From the NCBI RefSeq assembly GCF_018977255.1, contig NW_024704742.1, positions 51,896,001 to 51,960,000 on the forward strand: a stretch of DNA of 64,000 bases. Direction: 5' to 3'. Source of the DNA: Callorhinchus milii. Lineage: Eukaryota. The notes beneath the pieces were generated by a model. That model was not told the origin of the DNA and did no database searches. It was given only the letters and a program-made list of their open reading frames with translations. Made by a program: the position numbers and the translations under genes. Positions 1 through 64,000 of the stretch are shown piece after piece (the stretch's first letter is position 1; every line of letters begins with the position of its first letter).

Positions 1-841
1 TTTAATTAAACAAAAAAGATTTGAAGAAAGCAATCTCATCAGAAATGAATTGTGAAGGAGTTCAGCATATTATTTAGTAAATCTGTGAACATAGATTAGC
101 ATTGTTCATACTGAGTGGTACGTGGACATCTTGTGGGGAAGTGAAGAAGTGAGAAATTAACTTCTTAAAGCCAATCTAGTCTCCAGATAAGACTTTAAAC
201 TGGCTTCCTGGAGAGGAAAAGCAGAGAACTTTGACATGAAGATGCTCTGTTTTATATCAGAACTGAACTTTTTTTCTCCCTACGGTCCAATAGCAAAGAA
301 CACTCATTTTTTAAAGATAACTGAGGTTCTTAACTTGTTGGACATTCAAATATTGTTTACATAAAATCTCCACTGCATTTTTAAAAAATAACAAAGGCAT
401 CCTACACAGTAAAATGTTGATATGACAGAACAAAACAGTTGCATGACATCTATAGTTCCCACACATCCCTCTCCTGTAAATATTTCTGTTAAACTCCAGA
501 TGCCACTACCTCTTAATTAATTTACCAGTCTAAGCCCAAACCTGGATGGAAGAGCTTAACCTCTTGGAAGTTCACCCGTACAGCTTAGAACATATTACAT
601 TTAAAATAATGAATTGAGTTAAGAACCGCAATTATAAATACTTAAGTTTAAATAAATATATGCACATTTAAAAAACACAATGAATATTGATAAATTCAAA
701 TGTTTGCATGCGTTTCCTAATAATTGACAATTATGTCTGAATGTGGAACAAACCTCATGCTTAGCCTAAATTGGCATAAGATCTGGCTTTTGCAAAAAGT
801 CACTAAAAGAAGGCCCTTCATTTCCTCTTTTATGTTCAACA

Positions 842-1895
842 AGAAGAACAAAATTACATTTGTAAAGGGTCTTTCACATCAGGAGGACGTCCCAAGACAC
901 TGAACAATCGAGGATCAGGACCTGAGCGTGGGGCGGCAGGGTTGGGATGAGGGAGGGCAGAGTTAGGAGGGCGGCTGAAGGTACGGTCGAAATGAAGGGT
1001 CTTGAGTCGTGCCTTGAAGGAGTCAAGAGAGGGAGCAAGGCAAAGGGATTGTGGGATGGAGTTCCAAAGGGTGGGAGCAGAGAGGCTAAAAGCCTGGCCG
1101 CTGATGGTAGGGCAGGTCGGGCAGAAGACAAAGAGCAGACCGGAGCCTGCTGAACTGAGGAAGTGGACAGGTTGATGGGGGTCAGCAGGTCAGAGAGGTA
1201 GGAGGGGACAAGGCCGTGGAGGACCTTGAAAGTAAGGATGAGGATTTTGAATTCTACCCTCTGAGGGATGGAGAGCCAGTGGAGCCAGGCGAGGGTGATG
1301 GGGGCCACGAAGCCTGGTGCGGGAGAGAACACTAGCTGCAGAGTTCTGGATGATCTGCAGCTTGTGGAGGGAAGTATTGGGAAGGCCAACAAGGAGGGAG
1401 TTTGCGTAGTGAGCCTTGAGGTGACAAATGTGTGTATGAGGGTTTGGGTGGCCTAAGGGGTGAGGAAGAGGCGGAGTCTGGCAATGTTGTGGATGTGGGG
1501 GAAGGCAGAGCGTGTCATGGCACGGATATGGGGGAGAAAGTACAGTTGAGGGTTGAGGCTTGCTCTCTCCCTTGACTCCTTCAAGGTACGACTGGCTTGG
1601 TGAGGTGAAGTGTGCATCTATGGATGCTGCTGCTGCCAGTGCCTGAGATGCGGAGGCACTGGCGCGAACCAATCAGGAGGCCTTCAGTCTTACTGACATT
1701 CAGCTGCAGAAAGTTGGCTCTTATCCAGGACTTGATGTCTGACAGACATTCTGTCAGGACGTCAGCTGTCATGGAATCGAGGATGGAGGCAGAGAGTTGG
1801 GTGTCATCCACATACATGTGGAAATTCACCCCATGTCTGCGGATGTTGTTACCAAAGGGGAGCATGTAGAGGTTGAAGAGGAGGGAACCGAGGAC
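842..1895 (-). mobile_element. L2 LINE 3' fragment (degenerate ORF2 RT C-terminus + tail)
   Basis: Frameshifted peptides [85 protein letters not shown]; tail at left end. Confidence 0.92.
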
Positions 1896-2687
1896 AAAAA
1901 AGGGATCTGGAAGTCTAGGAAGGGATTTGAGTTGAAGTGCAGCTACTGAAACCATGAACAGATATTGATATGCAAATTTGCAGTATAAATGCAGGATGCG
2001 ACAATTGATTTGGGGTTCCATTCTAAAATTACCCTTAAAAGTCCTTGTACGGTCCTTTGAACCAGAGAGATGATACTGTTTTATTCGTTTTCTGGATGTG
2101 ACCACGAATTTGTATTGCTGGTCAGAGCTTCACAAAGAACTACAAAATGTAACAACACAGAAACAGACCAAGTTATCCATCAAGTCTGCCCTAGTGATTT
2201 TCTTCACATGAACTAATTTAATCCCACGGTCACAAAGGAGCATAGCCTTAAAGATAGAGAAACAGTTAGGACTGAGATCAGAAAGCATTTATTCAAACAG
2301 GGAATTTTGAAGAGATGGAATGCTTTGACCCAGAAAGCTGTGGGGGTGGAATCAATAGAAATGCTTAAAAGGGAGACATACAGATACTTGGATTATAGAA
2401 GTATTAAGGAGTATGAGAAAAGGGGAGAGTAATAGGTTTAAAAGATCAGCTAAGATCTAAAACTGAAGTTCGATAGGTTCAATGGGCTGAATGTTTTTTT
2501 TCAAAAAACCACAACGCAAGTGGGTTTCCCCTTAGTCTTACAGCGTCCTGCGATCTCATAAAGGCCACAACCTGTCCCACACATTCCTCACGAGAACGGA
2601 AACCAACCCGCTCCTTCTTGATCAAACTGTGAGCCTCCAATGTGTGCGATACTCGAGTAATTTAAAGACTACTTCAACCACAGTTCG

Positions 2688-3010
2688 TAATAATAATAAT
2701 CCTTGCATTTGATATAGCACTTTTCACATCTTCTAGACGTCTCAAAGCGCTTCAATGAATAGACTGTAAAGTGAATTGACTGTATATATTTGTGGACGAA
2801 ATGCGGCAGCCAATTGCGCACAGCAGTGTCCCACAGACAGTCGTGGATTGAAAATGACCGATTTATTTTTTTTATTTTTTTCTTGAGGGAATATTATCAG
2901 GCGTGTGGAGTAAGGAAATTTGCCCAAGGTTTCACCCTGCCAGGAATCGAACCTAGGTCTCTCACTTGCAAAACGAGTGCTCTAACCACTGAGCTACAGG
3001 ACTACAGGAC
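2688..3010 (-). mobile_element. Full-length SINE (same family)
   Basis: (TAA)n tail at left, Deu core, tRNA head ending ...ACTGAGCTACAGGAC. Confidence 0.88.
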
Positions 3011-4269
3011 TTTATTGCTCCTCGTAGCAGTAAATCCACATTTCATCTGTCCTTCTTGAAAAAAAAATTTCTCTAACCCTTTTAATTTTTATTTGCGATT
3101 ATCTTAAATTTGTGCCATTTATGCAAATTCTAACCACAAACAGAGATGGTTGCCTTATTTAATCCAAGTACCAAGCAACCAAGCAATTTTCTAAATATAA
3201 AGCTAAATATTCACAGGCTCCCTAAGAAAATGCATTGTATGTTATTGAACCTTGTACATGAACAGGGTCTCAGGTTCAACTCCTTTTCTTTAACACATTA
3301 GCTACACCCATTCAGTGCAGAGATGAAAGCACAACAATTAGACTCATCATCCTGGAAGGATTGTGTCCCCTCCAATTTTAACCCAGGACTGAAGTGTAAT
3401 TGAACCAGGAATCATCCCTCTTCATATGGCTGAATAGCACACCATACAGTGTGCAGCTACTATACTAAGTTTCAACAATTCTTCAGGTCAAATGTGTCTA
3501 TACACATATTTCAGCACTAACAGCTCACTATGGTTGGGGGTCTATTTTCAGAACATATCCTTAATGCCAAGTGTCTCATAAATTAAACCTCATCAAATGG
3601 AACAGAGGTCCTGCTTACAAAGCAAATATACTTTTTGAAGATAGATTTGCTTTTTTCAGCAAAAACAGGGAAGGATTGATTTTGCTGATTTACAGTGGCT
3701 GACCCCCCCCCCCACCCCCACCACTCATTCCCTTTTCAAACAAATCCCGACAATGAGCCTGGAAGTCAAAGTGAAGAGCAGAGTTTACTTCTATTAAGCA
3801 ATTGAAATATAATATTCAGGCTTAGGATATTCACAACTGAAGAGAAGAACGCAACTAGGTTTCTCTCACTGGTGTATATTTGCATATATATTACTGTTTC
3901 TCAAATTCTCTGCCCACTTAAGATACATTTATCTATGGACCGCAACTGCAACAAAATGTACTCATAAAACACCTTTCTTACTGGATGATGTCTAAAATCA
4001 TTAAAGAAAACCATGCCCCATGAATTTCAAAAATGTAATCTAAATTATAGACTCCCAAGATTTTTTACAAAGGCTGGTACATTAATTATAATTATGTATT
4101 AAAGAATAACATTTGTTGAATTTCTTTTTGTCAGCCGTGTGTCTGACACATTTTGTCAGTCATGTATCTGACACACCCATCACAATGCTGAAGAACATCC
4201 AAACTAAACTGAGAACTCAACGCATCCCACCTACACATGGAAATTCAACAGATATTTATTAGCTGGTAC

Positions 4270-5297
4270 TGCCTTCCATCACCTCCGGAACATCACCAGA
4301 CTATGGCATTACCTCACCCCTCACGCTGCTGAAACTCTGGTCCACGCCTTCATCACCTCAAGGCTGGACTATGGGAACTCTCTCCTCACCGGCCTTCCCG
4401 CCACCTCCCTCCACAAGCTGCAGGTCATTCAGAACTCTGCAGCTCGTGTACTGTCCCGCACCAGGACCACATCACTCCCACCCTCGCTCGCCTCCACTGG
4501 CTCCCCATCCACCAGAGGATCGAATTCAAGATCCTCATCCTCACCTACAAGGTCATTCACGGCCTCGCTCCCTCCTACCTCTCTGACCTACTATCCCCCT
4601 ACCTACCTGCCCGTACCCTCCTTTCCTCTGGCTCCGGTCTGCTCCACATCCCCCGCCCCAACCGCCCTACCATCGGTGGTTGGGCCTTCAGCCTCTCAGC
4701 CCCTAGGCTCTGGAACTCTATCCCCCAGTGCCTTCGCCGCCTCCTCCCTTTCCTCCTTCAAGGCCGGTCTCAAAACCTTTCTCTACAACCGTGCCTTCAG
4801 CTCCCCTCTCGACTCTCTACCCCCTCCTCGCTCCCTCCCCTCCCCTCACCCTGACCATTTCCCCCCTCCTCGCTCCCTCCCTTCCCTCCCCTCACCCTGA
4901 CCATTTCCCCCTCCTCGCTCCCTCCCTTCCTCCCCTCACCCTGACCATTTCCTCCCTGCTCGGGTCCTGACCCAACTGTGCAGTGCCTTGGGACGTCCTC
5001 CCAACGTGAAAGGCGCTCTATAAATGCAATCTTGTTGTTGTTATTAGAATGTCCCTCCGTTCTACCATTGATGGCCGCACTTTCTGCCACTATACCTCAA
5101 AACTCTGGAACACCCTTCCTCTATCCCTCCGCCTTGCCCCATTCCTTCCCCATTTTCAGGTCGCGCCTGAAGACCTTCCTATTCGACCATGCCTACAGTC
5201 ACCAACCCTGGCTCGGAATCGTGTTCCGCCATTGCCAAGCACTCTGGGTCACTACCCTGCGTGATGGGCGCTATATAAATGCAAGTTGTTGTTGTTG
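4270..5297 (+). mobile_element. Two tandem L2 3' fragments (~4270-5045 and ~5047-5297)
   Basis: ETLVHAFITSRLDYGNSLL-type ORF2 end; two tails ending ATAAATGCAA..(TTG)n; short pyrimidine-rich tandem repeat at ~4820-4955. Confidence 0.9.
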
Positions 5298-8200
5298 AAT
5301 GCGCACTCTTTCCCTGGAAGGACGCATCCTACTTACCCAATTTAGGAAAATATTAGGCGCAGGTTGGCAAGAGCCGATGCTTGGAGACCCCCAGAGTGTG
5401 CGTTGGGGTATTGCTGGTGTCTAACCAGCTCGGATGGTTATACATTATAATAATAATAATCGTCCTTGCAATTGATATTGCTTTTCACATCTTCCAGACG
5501 TCTCAAAGCATCAATTATTAAAGTAACATGGATTCCACAACCCAATACTGTAAGATGTTGCTGGTTAACGTTGGACAAAATTTTGTCCAGCAATTAGTAA
5601 CTGCACTGAACCGCACTAATTACACAATTCAGCGACTTTGTTGAAAATACACATGAATACTGATTCACACCAATTTTCCCATGTATGTCACATTTCACTC
5701 TAGACAAATGTTTTGAAGTGCTTCACAGAGATGATAGAGGAGAGAAAGGGGAATTTAAAAGTTCCTGACCAAATACAAAAGGGTTACCAATAAGGAATAA
5801 CATTTGTTGGATTCAGCTATAAAAAAAATGACAATGATTTCCACATTTTATATAAAAAAATTAATAGCTGTATGTATAGAGAATTTAAAAAAGCAAACAT
5901 TTGATTGAGTTTTAGGAGAAATCTATGGACTTCCAAAATGAGTAATCATTTTTCCAGGTTCTGTGCTTACACTAAGATGTGGAGAAGCTCCAGTTTGGTT
6001 CATTCCAGAGCACCAATGAGGTAACCATCACAAAAATTTTACACATATGCACCTTTCCATTACTAAAATTTTGGACTTGAAAACCAGAGAATACAGCAGA
6101 CTGTAATAAAGCGACATCACATCATCACACTGGCATCTCCTGCCCATCCTGGGATTATAGTCTGGCAAGTAATTTTTTTTAAAGCTATGACTTCCACTAA
6201 ACTCTATTAAACAATCTGTATCAACCAGACTAAAAAAGGCTGATTTTAATTTAAATGCAATTTGCCATTTTACTATTCCTGGCTTTAGTTCTATGAATTC
6301 TAATTTTACGAGTATTGTTCTTTTTTGCCTTCTACAATTTCTCATTATTTTTTTTAAAAAATCCTGGCATTTGGTTTCATGACTATTTTTTGCTGCAAGA
6401 CTTGGCATTGACATTTGGCAAGATGTTTGTCCACATTTGAAAAGCACAGTCAAGCTCAATCTGTCCTCATACTAGTGTGTGTCTCTGCATATTGAACCAT
6501 GGTTGATTTTTCCCCTCTCCCTAAACCAGTGATGCTAAGGCTACTTGAAGGCACTACAAGTGCTGCACTACCTAACTCAGCACAAGCTGGGATTTGACTA
6601 CAGAGAACTTGGAAGCAAAACATCTTCTTAAGATGAAATTTCAAAACGTATTACAAAGATATGACAATATTGGAAAATAAACAGTAAAGCGTAAAAAATG
6701 TCAATAAAATGAATTGACTGTGCCCTCACATTTCTTTATAACTATAAAGGATACCCAAGTCTGCAGATATTATACAAAGACAGTGAGATAAACATGTCCT
6801 AATTAAATGACCACAAACAATTTAAGAATTAAATTACTTACGGTAAGCTTACAACAGTCACTGTCATCATCAGTCTAAAACAATACTGATAAACTGCTAT
6901 AGTTTGTTGAAAATGGAGGTTCCTTTGCTGTAAGAAAAGCTAAAAGATCTTCGAAAGCTGCTTTCCTCTCACGAGAGATAGCAATGTCTAAATCTTTCTG
7001 AAATCTAAAGTCATTGAACTGTGAAGGCAGATTTGTGTTGAGGGAGCATTTCTCCTCAACTCGGATAAGAAGACAACAAAGTTTACGATGGTTTCCTGAA
7101 TGCTACCACCTGCATCCCACCCTGCCACTACACTGGAAAGCTGCCTATTTTGATGTACCATTGTTGGTTGAAAGCAGACATATGTTGGTGGTAGCTAGGA
7201 AACATGCCATTGCTTTGGGCATTAAGCGTAGGTGTCACAATTGTTGGAGAAGGACACAGTTCAAAAACACCAGGGATCTCGCAGATGAGCTGGGGTTTGC
7301 AGGATCAAAGGTGAAGTGTGTTCCTGGAGAAAGTTGACACTTGCAGAATCATAAGTCAATCATCCAAGAGATGTTGGGGGTACATTCAAAGTGTTTGCCC
7401 AAGTCCAGCACATGGCAGATGTTGAGCAACCATGGGAACCATTAATGACCTTACATATTTTGAAGAAAATTTTCTAACCGTCATGATATCCAAACATCCT
7501 TTCTGAAGTATTTAACAATAAGGCCACCGCATCCAGAAATTTGTAAAGTTTGTTGTTCAGGCATTTCGGAATTGGTCCCTTCTACCAACTCTCAATTATG
7601 CCTGTTGCACAATTGCAGCAACGTAAAGATTTAAAGCATTTTAAAATAACTGAATTTACAGATGCTGGTTTGTACCTCTCGTATTAATGAGGGCTAATTA
7701 AAGTTTTTAACCGTGATAATGTTAAATATTAATGCTGAAAAAACAGCTTATGGAATTCCACTAAAATTTCAGCATGCATTTTGTTACTTTACTCCTGATA
7801 ATAATCCTTGCATTTGATAAGGCATCTTCTCACCTCAACGAATTGTCTCAAAGCGCTTCATAGGAAATACAGCAAAGTGGTGTGACTGTGTGTATTTTGT
7901 GGGAAAATGCTCAGCCAATTCCATGTACAGCAATTTCCAAATAAAGTAATTAACTTTATAAATGATAAACTGGAATACGTCTCCTTTGAAACCTTCAAAA
8001 GTTTTAAGTGACATCAGACTCTTTGGTACATGAAGTACATTGGGAGTTCAATGTAGCTGAGAGCAGTTTTAAAAAATCGAAACCAGGGTGGTTACCCACT
8101 AAGTCAATTCACCTGTAGCAGGTTACTTCATATTCTCAAATGGGTACTGATTCCTTTCATTGGGAAATACAGATCTATTCCAAGTATCAGATCAAATATG

Positions 8201-9882
8201 CCACTTTTTTTCTCCTTGGCCATTTGCAAGATCAATTCAGGACCATTTCCAGCTGTCCTTTGACACCAGTATTCCATGCACCAAAAGAATCAACATCAGT
8301 GTTAATTTCAATGCCAAAACACTTCTGGTCGGCATCAAAGGATTAATGATATTCGGTCCTCTGGAGTATCACCTACTAAAATCGCAGATGGTACATTGCC
8401 TAGAGGGACTTTACCCTTGAAAATGAATGCACATAAACCATATCTAAATTTATCACTTTTGCTATTTTTGAGCAAAAGTACAGCAGAATCACATTTTTAT
8501 TCCGTCGACATGCTGCATAATTAAAATATACAATAGTGAATTTTGCACTTTACGCTTAATCTGTCAGTAACCTTCAAGCACTTTTTCAAAACATTACGCT
8601 CCCAGAGGGACCAGACATTTGCCAGCAATCAGGAAATGTATGCCACTGCAGAAAATGATTGTATATTTTTCTTCAGTCTCCATACTGTGGTCTTTTTAAC
8701 TAGCTTACAATGAAGCAAGCAAACTCAACAATTTCCCTAACAGCATATGCTGGTATTGACTCTTCAGCATGGGTAGCTCCAGATCTGATGTATTTTCTAG
8801 GTCAGGAAGGAGTTGGGGGGGGCGGGGGGGAGGGGAGGGGCAAGCAGTGAAAGCTGTAGGGCGAACTGTGTGAATACTAACCTATTTTCTCACTAATCCA
8901 GACAGTACATCATGTTATATTATATAAATAGGAAATTCTGTCACATCATGGTCCACTTCAATTCCAAAAAGACCAGACACTGTAAAAAAAAATGTTGGTA
9001 AGTAATCCGTCATACTTGATTCAAAAATGATAGGCAAACTCTGTCAAATTAATCAGATTCATTTTATCAAGTGTAAAATGAAATACTGTACATTTTGAAG
9101 AGGATTTTAAAATTATCCTGCACAATGGTAAAATAAAAATGTGTTTAAGAACATATTTAAATTCAGAATGCCAAGCAAAGAAATCAGTAAAAAGCACTTT
9201 TGTGCCCAGGTCATATGTTTGGAAGCAAAAACAGAACAATGTTCTCGGTTTCTGTTTAGACCTGTGGTGGGCAACCTGTGGCCCACAGGGCTATCAAGAA
9301 GAGGCCCCTGAACATTCGCACGAGTCTAGTTAAGTCTGTGTTCGATCGGTAGTGTGTTTTCAGCTTTTTCTTGATTGAATATTTCTTGATTGATGAAATC
9401 AAGGTTGGACTATAAAGGTTGGACATCATTAGTTTGGACATTTAACACAGATATTTCCACCTCGAATTTTACAAAAATAAATCCACTATGAGCAACCAGC
9501 AAGTATATAAACAACTAACATTTTTATTTGGTGTGATTTCATAGGTGTTGCTGAATTTTTTAAAATTTGTCTCGCTTTCTTTTACTTGCAAATAAAAGAC
9601 TGGAGTTCACTGGAACACCCCCTCACCCACCTACCCCTCACCTCTTTCAAAGTCCATCTCAAGACCTTCTCCCACCCCCAGCTTGAGTGCCAAGCCAAGG
9701 TTGTAAGTGCCTTTAGATGTCATCCTGACCCGAAAGGCACTATATAAACGTAAGTTTGTATTGCAAGTCAGAAGCTCCCATCAATGTCTTTTCACTTGTG
9801 GCTTCGACCTCCTTAATCTCCACCAGCCTATCCCTCAGACTCAATAAACCTGCATACAACCAGGACCACTTTCCTCCACCTC

Positions 9883-10493
9883 ACTATCCTCCTGGGGTTG
9901 GGGGAGGTAAGCGGAGTCTCCTTGGAGCTGAACCGGCTTCAAGATGACATGCTTAGCAATGGAATGTCGAAATCGAGTCAGTCCTCTGTGGGGTTCACAG
10001 TAGTTCAGTTCCTGAGCCAGGCTGATCCGCAGTATTCAAGGGCACTGCTGATGACAGCACAGCCAGCCTGGCTCATCACCAGGACCCGGAAGGGCAGACC
10101 TGTCACTGATGGCAGATAGTTATCCCACTCAGCTCCTATTAACCCTGCAAGCCAAAGCCCTAACGGGTAGGGACTTAGCTGGAAAAGCAGTGGTAAAAGC
10201 TTGCCGGGCAGTAATATCAATGGCAAGCTATGAGTTTTTTGCTGCTTAGACTGGTTAGCAGTACCCCAACGCAAATTCTGTGGTCCCCAAGCCTTGGCTT
10301 TTGCTAACCTGTGCCTAATACTTTCCAGAATTAGGCAAGCAGGATGCTCCAGGGAGATACTATACATACCATTCCAACAATCTATCTCTGGGATTTCCAT
10401 GGTGTAAGTGGGATGCATGGAACTCTCAGCTTGGTTTGGATACCCTTAAGCATAGTGATGGGTCTCCGCACATGTCAGACACCCGGCTAACCA
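9883..10493 (+). repeat. Unclassified interspersed repeat (longest copy)
   Basis: Left part matches 18741-19030(-). Right part matches ~62110-62378(+), 63243-63430(+), 12379-12525(-) and 5300-5430(-). Confidence 0.8.
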
Positions 10494-10539
10494 AAAAAAA
10501 ACAAATTTGTCCACCTTCATCACACCACCCAACTCCAAC

Positions 10540-11080
10540 CGTACCTCACACCCATGGCAGTTGAAATCATCCACGCTTTTCACCACCACCTTGATTTCTC
10601 TAATGCGCTTCTCGATAGTCTCCCCACCTCCACCATTCAGGAAGTCCAATTGACATAAATTCCAATACTCGTAGCAAACTCCATGCCCTGCCCGGGCTCC
10701 ATTGGCTCCTTGTTGCAGACAGTCACACTCACCTACAAATCACTTTGTACCCTAGCACCTTCCTACCTCTACAACTTTCTTACTCCTCTACCTACCCCTT
10801 GCCATGAGCAGCTCAGGCGTTTTACGCATCCCTCGACCTCTCAGTTCCACCTATGGCAGCCACGTCTTCATCCACTATATCCCAAACCTTTGGAACTCCC
10901 TCTCTCAATCCCTCCGCCTTGCCCCCTTTGCTGTTTTCAGATTGGACCTGAAGGCTTTCCTCTTCAACCGTGCCTATGGACATCTCCCACTTCCCCCGGC
11001 TCGGCGACAAACTGTGCCATTGTTCAACGCTCCAAAATACTACACCGTGGGAAAAGCATTTATAAATGCAAGTTACTGAT
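10540..11080 (+). mobile_element. Diverged L2 3' fragment
   Basis: LTYKSLCTLAPSYL, PNLWNSLSQSLRLA, LKAFLFNRAY; ATAAATGCAAGTT tail. Confidence 0.8.
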
Positions 11081-12532
11081 ATATTTCTTGCCTTTTGTCT
11101 TTGTTCTGTGTCTTTCTGTGACATCTTCAATGTCTCACATTGTTTTACTTAGAACATCTATCTCTGTGCTTTTGAATGTCTTGCAATGGCTACTGGAATC
11201 TTTGCTTCTTCCCACACTCAACCAACCTACAGCCAACAGGCAACTGCCAGCATGAGATGTCACTTAATAACAACTCTATGTTCTCTACATTTCTTCATAA
11301 TAGCACACGGGACACATATTGCTAAATTATTCCCCTTTCATAATGCAATTTCAACAGTCGCCTTCATCATTTTCAAATTATTGGATAAATGCCATAATTT
11401 CGGTGCATACCAGAATATTTTAAAGCTCATTACAAAAGGGGTAATGATCAAGATATCTTTTTGTGACAGGGTACTACAAAAGCAACAGTGAAAATAAAGT
11501 GTCCATAGTTAAGTATGTGGAAGCACCAATTCCAAGTCTAGACTAACAGATAGATAAGGAAAGTCTTTTACTGGATAATGTAGACCAGTCTCTAGTCCAT
11601 TAACATTTGCACAGGACATCTGATTGCACTTGAGCAAACCCACTGCTTTGTTTCGCTTACTTCAATTGGATAATTATTCAAACCACTCATCTGTAAGTAA
11701 AGAACATTTTCCTCATGTCTGTTCAAAATGCACGGTTCCCAAATTTCAATTTATAGCTTTCAGTCCTACTTTGAAATAATGGTCTAGGATCTGTACTATT
11801 AATATTTTATATAGCTCCTTGCGATTCAAGGGCTCAAGTCAAACATTTAAGCCTTTCACAACATGTTTACCAACCCTTTAAATACTCCAGATAATCTGGT
11901 TTTGGATCCAAGAGCCATTCAATGTGTACCTTTAAAAAATAATCCTTGCAATATGATGTTGTGCTTTCATGTTAAAATGAAGTATTCACAGGATTTTACT
12001 TTGAAATGTAATGATTGTATTTCATGGGTTAATGAGGAAGCCAATTTGCACACAGCAATATCCCATTAATTGCCATGACGTAAATGACCAATGTTATCTG
12101 ACAAGAACACTAAGAGAAAGTCCCTTTTGCCACAGTGCCATGGAGTTTAAAAATCCATCTGAAGAACTGCACCCCAGCAGTGCATTGGAGTGGCAGCCTG
12201 GACAACAAGCTCAACATCTCAATGTGGAGCTCAAACTCATCTACAACACTCCTTCTCAGAAGATCTATAGTCAGTATACAATTTGAGCCAAGCTGATACC
12301 TTAAAAAGTCTCATTAGGTTGGTTTACTTCAAGAAGGTAAAAGATCTTCTTGAAGGCACATTTATTTGTGTATGTTTAGTCAGCCGGGTGTCTTAAGAGT
12401 ATTCAAACCAAGCTGAGAATTCCATGCATCCCATCTACACATAAAAATTCCAGAGATAGATTGTTGGTATGGAACGTGCACTCTCTCCCTGGAGGGATGC
12501 ATCCTACTTACCCATTTCTGGAAAGTATAATT

Positions 12533-12875
12533 GAAATAATCTTTGCATTTGAAATAGTGCCTGATCACGTCTTCAAGATGTCTCAAAAGCACTTCACAGA
12601 ATATACTGTAAATTGACTGAATATTTTGTGGGCGAAAAGCAGCAACCAATTGAGCACAGCAGTGTCCCACAAAGTTTTTTTTAAATTGAAGAGATTATTA
12701 TCCCCAGAAAAGCGATTCGCCAAACGACTAAGAACTGGGTTCCTATTTATTGCTGGGTAAACAGAGGCATGTGGAGTAAGTAAACTTGCCCAATGTTTTG
12801 CCCTGCCCGGGAATCAAACCCAGGTCCTCTCGCCTGTGAGGCAAGTGCTCGAACCACTCAGCTACAGGACTCCAC
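12533..12875 (-). mobile_element. SINE, longer variant with extra internal segment
   Basis: Same tail, core and head plus an internal CCCCAGAAAAGCGAT...TGCTGGGTAAACAG segment. Confidence 0.85.
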
Positions 12876-13164
12876 TATACCCATGATTATCGGTTAATAT
12901 AGTAGTGTCTTCCTACAACAGTTGATTGACAATTAAATATATATATACCATTACAGAATTACATTTGTACTATAATGATTTTTTAAAATTTTATTTATTG
13001 AGAAGAACAGGCCTGTCAAGCCTAATCGTCAATAAATCAGCAAAACTTCTAACTATAACTATAAATAGTAAAGGGTTTTAATAGTGCACCACTGTGAACG
13101 TGGCATTGTAAAAAGTGCTAGCATACTGGCTCTGAATGTTCATTTGCCATTTGCAAATTTTCAT

Positions 13165-13775
13165 TTGCGACCGCAGGCTGCCGAAACCCTCATACACACC
13201 TTCATTACATCGAGGCTTGACTGTGCAATCTCACTGCTTGTCGGCCTCCCCAACTCCTTCCTCCATAGGCTGCAGATCATCCAGGACTCTGCAGCCCGTG
13301 TCCTCTCCCGTGACCCTTCAACCCCATCCTTGCCCAACTTCACTGGCTTCCAATCACACAGAGGATACAGTTCAAGATCCTGGTCCTCACCTTCAAAGCC
13401 CTCCACAATCTTGCTCCCCACTACCTCTCCGACCTGCTAACCCCCTACTACCCTGTCTTCTCCCTCCACTCAGTGGGTGCCAGCCTGCTTCACGTCCCCC
13501 GCCTTGCTCGCCTCACTATCGGCGGGCGGGCCTTCCGCCACTCTGCCCCCACCCTCTGGAACGCCATCCTGCAGTCCCTTCGTCTCGCCCCCTCCCTCGC
13601 CACCTTCAAGACCCATCTCAAGACCCTCCTCTTTGACCGTGCTTTCGATCTCCCTGCCTCCCCCCACCCTCCACCCTCCCCAACCCCCAGCTCGGGTCCG
13701 TAACTCTGCCTGTCCAGCGCCTTGGGTCGTCCTCCCGACATGAAAGGTGCTATACAAATGTAATTTTGTTGTTGT
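13165..13775 (+). mobile_element. L2 3' fragment
   Basis: AAETLIHTFITSRLDCAISLLVGLP, GGRAFRHSAPTLWNAILQSLRLAPSLATFKTHLKTLLF; (TTG)n tail. Confidence 0.92.
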
Positions 13776-14699
13776 TTTCTTGTTCTCTTCCCTCCTTTGG
13801 TATCTGCTGCATGTGTGACAGGATTTCTTATTTTATTGAGTGGTTACCAGCCATTTATTTTCAACATGAGCGCTCTGAGATTATTGATCTAATGGCACTA
13901 ACAAATGAGAACACATACATCGAACTGGAATTTTTAATCGTTCTCACTGATTGATAAAAATAATCACTTTGTCTCATGCCAACACAAAACCATCTGAGCA
14001 GAAACAAAGAAGCCTGATATGCACACATCCCAACGTATGGTTTTGCCTTATATTTCCCAATGCATGGCAATCATCCAGGTTCACTTATTTATTCCACAAA
14101 AATATATAAACATAGAGATAGAGTTTTTCAATCCTGGATTGAAGGGTTGAAAATATAATGGGACTAATGAAATGCAGTGGTTTTATTCTCCTCGCTTCAC
14201 TTTATTTTTTCTAAATGTTTTGTTCCACCTTATTAGTGTATAACTGTTTAAATTAAAGGCAGCTTGTTTTTATTTTGTTCCTAAAATCTAGTATGTCCAA
14301 TTATTTTTCTCATTTTCTCCCCCCTGCATATCCCTCTCTGCTCCTGGTCTGGTCTCCTCTTACTGGGGGACAGTTTCACTGGCATTGGTTGCCCAAGTGA
14401 CCATGCGTTGTGTAAGCCCTGGCAGCGAGTATCTTCAAGTCCGTGAACTGCAGCTCTATCCACTACCCAATCTGTTTTTTTATTTTTAAACACACACAAA
14501 AAAGATTTTTAAGACCAAAATGTCAAGATTTAACAGATCTGAATTAATTTAAAACTTGAGCTGCCCATTGTGAAATTGTTACAAAACCTATAGTGTTAAA
14601 AAAAATCAAAACACACCACATGGTGCACGGTATGTATAGCAGTGAGCCACAGAGGCCAGATTCAATCCACAGTCTGTTTGGAATTTGGCAGATCGCTTT

Positions 14700-14940
14700 C
14701 CAGGGGTAATAATTTAAAAAATAAAAATGTGGTCACTCAATCCACGATTAGATATGTTTGTGGGACACGGCCGTGCACAATTCGCTGCCACGTTTCTCCC
14801 ACAAAATACACAGTCAATCTACTTTATATTCTACATAATCTACAATATACAATTTATAATCTACAATATATTCTGTGAAGCGCTTTAAGACATCTCAATG
14901 ATAAGGTGCTATATCAAATGCAAGGATTGTCCATTATGAT
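14700..14940 (+). mobile_element. SINE 3' half with small internal duplication
   Basis: TTTGTGGGACAC...CACAATT core and AAATGCAAGGATT tail; ATAATCTACAATATA occurs twice. Similar 3' SINE fragments at ~7798-7940(-), 27250-27360(+), 31050-31250(-), 36640-36850(+), 40400-40610(+), 47310-47445(+), 49283-49390(+), 63905-63955(+). Confidence 0.75.
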
Positions 14941-17824
14941 TATTTCATCTTGGAAAGCAATTAGAACCTTACAATTCATTTCAGCAATGCTGGACTAGGA
15001 GATGAAGTAAGGTGGGGACAGGGGAAATGGGAAAAATCAGACAAGAGTTCTGTTCCTAATATGGATCTAATGACTTTGCTGGAGTACGGCTGGCAAGGAC
15101 AGAAATGGACATGACCTCAATACTGCGGTCATTCACTCACCAGGCTCATGCATACAGAATAGCCATGTGGAACAATACTTTACATAAAATATTGTGCTTT
15201 GCTTGTGAACACAATCAAATAATGTGCCATGTTTAAACATATATGTAAAAAGTAAATTCCTGGTGCTCTCAATTATATGAATGAGAATCAATGAAAAAAG
15301 TTAGTTATTATTTACATAGTTAAATATAATATTTACATAAAAGCTTTTTCGTTTGTTGTTAATCACATAATTGCAGGTACTTGTAATTCCTCTGCACGTG
15401 TTGACATAAAGCACATAATATATCTGGATTTACACATGGTGCACAATAGATGCTGATATAAATATTATATGCTGGCTATCTAAAAACTAATGATATTCAT
15501 TGAAGAAAGAAGATTGTGAAAAATTAACTTATGTGGTTTTGTTCATAACCTGAGACTTGCCCAAATCCTCCTTCCCTTCCTATTTGTGAGCAAATCTATT
15601 CAAACAGATGTTAAAGAACCAGTGCAAAGTAACTAGTCTTACTGTGTTTTGCAGAAATTTTTTTGTTATTTTGTGTATGCGACACTGGGTTATTTTGCTG
15701 GCTAGGTCATAAGGCCCTAAGTGGGTCACATTTGATACTTATGAAATAAAAACAGGAAGTACATTCCTTTGGCAATAACTGCGCTTGGACTTTGTTGCAT
15801 TTGGCACAAAGAAACCTGCTACATTATTTCAACTCTTGCAATTACAGTATTGCACGATTTCAGATACCTATAGGTTGTATAATCTACATTTTTGATTGGT
15901 GTGTTCACAAGTTTAGAAATGGACGTTTACATAGAACAACAATGTCAACAACTTGCATTCATATAGTACCCTTCACACGGGGTAGCATTTTGGAGCCCTT
16001 AAAAGGACCACATAAGGATGTAATAATGTGACTGAACATAATGTCCCCATAAAAAGTATTGACTTTGCATTGTTGTCTCACACCAACATAAGGCACTGCA
16101 CTTTGATGTCTGAATGATTTACCTACATTGAAAAAGACTTAACTGAGTGAGTCATATACATTACAGCACAAGATATTATTCGAACCATCAAGGCTAAGAT
16201 GGTTGTACCACTTGAGTTGGAACCAGCACCCTTTCATATTATTCTTCATCAAATGTTATTCCCAATCAATATATTATAGTCTCATCCTCAATAGACCCTT
16301 GTAAAAAAAATTCCACATTCCAGTAAGCATTGGCGCAAAAAAAATCTTCTAATCTCCAATTTAATTCTTTACCCTCTGAAGAAGTTTTAGTATTGAGGAT
16401 ATCTATGATACCCTCTTAACCTACTCTGTTCTCATGAAAACAACACATTTTACACTAATATAATGCCATTCCGATCTGGAAGATATCCAAAACGCAGGAC
16501 ACAACTGGGTACTGGAACTGTGGGCAGGAGGTGAGGAGAGGAAAGATGACTGAACGCAAAATCTTACAGGTTTGTTTTGAGGTGGGCACAATCCTCATAA
16601 AAGTGCCACTTGCCTCCTACCCCACCCTTCTGCTCAGCTAACTCGGGTTTGCTGCTTATCCCCACCCTCTCCCAGAAACCCATTCATCAAAACGCTTTGC
16701 TTTCAATCTTTGAGCTATCCCTCTATTCATGCAAACAATTTACAATATCTTGCATTTACCTTTCACATAAAAATGTTACAGTGGTTTACAAAATATAATT
16801 AATCAGAAATGAAACACAGCAACTAATTTGCTCCAGGAACATTCCTTAAACAATATGATGAGGAAACAATTTTTTTGAAACTGAAGAACAGGGAATATAA
16901 ACTAAGACAACCAGCAGAAAGACTCCATCTTAATACACTTAATTAAATGACCACCAATTAGACAACTGTGGTTTGTACTAGTGACTCAAGCCAATTGAAT
17001 CCCCAGTGTCTAGACACATCAACTTCAGCCCAACGATTTCCTGGACATAGCTCATGGATGCAAAAGACCTCCCAACACCTTGTGATGACCCAGCAACCAC
17101 TGGAAACACTGGCAAGAGCAGATGCAGTCTTCCTGTATGCTGTGCACTGTGCGCAGAAAGCCACAATTTAGAAGCATGACAGGCACCTTTTTTGGGGGAA
17201 AAAAGTGTGCCTCATTAGAATGCACATTCTAAATTTATGAACCCAAACCACTCTAATACAATGGATTCAGCGCGTATAAGAAAATGACTCCAACCTTTCC
17301 TCGTCCTCCTAATTATTAGAAAATGACATAAGGTGGGTCACGTTCTCCAATTTAAATATGGTCCAGGTGAACTGAGAGATCACATCGGTACAAAAATGGA
17401 CTGTGCCTGAGAAAGGAAGGACACAAGCTTCCTTTCTGAATTCTTATCAAAACCTCTTGCCCTGTCAAACTTGTGAGTAGTCCTCCTACTTTGCTGAAAT
17501 TCAATATGTACACATAAATCTCCTAGGTCTATTTTTACTCCAAACTTCACTTTCCACAATATCTACATCTATTAGAATACACACAAAGACAAGACATAAT
17601 CAAAAGTAAAATACAATAAAAGCTGACCTAAATCCCTCAAGTCTCAATAAAAGCTGCATTTAGCTTCTGTTGAATGGGAGACACAGATATACATCACTGC
17701 TGGTCAGAATAGATTGCAGATACAAAACATTTGAACACTTGGTTTGCATAAAAATGTGCGAAAATGAAAGATATATTTACAGTATGTTTTGACATTATGA
17801 CACATTAGATTTGAAAGAACTTAC

Positions 17825-17993
17825 TTTGTTTGGGATAAGCAGCCTGAAGCAATAATATTCTGGGTATCCTCATTATTTTGGACAGATGTTAGTGCCACCA
17901 TATTAATTCTCACATCATTGGTATGTCCTGGGAATCTGGGCAGTATGCTGAGGATCTTCTCAACCAGACTATCACCATGGTGAGCAACAGAAC
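17825..17993 (-). CDS. SCFD2: SCFD2 coding exon 2
   Basis: Acceptor ttcctag|, donor AA|GTAAGT, 169 nt. Continues exon 1 in frame: GSVAHHGDSLVEKILSILPRFPGHTNDVRINMVALTSVQNNEDTQNIIASGCLSQT. I did not recognise exon 3 in 1-17824, so it probably lies beyond the window. Confidence 0.93.
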
Positions 17994-18259
17994 CTAGGAA
18001 TCAATACAGATTTTTTAGAGTAACAATAAGAGTACAATTCAGGCTTTTTTTTAAAATCACTAGAAATAAAGAAATTATATTCTTAACATCCTCTTGCAGG
18101 TGATCCTTGCCCTGCTTGATTTTACAGAATTATTCATAAAATGAATTTGGTCTCAAATAAGTGAGGATTTAAAAGTCTTAGCAATAATGGGGTTGACAAC
18201 ACAAAGTGGCCTACCAAGCAAGTTTTCTTAGGGAAAAATGTAGTGTAAACCGGGAAAAG

Positions 18260-18580
18260 TAGCATCTCTAGGTCAGAAGGTTGTAGGTTTGTGTCCCACA
18301 TCTGGGACTTTGAGCTCAGTCTAAGCTGATGTTCCAGCTCAGTGTTGGGAAATGCTGCATTGTCATAGGTTCCGTCAAAGGATTTACTGTAAAGGGTCGT
18401 GACTGCATAATTCTGTAGGTGACAGAAATGTCCCCAAAACAGCCATGAAGTCAATGACCAATGTTATCTGGGACATTGTCGGCCAAGACACTGGGAGAAT
18501 CTCCCTTCTCTCTTTGAATAGTGGCAATGAATCTTTAATCTCTACCTGAACATGCAAACTGAACCGATTTAACATTTCTC
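18260..18580 (-). mobile_element. Older diverged Deu-type SINE
   Basis: Reverse strand has GTTCAGGTAGA...TTAAAGATTCATTGCCACTATTCAAAGAGAG...AGATTCTCCCAGTGTCTTGGCCGACAAT. Related copies at ~26020-26290(+), 40930-41200(+), 51380-51670(+), 11940-12300(-). Confidence 0.65.
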
Positions 18581-18740
18581 ACACACTCATTGCCTAGAAA
18601 GAAACTCTGAACATCAGTCAGGAACTTACGTTCCATCTAAAATAGTAACTCAACATAATCCTTGTGATAATAGAATCCACTTTCTAACCCAGAGTGTTCT
18701 ACTAAGTGCTAACAAATGATTACAACTAATTGATGTGAAG

Positions 18741-19030
18741 CTGTTAGGGCTTTGGCTTGCAGGATTAACAGAAGCTGATTGGATGGCTCACTGCCCCCAG
18801 TGACTGGTCTGCCCTTCCAAGTCCTGCCGATGAGCCAGGCTGGCTGTGCTATTATCAGCAGTGCACTGGAAAACTGAAGACCCACCTGTCTCAGGAACCG
18901 GACTACCGAGACCGCCACAGACGGTCGGCTCGCTTCCAACATTCCGTTGCCAAATATGTCACCTTGGAGCCAGTTCAGCTCCAAGCAGAACCCACTTACC
19001 TTCCCCCCACCCCCCCCCCAAGGATAGCGG
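18741..19030 (-). repeat. Copy of unclassified repeat (left part)
   Basis: Shares CTTGGAGCTGAAC, GCACTGCTGAT, AGCACAGCCAGCCTGGCTCATC and CCTGCAAGCCAAAGCCCTAAC with 9883-10165. Confidence 0.8.
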
Positions 19031-19089
19031 CTGATCCAAGTTAACATACAAACAAAAGACTTCCATTCTGCAGAAGTACAATTTATACA

Positions 19090-20762
19090 ATGCAAAACTA
19101 CATTTGTAAAGGGCCTTTCACGTCTGGAGGACGTCCCAAAGCGCTAAACAGTCAGAGATTAGGACCAGCATCAGGGAGGGTGGAGGGCACAGAGGGTAGC
19201 CGAAGGCATGGGTGAAGAGGAGGGTCTTGAGGCGTGCCTTGAAGGAGGCAAGGGAAGGAACGAGGCAAAGTGAATGTTGGATGCAGGTCAGCCTACTGAA
19301 CGGAGGTAGCGGACAGGTTGATAAGGGGTTACCAGGTCGGAAAGGTAAGAGGGGGCAAGGCCATGGAGGTCCTTGAAGGTGAGGATGATAATTTTGAATT
19401 TGATCTTCTGAGGGATGGGGAGTCAATGGAGCCGGGTGAAGGTGTGTGTTATGGGGTCATGGAGCCTGGTTCGGGAGAGGACACGAGCTGCAGAGTTCTG
19501 GATGATCTGCAGTTTGTGGAGGGAAGAGTGGGGAAGACCGAGAAGCAGGGCGTTGGCATAGTCGAACCTGGTTGTAATGAAGGTATGTATGAGGGTTTCG
19601 GCGGCTTGAAGGGTTTGGCAATGGCAGAGTTGGGCAATATTGCATAGGAGGGGGAAGGCAAAGCGGGTCATGGCACGGATGTGGGAGAGAAAGGACAGTT
19701 GAGGGTCGAACAAGATGCCAAGCTTGGTGAGGTGGAGTGTGCAGCCTTAGATGGTCTGTCAGGACATCAGTGGTCCTGAGGTCGAGGGTGGCGGAGTACA
19801 TGTGGAAGTTGACCCCTGTCTGCGGATGATGTCACCAAGAGGGTGCATGTACAGGTTGAAGAGGAGGATCGACAACAGAGCCCTGAGGAACACCGCACGA
19901 GATGGTGCAGGACCTGGAAGAGCAGCCATTCATGGAGACAAAGTGCAGCCAATGTGAGAGTAGGGATCTGAACCATTCAGAACCTTGAAGGTTAAGATGA
20001 GAGGCGGTAGAGGAGGAGAGTGGTCCACAGTGTCAAAGGCAGCAGAGAGGTCAAAGGAGGACGAGGGGGCAGAGGGAGCTCGGACACCCCTTTGGACAGC
20101 CCGGACACCCGATTGGAGGGATTTGTAAAGGGAGTGCCAGGAGAGGAAGGAGTGAAGCAACAACTCTTTCGAGGACCTTGGAAAGGAAAGGGAGGCTGGA
20201 GATGGGGCAATAGTTTGTGCACAGGGTTTGGGTCCAGCGAAGGTTTTTTTAAGGATAGGGATGATGACAGCTGTTTTTAGAGGAGTGGGAACAGTGCCAG
20301 CGGACAAGGAGATGTTGACGAGGTCTGAGAGTAATGGAGTGAGGATGTGAAGCTGGGAGGTAAGGAGAGGGCTAGGGGTGAGTTTGAGGGAGCATATGGT
20401 GGGCTTTATGCAGGTTATAGTGGTGGTGAGAGAGGAGGGGAAGATGGATTTGAAGGTGTGGAGGGAGGGGTAGGGGCCGGAGTGTGACGTAGAGATGAGG
20501 AGGGGGTGATGGTTAGGAGGGCGAGGGCGGCTAAACAATCCCCTCGACTTTGGTCTCAAGGAAATCCAGCATCTCCTCGCAGTTGGAGTTGGAGGAGAGA
20601 ATGGACGAGGCATGAGAGTGTGGATGGAGGTGCCGGTTGTTAGGGGAGAAGTCTGGGGTTGTCCTTGGCTTCCAAGCTTACCCTGGAATAGAACGACAAT
20701 TTAGCGGAGGAGAGGGTGGACTGTTAAGTTTTTATGTGGTCCAGCCAGATCTGCTGGTGGAC
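19090..20762 (-). mobile_element. Internally deleted L2 in SCFD2 intron 1, same strand as the gene
   Basis: STLSSAK...KDNPRLL, LVNISLSAGTVPTPLKTAVIIPILKK, FDLSAAFDTVDH, AAETLIHTFITTRFDYANALL; tail at ~19090-19150. Confidence 0.9.
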
Positions 20763-20783
20763 CCTTACATCAGGTTTATATAC

Positions 20784-21606
20784 CTGTCATGTCAAGTGCT
20801 CGATCTATAAAAACGATGGACGCTTTATTCTGTGCGTTTTTTCTTCGGTGCTTTGCTTGTGGGTAATTGGCAAGTTCTCCTGCAATAATTCTGCTACTGG
20901 GCCCAACAGCGAAGCACTCTTCCTTGAGCTGTGCGAGTTCGAACATGGAATTCAAGGAGGAAACCAGGGACCGGATTTGTACTTGAAGTTGAAATGGCAA
21001 AGCCTGATAGTCAACGTCGTTCAGACTCCCAAACCTCTTCTTGTCGTGTCTGGTGCGGTTGATCCCAATGAGATCATGAGGCACAAATGAGAAGAGGGAG
21101 GAGAAGGCCGGCGTGAGGAGCAAGTGTGGAGCGAGGGGGGCGAGGAGGACGGGCAGGTGCATGACCTCGGCCGTGTAGTTCATGTTGCCCATCCACTGGC
21201 ACAGCAGCTCCCCGAACTGCTCGAACACCGGCTCCTGCTCCAGGTCGGTGCTCACGCCGTTGGCGAACAGATGGGCGGAGTGGCTGACGGCGGTGACCAC
21301 CACGCAGTAGCGGAAGGAGCTGAGGCTGACGATGTCGCGGATCACGTCTGCTGTCCTCCCCTTCAGCAGGCTGCTCACCACCAGCACCGCCTTGGGCTGG
21401 TCGGACGCTCCCGCCTCGAAGCTGCTGAACTCCTTGACGTTGACAGCCCCGGCCTGCAGCAGCCGGCTCAGCCCGCCCACCCAGTGCAGGCTCTCGGCAC
21501 ACGCCGAGTCCACGAACACCAACGCCTTCTTCACCTTCTCGCACACCTTGTCCCACGGGAGCCGAGCGGCGCCCGCCAGACCCGCGCCTCCCGTCCCGGC
21601 GCTCAT
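20784..21606 (-). CDS. SCFD2: SCFD2 (Sec1 family domain containing 2) coding exon 1
   Basis: Translation MSAGTGG...WDKVCEKVKKALVFVDSACAESLHWVGG...VKEFSSFE...AVGPSSRIIAGELANYPQAKHRRKNAQNKASIVFIDRALDMTG resembles the vertebrate SCFD2 N-terminus. ATG at 21606; donor AG|GTATAT after 20784; 823 nt, ends phase 1; CpG-rich. Confidence 0.95.
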
Positions 21607-21880
21607 GGTTTCCAGGGAGACACAGCCGTCTCTATGGCCACTGATTCGGCCGTCTCGGGAAGGTGACGTGTCAGCAGAAAACGGCGCAGATTGATGACGT
21701 CGCGGCCCGTGCCTCGTCTTGTCAGACGGGTTCGCCTTTGCGCGTGCGCGATTCCGGCAGGTGTTGTGTATGTGGAGATCTGCAGTGTTGCAATTGCCTG
21801 ACATCAGACGGGATGAATTAACGTTTATTTTTTTTTGAAAAAAAACGCACAGAATTGCTCCACGTCACCAATTGACATTT
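21050..21880 (-). promoter_or_regulatory. CpG island / SCFD2 promoter
   Basis: High GC and CpG density. TGACGT (CRE/ATF core) at 21664 and 21695; full NRF1 consensus CGCGCACGCGCA (- strand) at 21739-21750; ETS core CCGGAA (- strand) at 21752-21757; CACGTCA at 21861 next to CCAAT at 21868. Confidence 0.7.
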
Positions 21881-22299
21881 GAATCATGTTACTAATTGCT
21901 TCTCAGTATTGAGAGTCAATCAATTTAATGATCTATTTTATCACAGAAATTTATAGCACAGAAGGGATAATGATAATCCTTGCATTTAATCCTTGCAAGG
22001 GAGGCCATTGAACCCATCATGCTTGTGCTGCTGTACTGAAACTTGTTTGTCTCATTCTTTTGCTTTTTGCTATGCCCTTTATGTTTCTTTTTCAGACCAC
22101 ATATTTATCTAATTCGCTTAAAAGTTGAAATGGATTCTGCCTCAACTACCATTCAAAGTAGGGCATTGAATATTATTAATAATAATTTTTGCATTTGCCG
22201 CAGCACCTTTCATAATATCTCAAAAGTGCTTCACATGATTTAATGTAAGGAGTAGTTACTGTGCATTTGTCTGAATTGAGTTTTCTGAACTGAGTCAAT

Positions 22300-22840
22300 C
22301 CTGTGTAGCAGCCTCAGTTATCCTCTTGGTGACATCATCTGTATACATGCGGTCAACTTCCACATGTATGCGGATGACACCCAAGTCTATCTCTCTGTCT
22401 CCACCCTCGACTCCAGGACCACTGCTGTCCTGACAGAATATCTGTCAGACTACAACAACAACAAAATTACATTTATAGAGCATCTTTCATGTCGGGAGGA
22501 TGTCCCAAGGCACTGGATCAAGTCCTGGATGAGAGCTAACTTTCTTCAACAAGACTGAGGCCATCCTGATTGGCTCCCGTCAGCGCCTCGATAGCTCAAA
22601 CGGTTTAAGCGCTCTGAGACCCTACCCTGTGTGGAGGGTGCTAAATAAGGGCAAGTTGTTGTTGCATCACCATCCAAGGAGCAAGTCACTGAGCAAGCCC
22701 TGAACCTTGGTGTCTTGTTTGACCCTCAACTATCCTTTCTACCCCACATCTGTGCCATAACCCTCTCTGCCTTTGCCCACCTCCGCAACATCACCTGACT
22801 CCGCCATTGTCCCACACCACAGGCCACTGAGACCCTCAAA
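22300..22840 (+). mobile_element. L2 fragment interrupted by short L2-tail stubs, between the two promoters
   Basis: MYADDTQVYLS...WIKSWMRANFLQ; nested tail stubs at ~22450-22515(-) and ~22605-22665(+). Confidence 0.8.
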
Positions 22841-23414
22841 CACTGCTGTTGCAAAAATCTCTATTGCAAAAACATCCCCCTCTTTAATCCATCTCAATTT
22901 CTATCACCATACTCTCAATATTATTATTATTATATCATATAATTCCAACCACAACACCCCAGGTTTATATTATTCTTGCTGAATACTCCTTGCATTCTCT
23001 ATTTGACTTCTTGATAGCTTTCTCTCCCACTTTTAGTGATTAAGTGTTTTTATACAATCCTTGCACCTTTTCTACCCCTTTCAGAATGTACTTTTACTCC
23101 CTACTCATGTCCTGTACATTTGAAAAGAGTTTTGAATTATGTCTGCAACTATTTCTCCACTGTATTCAACTTCTACCTGAAATCTCACATGATCCTGCCC
23201 CTTACTGTTTGCTGAACAATCCAAACAAAATGTGATTAGCAAACTTGGCCAGTACATCACATTTGGGTGTGACGTGTCATACCGGCCAAGTTTGCTGGTG
23301 AGTGTGATGCTGCACATTGCATTAGGCAGAGACACCCAGGGTTGCCAGAAATTTAAATACATTTATAGGCCAAATTCAACCAAACACTAGCCCAATATTA
23401 TGCATTGCCTATCT

Positions 23415-23470
23415 TAGGGTGACCGTATGTCCCCAATTTCCAGGGGCAGTCCCTGCATAAGGTATTGTAA
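23415..23470 (+). mobile_element. Possible hAT-type DNA transposon terminus
   Basis: TAGGGTGACCGTATGTCCC resembles TAGGGTGACCA-type hAT termini; I did not find a partner end. Confidence 0.3.
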
Positions 23471-23799
23471 CCCCCTCCAAATTTGCCCCATTTTGAGTTC
23501 AGCAACAAATTGAGCAAGAAACACATTCTAAAGCAGATACGCTCATCGGAGAAGCTCTTACAGTACTGACAGCATTTTTTTATATACTGTACACGTCCCT
23601 TGATTTGGTTTTCAAAATATCCTACGAGTAGCAGAATAGTCAATGTAGGTTAGTGCTCTTGAACAGTGTAAGGTCTTCAAAGAGGGAAAAACATTATCCG
23701 GGTTTAAACTCGATTCCTTCCTCATAATTCATCAAAAAAAAATAATAAATTGGGTCACTTCCCAATACACAAAATCTCCAGTCCCGTTCACTTTACAGC

Positions 23800-24480
23800 G
23801 TATTCTGAAGAAGCGGCTTGAGACGCCTCGAAGACCGCGACGAGGCGCTGTATCAAATGCCAGAGGGTTATTATTATTATTGCTATTGTTGTTGTTGTTA
23901 TTGTTACAGAAACAAAGCCCGGTTGGTTGGGGGCATGAACCCGCCCAGCCCGGCCACGCCGAGCACCTGGGGGGGGGGGGCTCGTGGAGCGGCGGCGAGC
24001 AGTTCCGGGTGATGGTTCGTGCGGTGGCTGTTTCCTGGGTTAGAGGTCCCGGGCCGGTGTGAGGGAGAGCCGAGGCGCGCACACACACACACACACAGCG
24101 GGTGGACACATGTCAGCCGAGGCCGACACCATGGTGCCTGAGGCCGGCGCGGCCAACGCGGGGCCCGGCGATGACGAGGAGCACTGGCTGTACGGAGGTG
24201 AGACGGGACACCGCGAGAGGCTGAGCCGCGGCCTTCACGCCGGGTATCGGGACACGCGAGGCCGCGGGCTGCCCCGGCACCAGGCCCCGGGCACCAGGCC
24301 CCGGGCTCGGCGGGGACGGCCTGTGGGCGTCCCGGTTCTGCCGGGGCCAGGGCTCGGCCTCGGTGAGGCTTACAGGGCCGGGCGGCAGGTGGGGGCGGAC
24401 AGAGGAGGCGCCGCTGTTACTCTCTCTCTCTCTCCCGGGACTCGGTTACCTGAACCGGCGACATGACCTGAGGCTTGTGA
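23800..24480 (+). promoter_or_regulatory. CpG island over FIP1L1 promoter / exon 1
   Basis: GC- and CpG-rich segment around the ATG at 24110. Contains a G-run (~23968-23980) and (CA)9 at 24080-24097. Confidence 0.7.
24110..24197 (+). CDS. FIP1L1: FIP1L1 (pre-mRNA 3'-end-processing factor FIP1) coding exon 1
   Basis: MSAEADTMVPEAGAANAGPGDDEEHWLYG carries the conserved Fip1 N-terminal WLYG motif; donor AG|GTGAGA; 88 nt, phase 1. Confidence 0.93.
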
Positions 24481-24496
24481 TCAAAGCCGCTCAGGG

Positions 24497-25800
24497 ATGC
24501 CCTGTCCTGCCTCCTGCCCTCTCCTGCCCTGCCCTGCCCAGCCCTGTCCTGCCTCCTGCCCTGCCCTGCCCAGCCCTGTCCTGCCTCCTGCCCTGCCCTG
24601 TCCAGCCCTGTCCTGCCTCCTACCCTGTCCAGCCCTGTCCTGCCTCCTGCCCTGCCCTGTCCAGCCCTGTCCAGCCTCCTGCCCTGCCCTGTCCAGCCCT
24701 GTCCTGCCTCCTGCCCTGCCCTGTCCTGCCCTGTCCTGTCCTGCCTCCTGCCCTGTCCAGCCCTGTCCTGCCTCCTGCCCTGTCCTGCCTCCTGCCCTGT
24801 CCTGCCCTGTCCTGTCCTGCCCAGCCCTGTCCTGTCCTGCCTCCTGCCCTGTCCTGCCTCCTGCCCTGCCCTGTCCAGCCCTGTCCTGCCTCCTGCCCTG
24901 CCCTGTCCAGCCCTGTCCAGCCTCCTGCCCAGCCCTGCCTCCTGCCCTGTCCAGCCCTGTCCTGCCTCCTGCCCTGTCCAGCCCTGTCCTGCCTCCTGCC
25001 CTGCCCTCTCCTACCCTGTCCTGCCTCCTGCCCTGTCCAGCCCTGTCCAGCCTCCTGCCCTGTCCAGCCCTGTCCAGCCTCCTGCCCTCTCCTGCCCTGC
25101 CCTGTCCTGCCTCCTGCCCTGTCCAGCCCTGTCCTGCCTCCTGCCCTGTCCAGCCCTGTCCTGCCTCCTGCCCTGCCCTCTCCTGCCCTGCCCTGTCCTG
25201 CCTCCTGCCCTGTCCAGCCCTGTCCTGCCTCCTGCCCTGCCCTCTCCTACCCTGTCCTGCCTCCTGCCCTGTCCAGCCCTGTCCTGCCTCCTGCCCTGCC
25301 CTGTCCAGCCCTGTCCAGCCTCCTGCCCTGTCCAGCCCTGTCCAGCCTCCTGCCCTGCCCAGCCCTGTCCTGCCTCCTGCCCTGTCCAGCCCTGCCTCCT
25401 GCCCAGCCTGCCTCCTGCCCTGCCCAGCCTGCCTCCTGCCCTGCCTGTCCTGCCTCCTGCCCTGCCCGCCTCCTGCCCTGCCCAGCCTGCCTCCTGCCCT
25501 GCCCAGCCTGCCTCCTGCCCTGCCCAGCCTGCCTCCTGCCCTGCCCAGCCTGCCTCCTGCCCTGCCCAGCCTGCCTCCTGCCCTGCCCAGCCTGCCTCCT
25601 GCCCAGCCCAGCCTCCTGCCCAGCCCAGCCTCCTGCCCAGCCCTGCCTCCTGCCCAGCCTGCCTCCTGCCCAACCATGCCTCGTGCCCAATCCAGCCCTG
25701 CCCTGCCCAGCCTGCTCTGCCTCCTACCCAGCCAAGCCTGCCCTGCCCAATCCAGCCCAGCCAGTCTTGCTTGCTGCCCAGCCCAGCCTACCCACCCTCT
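24497..25800. repeat. Minisatellite-like array of CCTGC/CCTGT/CCAGC/CCTCCTGCC units in FIP1L1 intron 1
   Basis: ~1.3 kb, C-rich on +, almost CpG-free. A regular 21-bp unit TGCCCAGCCTGCCTCCTGCCC runs over ~25480-25605. Confidence 0.95.
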
Positions 25801-25895
25801 CCATCACTTCTGGTCTGGATTTGTTTTGTTTTTATTTTAAAATCTCTTATTTTACATCTTTTTTACCGAGTTATTTTTATTTCTCTTCCCATTAG

Positions 25896-25941
25896 ATGAG
25901 AATGACCCAAATAAACAGGAGGAACAAGCGCCAGTTGACAG
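25896..25941 (+). CDS. FIP1L1: FIP1L1 coding exon 2
   Basis: ttctcttcccattag| ... AG|GTGGGT; 46 nt; DENDPNKQEEQAPVDS in frame. Confidence 0.85.
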
Positions 25942-26570
25942 GTGGGTGAATGTAACTATGGCCTCAGGGTTTGGTCTAGACTAAGGCTGATGGTTTAAAT
26001 GATGGAGGTTGTTTTACACTCTCAGAGATGTGCCATTCATCCGATGAGACATTGAGCCAAGGTCCCATCTGCCTGTCCAGGTGGATGTTAAAGATCCCAG
26101 GGCACTATTCAAAAAGAAAAGGGAGTTTCTTCCAGTGTTCTGCCCTGCAATCCCCTCCCCCGCAGGTTGGTCACTTCATGGCCACTTCACTTCACTGCTC
26201 TAAACAAATTGTTTCCTTCTTTCATTGCAAATTACAGTCACACTACAATACAGTATATCCTTTTAAGCACTTTGAGGTGTTTCAGAACTCACTGTGCCGA
26301 TGGTTTCAGCGATCTACTTGTCATTAACCCAGACCTCTCCTGCCTGGTCATGTAGACAAATGCCATTTTAACTTGTACTCCCATTTCTTATTTTCCTGTG
26401 GTCATCACTTGACATTTGCCCATATTAAATTACATTTGTTGATTTTATTATATCATGGCAGATCCTATTATTTGGAAAAGCATTTCTAGGCATTGGTTTA
26501 GTTTGAAAGCTTAGTATGTGTGTGTGTTTGTGAAATGTTCCAAGTTATTACAATTGTTTCCCCTTTTTAG

Positions 26571-26640
26571 TGCTACTGAAAATGCACCGCTTCCTGCTGC
26601 TACTGTTGAAGAACCCAAAGACAATGGGGTGGCTAGAATG
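26571..26640 (+). CDS. FIP1L1: FIP1L1 coding exon 3
   Basis: ccctttttag| ... ATG|GTAAGT; 70 nt; ATENAPLPAATVEEPKDNGVARM; phase 2 to 0. Confidence 0.85.
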
Positions 26641-27012
26641 GTAAGTTCCCTTTTTGGGGAATAATGTGTATGTTGTCTATGACTGAGATGATTTTCATTG
26701 TTGAATAGAAGGTGCTTGAAACACCACGGTGGAAACGTCTTGCCCGATCTGCATTTGCCTAGTACCTTCTATTGCACTGAATCTCAATAAATCCAGTCTT
26801 TCAAGATTGAAAAATATCCTCTTTGAAAGTAAATGGGGTCACACTTGGGCAGAAATAGTTCTGCAGTAATCACACCAGTGCTCGCTATTGCCAGTCTAAT
26901 GGTAATATTGAGAAGGGGTGGAAGCTGAGGATTTAAAATTAAAATGTTCTTCTATTAAAATAAATACATTCGATACTAACAACGGGTTAAATTACATTTC
27001 CTCTATTATTAG

Positions 27013-27119
27013 CAGCCTACAGATGAAGGTGAGGAAGAGAGCGACAGTGATAGTGATGACGACGATGATGATGTTCAAGTCACTATTGGTGACATTAAAA
27101 CTGGGGCACCTCAATACAC
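27013..27119 (+). CDS. FIP1L1: FIP1L1 coding exon 4 (acidic region)
   Basis: (Q)[40 protein letters not shown] tandem acceptor (start 27013 or 27016); donor AC|GTATGG. Confidence 0.93.
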
Positions 27120-28175
27120 GTATGGATTCTGTTTTCTTGTTGCTGTACATACACATGTTAATATTGTGGCTGTTGTGGTCTTAAGGTGTGAAATGCTCAT
27201 ACTGGGGAATGGAACAGTTTCACTTCATATTAGTGGCAGTACCACTATCACAAAATATACAGACAATTCACTTTACAATATGTTCTGTAAAGCCCTTTGA
27301 AACATCTCAAAGAAGTGATAAGGTGCTATGTCAAATGCAAGGATTATTATATTATTATTTTAATGTGAGTATACACAGCTGAGTATAACAATAGACATTT
27401 CTGTTTCATACCCTTTTAACTTATGCTTAATTCATGAGTGGTCAATGGAAGTTTTTGTTTACCATGTTAAAATGTTAGTCATGCGGATATTTGGTGCTTA
27501 AGAATATAAACTATCGAACACGAAAGGTTATTCATCCCAATCATCCTTCTTCTTCCATAGCCCATAGAAAAGCTTTCAGGTACACTCCAGCCGCACCCAA
27601 CATTCTATCTCAGTCTATTGGGGGATCTGCAGATACTTTCAGAAACTCAAAGATAATCCAGAGAATCTGTTTCTAGCCTCCATCTCCATTATTCAAACTT
27701 GACCTCACAAATGTCCTTTGCTCTCAGCACAGAATTCATTGTTCTCCAGTTAATTTTCCTCAACATGTGTGTGTGTATATATATATAACATGTATATGTT
27801 CCAACAAATAATCTTAGAAGCCAAGTTATGAAATATTTTCACAAGTAGATATGGTGGAGGTCCCTTTACAAATTTTAATATCACAACAAAATTACATTTG
27901 TAAAACGCCTTCCAGGTCGGAAGACTTCCCGAAGTTCACATTGAGGGAAGTTCAGATAATTGTAGGGTTCCTTTGTGTATGCAGTTATTCAATATAAAAT
28001 TCTTGTAAGCAAGAACATCTTGTAAATATCAAGTGTGATAAAGTGTAAAATCTAAGTTTACTTTTGGCAAAATCCAAGAAGCGAGTGATAAATTAGTAGC
28101 ACAACTTGTGATTTGTATGCCTGGTGTAATGGAATTGTGAAATTCTGTGAAATTGAAATGTTTTCCTTCCTATAG

Positions 28176-28234
28176 CTATGGAGTAACGCCTGTAAATCTC
28201 AATATCAAATCGTCAGGAAGATTATATGGATCTG
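28176..28234 (+). CDS. FIP1L1: FIP1L1 coding exon 5
   Basis: ttccttcctatag| ... TG|GTAAGC; 59 nt; YGVTPVNLNIKSSGRLYGS. Confidence 0.92.
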
Positions 28235-29857
28235 GTAAGCACATTACTGTATATATGTATTATCTCTGGGCTTTGTTCCAGTTAAAATTAAGAAGTGAGC
28301 TAAATGCTCCTGAGTCTTCCCCCAAGTATCACCTCTAATTGGACACCCTGTCTAATTAAATTCTACATAATATTGCTCTCCGAGCCTCATACTTCTCCAT
28401 ACCCACTGCTAGCAAAACCTGTCCCAGTTCCCTCTTGAAACTGTTAATACCTCTTTAGGAAACTTCCACATATTCACCATCATATGTGTAAAATAGTTAA
28501 ATCTAAACTGGTCTCCTTTTCCTCTTGAGCTTGAGACAGTGGTCCCATGTGAACTTATTGACTTTTTAATAAATATATCAGCCCTTAATGTCCTTATTTC
28601 AATGTAAACTGTTCTAGTTACCTCAGAGGTTAGATGCCTGATCTTATATATTAATTTTGCTCAGGATTACTAAATTCATTGCTCCACGATCAACTATCTT
28701 TACTTTCACTGTTAAATAATTTTGAATTCCCTTTATCATTTCTTTTGGATTTGCAGTAGAGCAAATATAATACAATATAATATGTGGCACTGGGAAGGGC
28801 CTAGTTAGAACTGGTGCTGTTTTGGTATTCTATGATGTGTAGGACTCCTTTTTGTTAGCAAGCCATCACTTTACAATAGCACAAAAGTTATTGCTTTATT
28901 AAAGGGGGGAAGAGTAGTCAGCAAAATGTACATTGGTGCTGGGTCTCATGTGCTACAGAAAGTGATGTGGGTTGATGTCCTTTTCGCTTCTGAATGAAAC
29001 TGAAACTGAATGAATGTCAGAGACATCCAAAGTAGGAGGCTTTAGTATTGGCAAGATATTGTCATTGATTAGCAGTTAGGTATTAGGTTTGTTGTGGGCT
29101 TTAGTGTATTGATTTGATAATAATTTCCATTCATACTTCATAACCAGTTGGTGAAAATTAGGTCCTGAATAGTGGGTGTGCTAAATCCAATTGCATGTAA
29201 TTTAGGCTTATTTTAACTGAGCAAATAAAGCACTGTTATAACTGTATATGGTTAACTGTAAATTCTGTAAACCTGAATGTGGTGGTGATGGCAGAATTTA
29301 AACACTTTTTTAAAAAAATGGTAAAGGGAAAAGTTACTGAATGTATGGTTGTTCAACATTAGTTTTATATCCAATGATATTTTTGGTGTGAGTCATTCTG
29401 GGACTATTTTCAGACAGTCATGCATCAATTATAAATTTTAATAGGTTCTCAGTACCCAGCTTCCTAATTCTTGTATAGGCGTGTGGCTTGCATTTTCCTG
29501 CATTAACTTGTAAATCCTTGCTTGGATGCATAAACATAATAAATCTGCAGCACTAAATCACTCAATGGGTTACTGGCCAGTACTAAACTGTACTACAAGT
29601 GCAAGTAAGTTACCAGGTGGTAAATTAGTTACTTCTATGTAAAACTAACTTCCATTTTGGTAAACAATTTCGTATCTGTGTCTTGTCTTCATCTGCAGTA
29701 CTGAATGACACAACTCGTTTAAAATTGTGAGAAAATATTTTCAATATTGCTGTATTAGTTTCAAATTAATTTAAATTTGTTTTAGTATTCTGTTTTGGTA
29801 AATGAAACATACCTTGCTTTTTACTGTACTGACATATTCTCATCCTTTATCTCAAAG

Positions 29858-29968
29858 GAATCAAAGCAGGAAAGGGAGTTGATCTTGATGCCCCCGGTGA
29901 TATCAGTGGGATCCCAACATTAGAAATAGACTTGGATTCTTTTGAAGACAAGCCTTGGAGAAAACCAG
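29858..29968 (+). CDS. FIP1L1: FIP1L1 coding exon 6 (Fip1 domain, first part)
   Basis: [41 protein letters not shown] acceptor, with an in-frame CAG acceptor possible at 29869; donor AG|GTATAA; 111 nt. Confidence 0.93.
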
Positions 29969-30257
29969 GTATAACATGTTCTGCTACTTAATTACCCTAC
30001 AAACAATTAGATATTTATATTTATTTTCCATTCATTAAATATGTTCCATTGTTTGAATATTGATGTCATGATTGCTTTTGTATTGTCTCCTTGGATTGCA
30101 ATCATTTCTCATATTATTGTACTGCTATTTTAAAAACAAGTGTTTGCATCTTAATTATGGTCACATTGTAAATCTCTTGCACGATATTTTTAACAATATC
30201 TTTTGTATTACATTTTGCAGCCAGTTCCTTGGATACTTATTATTCGTCTATTTTCAG

Positions 30258-30388
30258 GTGCTGACCTCTCTGATTACTTCAATTACGGATTCAACGAGGA
30301 GACTTGGAAAGCTTACTGTGAGAAACAGAAGCGATTGAGAATGGGACTTGAACCTCTTCCTCCTTCCTCAACAACAAATCGAATCACA
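30258..30388 (+). CDS. FIP1L1: FIP1L1 coding exon 7 (Fip1 domain core)
   Basis: [44 protein letters not shown] is the hallmark Fip1 motif; ttttcag| ... CA|GTGAGT; 131 nt. Confidence 0.97.
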
Positions 30389-31348
30389 GTGAGTTTTCTT
30401 TGAACTTTGAGAACTGTGAGCAGCAGCATTGGCTTGCATGATGTAACACATACTTAGTGTGTAACCTGCCATGCCATCCAATAAATTGCTGCCACGCTGT
30501 TTCTCCAAGAAACAACTGGTCAATCATTATAGTAAGAATTGACTTTCAAGTTGTTTTAACTTCTTCAGTAAAATAAATAGGGTACAGAGAGTACTTGGAC
30601 CAGGTGGAAGTATTCCTGATTGGTAACAGTTCAGTCCTAATTTAATTTGAGCCTTAGCTAGTTATGATAGGGTACATAGTAACAATTTTCATTGGTCAGA
30701 AATGAATGAGAGGGTGGAAACTTAAAGTAAGCACAAAAAGAATTAATGTGGAGGTTACAAAAAAATCTTTACCTAAAGAGTGATTGGAATGTGGCACAAA
30801 CTAGTATGAAGTAGAATCCATCAATTTTAAAATAAAATTTGATAAATGCTGGAGAGCAGGAATATTAAAGGGTATGCAGTGCGAGCAGGAGAACGGGATT
30901 ACATTTGGTGTTTTATGGTGGAGAAAAGCACCAGCGCAGATTTGAAGTTACCAGTAATCTGCTTTGTGCTGCGCTATTTTATCATTTGAACAAATGCCTT
31001 TCCCTGTGTTATTTACTGAACAATTCAGAAAGCTGGAAAATAATATAATCCTTGATATAGTCAGGAGGAAGCCTCTAAGCACTTTGGAGGATATATTGTA
31101 AAGTGCAGTCACAGTGTATTGAACACAGCAGCTAATTTACATAGAACAATGTCCCACAAACAATCATGAAGTGAATGCCCAATGATATTTGAACGAATAT
31201 TTGGCCAGGATACCAGAACAATTCTCTTCTCGTTTTGCATTGTGGAATCTTAAACAATAAGGAATAAAAAGTTTATTTACAACAAACTAGTAGTTTTTTG
31301 GCCTTGTGCTTCACTTCAGTAATATGAAGTTTTTTTAAAATCTTTCAG

Positions 31349-31458
31349 GTACAACAGGGCAGAACTGGAAATCCCGAGAAAGAGCCAGAGATACCACCCC
31401 CTAAAATGGATTTCCCATCTCCTCCAAATCGCTACAGAGCAGGACCACCACCAAACAG
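31349..31458 (+). CDS. FIP1L1: FIP1L1 coding exon 8
   Basis: tctttcag| ... AG|GTCAGT; 110 nt; VQQGRTGNPEKEPEIPPPKMDFPSPPNRYRAGPPPN. Confidence 0.93.
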
Positions 31459-31954
31459 GTCAGTATGGGTGGAAATAAAAAAAAGCTATAAAATCTGAAA
31501 TAAAAATGTATTCTGTTTATAATTGAATTGATTATGAGTGAGTTTTAAATAGGAATATTTCTGGTGACTGCATAAAGTTAAAGCAGAGAAAAGGATGAAC
31601 AGAATCATAGGACGTTTACAGCACACAAGGAGGCTGTTTAACAACTTGTATCTGCTGGTGCTAGAGCCCTCACTGGAGCTACCTTGCTCTAATCCCATTC
31701 CTCTATTTCTCCAATTTTGTATCTTCCCATTTTGTAAGATTTAAAATGTTTTAACATAGTTATAAGTTATTACAGATACATGAAGTGGAAATCCTAAGTG
31801 ATAATGCTTTGTGCAAGCTAAATGTAGCAATGGTCATTTATTCATTTTTGCATCCAGTTGTTCCTCAGTCTTAAGAGTCTAGAGCCATAACCATGATGTT
31901 CTTTGTTTAAATAAAGTGATGTAATTGCAGCCTAATCGATGATGTATTTTTCAG

Positions 31955-32060
31955 AAGGTTGTCTGGGTCAATCGAGGTTATTGGAGGTCAGTTGATTACT
32001 ATTGCTCGGGTTGAGGGCCGGCGTCGGGATCGGGGTGGAGCAGATGAAAATGCCATCCAG
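31955..32060 (+). CDS. FIP1L1: FIP1L1 coding exon 9
   Basis: tttttcag| ... CAG|GTTTGT; 106 nt; RRLSGSIEVIGGQLITIARVEGRRRDRGGADENAIQ. Confidence 0.92.
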
Positions 32061-32544
32061 GTTTGTGTAGCATTTGTTGTTTGATCATTTTAAACAATTA
32101 ACCACATAGTTTTACGGCATCACGGTTTAAAGAACTGGTTTTAAGATATCCTTGATCTGAAGCATCCTGGGTTAATCATTGTCTGAGGTTTACACCATTC
32201 TTTCAAGCTGCTACTTTTAGTATCACATGAGTGAGTTTTTTGGATGATATTGACATTCATCAGTTGCACAAAAATCAGTTGAAAGGGGCCGAGGAATTGG
32301 GTACTTTTATGGGATTTTTAATTGTATTCAAGATTACTCTTCATGTGGAGATGGACCGAGGAAAAAGAAGCAGTTTTTTTGCCAATTTACAATACTTCTG
32401 AAAACACTGCCTCTTTGCTGCAGTTCGGTTCCAAGGACACAGGCCAGTGTCTGGTGCTTTGCTCAGTGGGTACTCTTCATGAGGTCAGACAGTGAATATT
32501 TTCAGGTTGCTTGACTGTGATGGGAAGCATACACAACAATTTTC

Positions 32545-32975
32545 ATTTATATAGCGGCCATCATGTGGCGTAGCGTCTTGGACGGAGGAAATGGCATAGC
32601 TTGACGCAGAGCTGGGGGGAGGCACTGTTGAAGATGAAGGACTTCAGGTGTGATCAGAAGACTGGGAAGGAGGAGGTCAAATCGAGGGGTTGAGGAAGAG
32701 AGTTCCATAGTTTCGGGGCATAGTGGTTGAAGGCCAATGATGAAGTAGAAGGACATGCAGGAGGCCGGATCTAGCTGAGTAGAGGCCGAAAGTAGTAGAG
32801 TGGGGTGTAAGCATGTTGGAGAAGTAGCGAGGTGCCAGTGCTTGAAGTGGATAGGGAGCCAGTGGATCCTGTCAAGGACTGGGATAATGGGGGTACAGGA
32901 TTTGGTGTGGATGAGGATACTGGTGGCAGAGTTTGGGATTATCTGATTTTGTGAATTCTGGAGCTGGGAAGACTG
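32545..32975 (-). mobile_element. Old L2 3' fragment
   Basis: ATTTATATAGCG tail motif at left, followed by purine-rich antisense L2-like sequence. Confidence 0.6.
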
Positions 32976-33436
32976 TGCACTGCCTGACTTTTGTTTGATA
33001 ATAAATGTAAAATGTGAACTATCAACCTTACTGTTGTACCTTAATACAGATTTTTATAGGCATGACTTTATATACCAGTTACTGCTCATTTGACAGCTTT
33101 AAAGTTACACGTTACTGTTCCACTGACATGTGTTCACACACGCACAAAATTATGTTGGTAATATTATTTTGTTCACATTGCCATAATCATTCCTATTAAC
33201 CACCTCTCTAATACTGATTTACACAGATCAGTGAGTTTGACTTAGCTGCCTTTTTTATATAAAGGAATAGAAGTTTCCTCATTGTGATAGTCAGTTGAGT
33301 GGTGGTTGGGGGGGGTGTCACATCCCTAGACCAAAATATATTTGAGTCATTGACTCAAAAATTGTTAACGCATCACAAATTGTACTTTTTGTCCTGTAGT
33401 GTCACTGAACCAGGAATTAATTTGAAACTGGCAAAG

Positions 33437-33925
33437 CAACAAGTTACACTTGCATATCGCCCTTCACGTCAGGAAAACATCCCACGGCACTGGACAATCA
33501 GGGGTTTTTGGACCTCATTTGGGGTCAGGAGGGGTGGGAGGAAGAGGAAGGTTGAGGTGGGACTTGAAGGAGGCAAGAGAGGGTGTGAGGTGGAGGGATT
33601 GTGGGATAGAGTTCCAGAGAGTGGGTGCAGAGATGCTGAATGCTCAACTACCAATGGTGGTTTGGAAGGGCGGAAGTGTCTGCTGGGCGGAGGGCTCGGT
33701 CCGGCTGATATGGGGTATGGGTTCGGAGAGGTAAGGGGAAGCAAGACTGTGGAGGTCTTTGAAGGTGCGAGCGAGGGTTTTGTACTTGATTCTCTGAGGG
33801 ATGGGAAGCCAATGAAGTTGGGCAAGAACAGGGGTGATTGGTTCTCGGAGCCTGGTGCAGGAGAGAACAGGAGCTGCAGAGTTTTGAATAATCTGCAGTT
33901 TGTGGAGTGAAGAGTTGGGAAGTCC
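33437..33925 (-). mobile_element. L2 3' fragment
   Basis: Antisense tail and ORF2 end, homologous to 842-1400. Confidence 0.85.
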
Positions 33926-34117
33926 AAAGGGTTACAAATTTACAAAGACTATGTAAGGATTACTTTATGTACAAAAAACAAAGTTTAGTCACATTGATGA
34001 GATCAAATATTTAACTTCATAAAAATCTCTTATTAAAAACAATTAATCTGTTTTCAATAAAAAGTTACAAGTTTAGTTCTGATAGTATTAACCACATGTG
34101 TTTTTTTTCCACAAAAG

Positions 34118-34286
34118 GTACTTGGTGATCATGGAGCAGTAGAATTTGTTAACAGCAACAATCCAACGAAGCGGCCTCCGTTTCTTCCTCCAGGGGCACC
34201 TCCCCTTCACATGACTGGGCCACCTCCACCATTCCTACCCCCTCCTCCACCTGTCAGTGCCACACCTCCTCTTCTTCACCCACCAG
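34118..34286 (+). CDS. FIP1L1: FIP1L1 coding exon 10 (Pro-rich)
   Basis: ttttccacaaaag| ... AG|GTGAGA; 169 nt; [56 protein letters not shown]. Confidence 0.92.
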
Positions 34287-36149
34287 GTGAGAGTTGAACA
34301 TTTGCCTTTTGCACAAACCCAATTGTTTTTAGTTCAATGGAGTTTAGTTTCACGATTAGCCGCTAGTGGGTGAGGGGATATATATATATAATATATATGT
34401 ATATCCAGGACAAACTCAAATTTCCAGATACTGAGAGAGTTCTGACTTGCTTCTGTTTGGAGTAATACTCTGTTTATAATAATGTTATATGTCATATATA
34501 TACACCTTTTCCTTCACAGCCTGACTCAATCTCCCTAACACAGCTTCATGGAAACCTGTCATTTTGTGTGTTAGAGAATCAGTCAGCCAACATCATTGCA
34601 GGCTCAGTCAGTAACATTGTAATAATAATCATTAGTGCAGGTTCAGTCAGCAATCGACTCCATAAAATCAACGTGGGTTCGGAATATTTTTTTTCCTGGA
34701 TAGCATGATTGTGGTTGTATGAAAGGTATCTGCAACCTTAAAAAACCCACAGATTTGAAGCTGCTTCGACAGTAAAACTATTGTATGTTTGAAGTATTCA
34801 TACCCTGCAGTTTCTTCCGTCTTTAATGAAATTTCTTAATTGAAAATGTATGTTAATATAACAAGGGGAGAGGAGGGCATAGTTCCTTATTGATAGGAAC
34901 AAAGGTACAGTGCCCTGTATATTTTACCAGTATTTACAACACAGTTCTCTTGACATTGGCTTTCCCTGGGGAGCTTCAAATGATAAAATCACAAACCACT
35001 TTTGGCTTTGTGATGGATGGATGAATACAAATGATTTAAGTAACCCAAGGCAAGAAAGGAACGTTGCTATGAATGACTAAATTTTAAGAATGAAAGGGTT
35101 TTATACTCCACAGTAGCTAAGTTAATTTTTTATAATAAATATTAATCTTAATGTGTTGTGTTAGAATTTTCACAAAGGCTTAGCAACCTCTTTCCATGCA
35201 TGGTCCCAATCTGCATATACCATTAAGTTATGTGTATTTGGTTCATACTTGGCAATGTTTTAATTGTCTTTTGGCCAGAGCTTTAACTTCAAAGCAGTTT
35301 CTAAAATAGAATTTAAAATCTGCTAGGTTCAATGAAAACAACTGCTGTTACCTATGAATGATATATCAGAGCCAAAAAATGTTGAATCACTACAAATGTA
35401 AAACATCCTGCTGAATACTCTTTGAAATGGGTATTGAATGCAGCCCTACTTTAATTAGACTTTACTTTATTGACTTTCAAGTTTATGGTGCTCATGTTTT
35501 AGTCAGCTTTATTAAAAAATAGTCAAATCTTGTACTTTTGGTTTATACAGGTTCTGCTCCACATGTTTAGCAAATAGATGCAGTTCTTCTCTGGGAACTG
35601 TACTAAAATATCTAGCTTGTTCCTGTACAAGTAGGTGCTTGTCCTGTAAGGAGAAAATAGTATTGTGTTTATTTTTCTCATAGCTGAACTTTTATCAGGT
35701 TTGACTACTGTTAACGTTTTGAGCTAAATATGTGGATTTTTGGTATTTCAAGCAGAGATTGCTTGAAGTGAATTTCAGTGTTTGGGCTCAGACACATGTG
35801 TCCAGTCAGCACTACAACAATTAGCAAACGTTCTTTCAGGTATTGGCTTTGTTTACACTAGAATTTACTCCGCAGCCCTGTTAATACGTGGTTGTTGAGA
35901 TCCGTAAAATCCCAACCTGTGCTGCAACAAGGTGCGATCACCAGTCAGGGCTTCAGCATCCTCATATGACTGATCGCAGGACATGACATCAATGCACATG
36001 TGTGGAATGCCAGATAGCTTTCTGCTCTAAAAATTGCAGATTTCCAGGTCTCTCCTGTCATCCCATACAGTATGCCCTTGTGTGCAAAAAGGCTTTGTAA
36101 TACAAAACCAAACCCAACTTACCACAGTTCAAGCAGCTGTGCTATAATG

Positions 36150-36560
36150 GTTGAATAGATGAGGAATTATGTTTCTTAGAGTGGAGGAGGTTAAGGGATG
36201 ATTTGATTGAAGTATCTAAACTGAAAGGAATTGGCAGGTTAGGTAGCAAATGACTGTTCCCAATGGTAGAAGAGATTCATTACAAATATAGCCTTACAAT
36301 CAGACAAAGACAATTAACTGAGACTGGGAACCATTTTACCACAGGATTGTGAAGATGTGGAATGTTTAATCCCAGAAAACTAAGATGGAATTGGTAGGGT
36401 TGTTTAAAATCGAGATAGACAGAGGTAAGAATGTTTAGGGTAAGGGATACGGCCAAATCTCCAGGATTAATAGATCTGCCAAGATCTAATAAAACTGATG
36501 GAACAGGCTACATGTACTGAATGGCCTCCTCCTGTTCCCGTTTCCCTATGTTTCTAATTG
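36150..36560 (+). mobile_element. CR1 LINE 3' fragment
   Basis: GGAGGAGGTTAAGGGATGATTTGATTGAAGT, GTGAAGATGTGGAATG, end ...ACTGAATGGCCTCCTCCTGTTCC typical of CR1 3' ends. Similar pieces at ~2225-2495(+), 30700-30980(+), 28320-28600(-), 11600-11900(-), 16170-16450(-). Confidence 0.75.
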
Positions 36561-38628
36561 TATGCTTCTTAAACTATAAACCTGTGGGCATGCTTGTGTA
36601 CCCTCAACATTTTGGTGAAGGTGAACTTTTGGAAATGACTATTTCTCCTGGTGCCGTGGCCAACAATCCTCCAGATGAAGTTAGTCATTCACTCCTTGGC
36701 TGTTTGTGGGGAAATTGCTGTGCGCAATTGTGCTACTGCATTTGTCTACAAATACACAGTCACTTCATTTCACAGTAAATCTTGTAATGAATGCACTTGG
36801 AGATGTCATTCCGACATCATAAGGCGCAATGCAAGGAGCATTATTATTTTTATTTTGGACTTGATGAGCATTTCCATAGAAATATTCATCCTTGTTAAAG
36901 TACCTTATTTAAGCGCTCTGAGATGCTACCCTGCATGGAGGGCGCTATATAAGTGCAAGTTATTGTTGTTGAAGGGAATGTGTGTACTGTACAAAACCTT
37001 TTTGGGAATTCTCTCTTTCCCTCACATCCCGCATTGATTTAAGCAATTGCTCAGTTGCTCAAGTAAAACTGAGGATAATGGTAATGTGATGTTAGTCTTA
37101 TAGATGTTAAATCATGAAGTGTAGTGGTTTAATTTTACACCACCGAAGTGAGACTGAACACTTTCCAAAATAAACCTTAACAGTAAACACAGATTTAGAT
37201 TTTTGTAAGCACAATCCAATCCTGGGGCTATCATTATCTTAAAATGTTCCATTCAGGAGCACATGTGTTTGGGTCTTTAGATTTTACCCCAATTTTGAAT
37301 TTACATTAATAAATTTGACCATGGAAGGGTGCAAAATCTATTTTTTTTAAATAATTTTTTGACTAATTGGTAAATCACTAATTTTATAAAATGGGGCGAA
37401 AGGTCAAGTAATTAGTTTTCTGAGTATAGTATTTCAACAAAAGCTTTTGTACCTGCTGTTGTGACATGAAGGATGCACATCTGGCACGCTATTAAAGAAA
37501 TAATAAATTGCTCGCAGCTGTCTTTCCTCTGGTGTTTAACATTTGAAACTGATTGCAACTTCAGATTTCAAACAGTCTTTTGTAGTTCTATTGATCCACA
37601 CAAGTTAAAGTTATCAAATATGACATAAGTTGATTTTGTGAAATTGTAAATTCAGGCTGTGATCTTGTTTTGAATTGTTGTTTGTGCTTTAATTTATTAA
37701 CTAGGAAGTTAGTGTGATCCTGCAACATAAAAGGTTTCTAAGAAGATGTAAATTTAATCATATATATTGTGTGATGAAATAAGCAGACTAATTTGGGGTT
37801 TTAATTTGTAGTATTTCTTAGCAAGATTCTTTGATAAGAAATCCAATTTGGGAAAATACTATTCTGACAGTGTTGCACAATTTAAAACTCTGTTACAGGA
37901 TATGATATTCAGATAGCTAATTAGAAATGTTTACCCTGAACAATTAGACATTCTTGGTGCTTTTAATGTTTTCAGTGGAAGGAATATGAGGAAAAACGAG
38001 AAAGAGAATACATTAGTTATAAGGAAGCATCAAAATGATTTTTTTTAAAAAGCTAAGATAATTGTCATATCTGTTCATGTGTGACTATGTGGGATATTCT
38101 TTGCTCCCAGTTTCTAATATTCCTCTTGATCATGACTATCTAAATAATTTCCTGGTTGCTTGCTTTTTTTCCTTAGTGTTTAGTTACATTGTACTCTGAG
38201 GGAATTCGTTAAATGTTTACAACAACTATTGCATTTAGATAGAGTAGCATCTCGGAGCGCATAATCATAGCATAGTTTGACACTTAGCTGGGAGAAAAGG
38301 GAGGTGACCTTGGCACAGTCAAAGAGAAAAGTCTTTAGGTGTGTTCTGAAGACAGTGCTCCTTTGTCTTTCAATTTTGTTGGGGGCATTTTATTGTGATC
38401 CTCAAGTTGAGGGTTGTTATGACTGGGCAGTTTTGTGTTGTGAAAACTTGGAACTAGGGTGGAATGACTTTTAATGCATCAGTATGAGCCTCATTCAACC
38501 TTAAAATATCAAAATGAAAGGGCAATAGGTATACTAATCTACTGCAACACCAAGTCCCTATCGTTTTCGTTTACGTGCTTAAAAAATATTGTATGTGTTA
38601 TTCATGACTTAATTTTTTTTCTTCCCAG

Positions 38629-38655
38629 GAATGCCTTTGACAACACCACCACCAG
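38629..38655 (+). CDS. FIP1L1: FIP1L1 coding exon 11, 27-nt microexon
   Basis: ttttttttcttcccag| GA ATG CCT TTG ACA ACA CCA CCA CCA G|GTATTG; symmetric phase 1; GMPLTTPPP. Confidence 0.82.
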
Positions 38656-38989
38656 GTATTGTTTGAGTATTTTTTTGTCATGGTGCTATAATTTGTTTTG
38701 AAGATTTGTTTCAGTATTTCATTCAGTCTGTTTCCTTTTAGTTCACAATTGTCCTTTTATATGATCATATTTCAATGATAACTGTATATATGGAAAATTT
38801 TTCAGTGTCAAAGGATTTTTTTAAGGATAGATGAAAATAATGTTTCCACATTGGAGTTTTATGGTTTAATATTTGCATAAGGAAGTGACAACTCAACATA
38901 AGCATCAATTTAGAAATTTACAAAATGTATCTTTTGTCAATGTCTTGAAGTTAAATTGTTTTCAAAGAAACGGTTTGATAACTTTTCAG

Positions 38990-39041
38990 GTTTTCTGCCT
39001 CCACCTGGAGCTCCACCACCTTCACTTGTGCAATTGGAAAG
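38990..39041 (+). CDS. FIP1L1: FIP1L1 coding exon 12
   Basis: acttttcag| ... AG|GTAAAT; 52 nt; GFLPPPGAPPPSLVQLES. Confidence 0.92.
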
Positions 39042-42035
39042 GTAAATAGACAGACATTCCTTTCTCGATATAATTTTGTGCTGATTTCAGTAAAACCATT
39101 ATAATCTACTTCAAGTATGTTTACTTTTGTTTATGGAATCCCCCCTTACCCACATTCTTTTTATATCCCAGTTTCTGCTGTTCATCAACCAGAAAACCAA
39201 AAGAATCTGAATTTGTCCCAAACTGTGGTGCTGTTTGTGATCCGCTTGTCGGGTTGAGAACATCTCGTGGGTGGCACTGCTTCAAGTTTAGTCTTCGATT
39301 TCATTCATGTCAAAGTTACGAGTTGAAATGTCTCAATTGCTAAAAGGCTACATTCAACGGAGTACAGACTATTTAAATAAATCTACCTTATGAATAAGCA
39401 AATCTTAAATTCTTATACTTTACCATTGTAGGTGATGATCAGTACGTCTCAGTAGTAGAAAAGAGCACTAGGTGCCTCCTGTAGACCAAAACGTGCCGAA
39501 TGAGAGCAGTTAAGCCGTGGCTGTTTCTGAGGCAGAATTTATTGAAATGTCTGTTTTGTTCAATGTAATCCTTTTGGCAATGGAACATTGGTGGTTTTCA
39601 AACATTCCAAAGTCAAAGCTAAACTGAAATTCTGGTTTACATCAGGAAGCAATTCCTGACATTCAAAACTGTGCTTTCAGACCAGCAAAGAGAAGAGATT
39701 TTTAAAGATGTACAGTACTTGGTTTGCTAAAGTTTCTCTGGCAAACAGTTAATGTACAAGAGTTGCTGGATATGAGTTGCTGAAAGATGCTGCAATATTT
39801 AAGGATAATTAATGTGGTCTTTTTAAACTGATGCAATATTTTTCATAAGTGTTAAATTAAATAAAGTCTTAAATTGTGACTATTTTGTCAGCAAACATGG
39901 CAGCCATTTTGAACACAGCAAAGTTCCACCTAATGTGAACAATTAATAATCTGGGGAATTATTAACCAAGACTGGGAGAAACTCCTTCCTTTTTTTGAAT
40001 ATATTTGTATTTTCATTGATTTATATTTGAACAGATGGACAAGTCCAGAGGCAAAGACTAGAGCTTAGACTAGAGGCAAAGTGAATTTCTCTGTATGATA
40101 GAACAATATGCTTTAACCTTAAATTCAGAGGAAAGGCCTCTCCTTTTGCATGCCAACTTCCCAAGTGGCTTCTCTTGTGTGAGATTACCAATTTGTGCAA
40201 ACCTGTGGGCAGTGTTATGTTGTGGGCCTGCCATCACCAGCAACTAAATTTAGATCCACAGCTTCATTTAAGGTATAGGATCTTGAAACCAACAGAGAAA
40301 GGACCTTTCATCCTATTCATTTGGAATAAATCTAAGCCTACGTCATAGAAGGCAAAGAATGTCATGCTAAAGTATTCTGTCGCCAGTTCTTTTGTGCATT
40401 CATTATTTAATGTGTCCTGGGCAACAATCCCCCAAATAAAATTGGTTATTCACTTCATTGCTGTTTGTGGGGATGTTGCTCCATGTAAGTTGGCTGCTGT
40501 GGTCACCCACAAAACCCACATTCACACCACTTTACAGTAAGTATATCCTGCAAAGCATCCTCCTGACGTGAAAAGCACAATATCAAATGTAAAGATTGTT
40601 ATTATTATTGGGTATGTAAATTTGGGCATGTGCTCAGAAGGTATCATATTAAGTTATGAGACAAGAGAAATAACAATTTGCATTTATATAGCGACCCTTT
40701 AGCCAAAGTAGTGTCCCAGAGTGCTTTATGTAGTCCCAGAAGCTAGTATATCTGTGGGAAAAATAAAGATGCATCAATGTAGCTCTGGATAAGTCACCAT
40801 TCGACAGTTTGGTCCAATAAAAAGCAAGTTTCCATTGTGACATTGAATCTCTTTAATAACTTTCTTGAGCAATTTCATTCATAGAACTGAGATGTACAAA
40901 TATTGTTAATATTTAATAAATAATACTCAGATGATGATGAGGTACTTTTGATTCTGCATTAAACTAAGGTCCCATCTGCCTGTTCAGGTTGGTGTTAACA
41001 ATCGCATTGCACTTTTGAAACAGAGCATTTCTCCTAGTGTCTGGTCCAACAATTCTCCAGATTAAATTGGTCATTCACTTCATTTGTTTGTGGGTATTGT
41101 GCATATTCGATGCTGCATTTGTCTCAAACACAGGCACTACACGTTACAGTAAAACACTTTGAGAGTTTTGATAATATCAAATGCAAAGATTATTATTAAA
41201 TATTAAAAAATGCATTAAATGACTGTATACAGGTGCCTAGTTTTAGAACCTTCGTGGTTTATTGGAACCAAAATGAAAGCCTTGTTTCTAACTGTTGGCT
41301 TGCTTGCAAGAGTTCATTCATATGCCACCCACATATGTTGGCTACTGCTGTAGTGTAAAATCTGGTAAATGTGAAGCTGATTTAAAAAGATATTTATAGA
41401 ACAATGGATTAATAGCCCACCTGTTTATAACTTGAGTCTCTTGGATGAGTTTACCTATATTAATGTAGTACCGGAAGGATATATGGAAGTATTCAATCGA
41501 GGATCGGCTTATTGCCAACCTGATGGGTAGTGAGCAAGGTAGCCTGCCAATTCGTAAGTGCGTAGGTTTCCAAATCCAACCTGCACCTTAAATACTAAAT
41601 TGAAGCCAGCCACATCAAACACCACAGTAAAGCTGTGTTGCAGTTCTGAGGAAACTTTGAAGCACATTTAGCACATTTAAAGGCTATGGATTAGAGCAGT
41701 TTATGACTCTGTGGTCCCTAAAATATAGATTTTTGCTTAGCATTTGAGTACTGTTTTCAAAATTGCTGGGAGATTTAATATGGGAGCATTCCCAGATTTT
41801 TCCCCCTGCTTTCAAGAATATTTTTTTTTAAAAAACACTTCTAAAGAAATCACAGTGTAGATGAAAAGTTTAGTTGACAATTTGCGAAATCAGTGGGGTC
41901 AAGTCTGTTCAAAATGGTTTCTTGTTTTTACAATTATTTCAGCCCCATCGAGCAAACGTCAAATTCCCTACTCAGTATAACTATTTCAGACCAGATTTAC
42001 TGAACATTTTACAATCTTCCCTCATTTTTCATGAC

Positions 42036-42363
42036 ATAATAATAATAATAATCCTTGCATTTGATATAGCGCTTTTCACGTCGGGAGGACGTCCCAAAGC
42101 GCTTCACAGAACACACTGTAAAGTGAATTGACTGTATATTTGTGGGCGAACGCGGCAGCCAATTGCGCACAGCAATGTCCCACAAACAGTCTTAGATTGA
42201 AAATGACCAATTTATTATTGTTTTTGGTTTTGGAGGGATTATTATTAGGCTCTGTGTGGAGTAAGGAAACTTGCCCAAGGTTTCGCCCTGTGCCTGGAAT
42301 TGAACTCAGGTCTCTCACTTGCAAAGCGAGTGCTCTAACCACTGAGCTACAGGACTCCACGTG
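42036..42363 (-). mobile_element. Full-length SINE, same young subfamily as 53080-53401
   Basis: The reverse complement aligns end-to-end to the 53080 copy with only about a dozen differences by eye. Confidence 0.9.
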
Positions 42364-43415
42364 ATTTGCTATGGATAGTGACACTACAAAATTTAAACAG
42401 AAATGAAATCTTACCTGCATAAAGTAAGTTGATTAAACTAGATTAATTATGGTATAAAAGTTTAGATTTTCAGGTACTGCTAGATTTGAGATGCTTGTGT
42501 AGATTCAACATACAAACTCATCGGATTGATTACGGATAATCAGAAAAATTGTCAAACAGTTTAGAATTTGTTAGAATGTAAAATACTTTTCTACAAATGG
42601 TTACTGAAGTCAAGAGCACAGCAGCATTTGAAAGAGAATTGGATACAAAGAATTGGGTTATAGAAGGTAGCTCCCGGGGTTTGAATGGCCTTTGCTAGAA
42701 CTTTTTTATGATAGTTCTGAGATTTGGATGTGAAGATTCCCTCTCCCCCTGGCTCGGGGTTAGACTCAGCCACTGTCAAGCACTCTGGGACGCTACCCCA
42801 CGTGAAGGCCGCTACATAAATGCAAGTTGTTGTTGGTAGAGTTTGGAATTGGAGAAGTGACTGGATGTGTTTACAGTTTTTGTTTTGGTGTTTATCACCT
42901 TTTTTACATTTTGATGTTTTTATCAAAATGAAAGATGAGAACACTGGAAAAGGACAATGTTTCAATGTTTGGCTTCTGAAAAGCACAGTTCAGCGATACA
43001 GGAGCTGGATGGAGAGTAAATTTCTTTACTCGGTTCCAATCATTTCAAAGGAGTACTTGCTCTCTTTTGCATAAGTATATTTTTTCCACAACACCTGTCT
43101 GAACAACAATCCCAATTTTATATTAATTCCATATTTTTTTCCATCTTTGTGTTTTCCAAATGTGTTTCAAGCAGCAGCGTGGAGACTGAGAGAGAGAGGA
43201 GTGGGGGGGGGGGGGGGACAGGTTTGGGATAGATTTCAACCCAAGTCTCAGTAGTCAAAAAGCAGTATGCTGACCTATTGTGACACCCAGGAGCCTGAGT
43301 TCATATAGTTCTAATGCATATTTCAAATCTGTTAAATACTATGTTTCCTCTCTATTTTTATGATAAGTTACCCATTGCGGAAATAATTACAAATTCTTAT
43401 TTTTGTGGTTTCCAG

Positions 43416-43471
43416 TGGAGCTCCACCCTACAACAATCGTGCCGCTCCTCCGTTTGGATACTCAACCAATG
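43416..43471 (+). CDS. FIP1L1: FIP1L1 coding exon 13
   Basis: ggtttccag| ... ATG|GTAAGT; 56 nt; GAPPYNNRAAPPFGYSTN; phase 2 to 1. Confidence 0.87.
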
Positions 43472-43889
43472 GTAAGTGTGTCCTATGGTTTCATTCCATT
43501 TTAAGAATAACTCAAATTATCAAGACAATTACTTGAAATATTCTCTTTTGCAATGAACATTTCTTACACAGTTTAAGGTGAACAAAGAAAAATAAACTTT
43601 AAAAATAAAGTTGCAAAGATATTAAGCATTCTCTTAATATGCCCATTCCAGTCATTCTATTTGATAAGTGCTTATAAGAACATTGGAAATAGTAGTTTGG
43701 AAGAGTTACTGAATAGTTGAAAGATTCTGAATTATTTTGCACAAAGTATGATGAACTATCCATGAGTTTCACTATATTTTTGTCATTATTAAGCATGTCA
43801 TATTATTAATAGTTTCTCAGAAACCCTTCAAGTCTCCGTGTCTGTTAATCATCAGAACTTAAATTATATTTTTAAAAATGATCAAAATA

Positions 43890-44300
43890 CACTGCAAGAT
43901 TGGTCAGGGACAGGATGTGGGGTAGGAAACACAACCAGCGATCGAACTGGATGTGAGGTCGTGCACAGATTTGGTGAGTCTGAGAGGTAGACCAGGGAGA
44001 TTAAAGAGGTCGGAGCCACAGATGAAAAGACATTGCTGGAGGCCAAGGAGGATTGCTTCTGTCTTACGGTACAATACAAATTTACATTTCTATAGTGCCT
44101 TTCTCGTCAGTAGGACCTCCCAAGGCACTAGACAGTCTTGGCTTGGCATTTGAGTTGAGGGTGGGGGCTGAGCAGTTGGGGAGGGCAAAGGTGACTGGAG
44201 GCACAGTCAAAAAGGAAGATCTTGAGATGGTGCTTGAAAGAGGTAAACGAGTCGGATGGAATCCTCGATGGAGTTCCAGAGAGTAGGGGCAGATGTGCAG
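43890..44300 (-). mobile_element. L2 fragments (tail ~44070-44300 plus older piece)
   Basis: TTTACATTTCTATAGTGCCTTT...GGACCTCCCAAGGCACT tail; FTSFKHHLKIFLFD. Confidence 0.65.
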
Positions 44301-44653
44301 GAAAAAAAATTGTCAATGGTAATAGTTAAAATGTGTTACTATTAATTATTCTTATAATTATTAATAATTGATAGTAAGAATAAAATGCTATACAATTTAT
44401 TTTAATTGACTTAAAGTGTAATACTGTTATACACATTGAATTCTGGGGAAGGAAAGAAAATGCTGTGACTATTTGTACAAGTAGGGAAGAAAAAGACGGA
44501 CATCAAAATCTATTTTTGGGTGGGCGGGAGTAAACTAAACAATAACATTCATCTGTAATCTAATCGAATAGCTATTTCATGTTGCTTTGATACCATATAT
44601 AGTAATGTGACAGAATTTTCAAAATTGTATCTTCCCATTTGTGCTCCTTTCAG

Positions 44654-44671
44654 CTGGCTGCGTGATGTCAG
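44654..44671 (+). CDS. FIP1L1: Candidate 18-nt alternative microexon of FIP1L1 (AGCVMS)
   Basis: cttcccatttgtgctcctttcag|CTGGCTGCGTGATGTCAG|GTAAAT; symmetric phase 1, no stop. Prediction only; not counted among the 16 exons. Confidence 0.4.
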
Positions 44672-46394
44672 GTAAATTCAAACCCAGAGTTAACTATTAT
44701 TTGCTCAACCAGGACTGTGGGAGTATGCATGAAGCAGTGGGAAATCTGATTTGCTTGTTGATGGCCAAGACCAGTTACTCGTCTTTCTCTGCTGCTGCCA
44801 ATCACCAATCCAGACATCTGCCCTTGTTGTCTTTGTTGTGCTATACTGTAAGACACTCGAGAGGAAAATTGATTTGGCAATGGACGTGTAAGCGGGAAGA
44901 CCAGTTGTATATAGTAGGATGTTTTTTTCCAGAGTTAGTTTGATCCATATAAATTGAAGCTGCCGATTAGATCATAAAGGCGCACACTTCAGTGCATGCA
45001 GCATTTACACACCAATATTTTTTCTTTTGTAAATGTTTTATTGCCATTAAGACATTTAATTGAACTAAAATTGTAGGTTTTCTTAGTGTTTGGCATTTTT
45101 TTTTAGTTGTGTTTATTTGGTAAAGCTAACCTATATACGTAGTATTTGATCACACTCCTCCCGAACATTGTATTCTAATCGAGCCCTGCATTTTCATACT
45201 CTGTAGGGAAGGTGAAAAGGATAACTGTATCAGGTCAGACTGCATTAGACATTCACATTGAACAGAAGTGCTATGGCAGGAAGCTGAAAGATAAAATTAA
45301 ATGTATCTAATCTTTGCAATCTCATTGAATATCCTGAAAACTTTTTTTGCCTATTTCCATGCAGTAGGAATTGCAGTTAGACTGAGGGACTCCACCTTGT
45401 GGTTTCTGCATACGCTTAAATGTTAGGACATTGGTTGTGGTGGTTTCTTTATAATATTATAAAGATGTGAAGTTGAAGCTGGGTTTATGCTTTCCACTTG
45501 ACATCACTTTCAAATGAGTCTGAAAACCCTTCAGATAACCAAGTTGATACCAAAGCCAGGTACTTGTTTTATAACGTTATCAAAGAACTGAACATGTGAT
45601 CAGCTCTTTAATAGCATTGACCAAATGTCTGTTTAAAATTCTTTGGTGACTTTCTGAGAGTCTTGAATGGAGAACAGATGAGTGAATCCACTATCATTCA
45701 CATCCGTCTTCAACGTTAGGTGATTTCAGGAGCAGGGCTCTATCTCATCTTATGCTGACTGAGACGCTGTTTCTACTGCACTTTTGGTAAGAGTAGTCAC
45801 TGCCCAAATTGTAAAGATTCATTATGACTGTGTAGTAAAACAGGCAAGCAGCCAAATCATACTAACAAAGAAAAATGGCTACTTCTAATAGCTTGCATTT
45901 ATGTACAAATAAACGAACAGCTCTGCAAACTGTAATTGATTAGAAATTAAGCAAATGTTATATAGGCCAACATGGCCTATAGCAAGGCTACTGTCTGCAC
46001 CGTATCTAACCATGTACCCTGAAGGTGACGGGGGCTAAAAGTTGAAAATCAAATGTGAATACCGACAAGAGCAGCTTGCACTTTTATACAGCACCTTTCA
46101 CATAGCACGAATGTCTTGCAGTGTTTCACAAACCTGACGGGGACCATCTACAACCTGATCAGATGTTTGGATTTCAGCTATTTAGAGGTGATCTGAGATA
46201 ATAAGCTATACTTTTTCACTTCTCGTTTTAATGACCTTTTAGAACTCTGCTTTATATGTGCTCTAAATATATTTTTAATGAAACATCTATTAAATTAACC
46301 AAGGAAATATTACTTCAAGGCCTGAAAAATGTGTTTTGATATTGGAGAAGGATAGTAATGATTGTAATCAATTATATTTCACATCATTTTTCAG

Positions 46395-46635
46395 ATTATG
46401 GTAATTTGACCTATCCCAATATCCCAGTTTCTTCTTCCTGGACAACTCTAATTGATAATAACAATAAGCAGCCTCAGCAGCAGCCACAGCACTGGGATTA
46501 TTATCCCCGGAGAGAGAGGGAAAGGGAACGTGAACGGGATCGCACCAGAGAACGAGATCGTGATCGCGACAGAGAACGAGAACGTGATCATGAGCGAGAG
46601 CGGGACCGGAGCCCCAGTTCAAGTGCTTACAACGG
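46395..46635 (+). CDS. FIP1L1: FIP1L1 coding exon 14 (RE/RD dipeptide domain)
   Basis: tttttcag| ... GG|GTACGT; 241 nt; [21 protein letters not shown]...[48 protein letters not shown]. Confidence 0.94.
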
Positions 46636-47519
46636 GTACGTTACCAAATCTCTTCAAGTACTGTCGTGGGATATCAGGGTTTACAGTTGATTTATCTGTT
46701 TGATTGCCAGATCCTTCCACTTGTCTTGTTTGCTGCCCTTTTAGCTCACATATGTAATGCTCTGGGAGCACAATTCACCAAATGCTAACTTTAGCCACAT
46801 GTTAACAAAATCTATTTTAACTTGGCTGAGCTGATGATTTTTTTTAGGTAATCGGGGAGTTATCATGACTTTTTGGTCACCCTGTGTATATACACACTGA
46901 CTTAAGTCCTTGGGAGGGATATGTTTACACTACACTGATATGTGTGGATTGCATTGGAGGTCAGTCATTACCATAGTTCAGTCATCTTCTGGCAGGAGTC
47001 TGTGAGAAGTACATGGTTGCTATGGTGAAATGTGAAGAGAAAATCCAGTGATTACAAGAGTATTCAAACCATTTAATAAAGATGAGTCAATGGCTTGTGT
47101 TTATAGGATGAATTGAAATATGTATAAATTGTTTCATTGGTATTATCTGTTTAATGAAAGTAATTGGGTTAAAGGAATGTTTTGCTTCCTGCAGGATAAC
47201 CTATTAAGTGGCTTCTCTGCATTCACACTCTCACCATGGATAATTTGTTAATTTCTGAAGCTGTTCTCTCATACTACAGTTATATTGTGGACACTATTTT
47301 AACAATTAAACGGGATTTGCAAGTGGTGCAAATTCACCCACAAAATACACAGTCACACCACTTTACAGTACATCCTGTGAAGTGCTTTGCGATGTCTCAA
47401 GAATTTGATAAGGCGCTCTTATCAAATGCAAGGATTATTATTAATATTCTAAAAGTAGGCTCCACCATGTTATACTGTCTGCTTGCCTGCACAACCGTGT
47501 GGTCAGTAAGTGGAGATCT

Positions 47520-49110
47520 GTGCACTTAAACCCACATGCAGAGAGCCTACCCATCCCTCCCTCCACACCTTCGAACCTGTCTCCCACTCCTCTCTCACCA
47601 CCATTATAACCCGCATGAAACCAACCACCCGCTCCCTCCATCCCATCCTTACCCCTCTCCTTGCCTCCCAGCTCTACCTCCTTGCCCCTCTACTCACAGA
47701 CATTATAAACCTCTCCCTGCCCACTGGTACTGTTACCACCCCATTAAAAACGGCCGTCCTTAAAAAACCCTCCCTGGAACCATCACTGCTCTCAAACTAC
47801 CGGCTCTAACGGCTCTGACCTTGACTGGTTCAGATCGTACCTCTCAGGCATCCTCCACTTCATCTCCACAAACGGTTTCTCCTCCAGCCCTGGCACCGTC
47901 TCGTGCGGCATTACTTGGGGCTCTATCCTGGGTCCCCTCCTCTTCAATATCTATATGCTCCCTCTTGGTGACATCATCCGCAGACATGGGGTCAACTTCC
48001 ACATGTATGTGAATGATACCCAACTGTACCTTTCTGCCTCCACCCTGGACTCCAGAACCACTGCTGTGCTGACAGAAAATCTGTCAGACATCATTCTGTC
48101 AGAATATCTCATCCTGGATGAGAGTTAACTTTCTTCAGTTGAACGTCAACAAGACCGAGGTTCTCCTGATTGGCTCCCGTCAGCGCCTCCTCACCTCAGG
48201 CGCTGACAGCATCACCATCCATGGTTGCACACTCCACCTCACTAAGCCAGTCCGAAACCTTGGGTTCTTGTTTGACCCTCAATTATCCTTTCTAACCCAC
48301 ACCCATGCCATGACCCGCTCTGCCTTCCCCCACCTTAAAAACCCTCCCTGGAACCATCACTGCTCTCAAACTACCGGCTTTAACGGCTCTGACCTTGACT
48401 GGTTCAGATCGTACCTCTCAGGCATCCTCCACTTCATCTCCACAAGCGGTTTCTCCTCCAGCCCTGGCACCGTCTCGTGCGGCATTACTTGGGGCTCCAC
48501 CACTGTCTCACACCACAGGCCACCAAAACTCTCATACAAGTTTTCATTACATCGAGGCTCAACTATGCAAACTCACTGCTTGTCGGCCTCTCCAACTCTT
48601 TCCCTCCACAGGCTGTAGATCATCCAGAACTCTGCAGCAGTGTCACTCCCACACCAAGCTCCGCGACCCTATCACCCCCATCCTCACCCGACTCCATTGG
48701 CTTCCCATCACACAGATGGTACAGTTCAAGATCCTGGTCCTCACCTTCAAAGCACTCCATAGCCCTGCTCCCCCCTACCTCTGCAACCTCCTACATTCCT
48801 ACCACCCTTCCTGCTTCCTCTGCTCAGCGGGCTTCGGCCTGCTTCATGTCCCCCACCTCGCCCAACCCACCATTGGTGGCCAAACCTTCTGCCACTTTGC
48901 TCCCACCCTCTGGAACTCCATCCCGCCGTCGTTCCACCTCACCCCCTCCCTCGCCTCCTTCAAGACCCATCTCAAGACCCTCCTCTTCGACCGTGCCTTC
49001 GATCATCTTGCTTCCCGCCCCCCAGCTCGAGTCCAAAACTCTGACTGTCCAGCGCTTTGGGACGTCCTCCGGACGTGGAAGGCGCTATATAAATATAATT
49101 TTGTAGTTGA
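47520..49110 (+). mobile_element. Internally deleted L2 with an internal 165-bp duplication
   Basis: IINLSLPTGTVTTPLKTAV, MRVNFLQLNVNKTEVLLIG, LHWLPITQMVQFKILVLTFK; tail at ~49050-49110; 47758-47923 repeated at 48333-48497. Confidence 0.92.
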
Positions 49111-49685
49111 TTGCCTTTGGTTATCTTTGTCCAAAAATCTGTGAAGGGGAAAACTATTGCACTGCCTCTAGATTTTTCCATTTAATATGTTTTATTTTTT
49201 TTCTTGTTTATTCAGCAATAGAAGGATTCATATAAGAGTCAGATGTCACCTTTTATTAGCCAGGAAATGGAGGATAATCTCAACCACAAATATACAGTCA
49301 ATTCCCTTTACAGAATACTCTGTGAAGCACTTTGAGACGTCTAGAAGACGTGAAAAGCTCTATATCAAATGCAAGGATTATTATTATTTTATTATAATTG
49401 GATGAGAACTTCTGTGCCAGTTCTCTTTGGTCCTCTTACTGAAGAGAGAATCCCATCAAAATGAGGTATTGCACCAAGCAGCCAGCCGAGAACTCAGCAG
49501 GTGAGGGTGTGTGATGAGCATTCCTGTATCAGACCCTGGATTCATTTGGCTGTCAGGCAAATGCAGTAACTGGCTCCCAGCTCAGTTCTGTGTGTGGTGC
49601 TGGTAGTATAGATGTATGGCGTCACCAGTCTGCAGCATTCTATTTTATCAACTGTTCATAGATTATTAAAACTCACTTTAGTAGT

Positions 49686-50010
49686 ATAATAATAATGATC
49701 TTTGCATTTGATATAGCACCTTATCACACTGTCGAGATGTCTCAAAGCGGATCGCAGAATGTACTGTAAAATTAAATGACTAATTTTTTGTGGACAAAGC
49801 AAAGCCAATCGCGCACAGCTGTGTCCCACAAACAGTCATGGATTGAGTGACCAAATTATCATTTTTTTTAATGGGAATATTACCCCCAGAAAGCGATCCG
49901 CCAATCGACTAACAACCGAGTTCCTACTTACTGCTAGGTAAACAGAGTAAGGCGTGTGGAGTAAGGAAACTTGCCTAAGGTTTCACCCCGCCCAGGAATC
50001 GAACACGGGT
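49686..50010 (-). mobile_element. SINE, longer variant, head truncated after B box
   Basis: Tail, Deu core, CCCCAGAAAGCGATCCGCC insert, ...CCAGGAATCGAAC. Confidence 0.85.
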
Positions 50011-53000
50011 ACTTTAGTGTATAGTTACACTATTCCAATTAAGTGTCGAATTCTGGTTGCAAAGCATTATTATGTGATCTTAGCGAGTCTTGGTTGTAAA
50101 ACCAAGTGACAGAGTGTTGGTGCGTTTTTTATTTTCTCTGTAGGAGTAAAGATTGCTGCCATGTGGGATTGTATTTATGCATGTGTGTGTGTGCGTGTGT
50201 TACAAATTACAGGGTCAAAGCTAGTGAGCTAGAGCAGATAGAACATCTGTTTGTTGGGCAACTTGCAGGGGCCAAGAGGAGGGAGGGCTGGTCACTGATG
50301 CCTGGACAAAATGAATGGTAATGACTTCCAGCACAGGAGAAATCTCTGTGCTGCTGCCAAAATTGTTGGAGTGGGGGAGGGGAGAGGGAGAGAGAACAGG
50401 ACTGACTTTGGATGGGGCTGAATTATTTACCATCTGTGCCAAGCTGCTGCCACATGTCTCAGGAAAAAAAAGTAAGAGCAGTTAATTCATAAAAGCTGGA
50501 TTTGAAATGAAAAGTGCTCCATATGTCAGGTAAAGCAGGAAGATTAATCTACCTTGGTCAGGATACCATCTCCTTGTACTATAGCGACAACCCTAGGAAG
50601 AGGAAAACAGGATACAAAATATTTTAAGAGTAATAAATGAGAATTATGATGGAGGTTTGAAGTGCTGTTGTTTTTTGTCAGGTGTAGGAAATCTTAGAAG
50701 TATAGTCTCTCAACATTGAGTTCATTTTTACCTTCAAACTAATTTTGTCTTGTAAATGAGTGGATTTTCATTACTGCACCACTCAAACTTTTATTGTACA
50801 CAAATATTTGTTCCTTTTGGGATTGCAGTAGAATATGTTCAGAGACATGATTATTAACTTGAGCGTTGAGGAATGCTCAAACAAATGCCCTCAATTAAAA
50901 GCATTAATGAGGAATCCATCTTATTGAAATCCAAATATAGCCAGAAGCAAAACTACCTAAAACCGTAAAGCTCATAGTAAACCTAGGTCTTTTATCTCCA
51001 TTCACTTGGAACTTATACCAAGATGGTAAAAGCGCTCCAAGTCGCTATCCTGCATGAACAGTACAATATAAATGCAAGTTGCTGATCTTGAAATGGTGTA
51101 TTTTGCAGCGAATTCAATTTATGCTATTTTTATGTTGCTTTATTGTTTTTAAGCGTCCATGTTGTATTAAAGAAAGTTAATATTCAAATCAAGTCAGCAT
51201 GAAAGCAAAATTGTCGTTTTTATATTTTGTTTTAATATATAATGAATTTTTAAAAGAATTCATATCAATTTTTTTTAATCATCCTGTCTTCTAATGGCCT
51301 GTTTCTTATGAAGGTAGGATATGAGATTGGCAAGATTCCCAAAGCAATACTTGGCTCGATTGTTAGAATTATTGTATCACTGTCACTGCCCAATGCAGTA
51401 TTCTTCCAAATGAAATTTTAACCCAGGTCTCCCGTTGGCCTATTTGGGTAGACATTGACAATCCCATGACTTATTTTGAAAAGGAACGGTAGTTTATTCT
51501 AGTATTTTGGCCAACAATTCTCCAGATAAATTGAGTCATATACTTCATGGCTGTTTGTAGGACTTTGCATTCAAATTGACTGCTACATTTGCCTACAAAT
51601 GCACAGTCATCGTACTTGACAGCACTCATCTGTGAAGTGTTTTGAGATACTTTGTACTTGATGTGAAATCAAATTTAAAAATGTATTTAGCTGGGTGGAG
51701 GGGAGTCTGCAAGGAACAATGTTAATTTTTAAGCACCTGCCTAGAAAGAAAGAGAAAATTGACAGTACTCATTCTGCATTTTATTTATCCTCCACCTAGC
51801 AGTTGGGTCCAGGAGTTACATTGACATAGACCTGGAAAATGATCACTTTTCACTCAGCTGTGAGATGTTGAATACCATGGGAGGAACCTTAGCAAAGTGA
51901 GAGGGTCTGTGCTGAATTCAAGGAAGTCATCAATCGATTGTGGATTCTGTTTTTTATGATGCTTGAATCGATGATGGTACAATTTGTAATTTGTGTTGTG
52001 TTAAAAGGAACACAGGGCTGCAGGAAGCCCTGCTGCCACCTTAATGAATGTTCAGTGAAATCTTTAAATGGCTGAGATTTGTGGATAATTTCCATATAGT
52101 CTATTTTTATAGAGGGGAAGCAGATGATTGGGAAATTGTCTTGTCAAATTTTGAAATTCAGAAAGTTTAACACTGCAGAGTGTTCAGCTGGTATTAAACC
52201 TTAAATTGCTGAGGCCTACAGATAGATTAGGATAAGAAAAAGATACTGGTCTATGTTCACTCTAAAGCCATTTCCTGATGTCAGTCGAGTGGTTTGTCTC
52301 AGAAAAGTGAATGAGGGGAATTTAAAAAAAACAATTCTTAACAAATATTTAAGTCTTGTTTAAAATAAGTCGCTGCATTAGTTCACGTTAAAAGTACTTT
52401 ATTCTCTGTTGTGGCCCCATTAACAACTGTGTGGCTATGGGGTTTTCACTCTGAGAGTTTAATACAGCTCAGACTGATTGGATAAAAGTCTCAAAATGTA
52501 TTAGTTATTCACCTTATGGCTTATTGTCAAACAGTCACTACACTTTACAGTAGTTTGTTGTGAAATGTTTTGGGACGTGATGTGAAAATTATACGTTCTG
52601 TTAATTGAGGCGAGCAAACTGAATGTTATTTAAGGTGGAAACCAGTGTTTGTGTTTGCACCACTGAAAGGTCTGTTGTTCTCATTGAGCAGCTTGTTAAA
52701 TTGGCCATGTAATTACAGGGACGTGCAGAGCAAGCGTAATGTCTTTTGCAGGTGTAGAGTGGGTGAAGCTGCACAGTTTCCCAGCAGCTGGCAATAGCTC
52801 TGAAGAGGTCTGTGAGCATCAGTTCATTGGCGAACAGTAGTGGGTGGCGTGAGAGGCAGCACGAGTTCTAATTCTTCTAAGAGATGCTGAAGTAAACTTA
52901 CTTTTTAGAGTTTGTGATACTGAGCTCCAGATTGTGTTTGAAAGGCTCTAGAGTTGATTATTGTACTTTGTTGAAGGGTTAATTGATACTCCACATTGTG

Positions 53001-53079
53001 GTACTCTGGTTGAACAGATTCATTCAGAAATAGTTGCAGCAAATACCCCCAGGAAATTTGACTCAAATTTGACCAGTCA

Positions 53080-53401
53080 ACGTGGAGTCCTGTAGCTCAG
53101 TGGTTAGAGCACTCGCTTTGCAAGTGAGAGACCTGAGTTCAATTCCAGGCAGGGCAAAACCTTGGGCAAGTTTCCTTACTCCACACACCTAATAATAATC
53201 CCTCCAAAAACAAAAACAATAATAAATTGGTCATTTTCAATCCATGACTGTTTGTGGGACATTGCTGTGCGCAATTGGCTGCCGCGTTCGCCCACAAATA
53301 TACAGTCAACTCACTTTACAGTATATTCTGTGAAGCGCTTTGGGACGTCCTCCCGACGTGAAAAGCGCTATATCAAATGCAAGGATTATTATATTATTAT
53401 T
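53080..53401 (+). mobile_element. Full-length tRNA-Ala-derived Deu-domain SINE with L2-type tail
   Basis: Head GGAGTCCTGTAGCTCAGTGGTTAGAGC (A box), stem-loop CTCGC-TTTGCAA-GTGAG (TGC anticodon), GTTCAATTCC (B box). Core TTTGTGGGACATTGCTGTGCGCAATTGGCTGCCGCG; tail ...AAAAGCGCTATATCAAATGCAAGG(ATT)n. Confidence 0.9.
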
Positions 53402-55612
53402 AGGGATGTAACTAACTAGTACTTTCATCTCTGTGACTTTGTTGCCATGCGCAGTTCATTTTGTAAAATGATGGCTGTTGTGGAAAACTGTCTTGTAGTA
53501 TCTGAGCCAGGAAAGGATGTTTAGGAATTTAAATCAAAGCATGAATACATTTTTTTTGTAACTTTGTTAGTTCTTGCTCCTGTTGCAGTACAGTAATTGA
53601 CACTTTGTTGTGCCTGCTTAATTGTGCATGTTGTCTGGAAGCAAGGCTGCCTGCAGAAGGCAAACCATTTTGGATAATTTAAGATAAAAGATGGTCTCCC
53701 ATTTCTCATTTTTCATCTTGTGTGCCACAAAGAGCTGCTTATGGTTGTTGCACGACTTCCTTCATGAGGATTAGATCGCTGGGAACACCAACGGGCGAGA
53801 GCTATACCTATTTGTTGTTTTTGTGTGGCTCACCAGTTTCTCATTAAGTGGAATGCTGATACACCTTGAAATACACATTTGTGACTGCATTTGATAATAT
53901 TTGCAATTAGCAGCAAGATTTGTTTTGGGTAGTTTTCCTTTTACACTTCTGCATGAATGGAATGTGAAAGCGTCTTCTGCCCAGCTCAGACTGGGGATGC
54001 AAAAGACACTTCATGATACCACCTACTTTTATTATATCACTGCATTTCTCTGGGTTTGCATTTCATTAATATCTTTGGGAGCCAAATCCTGCAACTTTTT
54101 CACATCCTCAGTTGTTGCCGACTCTGCAGCTGTCTGAGAAATTGGAGGGTAAGGCCCCAAAGCGGCCTCACTCTAAACTATTTGTTATTTTAAAATACAG
54201 CCCATTAATTCATTATAGTACAGGAGGGGTTGGGAAGGGCAATGGGCTAAGAGCTAACGCCAAGTGCCAGTATGTATCCAACCTCTGAAATACTGTGAAG
54301 ATATTAAACCTGATCAGGCAGCTTGTGTGACAAGTGGGATCTGTTTTAAATACGTTTGAGAAAGTACTGCTCGATGTCTGTTTCACAAGCACACCTTTCA
54401 TAGGATGATTGACTTCAATAGTTTTCTGTCATTGTTTTTTAAGTGGAGAGGTTGCTTATAGCGAAAGCCCTCTGGCAGCCTAAAATGTTACTTTAGTGCT
54501 TGCTCTAGGGTGTTTTTCCTACCTTATTAAGAATCCTTGAATTGGTTTAGCACTGATAACATCAAACTATCTCGAACCGCTGCTGGGGAATTGGTTCTAA
54601 GTTTTGTGACTGTATCGTGCAACTGCTAAATGGATTTAATGCATTGTAAACTTGTTTTTGATCTTCCTGTTCTATCTTTGCTTACTTTACCTATTTGCAT
54701 GATTTCCATTCTTTCCTCTAATACATTTTTTAGCTGAGTTGATCAGTGTCATTTTCTCTTGTACAAAAAAAACTTGTTTATGTTGTCAAAGTTAGGATGC
54801 AGCATTACCAGAAAGGCATTGCTTTCTTTTCAACACACATCCAATGTAATAAATTTATTCAGTGGTAAATATTACTGAAAGCATGTGTCATAACAAAGAA
54901 GACTTTGGTTTACTAATTGAAGAAATGCCTTTTGCTGTGAAGACTCTTATTTCATCTTGTGGTTTCTTTTTTGCTTTGGCAGGTTTACACATTTGTGAAA
55001 GCTTAACACCACATGTTATTACTAAGCAAGCTGCCTCATACAAGTCTGCTTCCTTCAGTGGGCTAATGCTAAGCATTCTTGATGTATGAAACCTGTTTTG
55101 CTTTATGTGAATCATAGCCACAGTACTATTTAGGGAATGGGAGACATTTTTACTAGAATGGGCCATTTATACCTTAGAGACTATTTAGTTGTGAGTATGC
55201 ACTTTTAAAAATGCATTTTACTCTCTCTAATCTTCATATTGTGTGACAGTCCTTATGAAACTGCTTTACCAACCACATCTTGAGATTTAAACCTGTCTTT
55301 TAATATACCTGCCCATTGCATATAATGAAACGTCAGTGGTACGTGCAACAATTAGTGCTTTATGCTCTTACTGACATCCATTGTTTGTCTCAAGCAGGAT
55401 ATATTATGAAGAAACAAAATGCATGTGAATTAGTCAGACACAAACTCCATCTTGAATGCTAAGAGAATAATTTGGTAGATAAAAGGAAAATGCTGCAAAA
55501 GCAGAAAATGCGCATCTCTTCAGGGGAACGTTTAGATATTTGTATTGTGCTTCAAATTGGGCAATTTTTTTAAAGAGTTTTTCTTTTCCTCTTTCCTTGC
55601 TTCCCAAACCAG

Positions 55613-55768
55613 TGAAGAAGGTCGGTACAGACACAGAGACTATCAGTCAGACAAAGTCTACGATCGTGATTACCATCACAGAGATAAAGTTAGCAGAGAA
55701 AAAGAAGATCGTCACAAAGAACGACGCCACCGGGACAAAGAGGAGGGTAGACACAAATCATCAAGAAG
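55613..55768 (+). CDS. FIP1L1: FIP1L1 coding exon 15
   Basis: Long pyrimidine tract then ccag| ... AG|GTATCA; 156 nt; EEGRYRHRDYQSDKVYDRDYHHRDKVSREKEDRHKERRHRDKEEGRHKSSR. Confidence 0.94.
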
Positions 55769-55904
55769 GTATCAACATCAAACAAACGTTTTTTTTTTCA
55801 TACGTTTTCAGATTGCTCCGCAGCAATAAATCATCTTACTGCTACCACTCACATTTCATGATGCAGCATGTTTATATATTAAAGCTCAGTATGTTTCTAT
55901 GAAT

Positions 55905-56435
55905 ACAATACAAAAATTACATTTGTAAAGTGCCTTTCACGTCAGGACGACGTCGAAAGGTGCTAAACAGTCAGGGTCATTAGTACCCGAGGTGTGGGTG
56001 GTTGGTATTAGGGAGACATAGAGGATGGGAGGGTGGCTGAAGGCACGTTTGAAGAGGAGGATCTTGAAGGAGGCAAGGGAGCGAGTGTGGCGAAGGGGAT
56101 GTGGGATGCAGTTCCAAAGGGTGAGGGCAGAGAGGCCCGACGGTGGGGCAGGCCGGGCGGGGTACATGGAGCCGGGGATGGGGTTGAGGGAGCAGGTGGT
56201 GGGCTTCATGCGGGTTATGGTGGTGGTGAAAAAGGAGGGGGAGACCGGTTCGAAGGTGTAGAGGGAGGAATTGGTAGGGGCCGGAACGTGAGGGAGAGTG
56301 GGGAAGGAGTGGTGGTTGGGAGGGCGGAGACGGTTAACGGATCCCCTCGATTTTGGTCTTGAGGAAATCCAACACCTCCTTGCAGTTGGAGTTGGAGGAG
56401 AGGATGGGCGAGGCGTTAGAGGGTGGATGGAGGTA
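55905..56435 (-). mobile_element. Heavily deleted L2 (tail fused to mid-ORF2)
   Basis: Tail at 55905-55975; MKPTTCSL segment and GGAAATCCAACACCTCCTTGCAGTTGGAGTTGGAGGAG, shared with 20560-20600. Confidence 0.85.
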
Positions 56436-57174
56436 GTGGATATATAAGAAAGGAACTGAAATATTCCAAGCTAGGACTTCCCACTGATACCACTTTTAAG
56501 GTAAAGGGTAGAATTGCTTGTTGTTGGGCATCCCACATGTCGCACGACAAATTAAGTAACAAGCTTGTATCTATGATTATCTCTGCATGATGAATTTCCA
56601 ATGTAGCAGGCACTAAGCTAAAGCCATAAGGCAGGGGAAAATCTGATGCTGGTCACTTTTGCACACTTCATATCAACTAGCTATACAGCACTATCGATGG
56701 AGGCTAAGGAGAGGCCTCCATCGATCGAGGAAGCTGTGCAAAAGATCAGTGACTTCAGAAGGTAAAAGAAACGATTGGTTGCTCAAGGGCTAGAATGCTT
56801 TGATTTCCATTAAGCTACTGGTATCTTTACTAACTTGGTGTGATGTGACCAAGAATTGAGCATGTTTTTCTCTCAACTCCATATCAAATGTGAAATACTT
56901 TCCTCTACATTGCTTAGCGATGTGTGTCATAGAAATGTTCTCTCAAGGTGACCTGTGCTTAAGTTGGTTTGTCCTTTTTGCTGCCATATAAATTGACATG
57001 AAAGTTGTCGATTTGAACAGACATCCTAACAATCTGAAAAGGTTGATCCATTTTACTGTTATACGGTTGAAATCCAAGTAAAAGGCATGATTTTGAACAG
57101 TAAATGTCTCCTTCATGAAATGACAGCATTGTAATAGATTCAGTGATGGCCAGATCTTTTATGTCTCGTTGCAG

Positions 57175-57322
57175 CAGCAGCAGACGGCGCCACGACAGTG
57201 AAGAGGTAGATGGCCACAAGCGACACAAACATAAGAAGTCCAAGCGAAGCAAAGAAGATAAAGAAGCCAGTGAGGAACGTTCCCAGGAACCAGAGCCCAG
57301 CGAAGCTGCTAGTAGTAACTAG
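57175..57322 (+). CDS. FIP1L1: FIP1L1 last coding exon (16)
   Basis: (CAG)4 acceptor; SSSRRRHDSEEVDGHKRHKHKKSKRSKEDKEASEERSQEPEPSEAASSN*; TAG at 57320-57322. Confidence 0.93.
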
Positions 57323-57504
57323 AATCTAGGTTCTCCCCCACTACCTGCATTGCTACTGATTAGTTGGATGGCAAATATTGGAAATACTTGAAAATCTTTG
57401 TTCAGGTGATAATTAACCTGAATTTCTGCAGATGTCAGAATTTCAAAGACTGTTGAAGTTGTTGGTGCTTTTAAGTACTTACTGTGTTATTAAAAAAAAA
57501 AGTT

Positions 57505-57560
57505 TGTATTAGTTTGTTGAAAAAGAATAAAATTTCTGGACTTTTCGTTTTAAAAATGAA
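57505..57560 (+). terminator. Likely proximal FIP1L1 poly(A) signal
   Basis: TGTA at 57505, AATAAA at 57526-57531, U-rich downstream. Further AATAAA at 57969 and 58380. Confidence 0.6.
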
Positions 57561-58631
57561 AGTTTTACTTTTTAAAAAAAAGTCAGTAGATGCAAACTAC
57601 TTAAAAATTCTGATCAATACTTTCTCTTTTTCCTGTGCCACTGAAATAGCAAGCTGAGCACTCTTGTGTTTTGTTGCACTCCTATTCCTCAGTCACGCAT
57701 GTCCCTGCATGTAAAAGAAAAATGTGGACACCTTTTGTTCTGTGGATTTTAGCGGCACACGTTCACAAATTATAATCTTCAACATTAGTGTATGCTCTTT
57801 ATTTTATTAATGCATGCTGGCTTGACTGAGGGAATACTTAACTATCTCACGTGCTACCTAGACATTTTTCCTGAATACACATTTGAGAATAGAAAATTCC
57901 TGTTTAACTATATGACAGGTTGCAACTCTGCTGTAAAGTATTGATCATATGAAAATGAAGTAAGTACAAATAAATAACCAAGAATATTTGTGGGAACTAC
58001 ACAAAACCCGTAATGCCATGATTTTTCTGTGCCTTTTATTCTGATTAAAAAATTTAGGCGCAGAGTGATGCACTATTTCACGGATATTTGAGTCCTCTAT
58101 TTATGTCATTTATTTTACATCAAAAGTGATTTACTGTAGTCACAAAAGTTGATGTTTAGCTCAACAGCAAGCTTAATCTTCAGATACCTGACCCTACTCA
58201 AAATGAATACTATTAAATTAACTTAACAATAGTTGCCGAATCCATTCAGCAGTTAAGTGCATAGAGATACTCTAGCTTGATTGTACTAGTGTACATTTGA
58301 ATTCCATGCCAACAACTTGTATTCTGTACATCTTAAAACGCATGGTAACTATATTTGTGTTCCAAGCTGTTTTTATAACAATAAAACACCATTTTTCTTT
58401 TGTAGAAAATGCATAAAATTATACAATTCAGTAGATCACAGAAACTTAAAAGTTTAGCAAAGATTTAGAACTTTTTGTATAATCAGTAACCGTAACAATT
58501 TTAGCAATTTGATTTTGTAAATGTCTTCTGATGAAATTCTGCTTATGTTTAGGATTAAAAGATCGATTGGCCAAATGGCCAACTCCTGTTACCAAGTCAT
58601 TCCAACTCATTTAATGTGGCTATAATGCAAG

Positions 58632-58767
58632 CTAGAGACGACTGCCAGGCCAGGACACCACAGTGAGAATGACTTTTCCCCTCACTTCCTTGAGCATTTT
58701 CACCAAACAGGGGTGACTTATTCCTGAGGTATTCCTCCTATTGACTGCCAGGATCATATCTCCACAT
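58632..58767 (-). CDS. LNX1: LNX1 (ligand of Numb protein X 1) last coding exon, end of final PDZ domain
   Basis: ttattacag| then (R)[44 protein letters not shown]; in phase with the upstream exon. LNX1 rather than LNX2 is assigned by synteny with FIP1L1. Confidence 0.92.
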
Positions 58768-61700
58768 CTGTAATAACAAGAGTTATATGGTTACAGAATA
58801 GTTCATGGATGTGCAGAAACATTGCTGAACTTCAGTTCAGTATACACCAATAATAACGTTGCTGCAGTACCCTTGTGCTCTCAGTTCTGTAACTAATGAG
58901 GAAGCATTAATGTTGAAATATATTAACCATTTTTTTTCTCTGCACACAGTTAAAAGCCAATGTGTAATGTTGAGATTCCTTCCATTGTCCTACATGCTGC
59001 TGCTACTGCGTATCCAGCTGCAGATCTCTTATTTTCTTTGACTTCCCAATTTAAAGAAATACATAAGAGTTTTGATCATCAATGAGCTGTTAGAGTTTAC
59101 TTATGGTTTTTAACAACATTTTTAAAGTTGTGAAGCAACAGTCTTGTATAAGGAATGTTGCAAACTAGAGGGGTTGGGGAGATGATAAAATTTACAACTA
59201 CCATCAATATCTCTCTAGCTGACTGACAGCACTGGTGAAACTCGTTCAATGAGGCCAATTAAACACAGCTGTTAGTTTAAGTTCATCTTTCATGTCGCCC
59301 ATTATTTTTATTGTTTAAATTCAAATTTGACTTCTCTTAAGGTTTTTTTGGATGGTGGTCCCTTTAAGACGACATTAGACTCCTGTGTTATTGACAGTGC
59401 AGTTTATCATCAAGTGAAGTAAAATATCATTTTTTTGTAAAAATTTGTTCCAGACTTGGTTTCGGTTTTCTGGAATACATTTGTCTCATTGAAACGGGTA
59501 TATTTCTGAGGTATAGAATGTCTGATTTAAGTAGTTAAAACTTTTAACTTGTTATGGAATTACCTTCCAAACTTTATTTCTCTAAAAGCTTAATTATATA
59601 TTTTGCAAGTTTGTCTGTGTCTGGATCTCCTAGTTAACATTTATTTTAAATGCACATTTTCCATTTCTATTTTCTTCCCCAGCAAAGACAGGCAGGAAAC
59701 AGTATGATAGGCTTTTGTCAATGGTACTATACAATCAGCGATTTTGTAGGGTCACTATATTCTGTGTTTTAGAACACTGTTTCTTCCGCCATCACCCATT
59801 CAAACCAGAATAGAAAATCACCAGAAAGTAAACTGGACTCTTAACTTTTTCCCCACTAATCTATAATAATATAGTGTAAAACAATAGTACTGTACTAACA
59901 GCAACAAATCTTAATTCCTTTAATGATGTGTAGTTTGTTCTCTAAAAACTGAGCAGTTTCATTTTAACAGATGAGATGCACTGAGACAAAGTGAGGGAAG
60001 AAGATGGGATTGCTGCTTTGTAATATGTCTGGTCGCTTTACAGAGCACTTCTATGCTTTGTGTATTTTGTTTCTTCAGCCCTAGTTGAGTTGCGAACTCA
60101 CAGGAAATACTCACTGCAGCTGGGAAGAACTGTTAAACTTACTCAATGCATGAACTACTGTTCCTCTGCTGCTAGATGTCACTATTGTGCTTCATAACCA
60201 GTACAATGCAATGCAAAAAAAAATGGATAGCAAGAGACCAGGAAACAACGGTTCTTTTTTGAATTAGCTACAGGAAAGTGTTTTTTCTGAAAACGCTAAA
60301 CGAAAATGCTGATTCACTGATGCCACAAGATTTTTAACTAAATTATAAATTAAAGCTAAACAGTGGCAACATGAGTAAATTTAGATATTTGTAGCCCCTA
60401 GCTCTGAGGGGAGGCACTTCAGTTCTCTGTTATGTATAATATTTTTCTGATCTAGATTGCTGCAAACTACATACTAAGTAAATTTATGGGAAATGTTAAG
60501 CTATCCCTTTCTAACATCCTGCTGTAGATACGCAGTACACTTACTTCAGAAGCTCTTACCAGTACTATACTGGATTCCCTCCCCCACTCTATTTTGACAA
60601 TACTCCAATTCACTCTCTAACAAATAATTTATACAAAATTAAATTATGATATACTCAGACTTTTGTTTCAAGTTACTATAAAATGTCTGCCCCATTGCCA
60701 AGGGAGATTTTTATTTAACCAATATTTGCCAAACATTCAGCAGACAACAAACTCCTTTATGATAGATTATACTATTTCATGTGGGGAACCATGGTTGAGA
60801 TTAGTATGGCTGTACCTGCAGTGAGGAAATTGCAAACAGCTGTTTGCTGGTGGAGCTGAAATCGGAGCTTTCATTTAAAAGCTAACCATTTGAATAAAGC
60901 TATATTAGTGTCAAAACTAAAAATTAACATATTCAACTGCCTGTGTTAACCAGATTTTGAAGTTTTCTACTTCTATCAGATGCTAATTAAACTAGTTCTA
61001 AATCTGAGATTTCCTCTGTTTGCCATATTCAAATGGATTAGGAAATGATTTGATTCTCTTTGCAAAATGTAAGAATGTTAACTTTGCCCTGTTCATTACA
61101 TTTAGCAAATGTGATGTATGCTTATCAAAATTAATGTAATGCATTTTTAAGTTAACATTTATTCAAAAGAAAAAAAAGCTAAACTTAGCGAATAGAACAT
61201 AGCAACTCAGCACACTTTAATGAATTTGCTACATTTAGTCAAGAGAACAGGTTAATCCCAATTATTTGTAATGTGCAATGTCTGCCTGTGGTTTCAAAAT
61301 GCAAACAAGGCATTTGCCTCTGCCAGAGAAGCTCAGCCTAGTTGGAGGTTGCAGATTTTTGATAACAGTAGTAATTTTTTTAAAAGAGTAAACGTAATGT
61401 TAATGATCCACTGTTCTTGTGGTCCTCAGTACTAATTGACTTATTTTAACAAAAAATGGATTTTTGTAGTGCAGATCTGTATACAGAGAGGGTGAAGTGA
61501 GAATCTCCTATTTTTNCAATCAATTATAGCACTTTATGCAATCTACAGCCAAAGTAAGACAGCAAATGGCTGTTTCTGCTTTAGGTCAAAATATCAATAA
61601 AAATAATGAAATTAAAATGACAATGTTAAATGTAACTGATACAAATTTTACATTTGGAAAGGAACTCTTGTTTTAAACTATTGCAGTGCTAACCGCACCT

Positions 61701-62109
61701 CTACAGATACATGGGTACGACAGCTTCATCTATTTCAGTAAAGATTCTATAACTTACATTATTACGGATAAATTTTTGTGTGGGCTAATGGCAAATTAGT
61801 TTTCTGCAAAAAATCCATTTTGACTTCACGGATGTCTGCACCACCGAAAGTAACCGATTAACTCGACTATTGGAAACCTTGGCGTTAATACTTTATTTAA
61901 TGGGGAGGGAAGAAATGTACTTGGTAATAGAATCCTGTGTGTGTATGCAGCATATGGGATGAGTTTAATGCCTCATTCACTTGGTGATTCCTGTGTTTTC
62001 AGCTTCATTGTATAGTACCTTATTAAACTGTCTGAATTTTATGTCTTAATGTACATTTTTAGTGAATTGTGTGATGATCAAGATGAGCGACGTCAGTCAC
62101 TCGGAGCAT

Positions 62110-62378
62110 GCAAGTCATGTGGTTTTAGCTGGTTAGACTCCAGTTATCCCAATGCATGTTCTGGGGGCTCCCCAAGCCTTGGCACTTGCCAACCTGTGCC
62201 TAATACTTTCCGGAATTAGGTAAGCAGGATGCATCCCTCCAGGGAGAGAGAGCACATTCCAACAATCTATCTCTGGGATTTCCATGTGTAGGTGGGATGC
62301 ATGGAAATCTCAGTTGGATTTGGATACTCTGAAGCTTGGTGATGGGTTTCTGCATGCATCAGACATTTGCCTGACCAG
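62110..62378 (+). repeat. Copy of unclassified repeat (right part)
   Basis: Shares CCCCAAGCCTTGGC, AACCTGTGCCTAATACTTTCC and CATTCCAACAATCTATCTCTGGGATTTCCATG with 10225-10493. Confidence 0.8.
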
Positions 62379-62554
62379 AAAAACAGAAAAGGAATATTTA
62401 CCTACTTTTTGTTGCCAATGCCACTCAGGTCAGATTTAGGTTACAGCCTTTTCTGTCTTCCATGAGCAATGTGATTCAATTCAATAGACAGCACCTCCCA
62501 ATGTGACATTTTCATTTTACACATTGTGGCATTTTTGACCAAGTCTGAACATTG

Positions 62555-62852
62555 ATAATAATCTTTGCATTTTATATAGCCCCTTATCCCATCTGTTGAG
62601 TCTCATTGAGTTTCATATAGACACTTGTGTCTAGATGTCTCAAAGTGCTTCACAGAATATACTGTAAAGTGAATAGACTATATATTTTGTGGGTAAAATC
62701 TGGCAGCCAATTGCGCACAGCAGTGTCCCACAAACAGTCATGGATTTTTTTTAAGGAATTATTACTCCCAGAAAAGTGATCCGCCAACCGACTAACAACC
62801 GGGTTCTACTTACTGTTAGGTAAACATGAATGTGGAGTAAGGAATCTTACCC
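62555..62852 (-). mobile_element. SINE, longer variant lacking head, with a 38-bp foreign insert
   Basis: Tail, Deu core and CCCAGAAAAGTGATCCGCC segment; insert at 62594-62631. Confidence 0.82.
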
Positions 62853-63638
62853 AGTTAGCATTATATTAGGTGAAATGTTATTTCATATTTAATAGGAATT
62901 GGATGGAGATTATCCATTGAGATACTTGTTCCATCAATCAACGCTAGCATTCAGCCAAATCAAGTCTGGATTGAACCAGGACCCTGGAAGTGAAAGGAGA
63001 CTATCCTGATCCACTGTGCCAACCAGTGCCCACTAGTGAAAGTGGATAACTATAAAATTTAGCAATCTAATTGAAAATATTGAAGTTAAAAGATATGAGA
63101 TAGTAATATAGTATTTGAATAAGAATAATATAATATTTTTGTACGATCAGACACTACAGTATTTTCATTTTCATCAGATAGGTGTTGAGTCTCATTGAGT
63201 TTCATATAGACACTTGTGTCCGTAAACTTCACTCACATTAATCAAGCCTTGGCTCTCACCAACCTGCACCTAATGCTTTCCAGAATTAGGTAAGCAGGCT
63301 GTGTCTCCAGGGGAAGAGTGCATTTCTTTCCAGATGCAGAGAAATTTTCTCTGTGTAGATGGCTTGAATGTGGAACTTTCTGGTTTGGACAATTAACCAT
63401 AGTGATGTGTTTTTGCATGAGACACACCCAGATGATGAAACAAAAATAATTTTATGCTGCCTTCAATCTAAATTGCGGACAACACTGGAAAAAAAGATTA
63501 AAATAGCTGTTGTTTTAAAAATGCCTAAATTTAACATTGTTAGTGTTGATGTGAAAATTTGCAATGTCAATATATGAAACTGTTTTTGTTCTAACCACAT
63601 ACAACATGTAACTATTTAGCGAATGAAAACACTGGTAC

Positions 63639-63797
63639 CTTAATCTTCCATCATTATAAGCTGGAGTTCCATCAACAATGGATTTTATAAAAAATGGCTG
63701 GTTCCCATGGTTTTCTTCATATCCTCCAACAATGCTGAATCCCAGGCTACCAGACGTGTTTCTTCTCAGTACAATGTCTTTACACCAATACAGGTAT
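63639..63797 (-). CDS. LNX1: LNX1 penultimate coding exon (PDZ domain)
   Basis: ccttcttag| ... AG|GTACCA; 159 nt; [52 protein letters not shown] with the PDZ SLGF loop. Confidence 0.94.
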
Positions 63798-64000
63798 CTA
63801 AGAAGGCACAAGATTAATCACATGTAGAATTCCACCCCTTAACAATACAAAGTTTCATACTATGTAGGCAGTAAAATCTCCAGTACAATTAATGAGTACA
63901 TGAATGTCTAGAAGACGTGAAAAGCACTATATCAAATGCATGGATTATTATTATTAAACCACTTCAATCATGTGCATAGTAAACAGGGCAAGGATGTGTT

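What the first reader, a model, noticed from the sequence alone, without database searches (positions are those of the whole stretch)
37445..37540. Second intronic poly(A) module with the same unusual sequence signature
Seen in intron 10: TGTACCTGC (37448), ATTAAA (37491), then AATAAATTGCTCGCAGCTGTCTTTCC (37502-37527). The intron 7 module reads TGTAACCTGC ... AATAAATTGCTGCCACGCTGTTTCTCC. The shared flanks go well beyond the hexamer, and neither site lies in a repeat I recognise. Exon 10 read-through stops at once (PPGES*). Inference: two related, possibly co-regulated termination cassettes, both upstream of the RE/D exon, forming a tiered attenuation system in a 3'-processing factor gene.
Basis: partly seen in the sequence, partly recalled or inferred. 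Interest (0 to 1): 0.72.

Follow-up and report, generated by a model that had tools for sequence, protein, structure and literature searches.

The report
Candidate hidden stop site in FIP1L1
An intron of the gene for FIP1, a part of the machine that ends messenger RNAs, carries a well-formed end signal in a chimaera-type fish, but it is likely an ordinary, mostly silent cryptic site, and its short likeness to a second such signal is only borderline beyond chance.

Summary
Site B has UGUA, tandem AUUAAA/AAUAAA and a CU/GU-rich downstream tract. Exon 10 read-through stops at PPGES*.

The shared signature is weak. It is the best of 741 sense AATAAA pairs, but shuffles reach that score in 5-10% of trials (about 0.004 only if site A is chosen beforehand). 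The upstream TGTA(A)CCTGC copies are out of register (16 versus 50 nt from AATAAA) and add nothing. Site A folds into a hairpin and may be a decayed SINE fragment; B shows neither trait.

Intron 10 has a near-consensus donor and ordinary length, unlike CSTF3/PCF11 feedback introns, and is spliced out in 4 of 4 runs laid. Use of B was neither shown nor excluded. Conservation was untestable: the only vertebrate locus found is probably the paralogue. Zebrafish fip1l1b has one unmapped internal poly(A) site (9-13%), so FIP1L1 attenuation stays plausible. I found no paper on it, and the scan had no FIP1L1 note (only WDR33/RBBP6 analogues).

Verdict: likely cryptic site; two-tier cassette unsupported, not refuted.

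The parts
37448..37456 (+). Site B: UGUA (CFIm-type motif) within TGTACCTGC; 39 nt before ATTAAA and 50 nt before AATAAA
   Evidence: sequence
37491..37496 (+). Site B: AUUAAA hexamer; one of 5 tandem A[AT]TAAA pairs on the sense strand of the gene
37502..37507 (+). Site B: AAUAAA hexamer; one of 39 sense AATAAA in the gene
37508..37527 (+). Site B: flank similar to site A; holds a CA at 37515-37516, a predicted cleavage point for AUUAAA
   Evidence: cleavage position inferred
37518..37538 (+). Site B: CU/GU-rich tract, candidate CstF downstream element (about 24 nt after AAUAAA is the modelled optimum)
   Evidence: sequence; optimum from PMC10651852 passages; function inferred
34118..34286 (+). 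FIP1L1 exon 10 (proline-rich); donor CAG|GTGAGA, 7 of 9 matches to the recalled consensus
34295..34297 (+). TGA stop reached by read-through from exon 10 (PPGES*)
34287..38628 (+). Intron 10, 4342 nt, GT..AG, spliced out in 4 of 4 runs laid
30258..30388 (+). FIP1L1 exon 7 (Fip1 motif, PF05182); donor ACA|GTGAGT, 5 of 9 matches
30460..30506 (+). Site A (intron 7): TGTAACCTGC, AATAAA at 30480-30485 and flank; UGUA 16 nt upstream; A-rich, poor downstream element
30415..30496 (+). Predicted hairpin that half-pairs site A's AAUAAA; possible decayed SINE core over about 30483-30534
   Evidence: (z about -3)
46395..46635 (+). RE/D-repeat exon 14, lost from any transcript ending at A or B

Best explanation
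Site B is a poly(A)-like signal in intron 10 of FIP1L1 that is likely a cryptic site, likely kept silent or near-silent by efficient splicing, and its likeness to the intron-7 site is likely coincidence on top of ordinary poly(A) grammar. Shown: the motifs, their position, the near-consensus exon 10 donor, and splicing of exon 10 to exon 11. Inferred: CFIm would bind the UGUA, CPSF the tandem hexamers and CstF the CU/GU tract, with cleavage near 37515-37525. U1 at the donor and fast splicing would normally win. When splicing or U1 is limiting, a minor transcript would end here with a 3.2-kb composite last exon, coding a FIP1 of about 337 residues (ending PPGES) without the RE/D and arginine-rich tail.
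For: The gene has 39 sense AATAAA sites. In human, 98.5% of predicted intronic sites are not expressed (PMC10651852 passage). Best-pair flank scores of 10 or more arise in 6 of 60 and 15 of 300 null sets; BLAST E=1.7. The upstream motif is out of register and the combined score equals the null median. A and B differ in fold (z -2.8 to -3.4 against +0.3 to +0.4). A but not B resembles the local tRNA-headed SINE. The exon 10 donor scores 7 of 9, the commonest value among the 13 donors placed correctly (e1 and e5 were offset by one base and are not counted). Intron 10 is the third longest of 15. Contigs join exon 10 to exon 11 in 4 of 4 runs.
Against: A-B is still the top pair of 741, and if A is taken as a prior candidate the match has p about 0.004. 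B has tandem hexamers (one of 5 such pairs in the gene) and a well-placed CU/GU tract. The host is a 3'-processing factor, a class with several feedback sites. Zebrafish fip1l1b uses one internal site about 20 kb before its end at 9-13% (PMC9937581 tables S21 and S22; intron not identified). Two teleost UniProt models end by read-through after the exon-10 equivalent (P0127 sea bass, P0236 fugu), which may equally be annotation breaks.
Confidence: 0.55

Rival explanations
1. B is a real, selected feedback poly(A) site of the CSTF3/PCF11 type. High 3'-processing activity would raise cleavage in intron 10 and lower full-length FIP1, possibly giving a short form without RE/D. The shared flank is incidental.
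For: Good anatomy (against the optimum positions). Class precedent. FIP1 promotes early site use (PMC7471841 passage), so feedback would make sense. Internal site in zebrafish fip1l1b. Teleost models ending after the exon-10 equivalent.
Against: The donor is not weak and the intron is not unusually long, whereas CSTF3 intron 3 and PCF11 intron 1 have weak donors. The site lies after 10 of 16 exons. All 8 members of the C. milii protein cluster are full length, 551-586 aa, although a short form could fall in another cluster.
Confidence: 0.25
2. One reading: A and B are related cassettes whose shared TTGCT...GCTGT flank is read by one factor (for instance a YGCY-binding protein), giving two co-regulated tiers of attenuation.
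For: Top pair of 741; p about 0.004 with A fixed. Both local folds can pair the AAU and the following UGC. A has 5 YGCY in 76 nt, a count seen in 7 of 3113 background windows.
Against: Borderline after multiple testing. Upstream motif out of register. B has only 2 YGCY and its hairpin is -3.7 kcal/mol. The extended motif is absent from all 33 fetched loci, though only one of them is vertebrate.
Confidence: 0.08
3. The likeness comes from a common repeat origin: both sites are decayed fragments of the abundant tRNA-headed SINE (recalled name: DeuSINE/SacSINE1 type), in which AATAAA arose by mutation.
For: A aligns colinearly over about 50-60 nt with SINE copy 14716-14833 and is the top of 2990 non-repeat tiles (56 against 50 for the next unrelated tile). 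z 2.6-2.9 against two young copies.
Against: That copy was chosen after the fact. A profile of 22 copies gives no nhmmer hit at A or B. A scores 3.8 bits (top 6.6% of 2687 tiles) and B scores -0.7 bits, exceeded by 73%. A SINE origin is open for A (about 35%, my estimate) but has no support for B.
Confidence: 0.07
4. The sites are parts of intronic small RNAs (snoRNA or miRNA hairpin), not poly(A) signals.
For: A forms an 80-nt hairpin and gives a weak SNORD100 match (14.9 bits, E 2.9).
Against: The score is far below the gathering threshold of 58, boxes C and D are both mismatched, and the guide stretch is missing. B has only chance-level matches and no fold. 2.4% of 253 local windows fold at z -3 or lower.
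Confidence: 0.03

Closest known systems
CSTF3 (CstF-77) intron 3 poly(A) site (Luo 2013, PMC3708835; abstract and passages seen)
   Same: Intronic composite-type site in a core 3'-processing gene; would truncate the product.
   Different: CSTF3 has a very weak donor, a very large intron, vertebrate-wide conservation and shown feedback. Here the donor is near consensus, the intron is ordinary, and conservation and use are not shown.
PCF11 intron 1 PAS1 (PMC6458999, PMC6428223; passages seen)
   Same: Tandem hexamers in an intron of a 3'-processing factor gene.
   Different: PAS1 is in the first, highly conserved intron with a weak donor, and was proven by deletion in human cells and zebrafish. 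B lies after exon 10 of 16.
RBBP6 and PAPOLA intronic sites (named in PMC6428223 passage)
   Same: Early ends that could give non-functional or dominant-negative short proteins.
   Different: FIP1L1 is not in that list, and no short FIP1 protein is shown here.
Cryptic intronic poly(A) sites suppressed by splicing and U1 (PMC10651852 passages)
   Same: Signal-like sequence in an AT-rich intron behind a good donor.
   Different: None shown; this is the class I file it under.

Membership tests
Autoregulatory intronic poly(A) site of a 3'-processing gene (CSTF3/PCF11 type) | Host gene encodes a core cleavage/polyadenylation factor | tested here: met
   Exon 7 peptide 100% identical to C. milii FIP1, PF05182
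Autoregulatory intronic poly(A) site of a 3'-processing gene (CSTF3/PCF11 type) | Hexamer with upstream UGUA and downstream GU/U-rich element on the sense strand of an intron | tested here: met
   UGUA is farther upstream (39-50 nt) than the 10-20 nt optimum
Autoregulatory intronic poly(A) site of a 3'-processing gene (CSTF3/PCF11 type) | Weak 5' splice site and unusually large or early intron | tested here: not met
   CAG|GTGAGA, 7 of 9 by a simple match count (no MaxEnt available); 4342 nt, third longest of 15 introns
Autoregulatory intronic poly(A) site of a 3'-processing gene (CSTF3/PCF11 type) | Sequence conserved across vertebrates | tested here: inconclusive
   Only vertebrate locus is L001, probably the paralogue, with no match to A or B; all 7 runs holding the stretch carry one species label
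Autoregulatory intronic poly(A) site of a 3'-processing gene (CSTF3/PCF11 type) | Transcripts end at the site | tested here: inconclusive
   Only contigs were available; they cannot show ends
Autoregulatory intronic poly(A) site of a 3'-processing gene (CSTF3/PCF11 type) | Use responds to the factor's level, and deletion raises full-length mRNA | not testable with these tools
   Needs perturbation experiments
tRNA-headed SINE fragment | Significant match to a family profile | tested here: not met
   B: no nhmmer hit, -0.7 bits; A: no nhmmer hit, 3.8 bits with a suggestive single-copy alignment
C/D-box snoRNA or other Rfam family | Covariance-model score at gathering threshold, intact boxes | tested here: not met

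The most novel reading that the evidence does not exclude
FIP1L1 limits its own output through two intronic poly(A) sites that share a motif right after AAUAAA, read by one factor or by partial hairpin occlusion of the hexamer, with site A exapted from an ancient SINE. The second tier would release a FIP1 that keeps its CPSF30- and PAP-binding parts but lacks the RE/D tail and acts as a dominant damper.
Probability: 0.08. Interest if true: 0.7.

Novelty: new member of a known kind. Interest (0 to 1): 0.27.

Why it matters
FIP1 level sets proximal versus distal poly(A) site choice genome-wide. It is not among the factors with described intronic feedback in the passages I read (CSTF3, PCF11, RBBP6, PAPOLA). 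A used and conserved site here would add FIP1L1 to that circuit, and a motif shared between two such sites would be a handle on how they are coordinated. On present evidence it is one of dozens of signal-like sequences in the gene, so the value is a cheap, well-defined test rather than a discovery.

Tried and rejected
Genome-wide motif search: no genome held.

RNA use: no listed holder of 37200-37760 is on record as RNA; this is no evidence either way. X13, X14 and X16 have spliced contigs but no contig on 30389-30677 or 37036-38480; contigs show presence only. X5 covers most intron bins, B included, at contig depth about 4-12. No poly(A) loose end is among the 13 loose ends shown, and 22 were not shown. 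The first laying at 80% likeness was swamped by repeats, and runs X8 and X9 (other organisms) did not hold the gene. A small depth in X13 over 30384-31047 at 80% vanished at 98%.

Conservation: the metagenome scan covered 26 of 64 parts and gave 33 loci, 1 of them vertebrate (L001). Its exon 7 peptide matches the 'FIP1-like' second gene of sawfish and birds (P0130, P0142). I take it as the paralogue by sequence likeness, with no tree built, so its lack of A and B is not counted. Genome contigs gave none. Short database isoforms (bat P0039, chicken P0128, ruff P0086, sea bass P0127, fugu P0236) end in these introns, but DNA cannot be inferred from peptides and the models may be annotation breaks.

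Pfam scans failed on frame errors; the domain call comes. Rfam weak hits were rejected. B has no stable fold.

Literature: eight searches, judged from listings and abstract openings, showed no paper on FIP1L1 intronic polyadenylation. FIP1L1 was absent from the supplements held for PMC5928244 and PMC6428223, and not seen in a poly(A)-site context in the shown places of PMC6458999 and PMC7815847. PMC7954529 lists 7 FIP1L1 rows in its site table; I saw 2, without coordinates. PolyA_DB, PolyASite and subscription papers were not searchable, and the PMC9937581 supplement was cut when stored, so human intronic FIP1L1 sites may already be catalogued.

Full report
Setting. The window holds a 16-exon gene on the + strand (ATG at 24110, stop near 57320). 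Its exon 7 peptide is 100% identical to Callorhinchus milii FIP1 and 96% identical to most shark and ray FIP1 proteins listed (PF05182), so this is FIP1L1 of a chimaera-type fish. The head-to-head neighbour looks like SCFD2, but that name is recalled and was not confirmed by a call. No whole genome is held.

Observation. All quoted motifs are present at the stated places, and read-through from exon 10 gives PPGES*. Site B (intron 10) reads UGUA at 37448, AUUAAA at 37491, AAUAAA at 37502, CA at 37515 and a CU/GU-rich tract over about 37518-37538. It lies 3.2 kb after the donor and 1.1 kb before exon 11. Site A (intron 7) has UGUA at 30442 and 30460 and AAUAAA at 30480, 91 nt after the donor, with an A-rich downstream region. 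Against the positional optimum in PMC10651852 (passages: UGUA 10-20 nt before the hexamer, GU/CU about 24 nt after), A has the better upstream side and B the better downstream side.

Is the likeness beyond chance? Only borderline. BLAST gives 22 of 27 identity, E=1.7. Anchored at the hexamer, A-B scores 10, the best of 741 pairs among the gene's 39 sense AATAAA; 9 of 7260 pairs window-wide score as high, several of them repeat copies. Null sets reach 10 in 6 of 60 draws of 39 random positions and in 15 of 300 block dinucleotide shuffles that had only about 22 sites each, so p is about 0.05-0.15. The upstream TGTA(A)CCTGC adds nothing. It sits 16 nt from the hexamer in A and 50 nt in B, 68% of pairs have an upstream local score as high, and the combined score is reached in 40 of 60 null sets.

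Are A and B alike in other ways? No. A folds into an 80-nt hairpin that half-pairs AAUAAA (z -2.8, 1 of 200 shuffles; best of the 39 sites), though 2.4% of 253 local windows fold at z -3 or lower. B does not fold (z +0.44); its local hairpin is -3.7 kcal/mol. A aligns colinearly with the core of a tRNA-headed SINE that is common in the window (tRNA heads; family name DeuSINE/SacSINE1 recalled). It is the top of 2990 non-repeat tiles against one copy chosen after the fact, but scores only 3.8 bits against a profile and gives no nhmmer hit. B shows no SINE likeness. Rfam gives nothing credible at either site.

Use and conservation. Neither could be settled. Only assembled contigs were offered, which cannot show RNA ends; what they show is normal splicing across intron 10. 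All 7 runs that hold the B stretch carry one species label. The one vertebrate locus fetched (L001, bird-like) matches neither site, but its exon 7 peptide groups with the second, 'FIP1-like' gene of sawfish and birds, so it is probably the paralogue and is not counted. Indirect hints that FIP1L1 genes end early: zebrafish fip1l1b has one internal site about 20 kb before its terminal sites, at 9-13% (PMC9937581, two supplement rows), in an intron I could not identify. Database models of sea bass and fugu end by read-through after the exon-10 equivalent, and those of bat and chicken in the intron-7 equivalent. These models may be annotation breaks.

Mechanism. Most likely (0.55) B is a cryptic site. 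Its signals could recruit CFIm, CPSF and CstF (inferred), but the donor CAG|GTGAGA is near consensus (7 of 9), the intron is of ordinary size, and in human 98.5% of predicted intronic sites are not expressed. If used, it would yield a transcript with a 3.2-kb composite last exon, coding about 337 residues without the RE/D and arginine-rich tail. The main rival (0.25) is a genuine feedback site of the CSTF3/PCF11 kind, independent of the shared flank.

Comparison with what is known. It would work like CSTF3 intron 3 (PMC3708835, abstract and passages) and PCF11 PAS1 (PMC6458999 and PMC6428223, passages). It is not filed as a member. The weak-donor feature was tested and not met, conservation and use are inconclusive, and feedback is untestable here. 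Other papers seen as passages only: PMC7471841, PMC7948361, PMC9934614. PMC4407891 had no hit for the terms used. Eight searches showed no paper on FIP1L1 intronic polyadenylation, but poly(A) atlases were out of reach. The scan's own notes hold no FIP1L1 intronic site, only unchecked analogues in WDR33 and RBBP6.

Verdict. Interest 0.27. The novel reading has probability about 0.08 and would merit 0.7.

Noticed in passing
window 39336-39581 (+), intron 12: A long imperfect stem (42 long-range pairs, arms 39336-39383 and 39535-39581; z -3.64, 0 of 100 shuffles; z -2.74 and 8th of 120 windows) encloses a candidate 40-nt cassette exon, 39432-39471, with a fair acceptor and a weak donor. Joined to exon 12 it would give LER followed by two stops, so it is a poison-exon candidate for NMD-based control of FIP1L1. 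Inclusion was not tested.
   Followed up: partly
window 30415-30496 (+), intron 7: Site A lies in a predicted hairpin that half-occludes AAUAAA, is YGCY-rich (5 in 76 nt), follows one of the two lowest-matching donors (5 of 9) and may be a decayed SINE core. It looks a better regulatory candidate than B.
   Followed up: partly
window 36909-36932 and 38241-38264: A 24-nt, 88% complementary inverted pair (left arm in a SINE-tail-like repeat) flanks site B, 1.3 kb apart. 36810-37110 is the best-folding 300-nt window scanned (z -5.65), probably from inverted repeat ends.
   Followed up: no
window about 44655-44672 and 46120-46185: C. milii protein isoforms carry small alternative segments (AGCVMS; VFHKPD...FRD) just before the RE/D exon; the positions are read by eye.
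   Followed up: no
L001:5649-15021: A bird-like FIP1L1-like gene with the same exon layout, probably a second vertebrate paralogue also present in sawfish (P0130, P0142).
   Followed up: partly
window 24498-25713: A 1.2-kb pyrimidine-rich GC tandem array (CCTGC units) in FIP1L1 intron 1.
   Followed up: no
window 2932-3003, 12799-12870, 42291-42351, 53086-53157: The Rfam tRNA hits are heads of SINE copies, not tRNA genes.
   Followed up: yes
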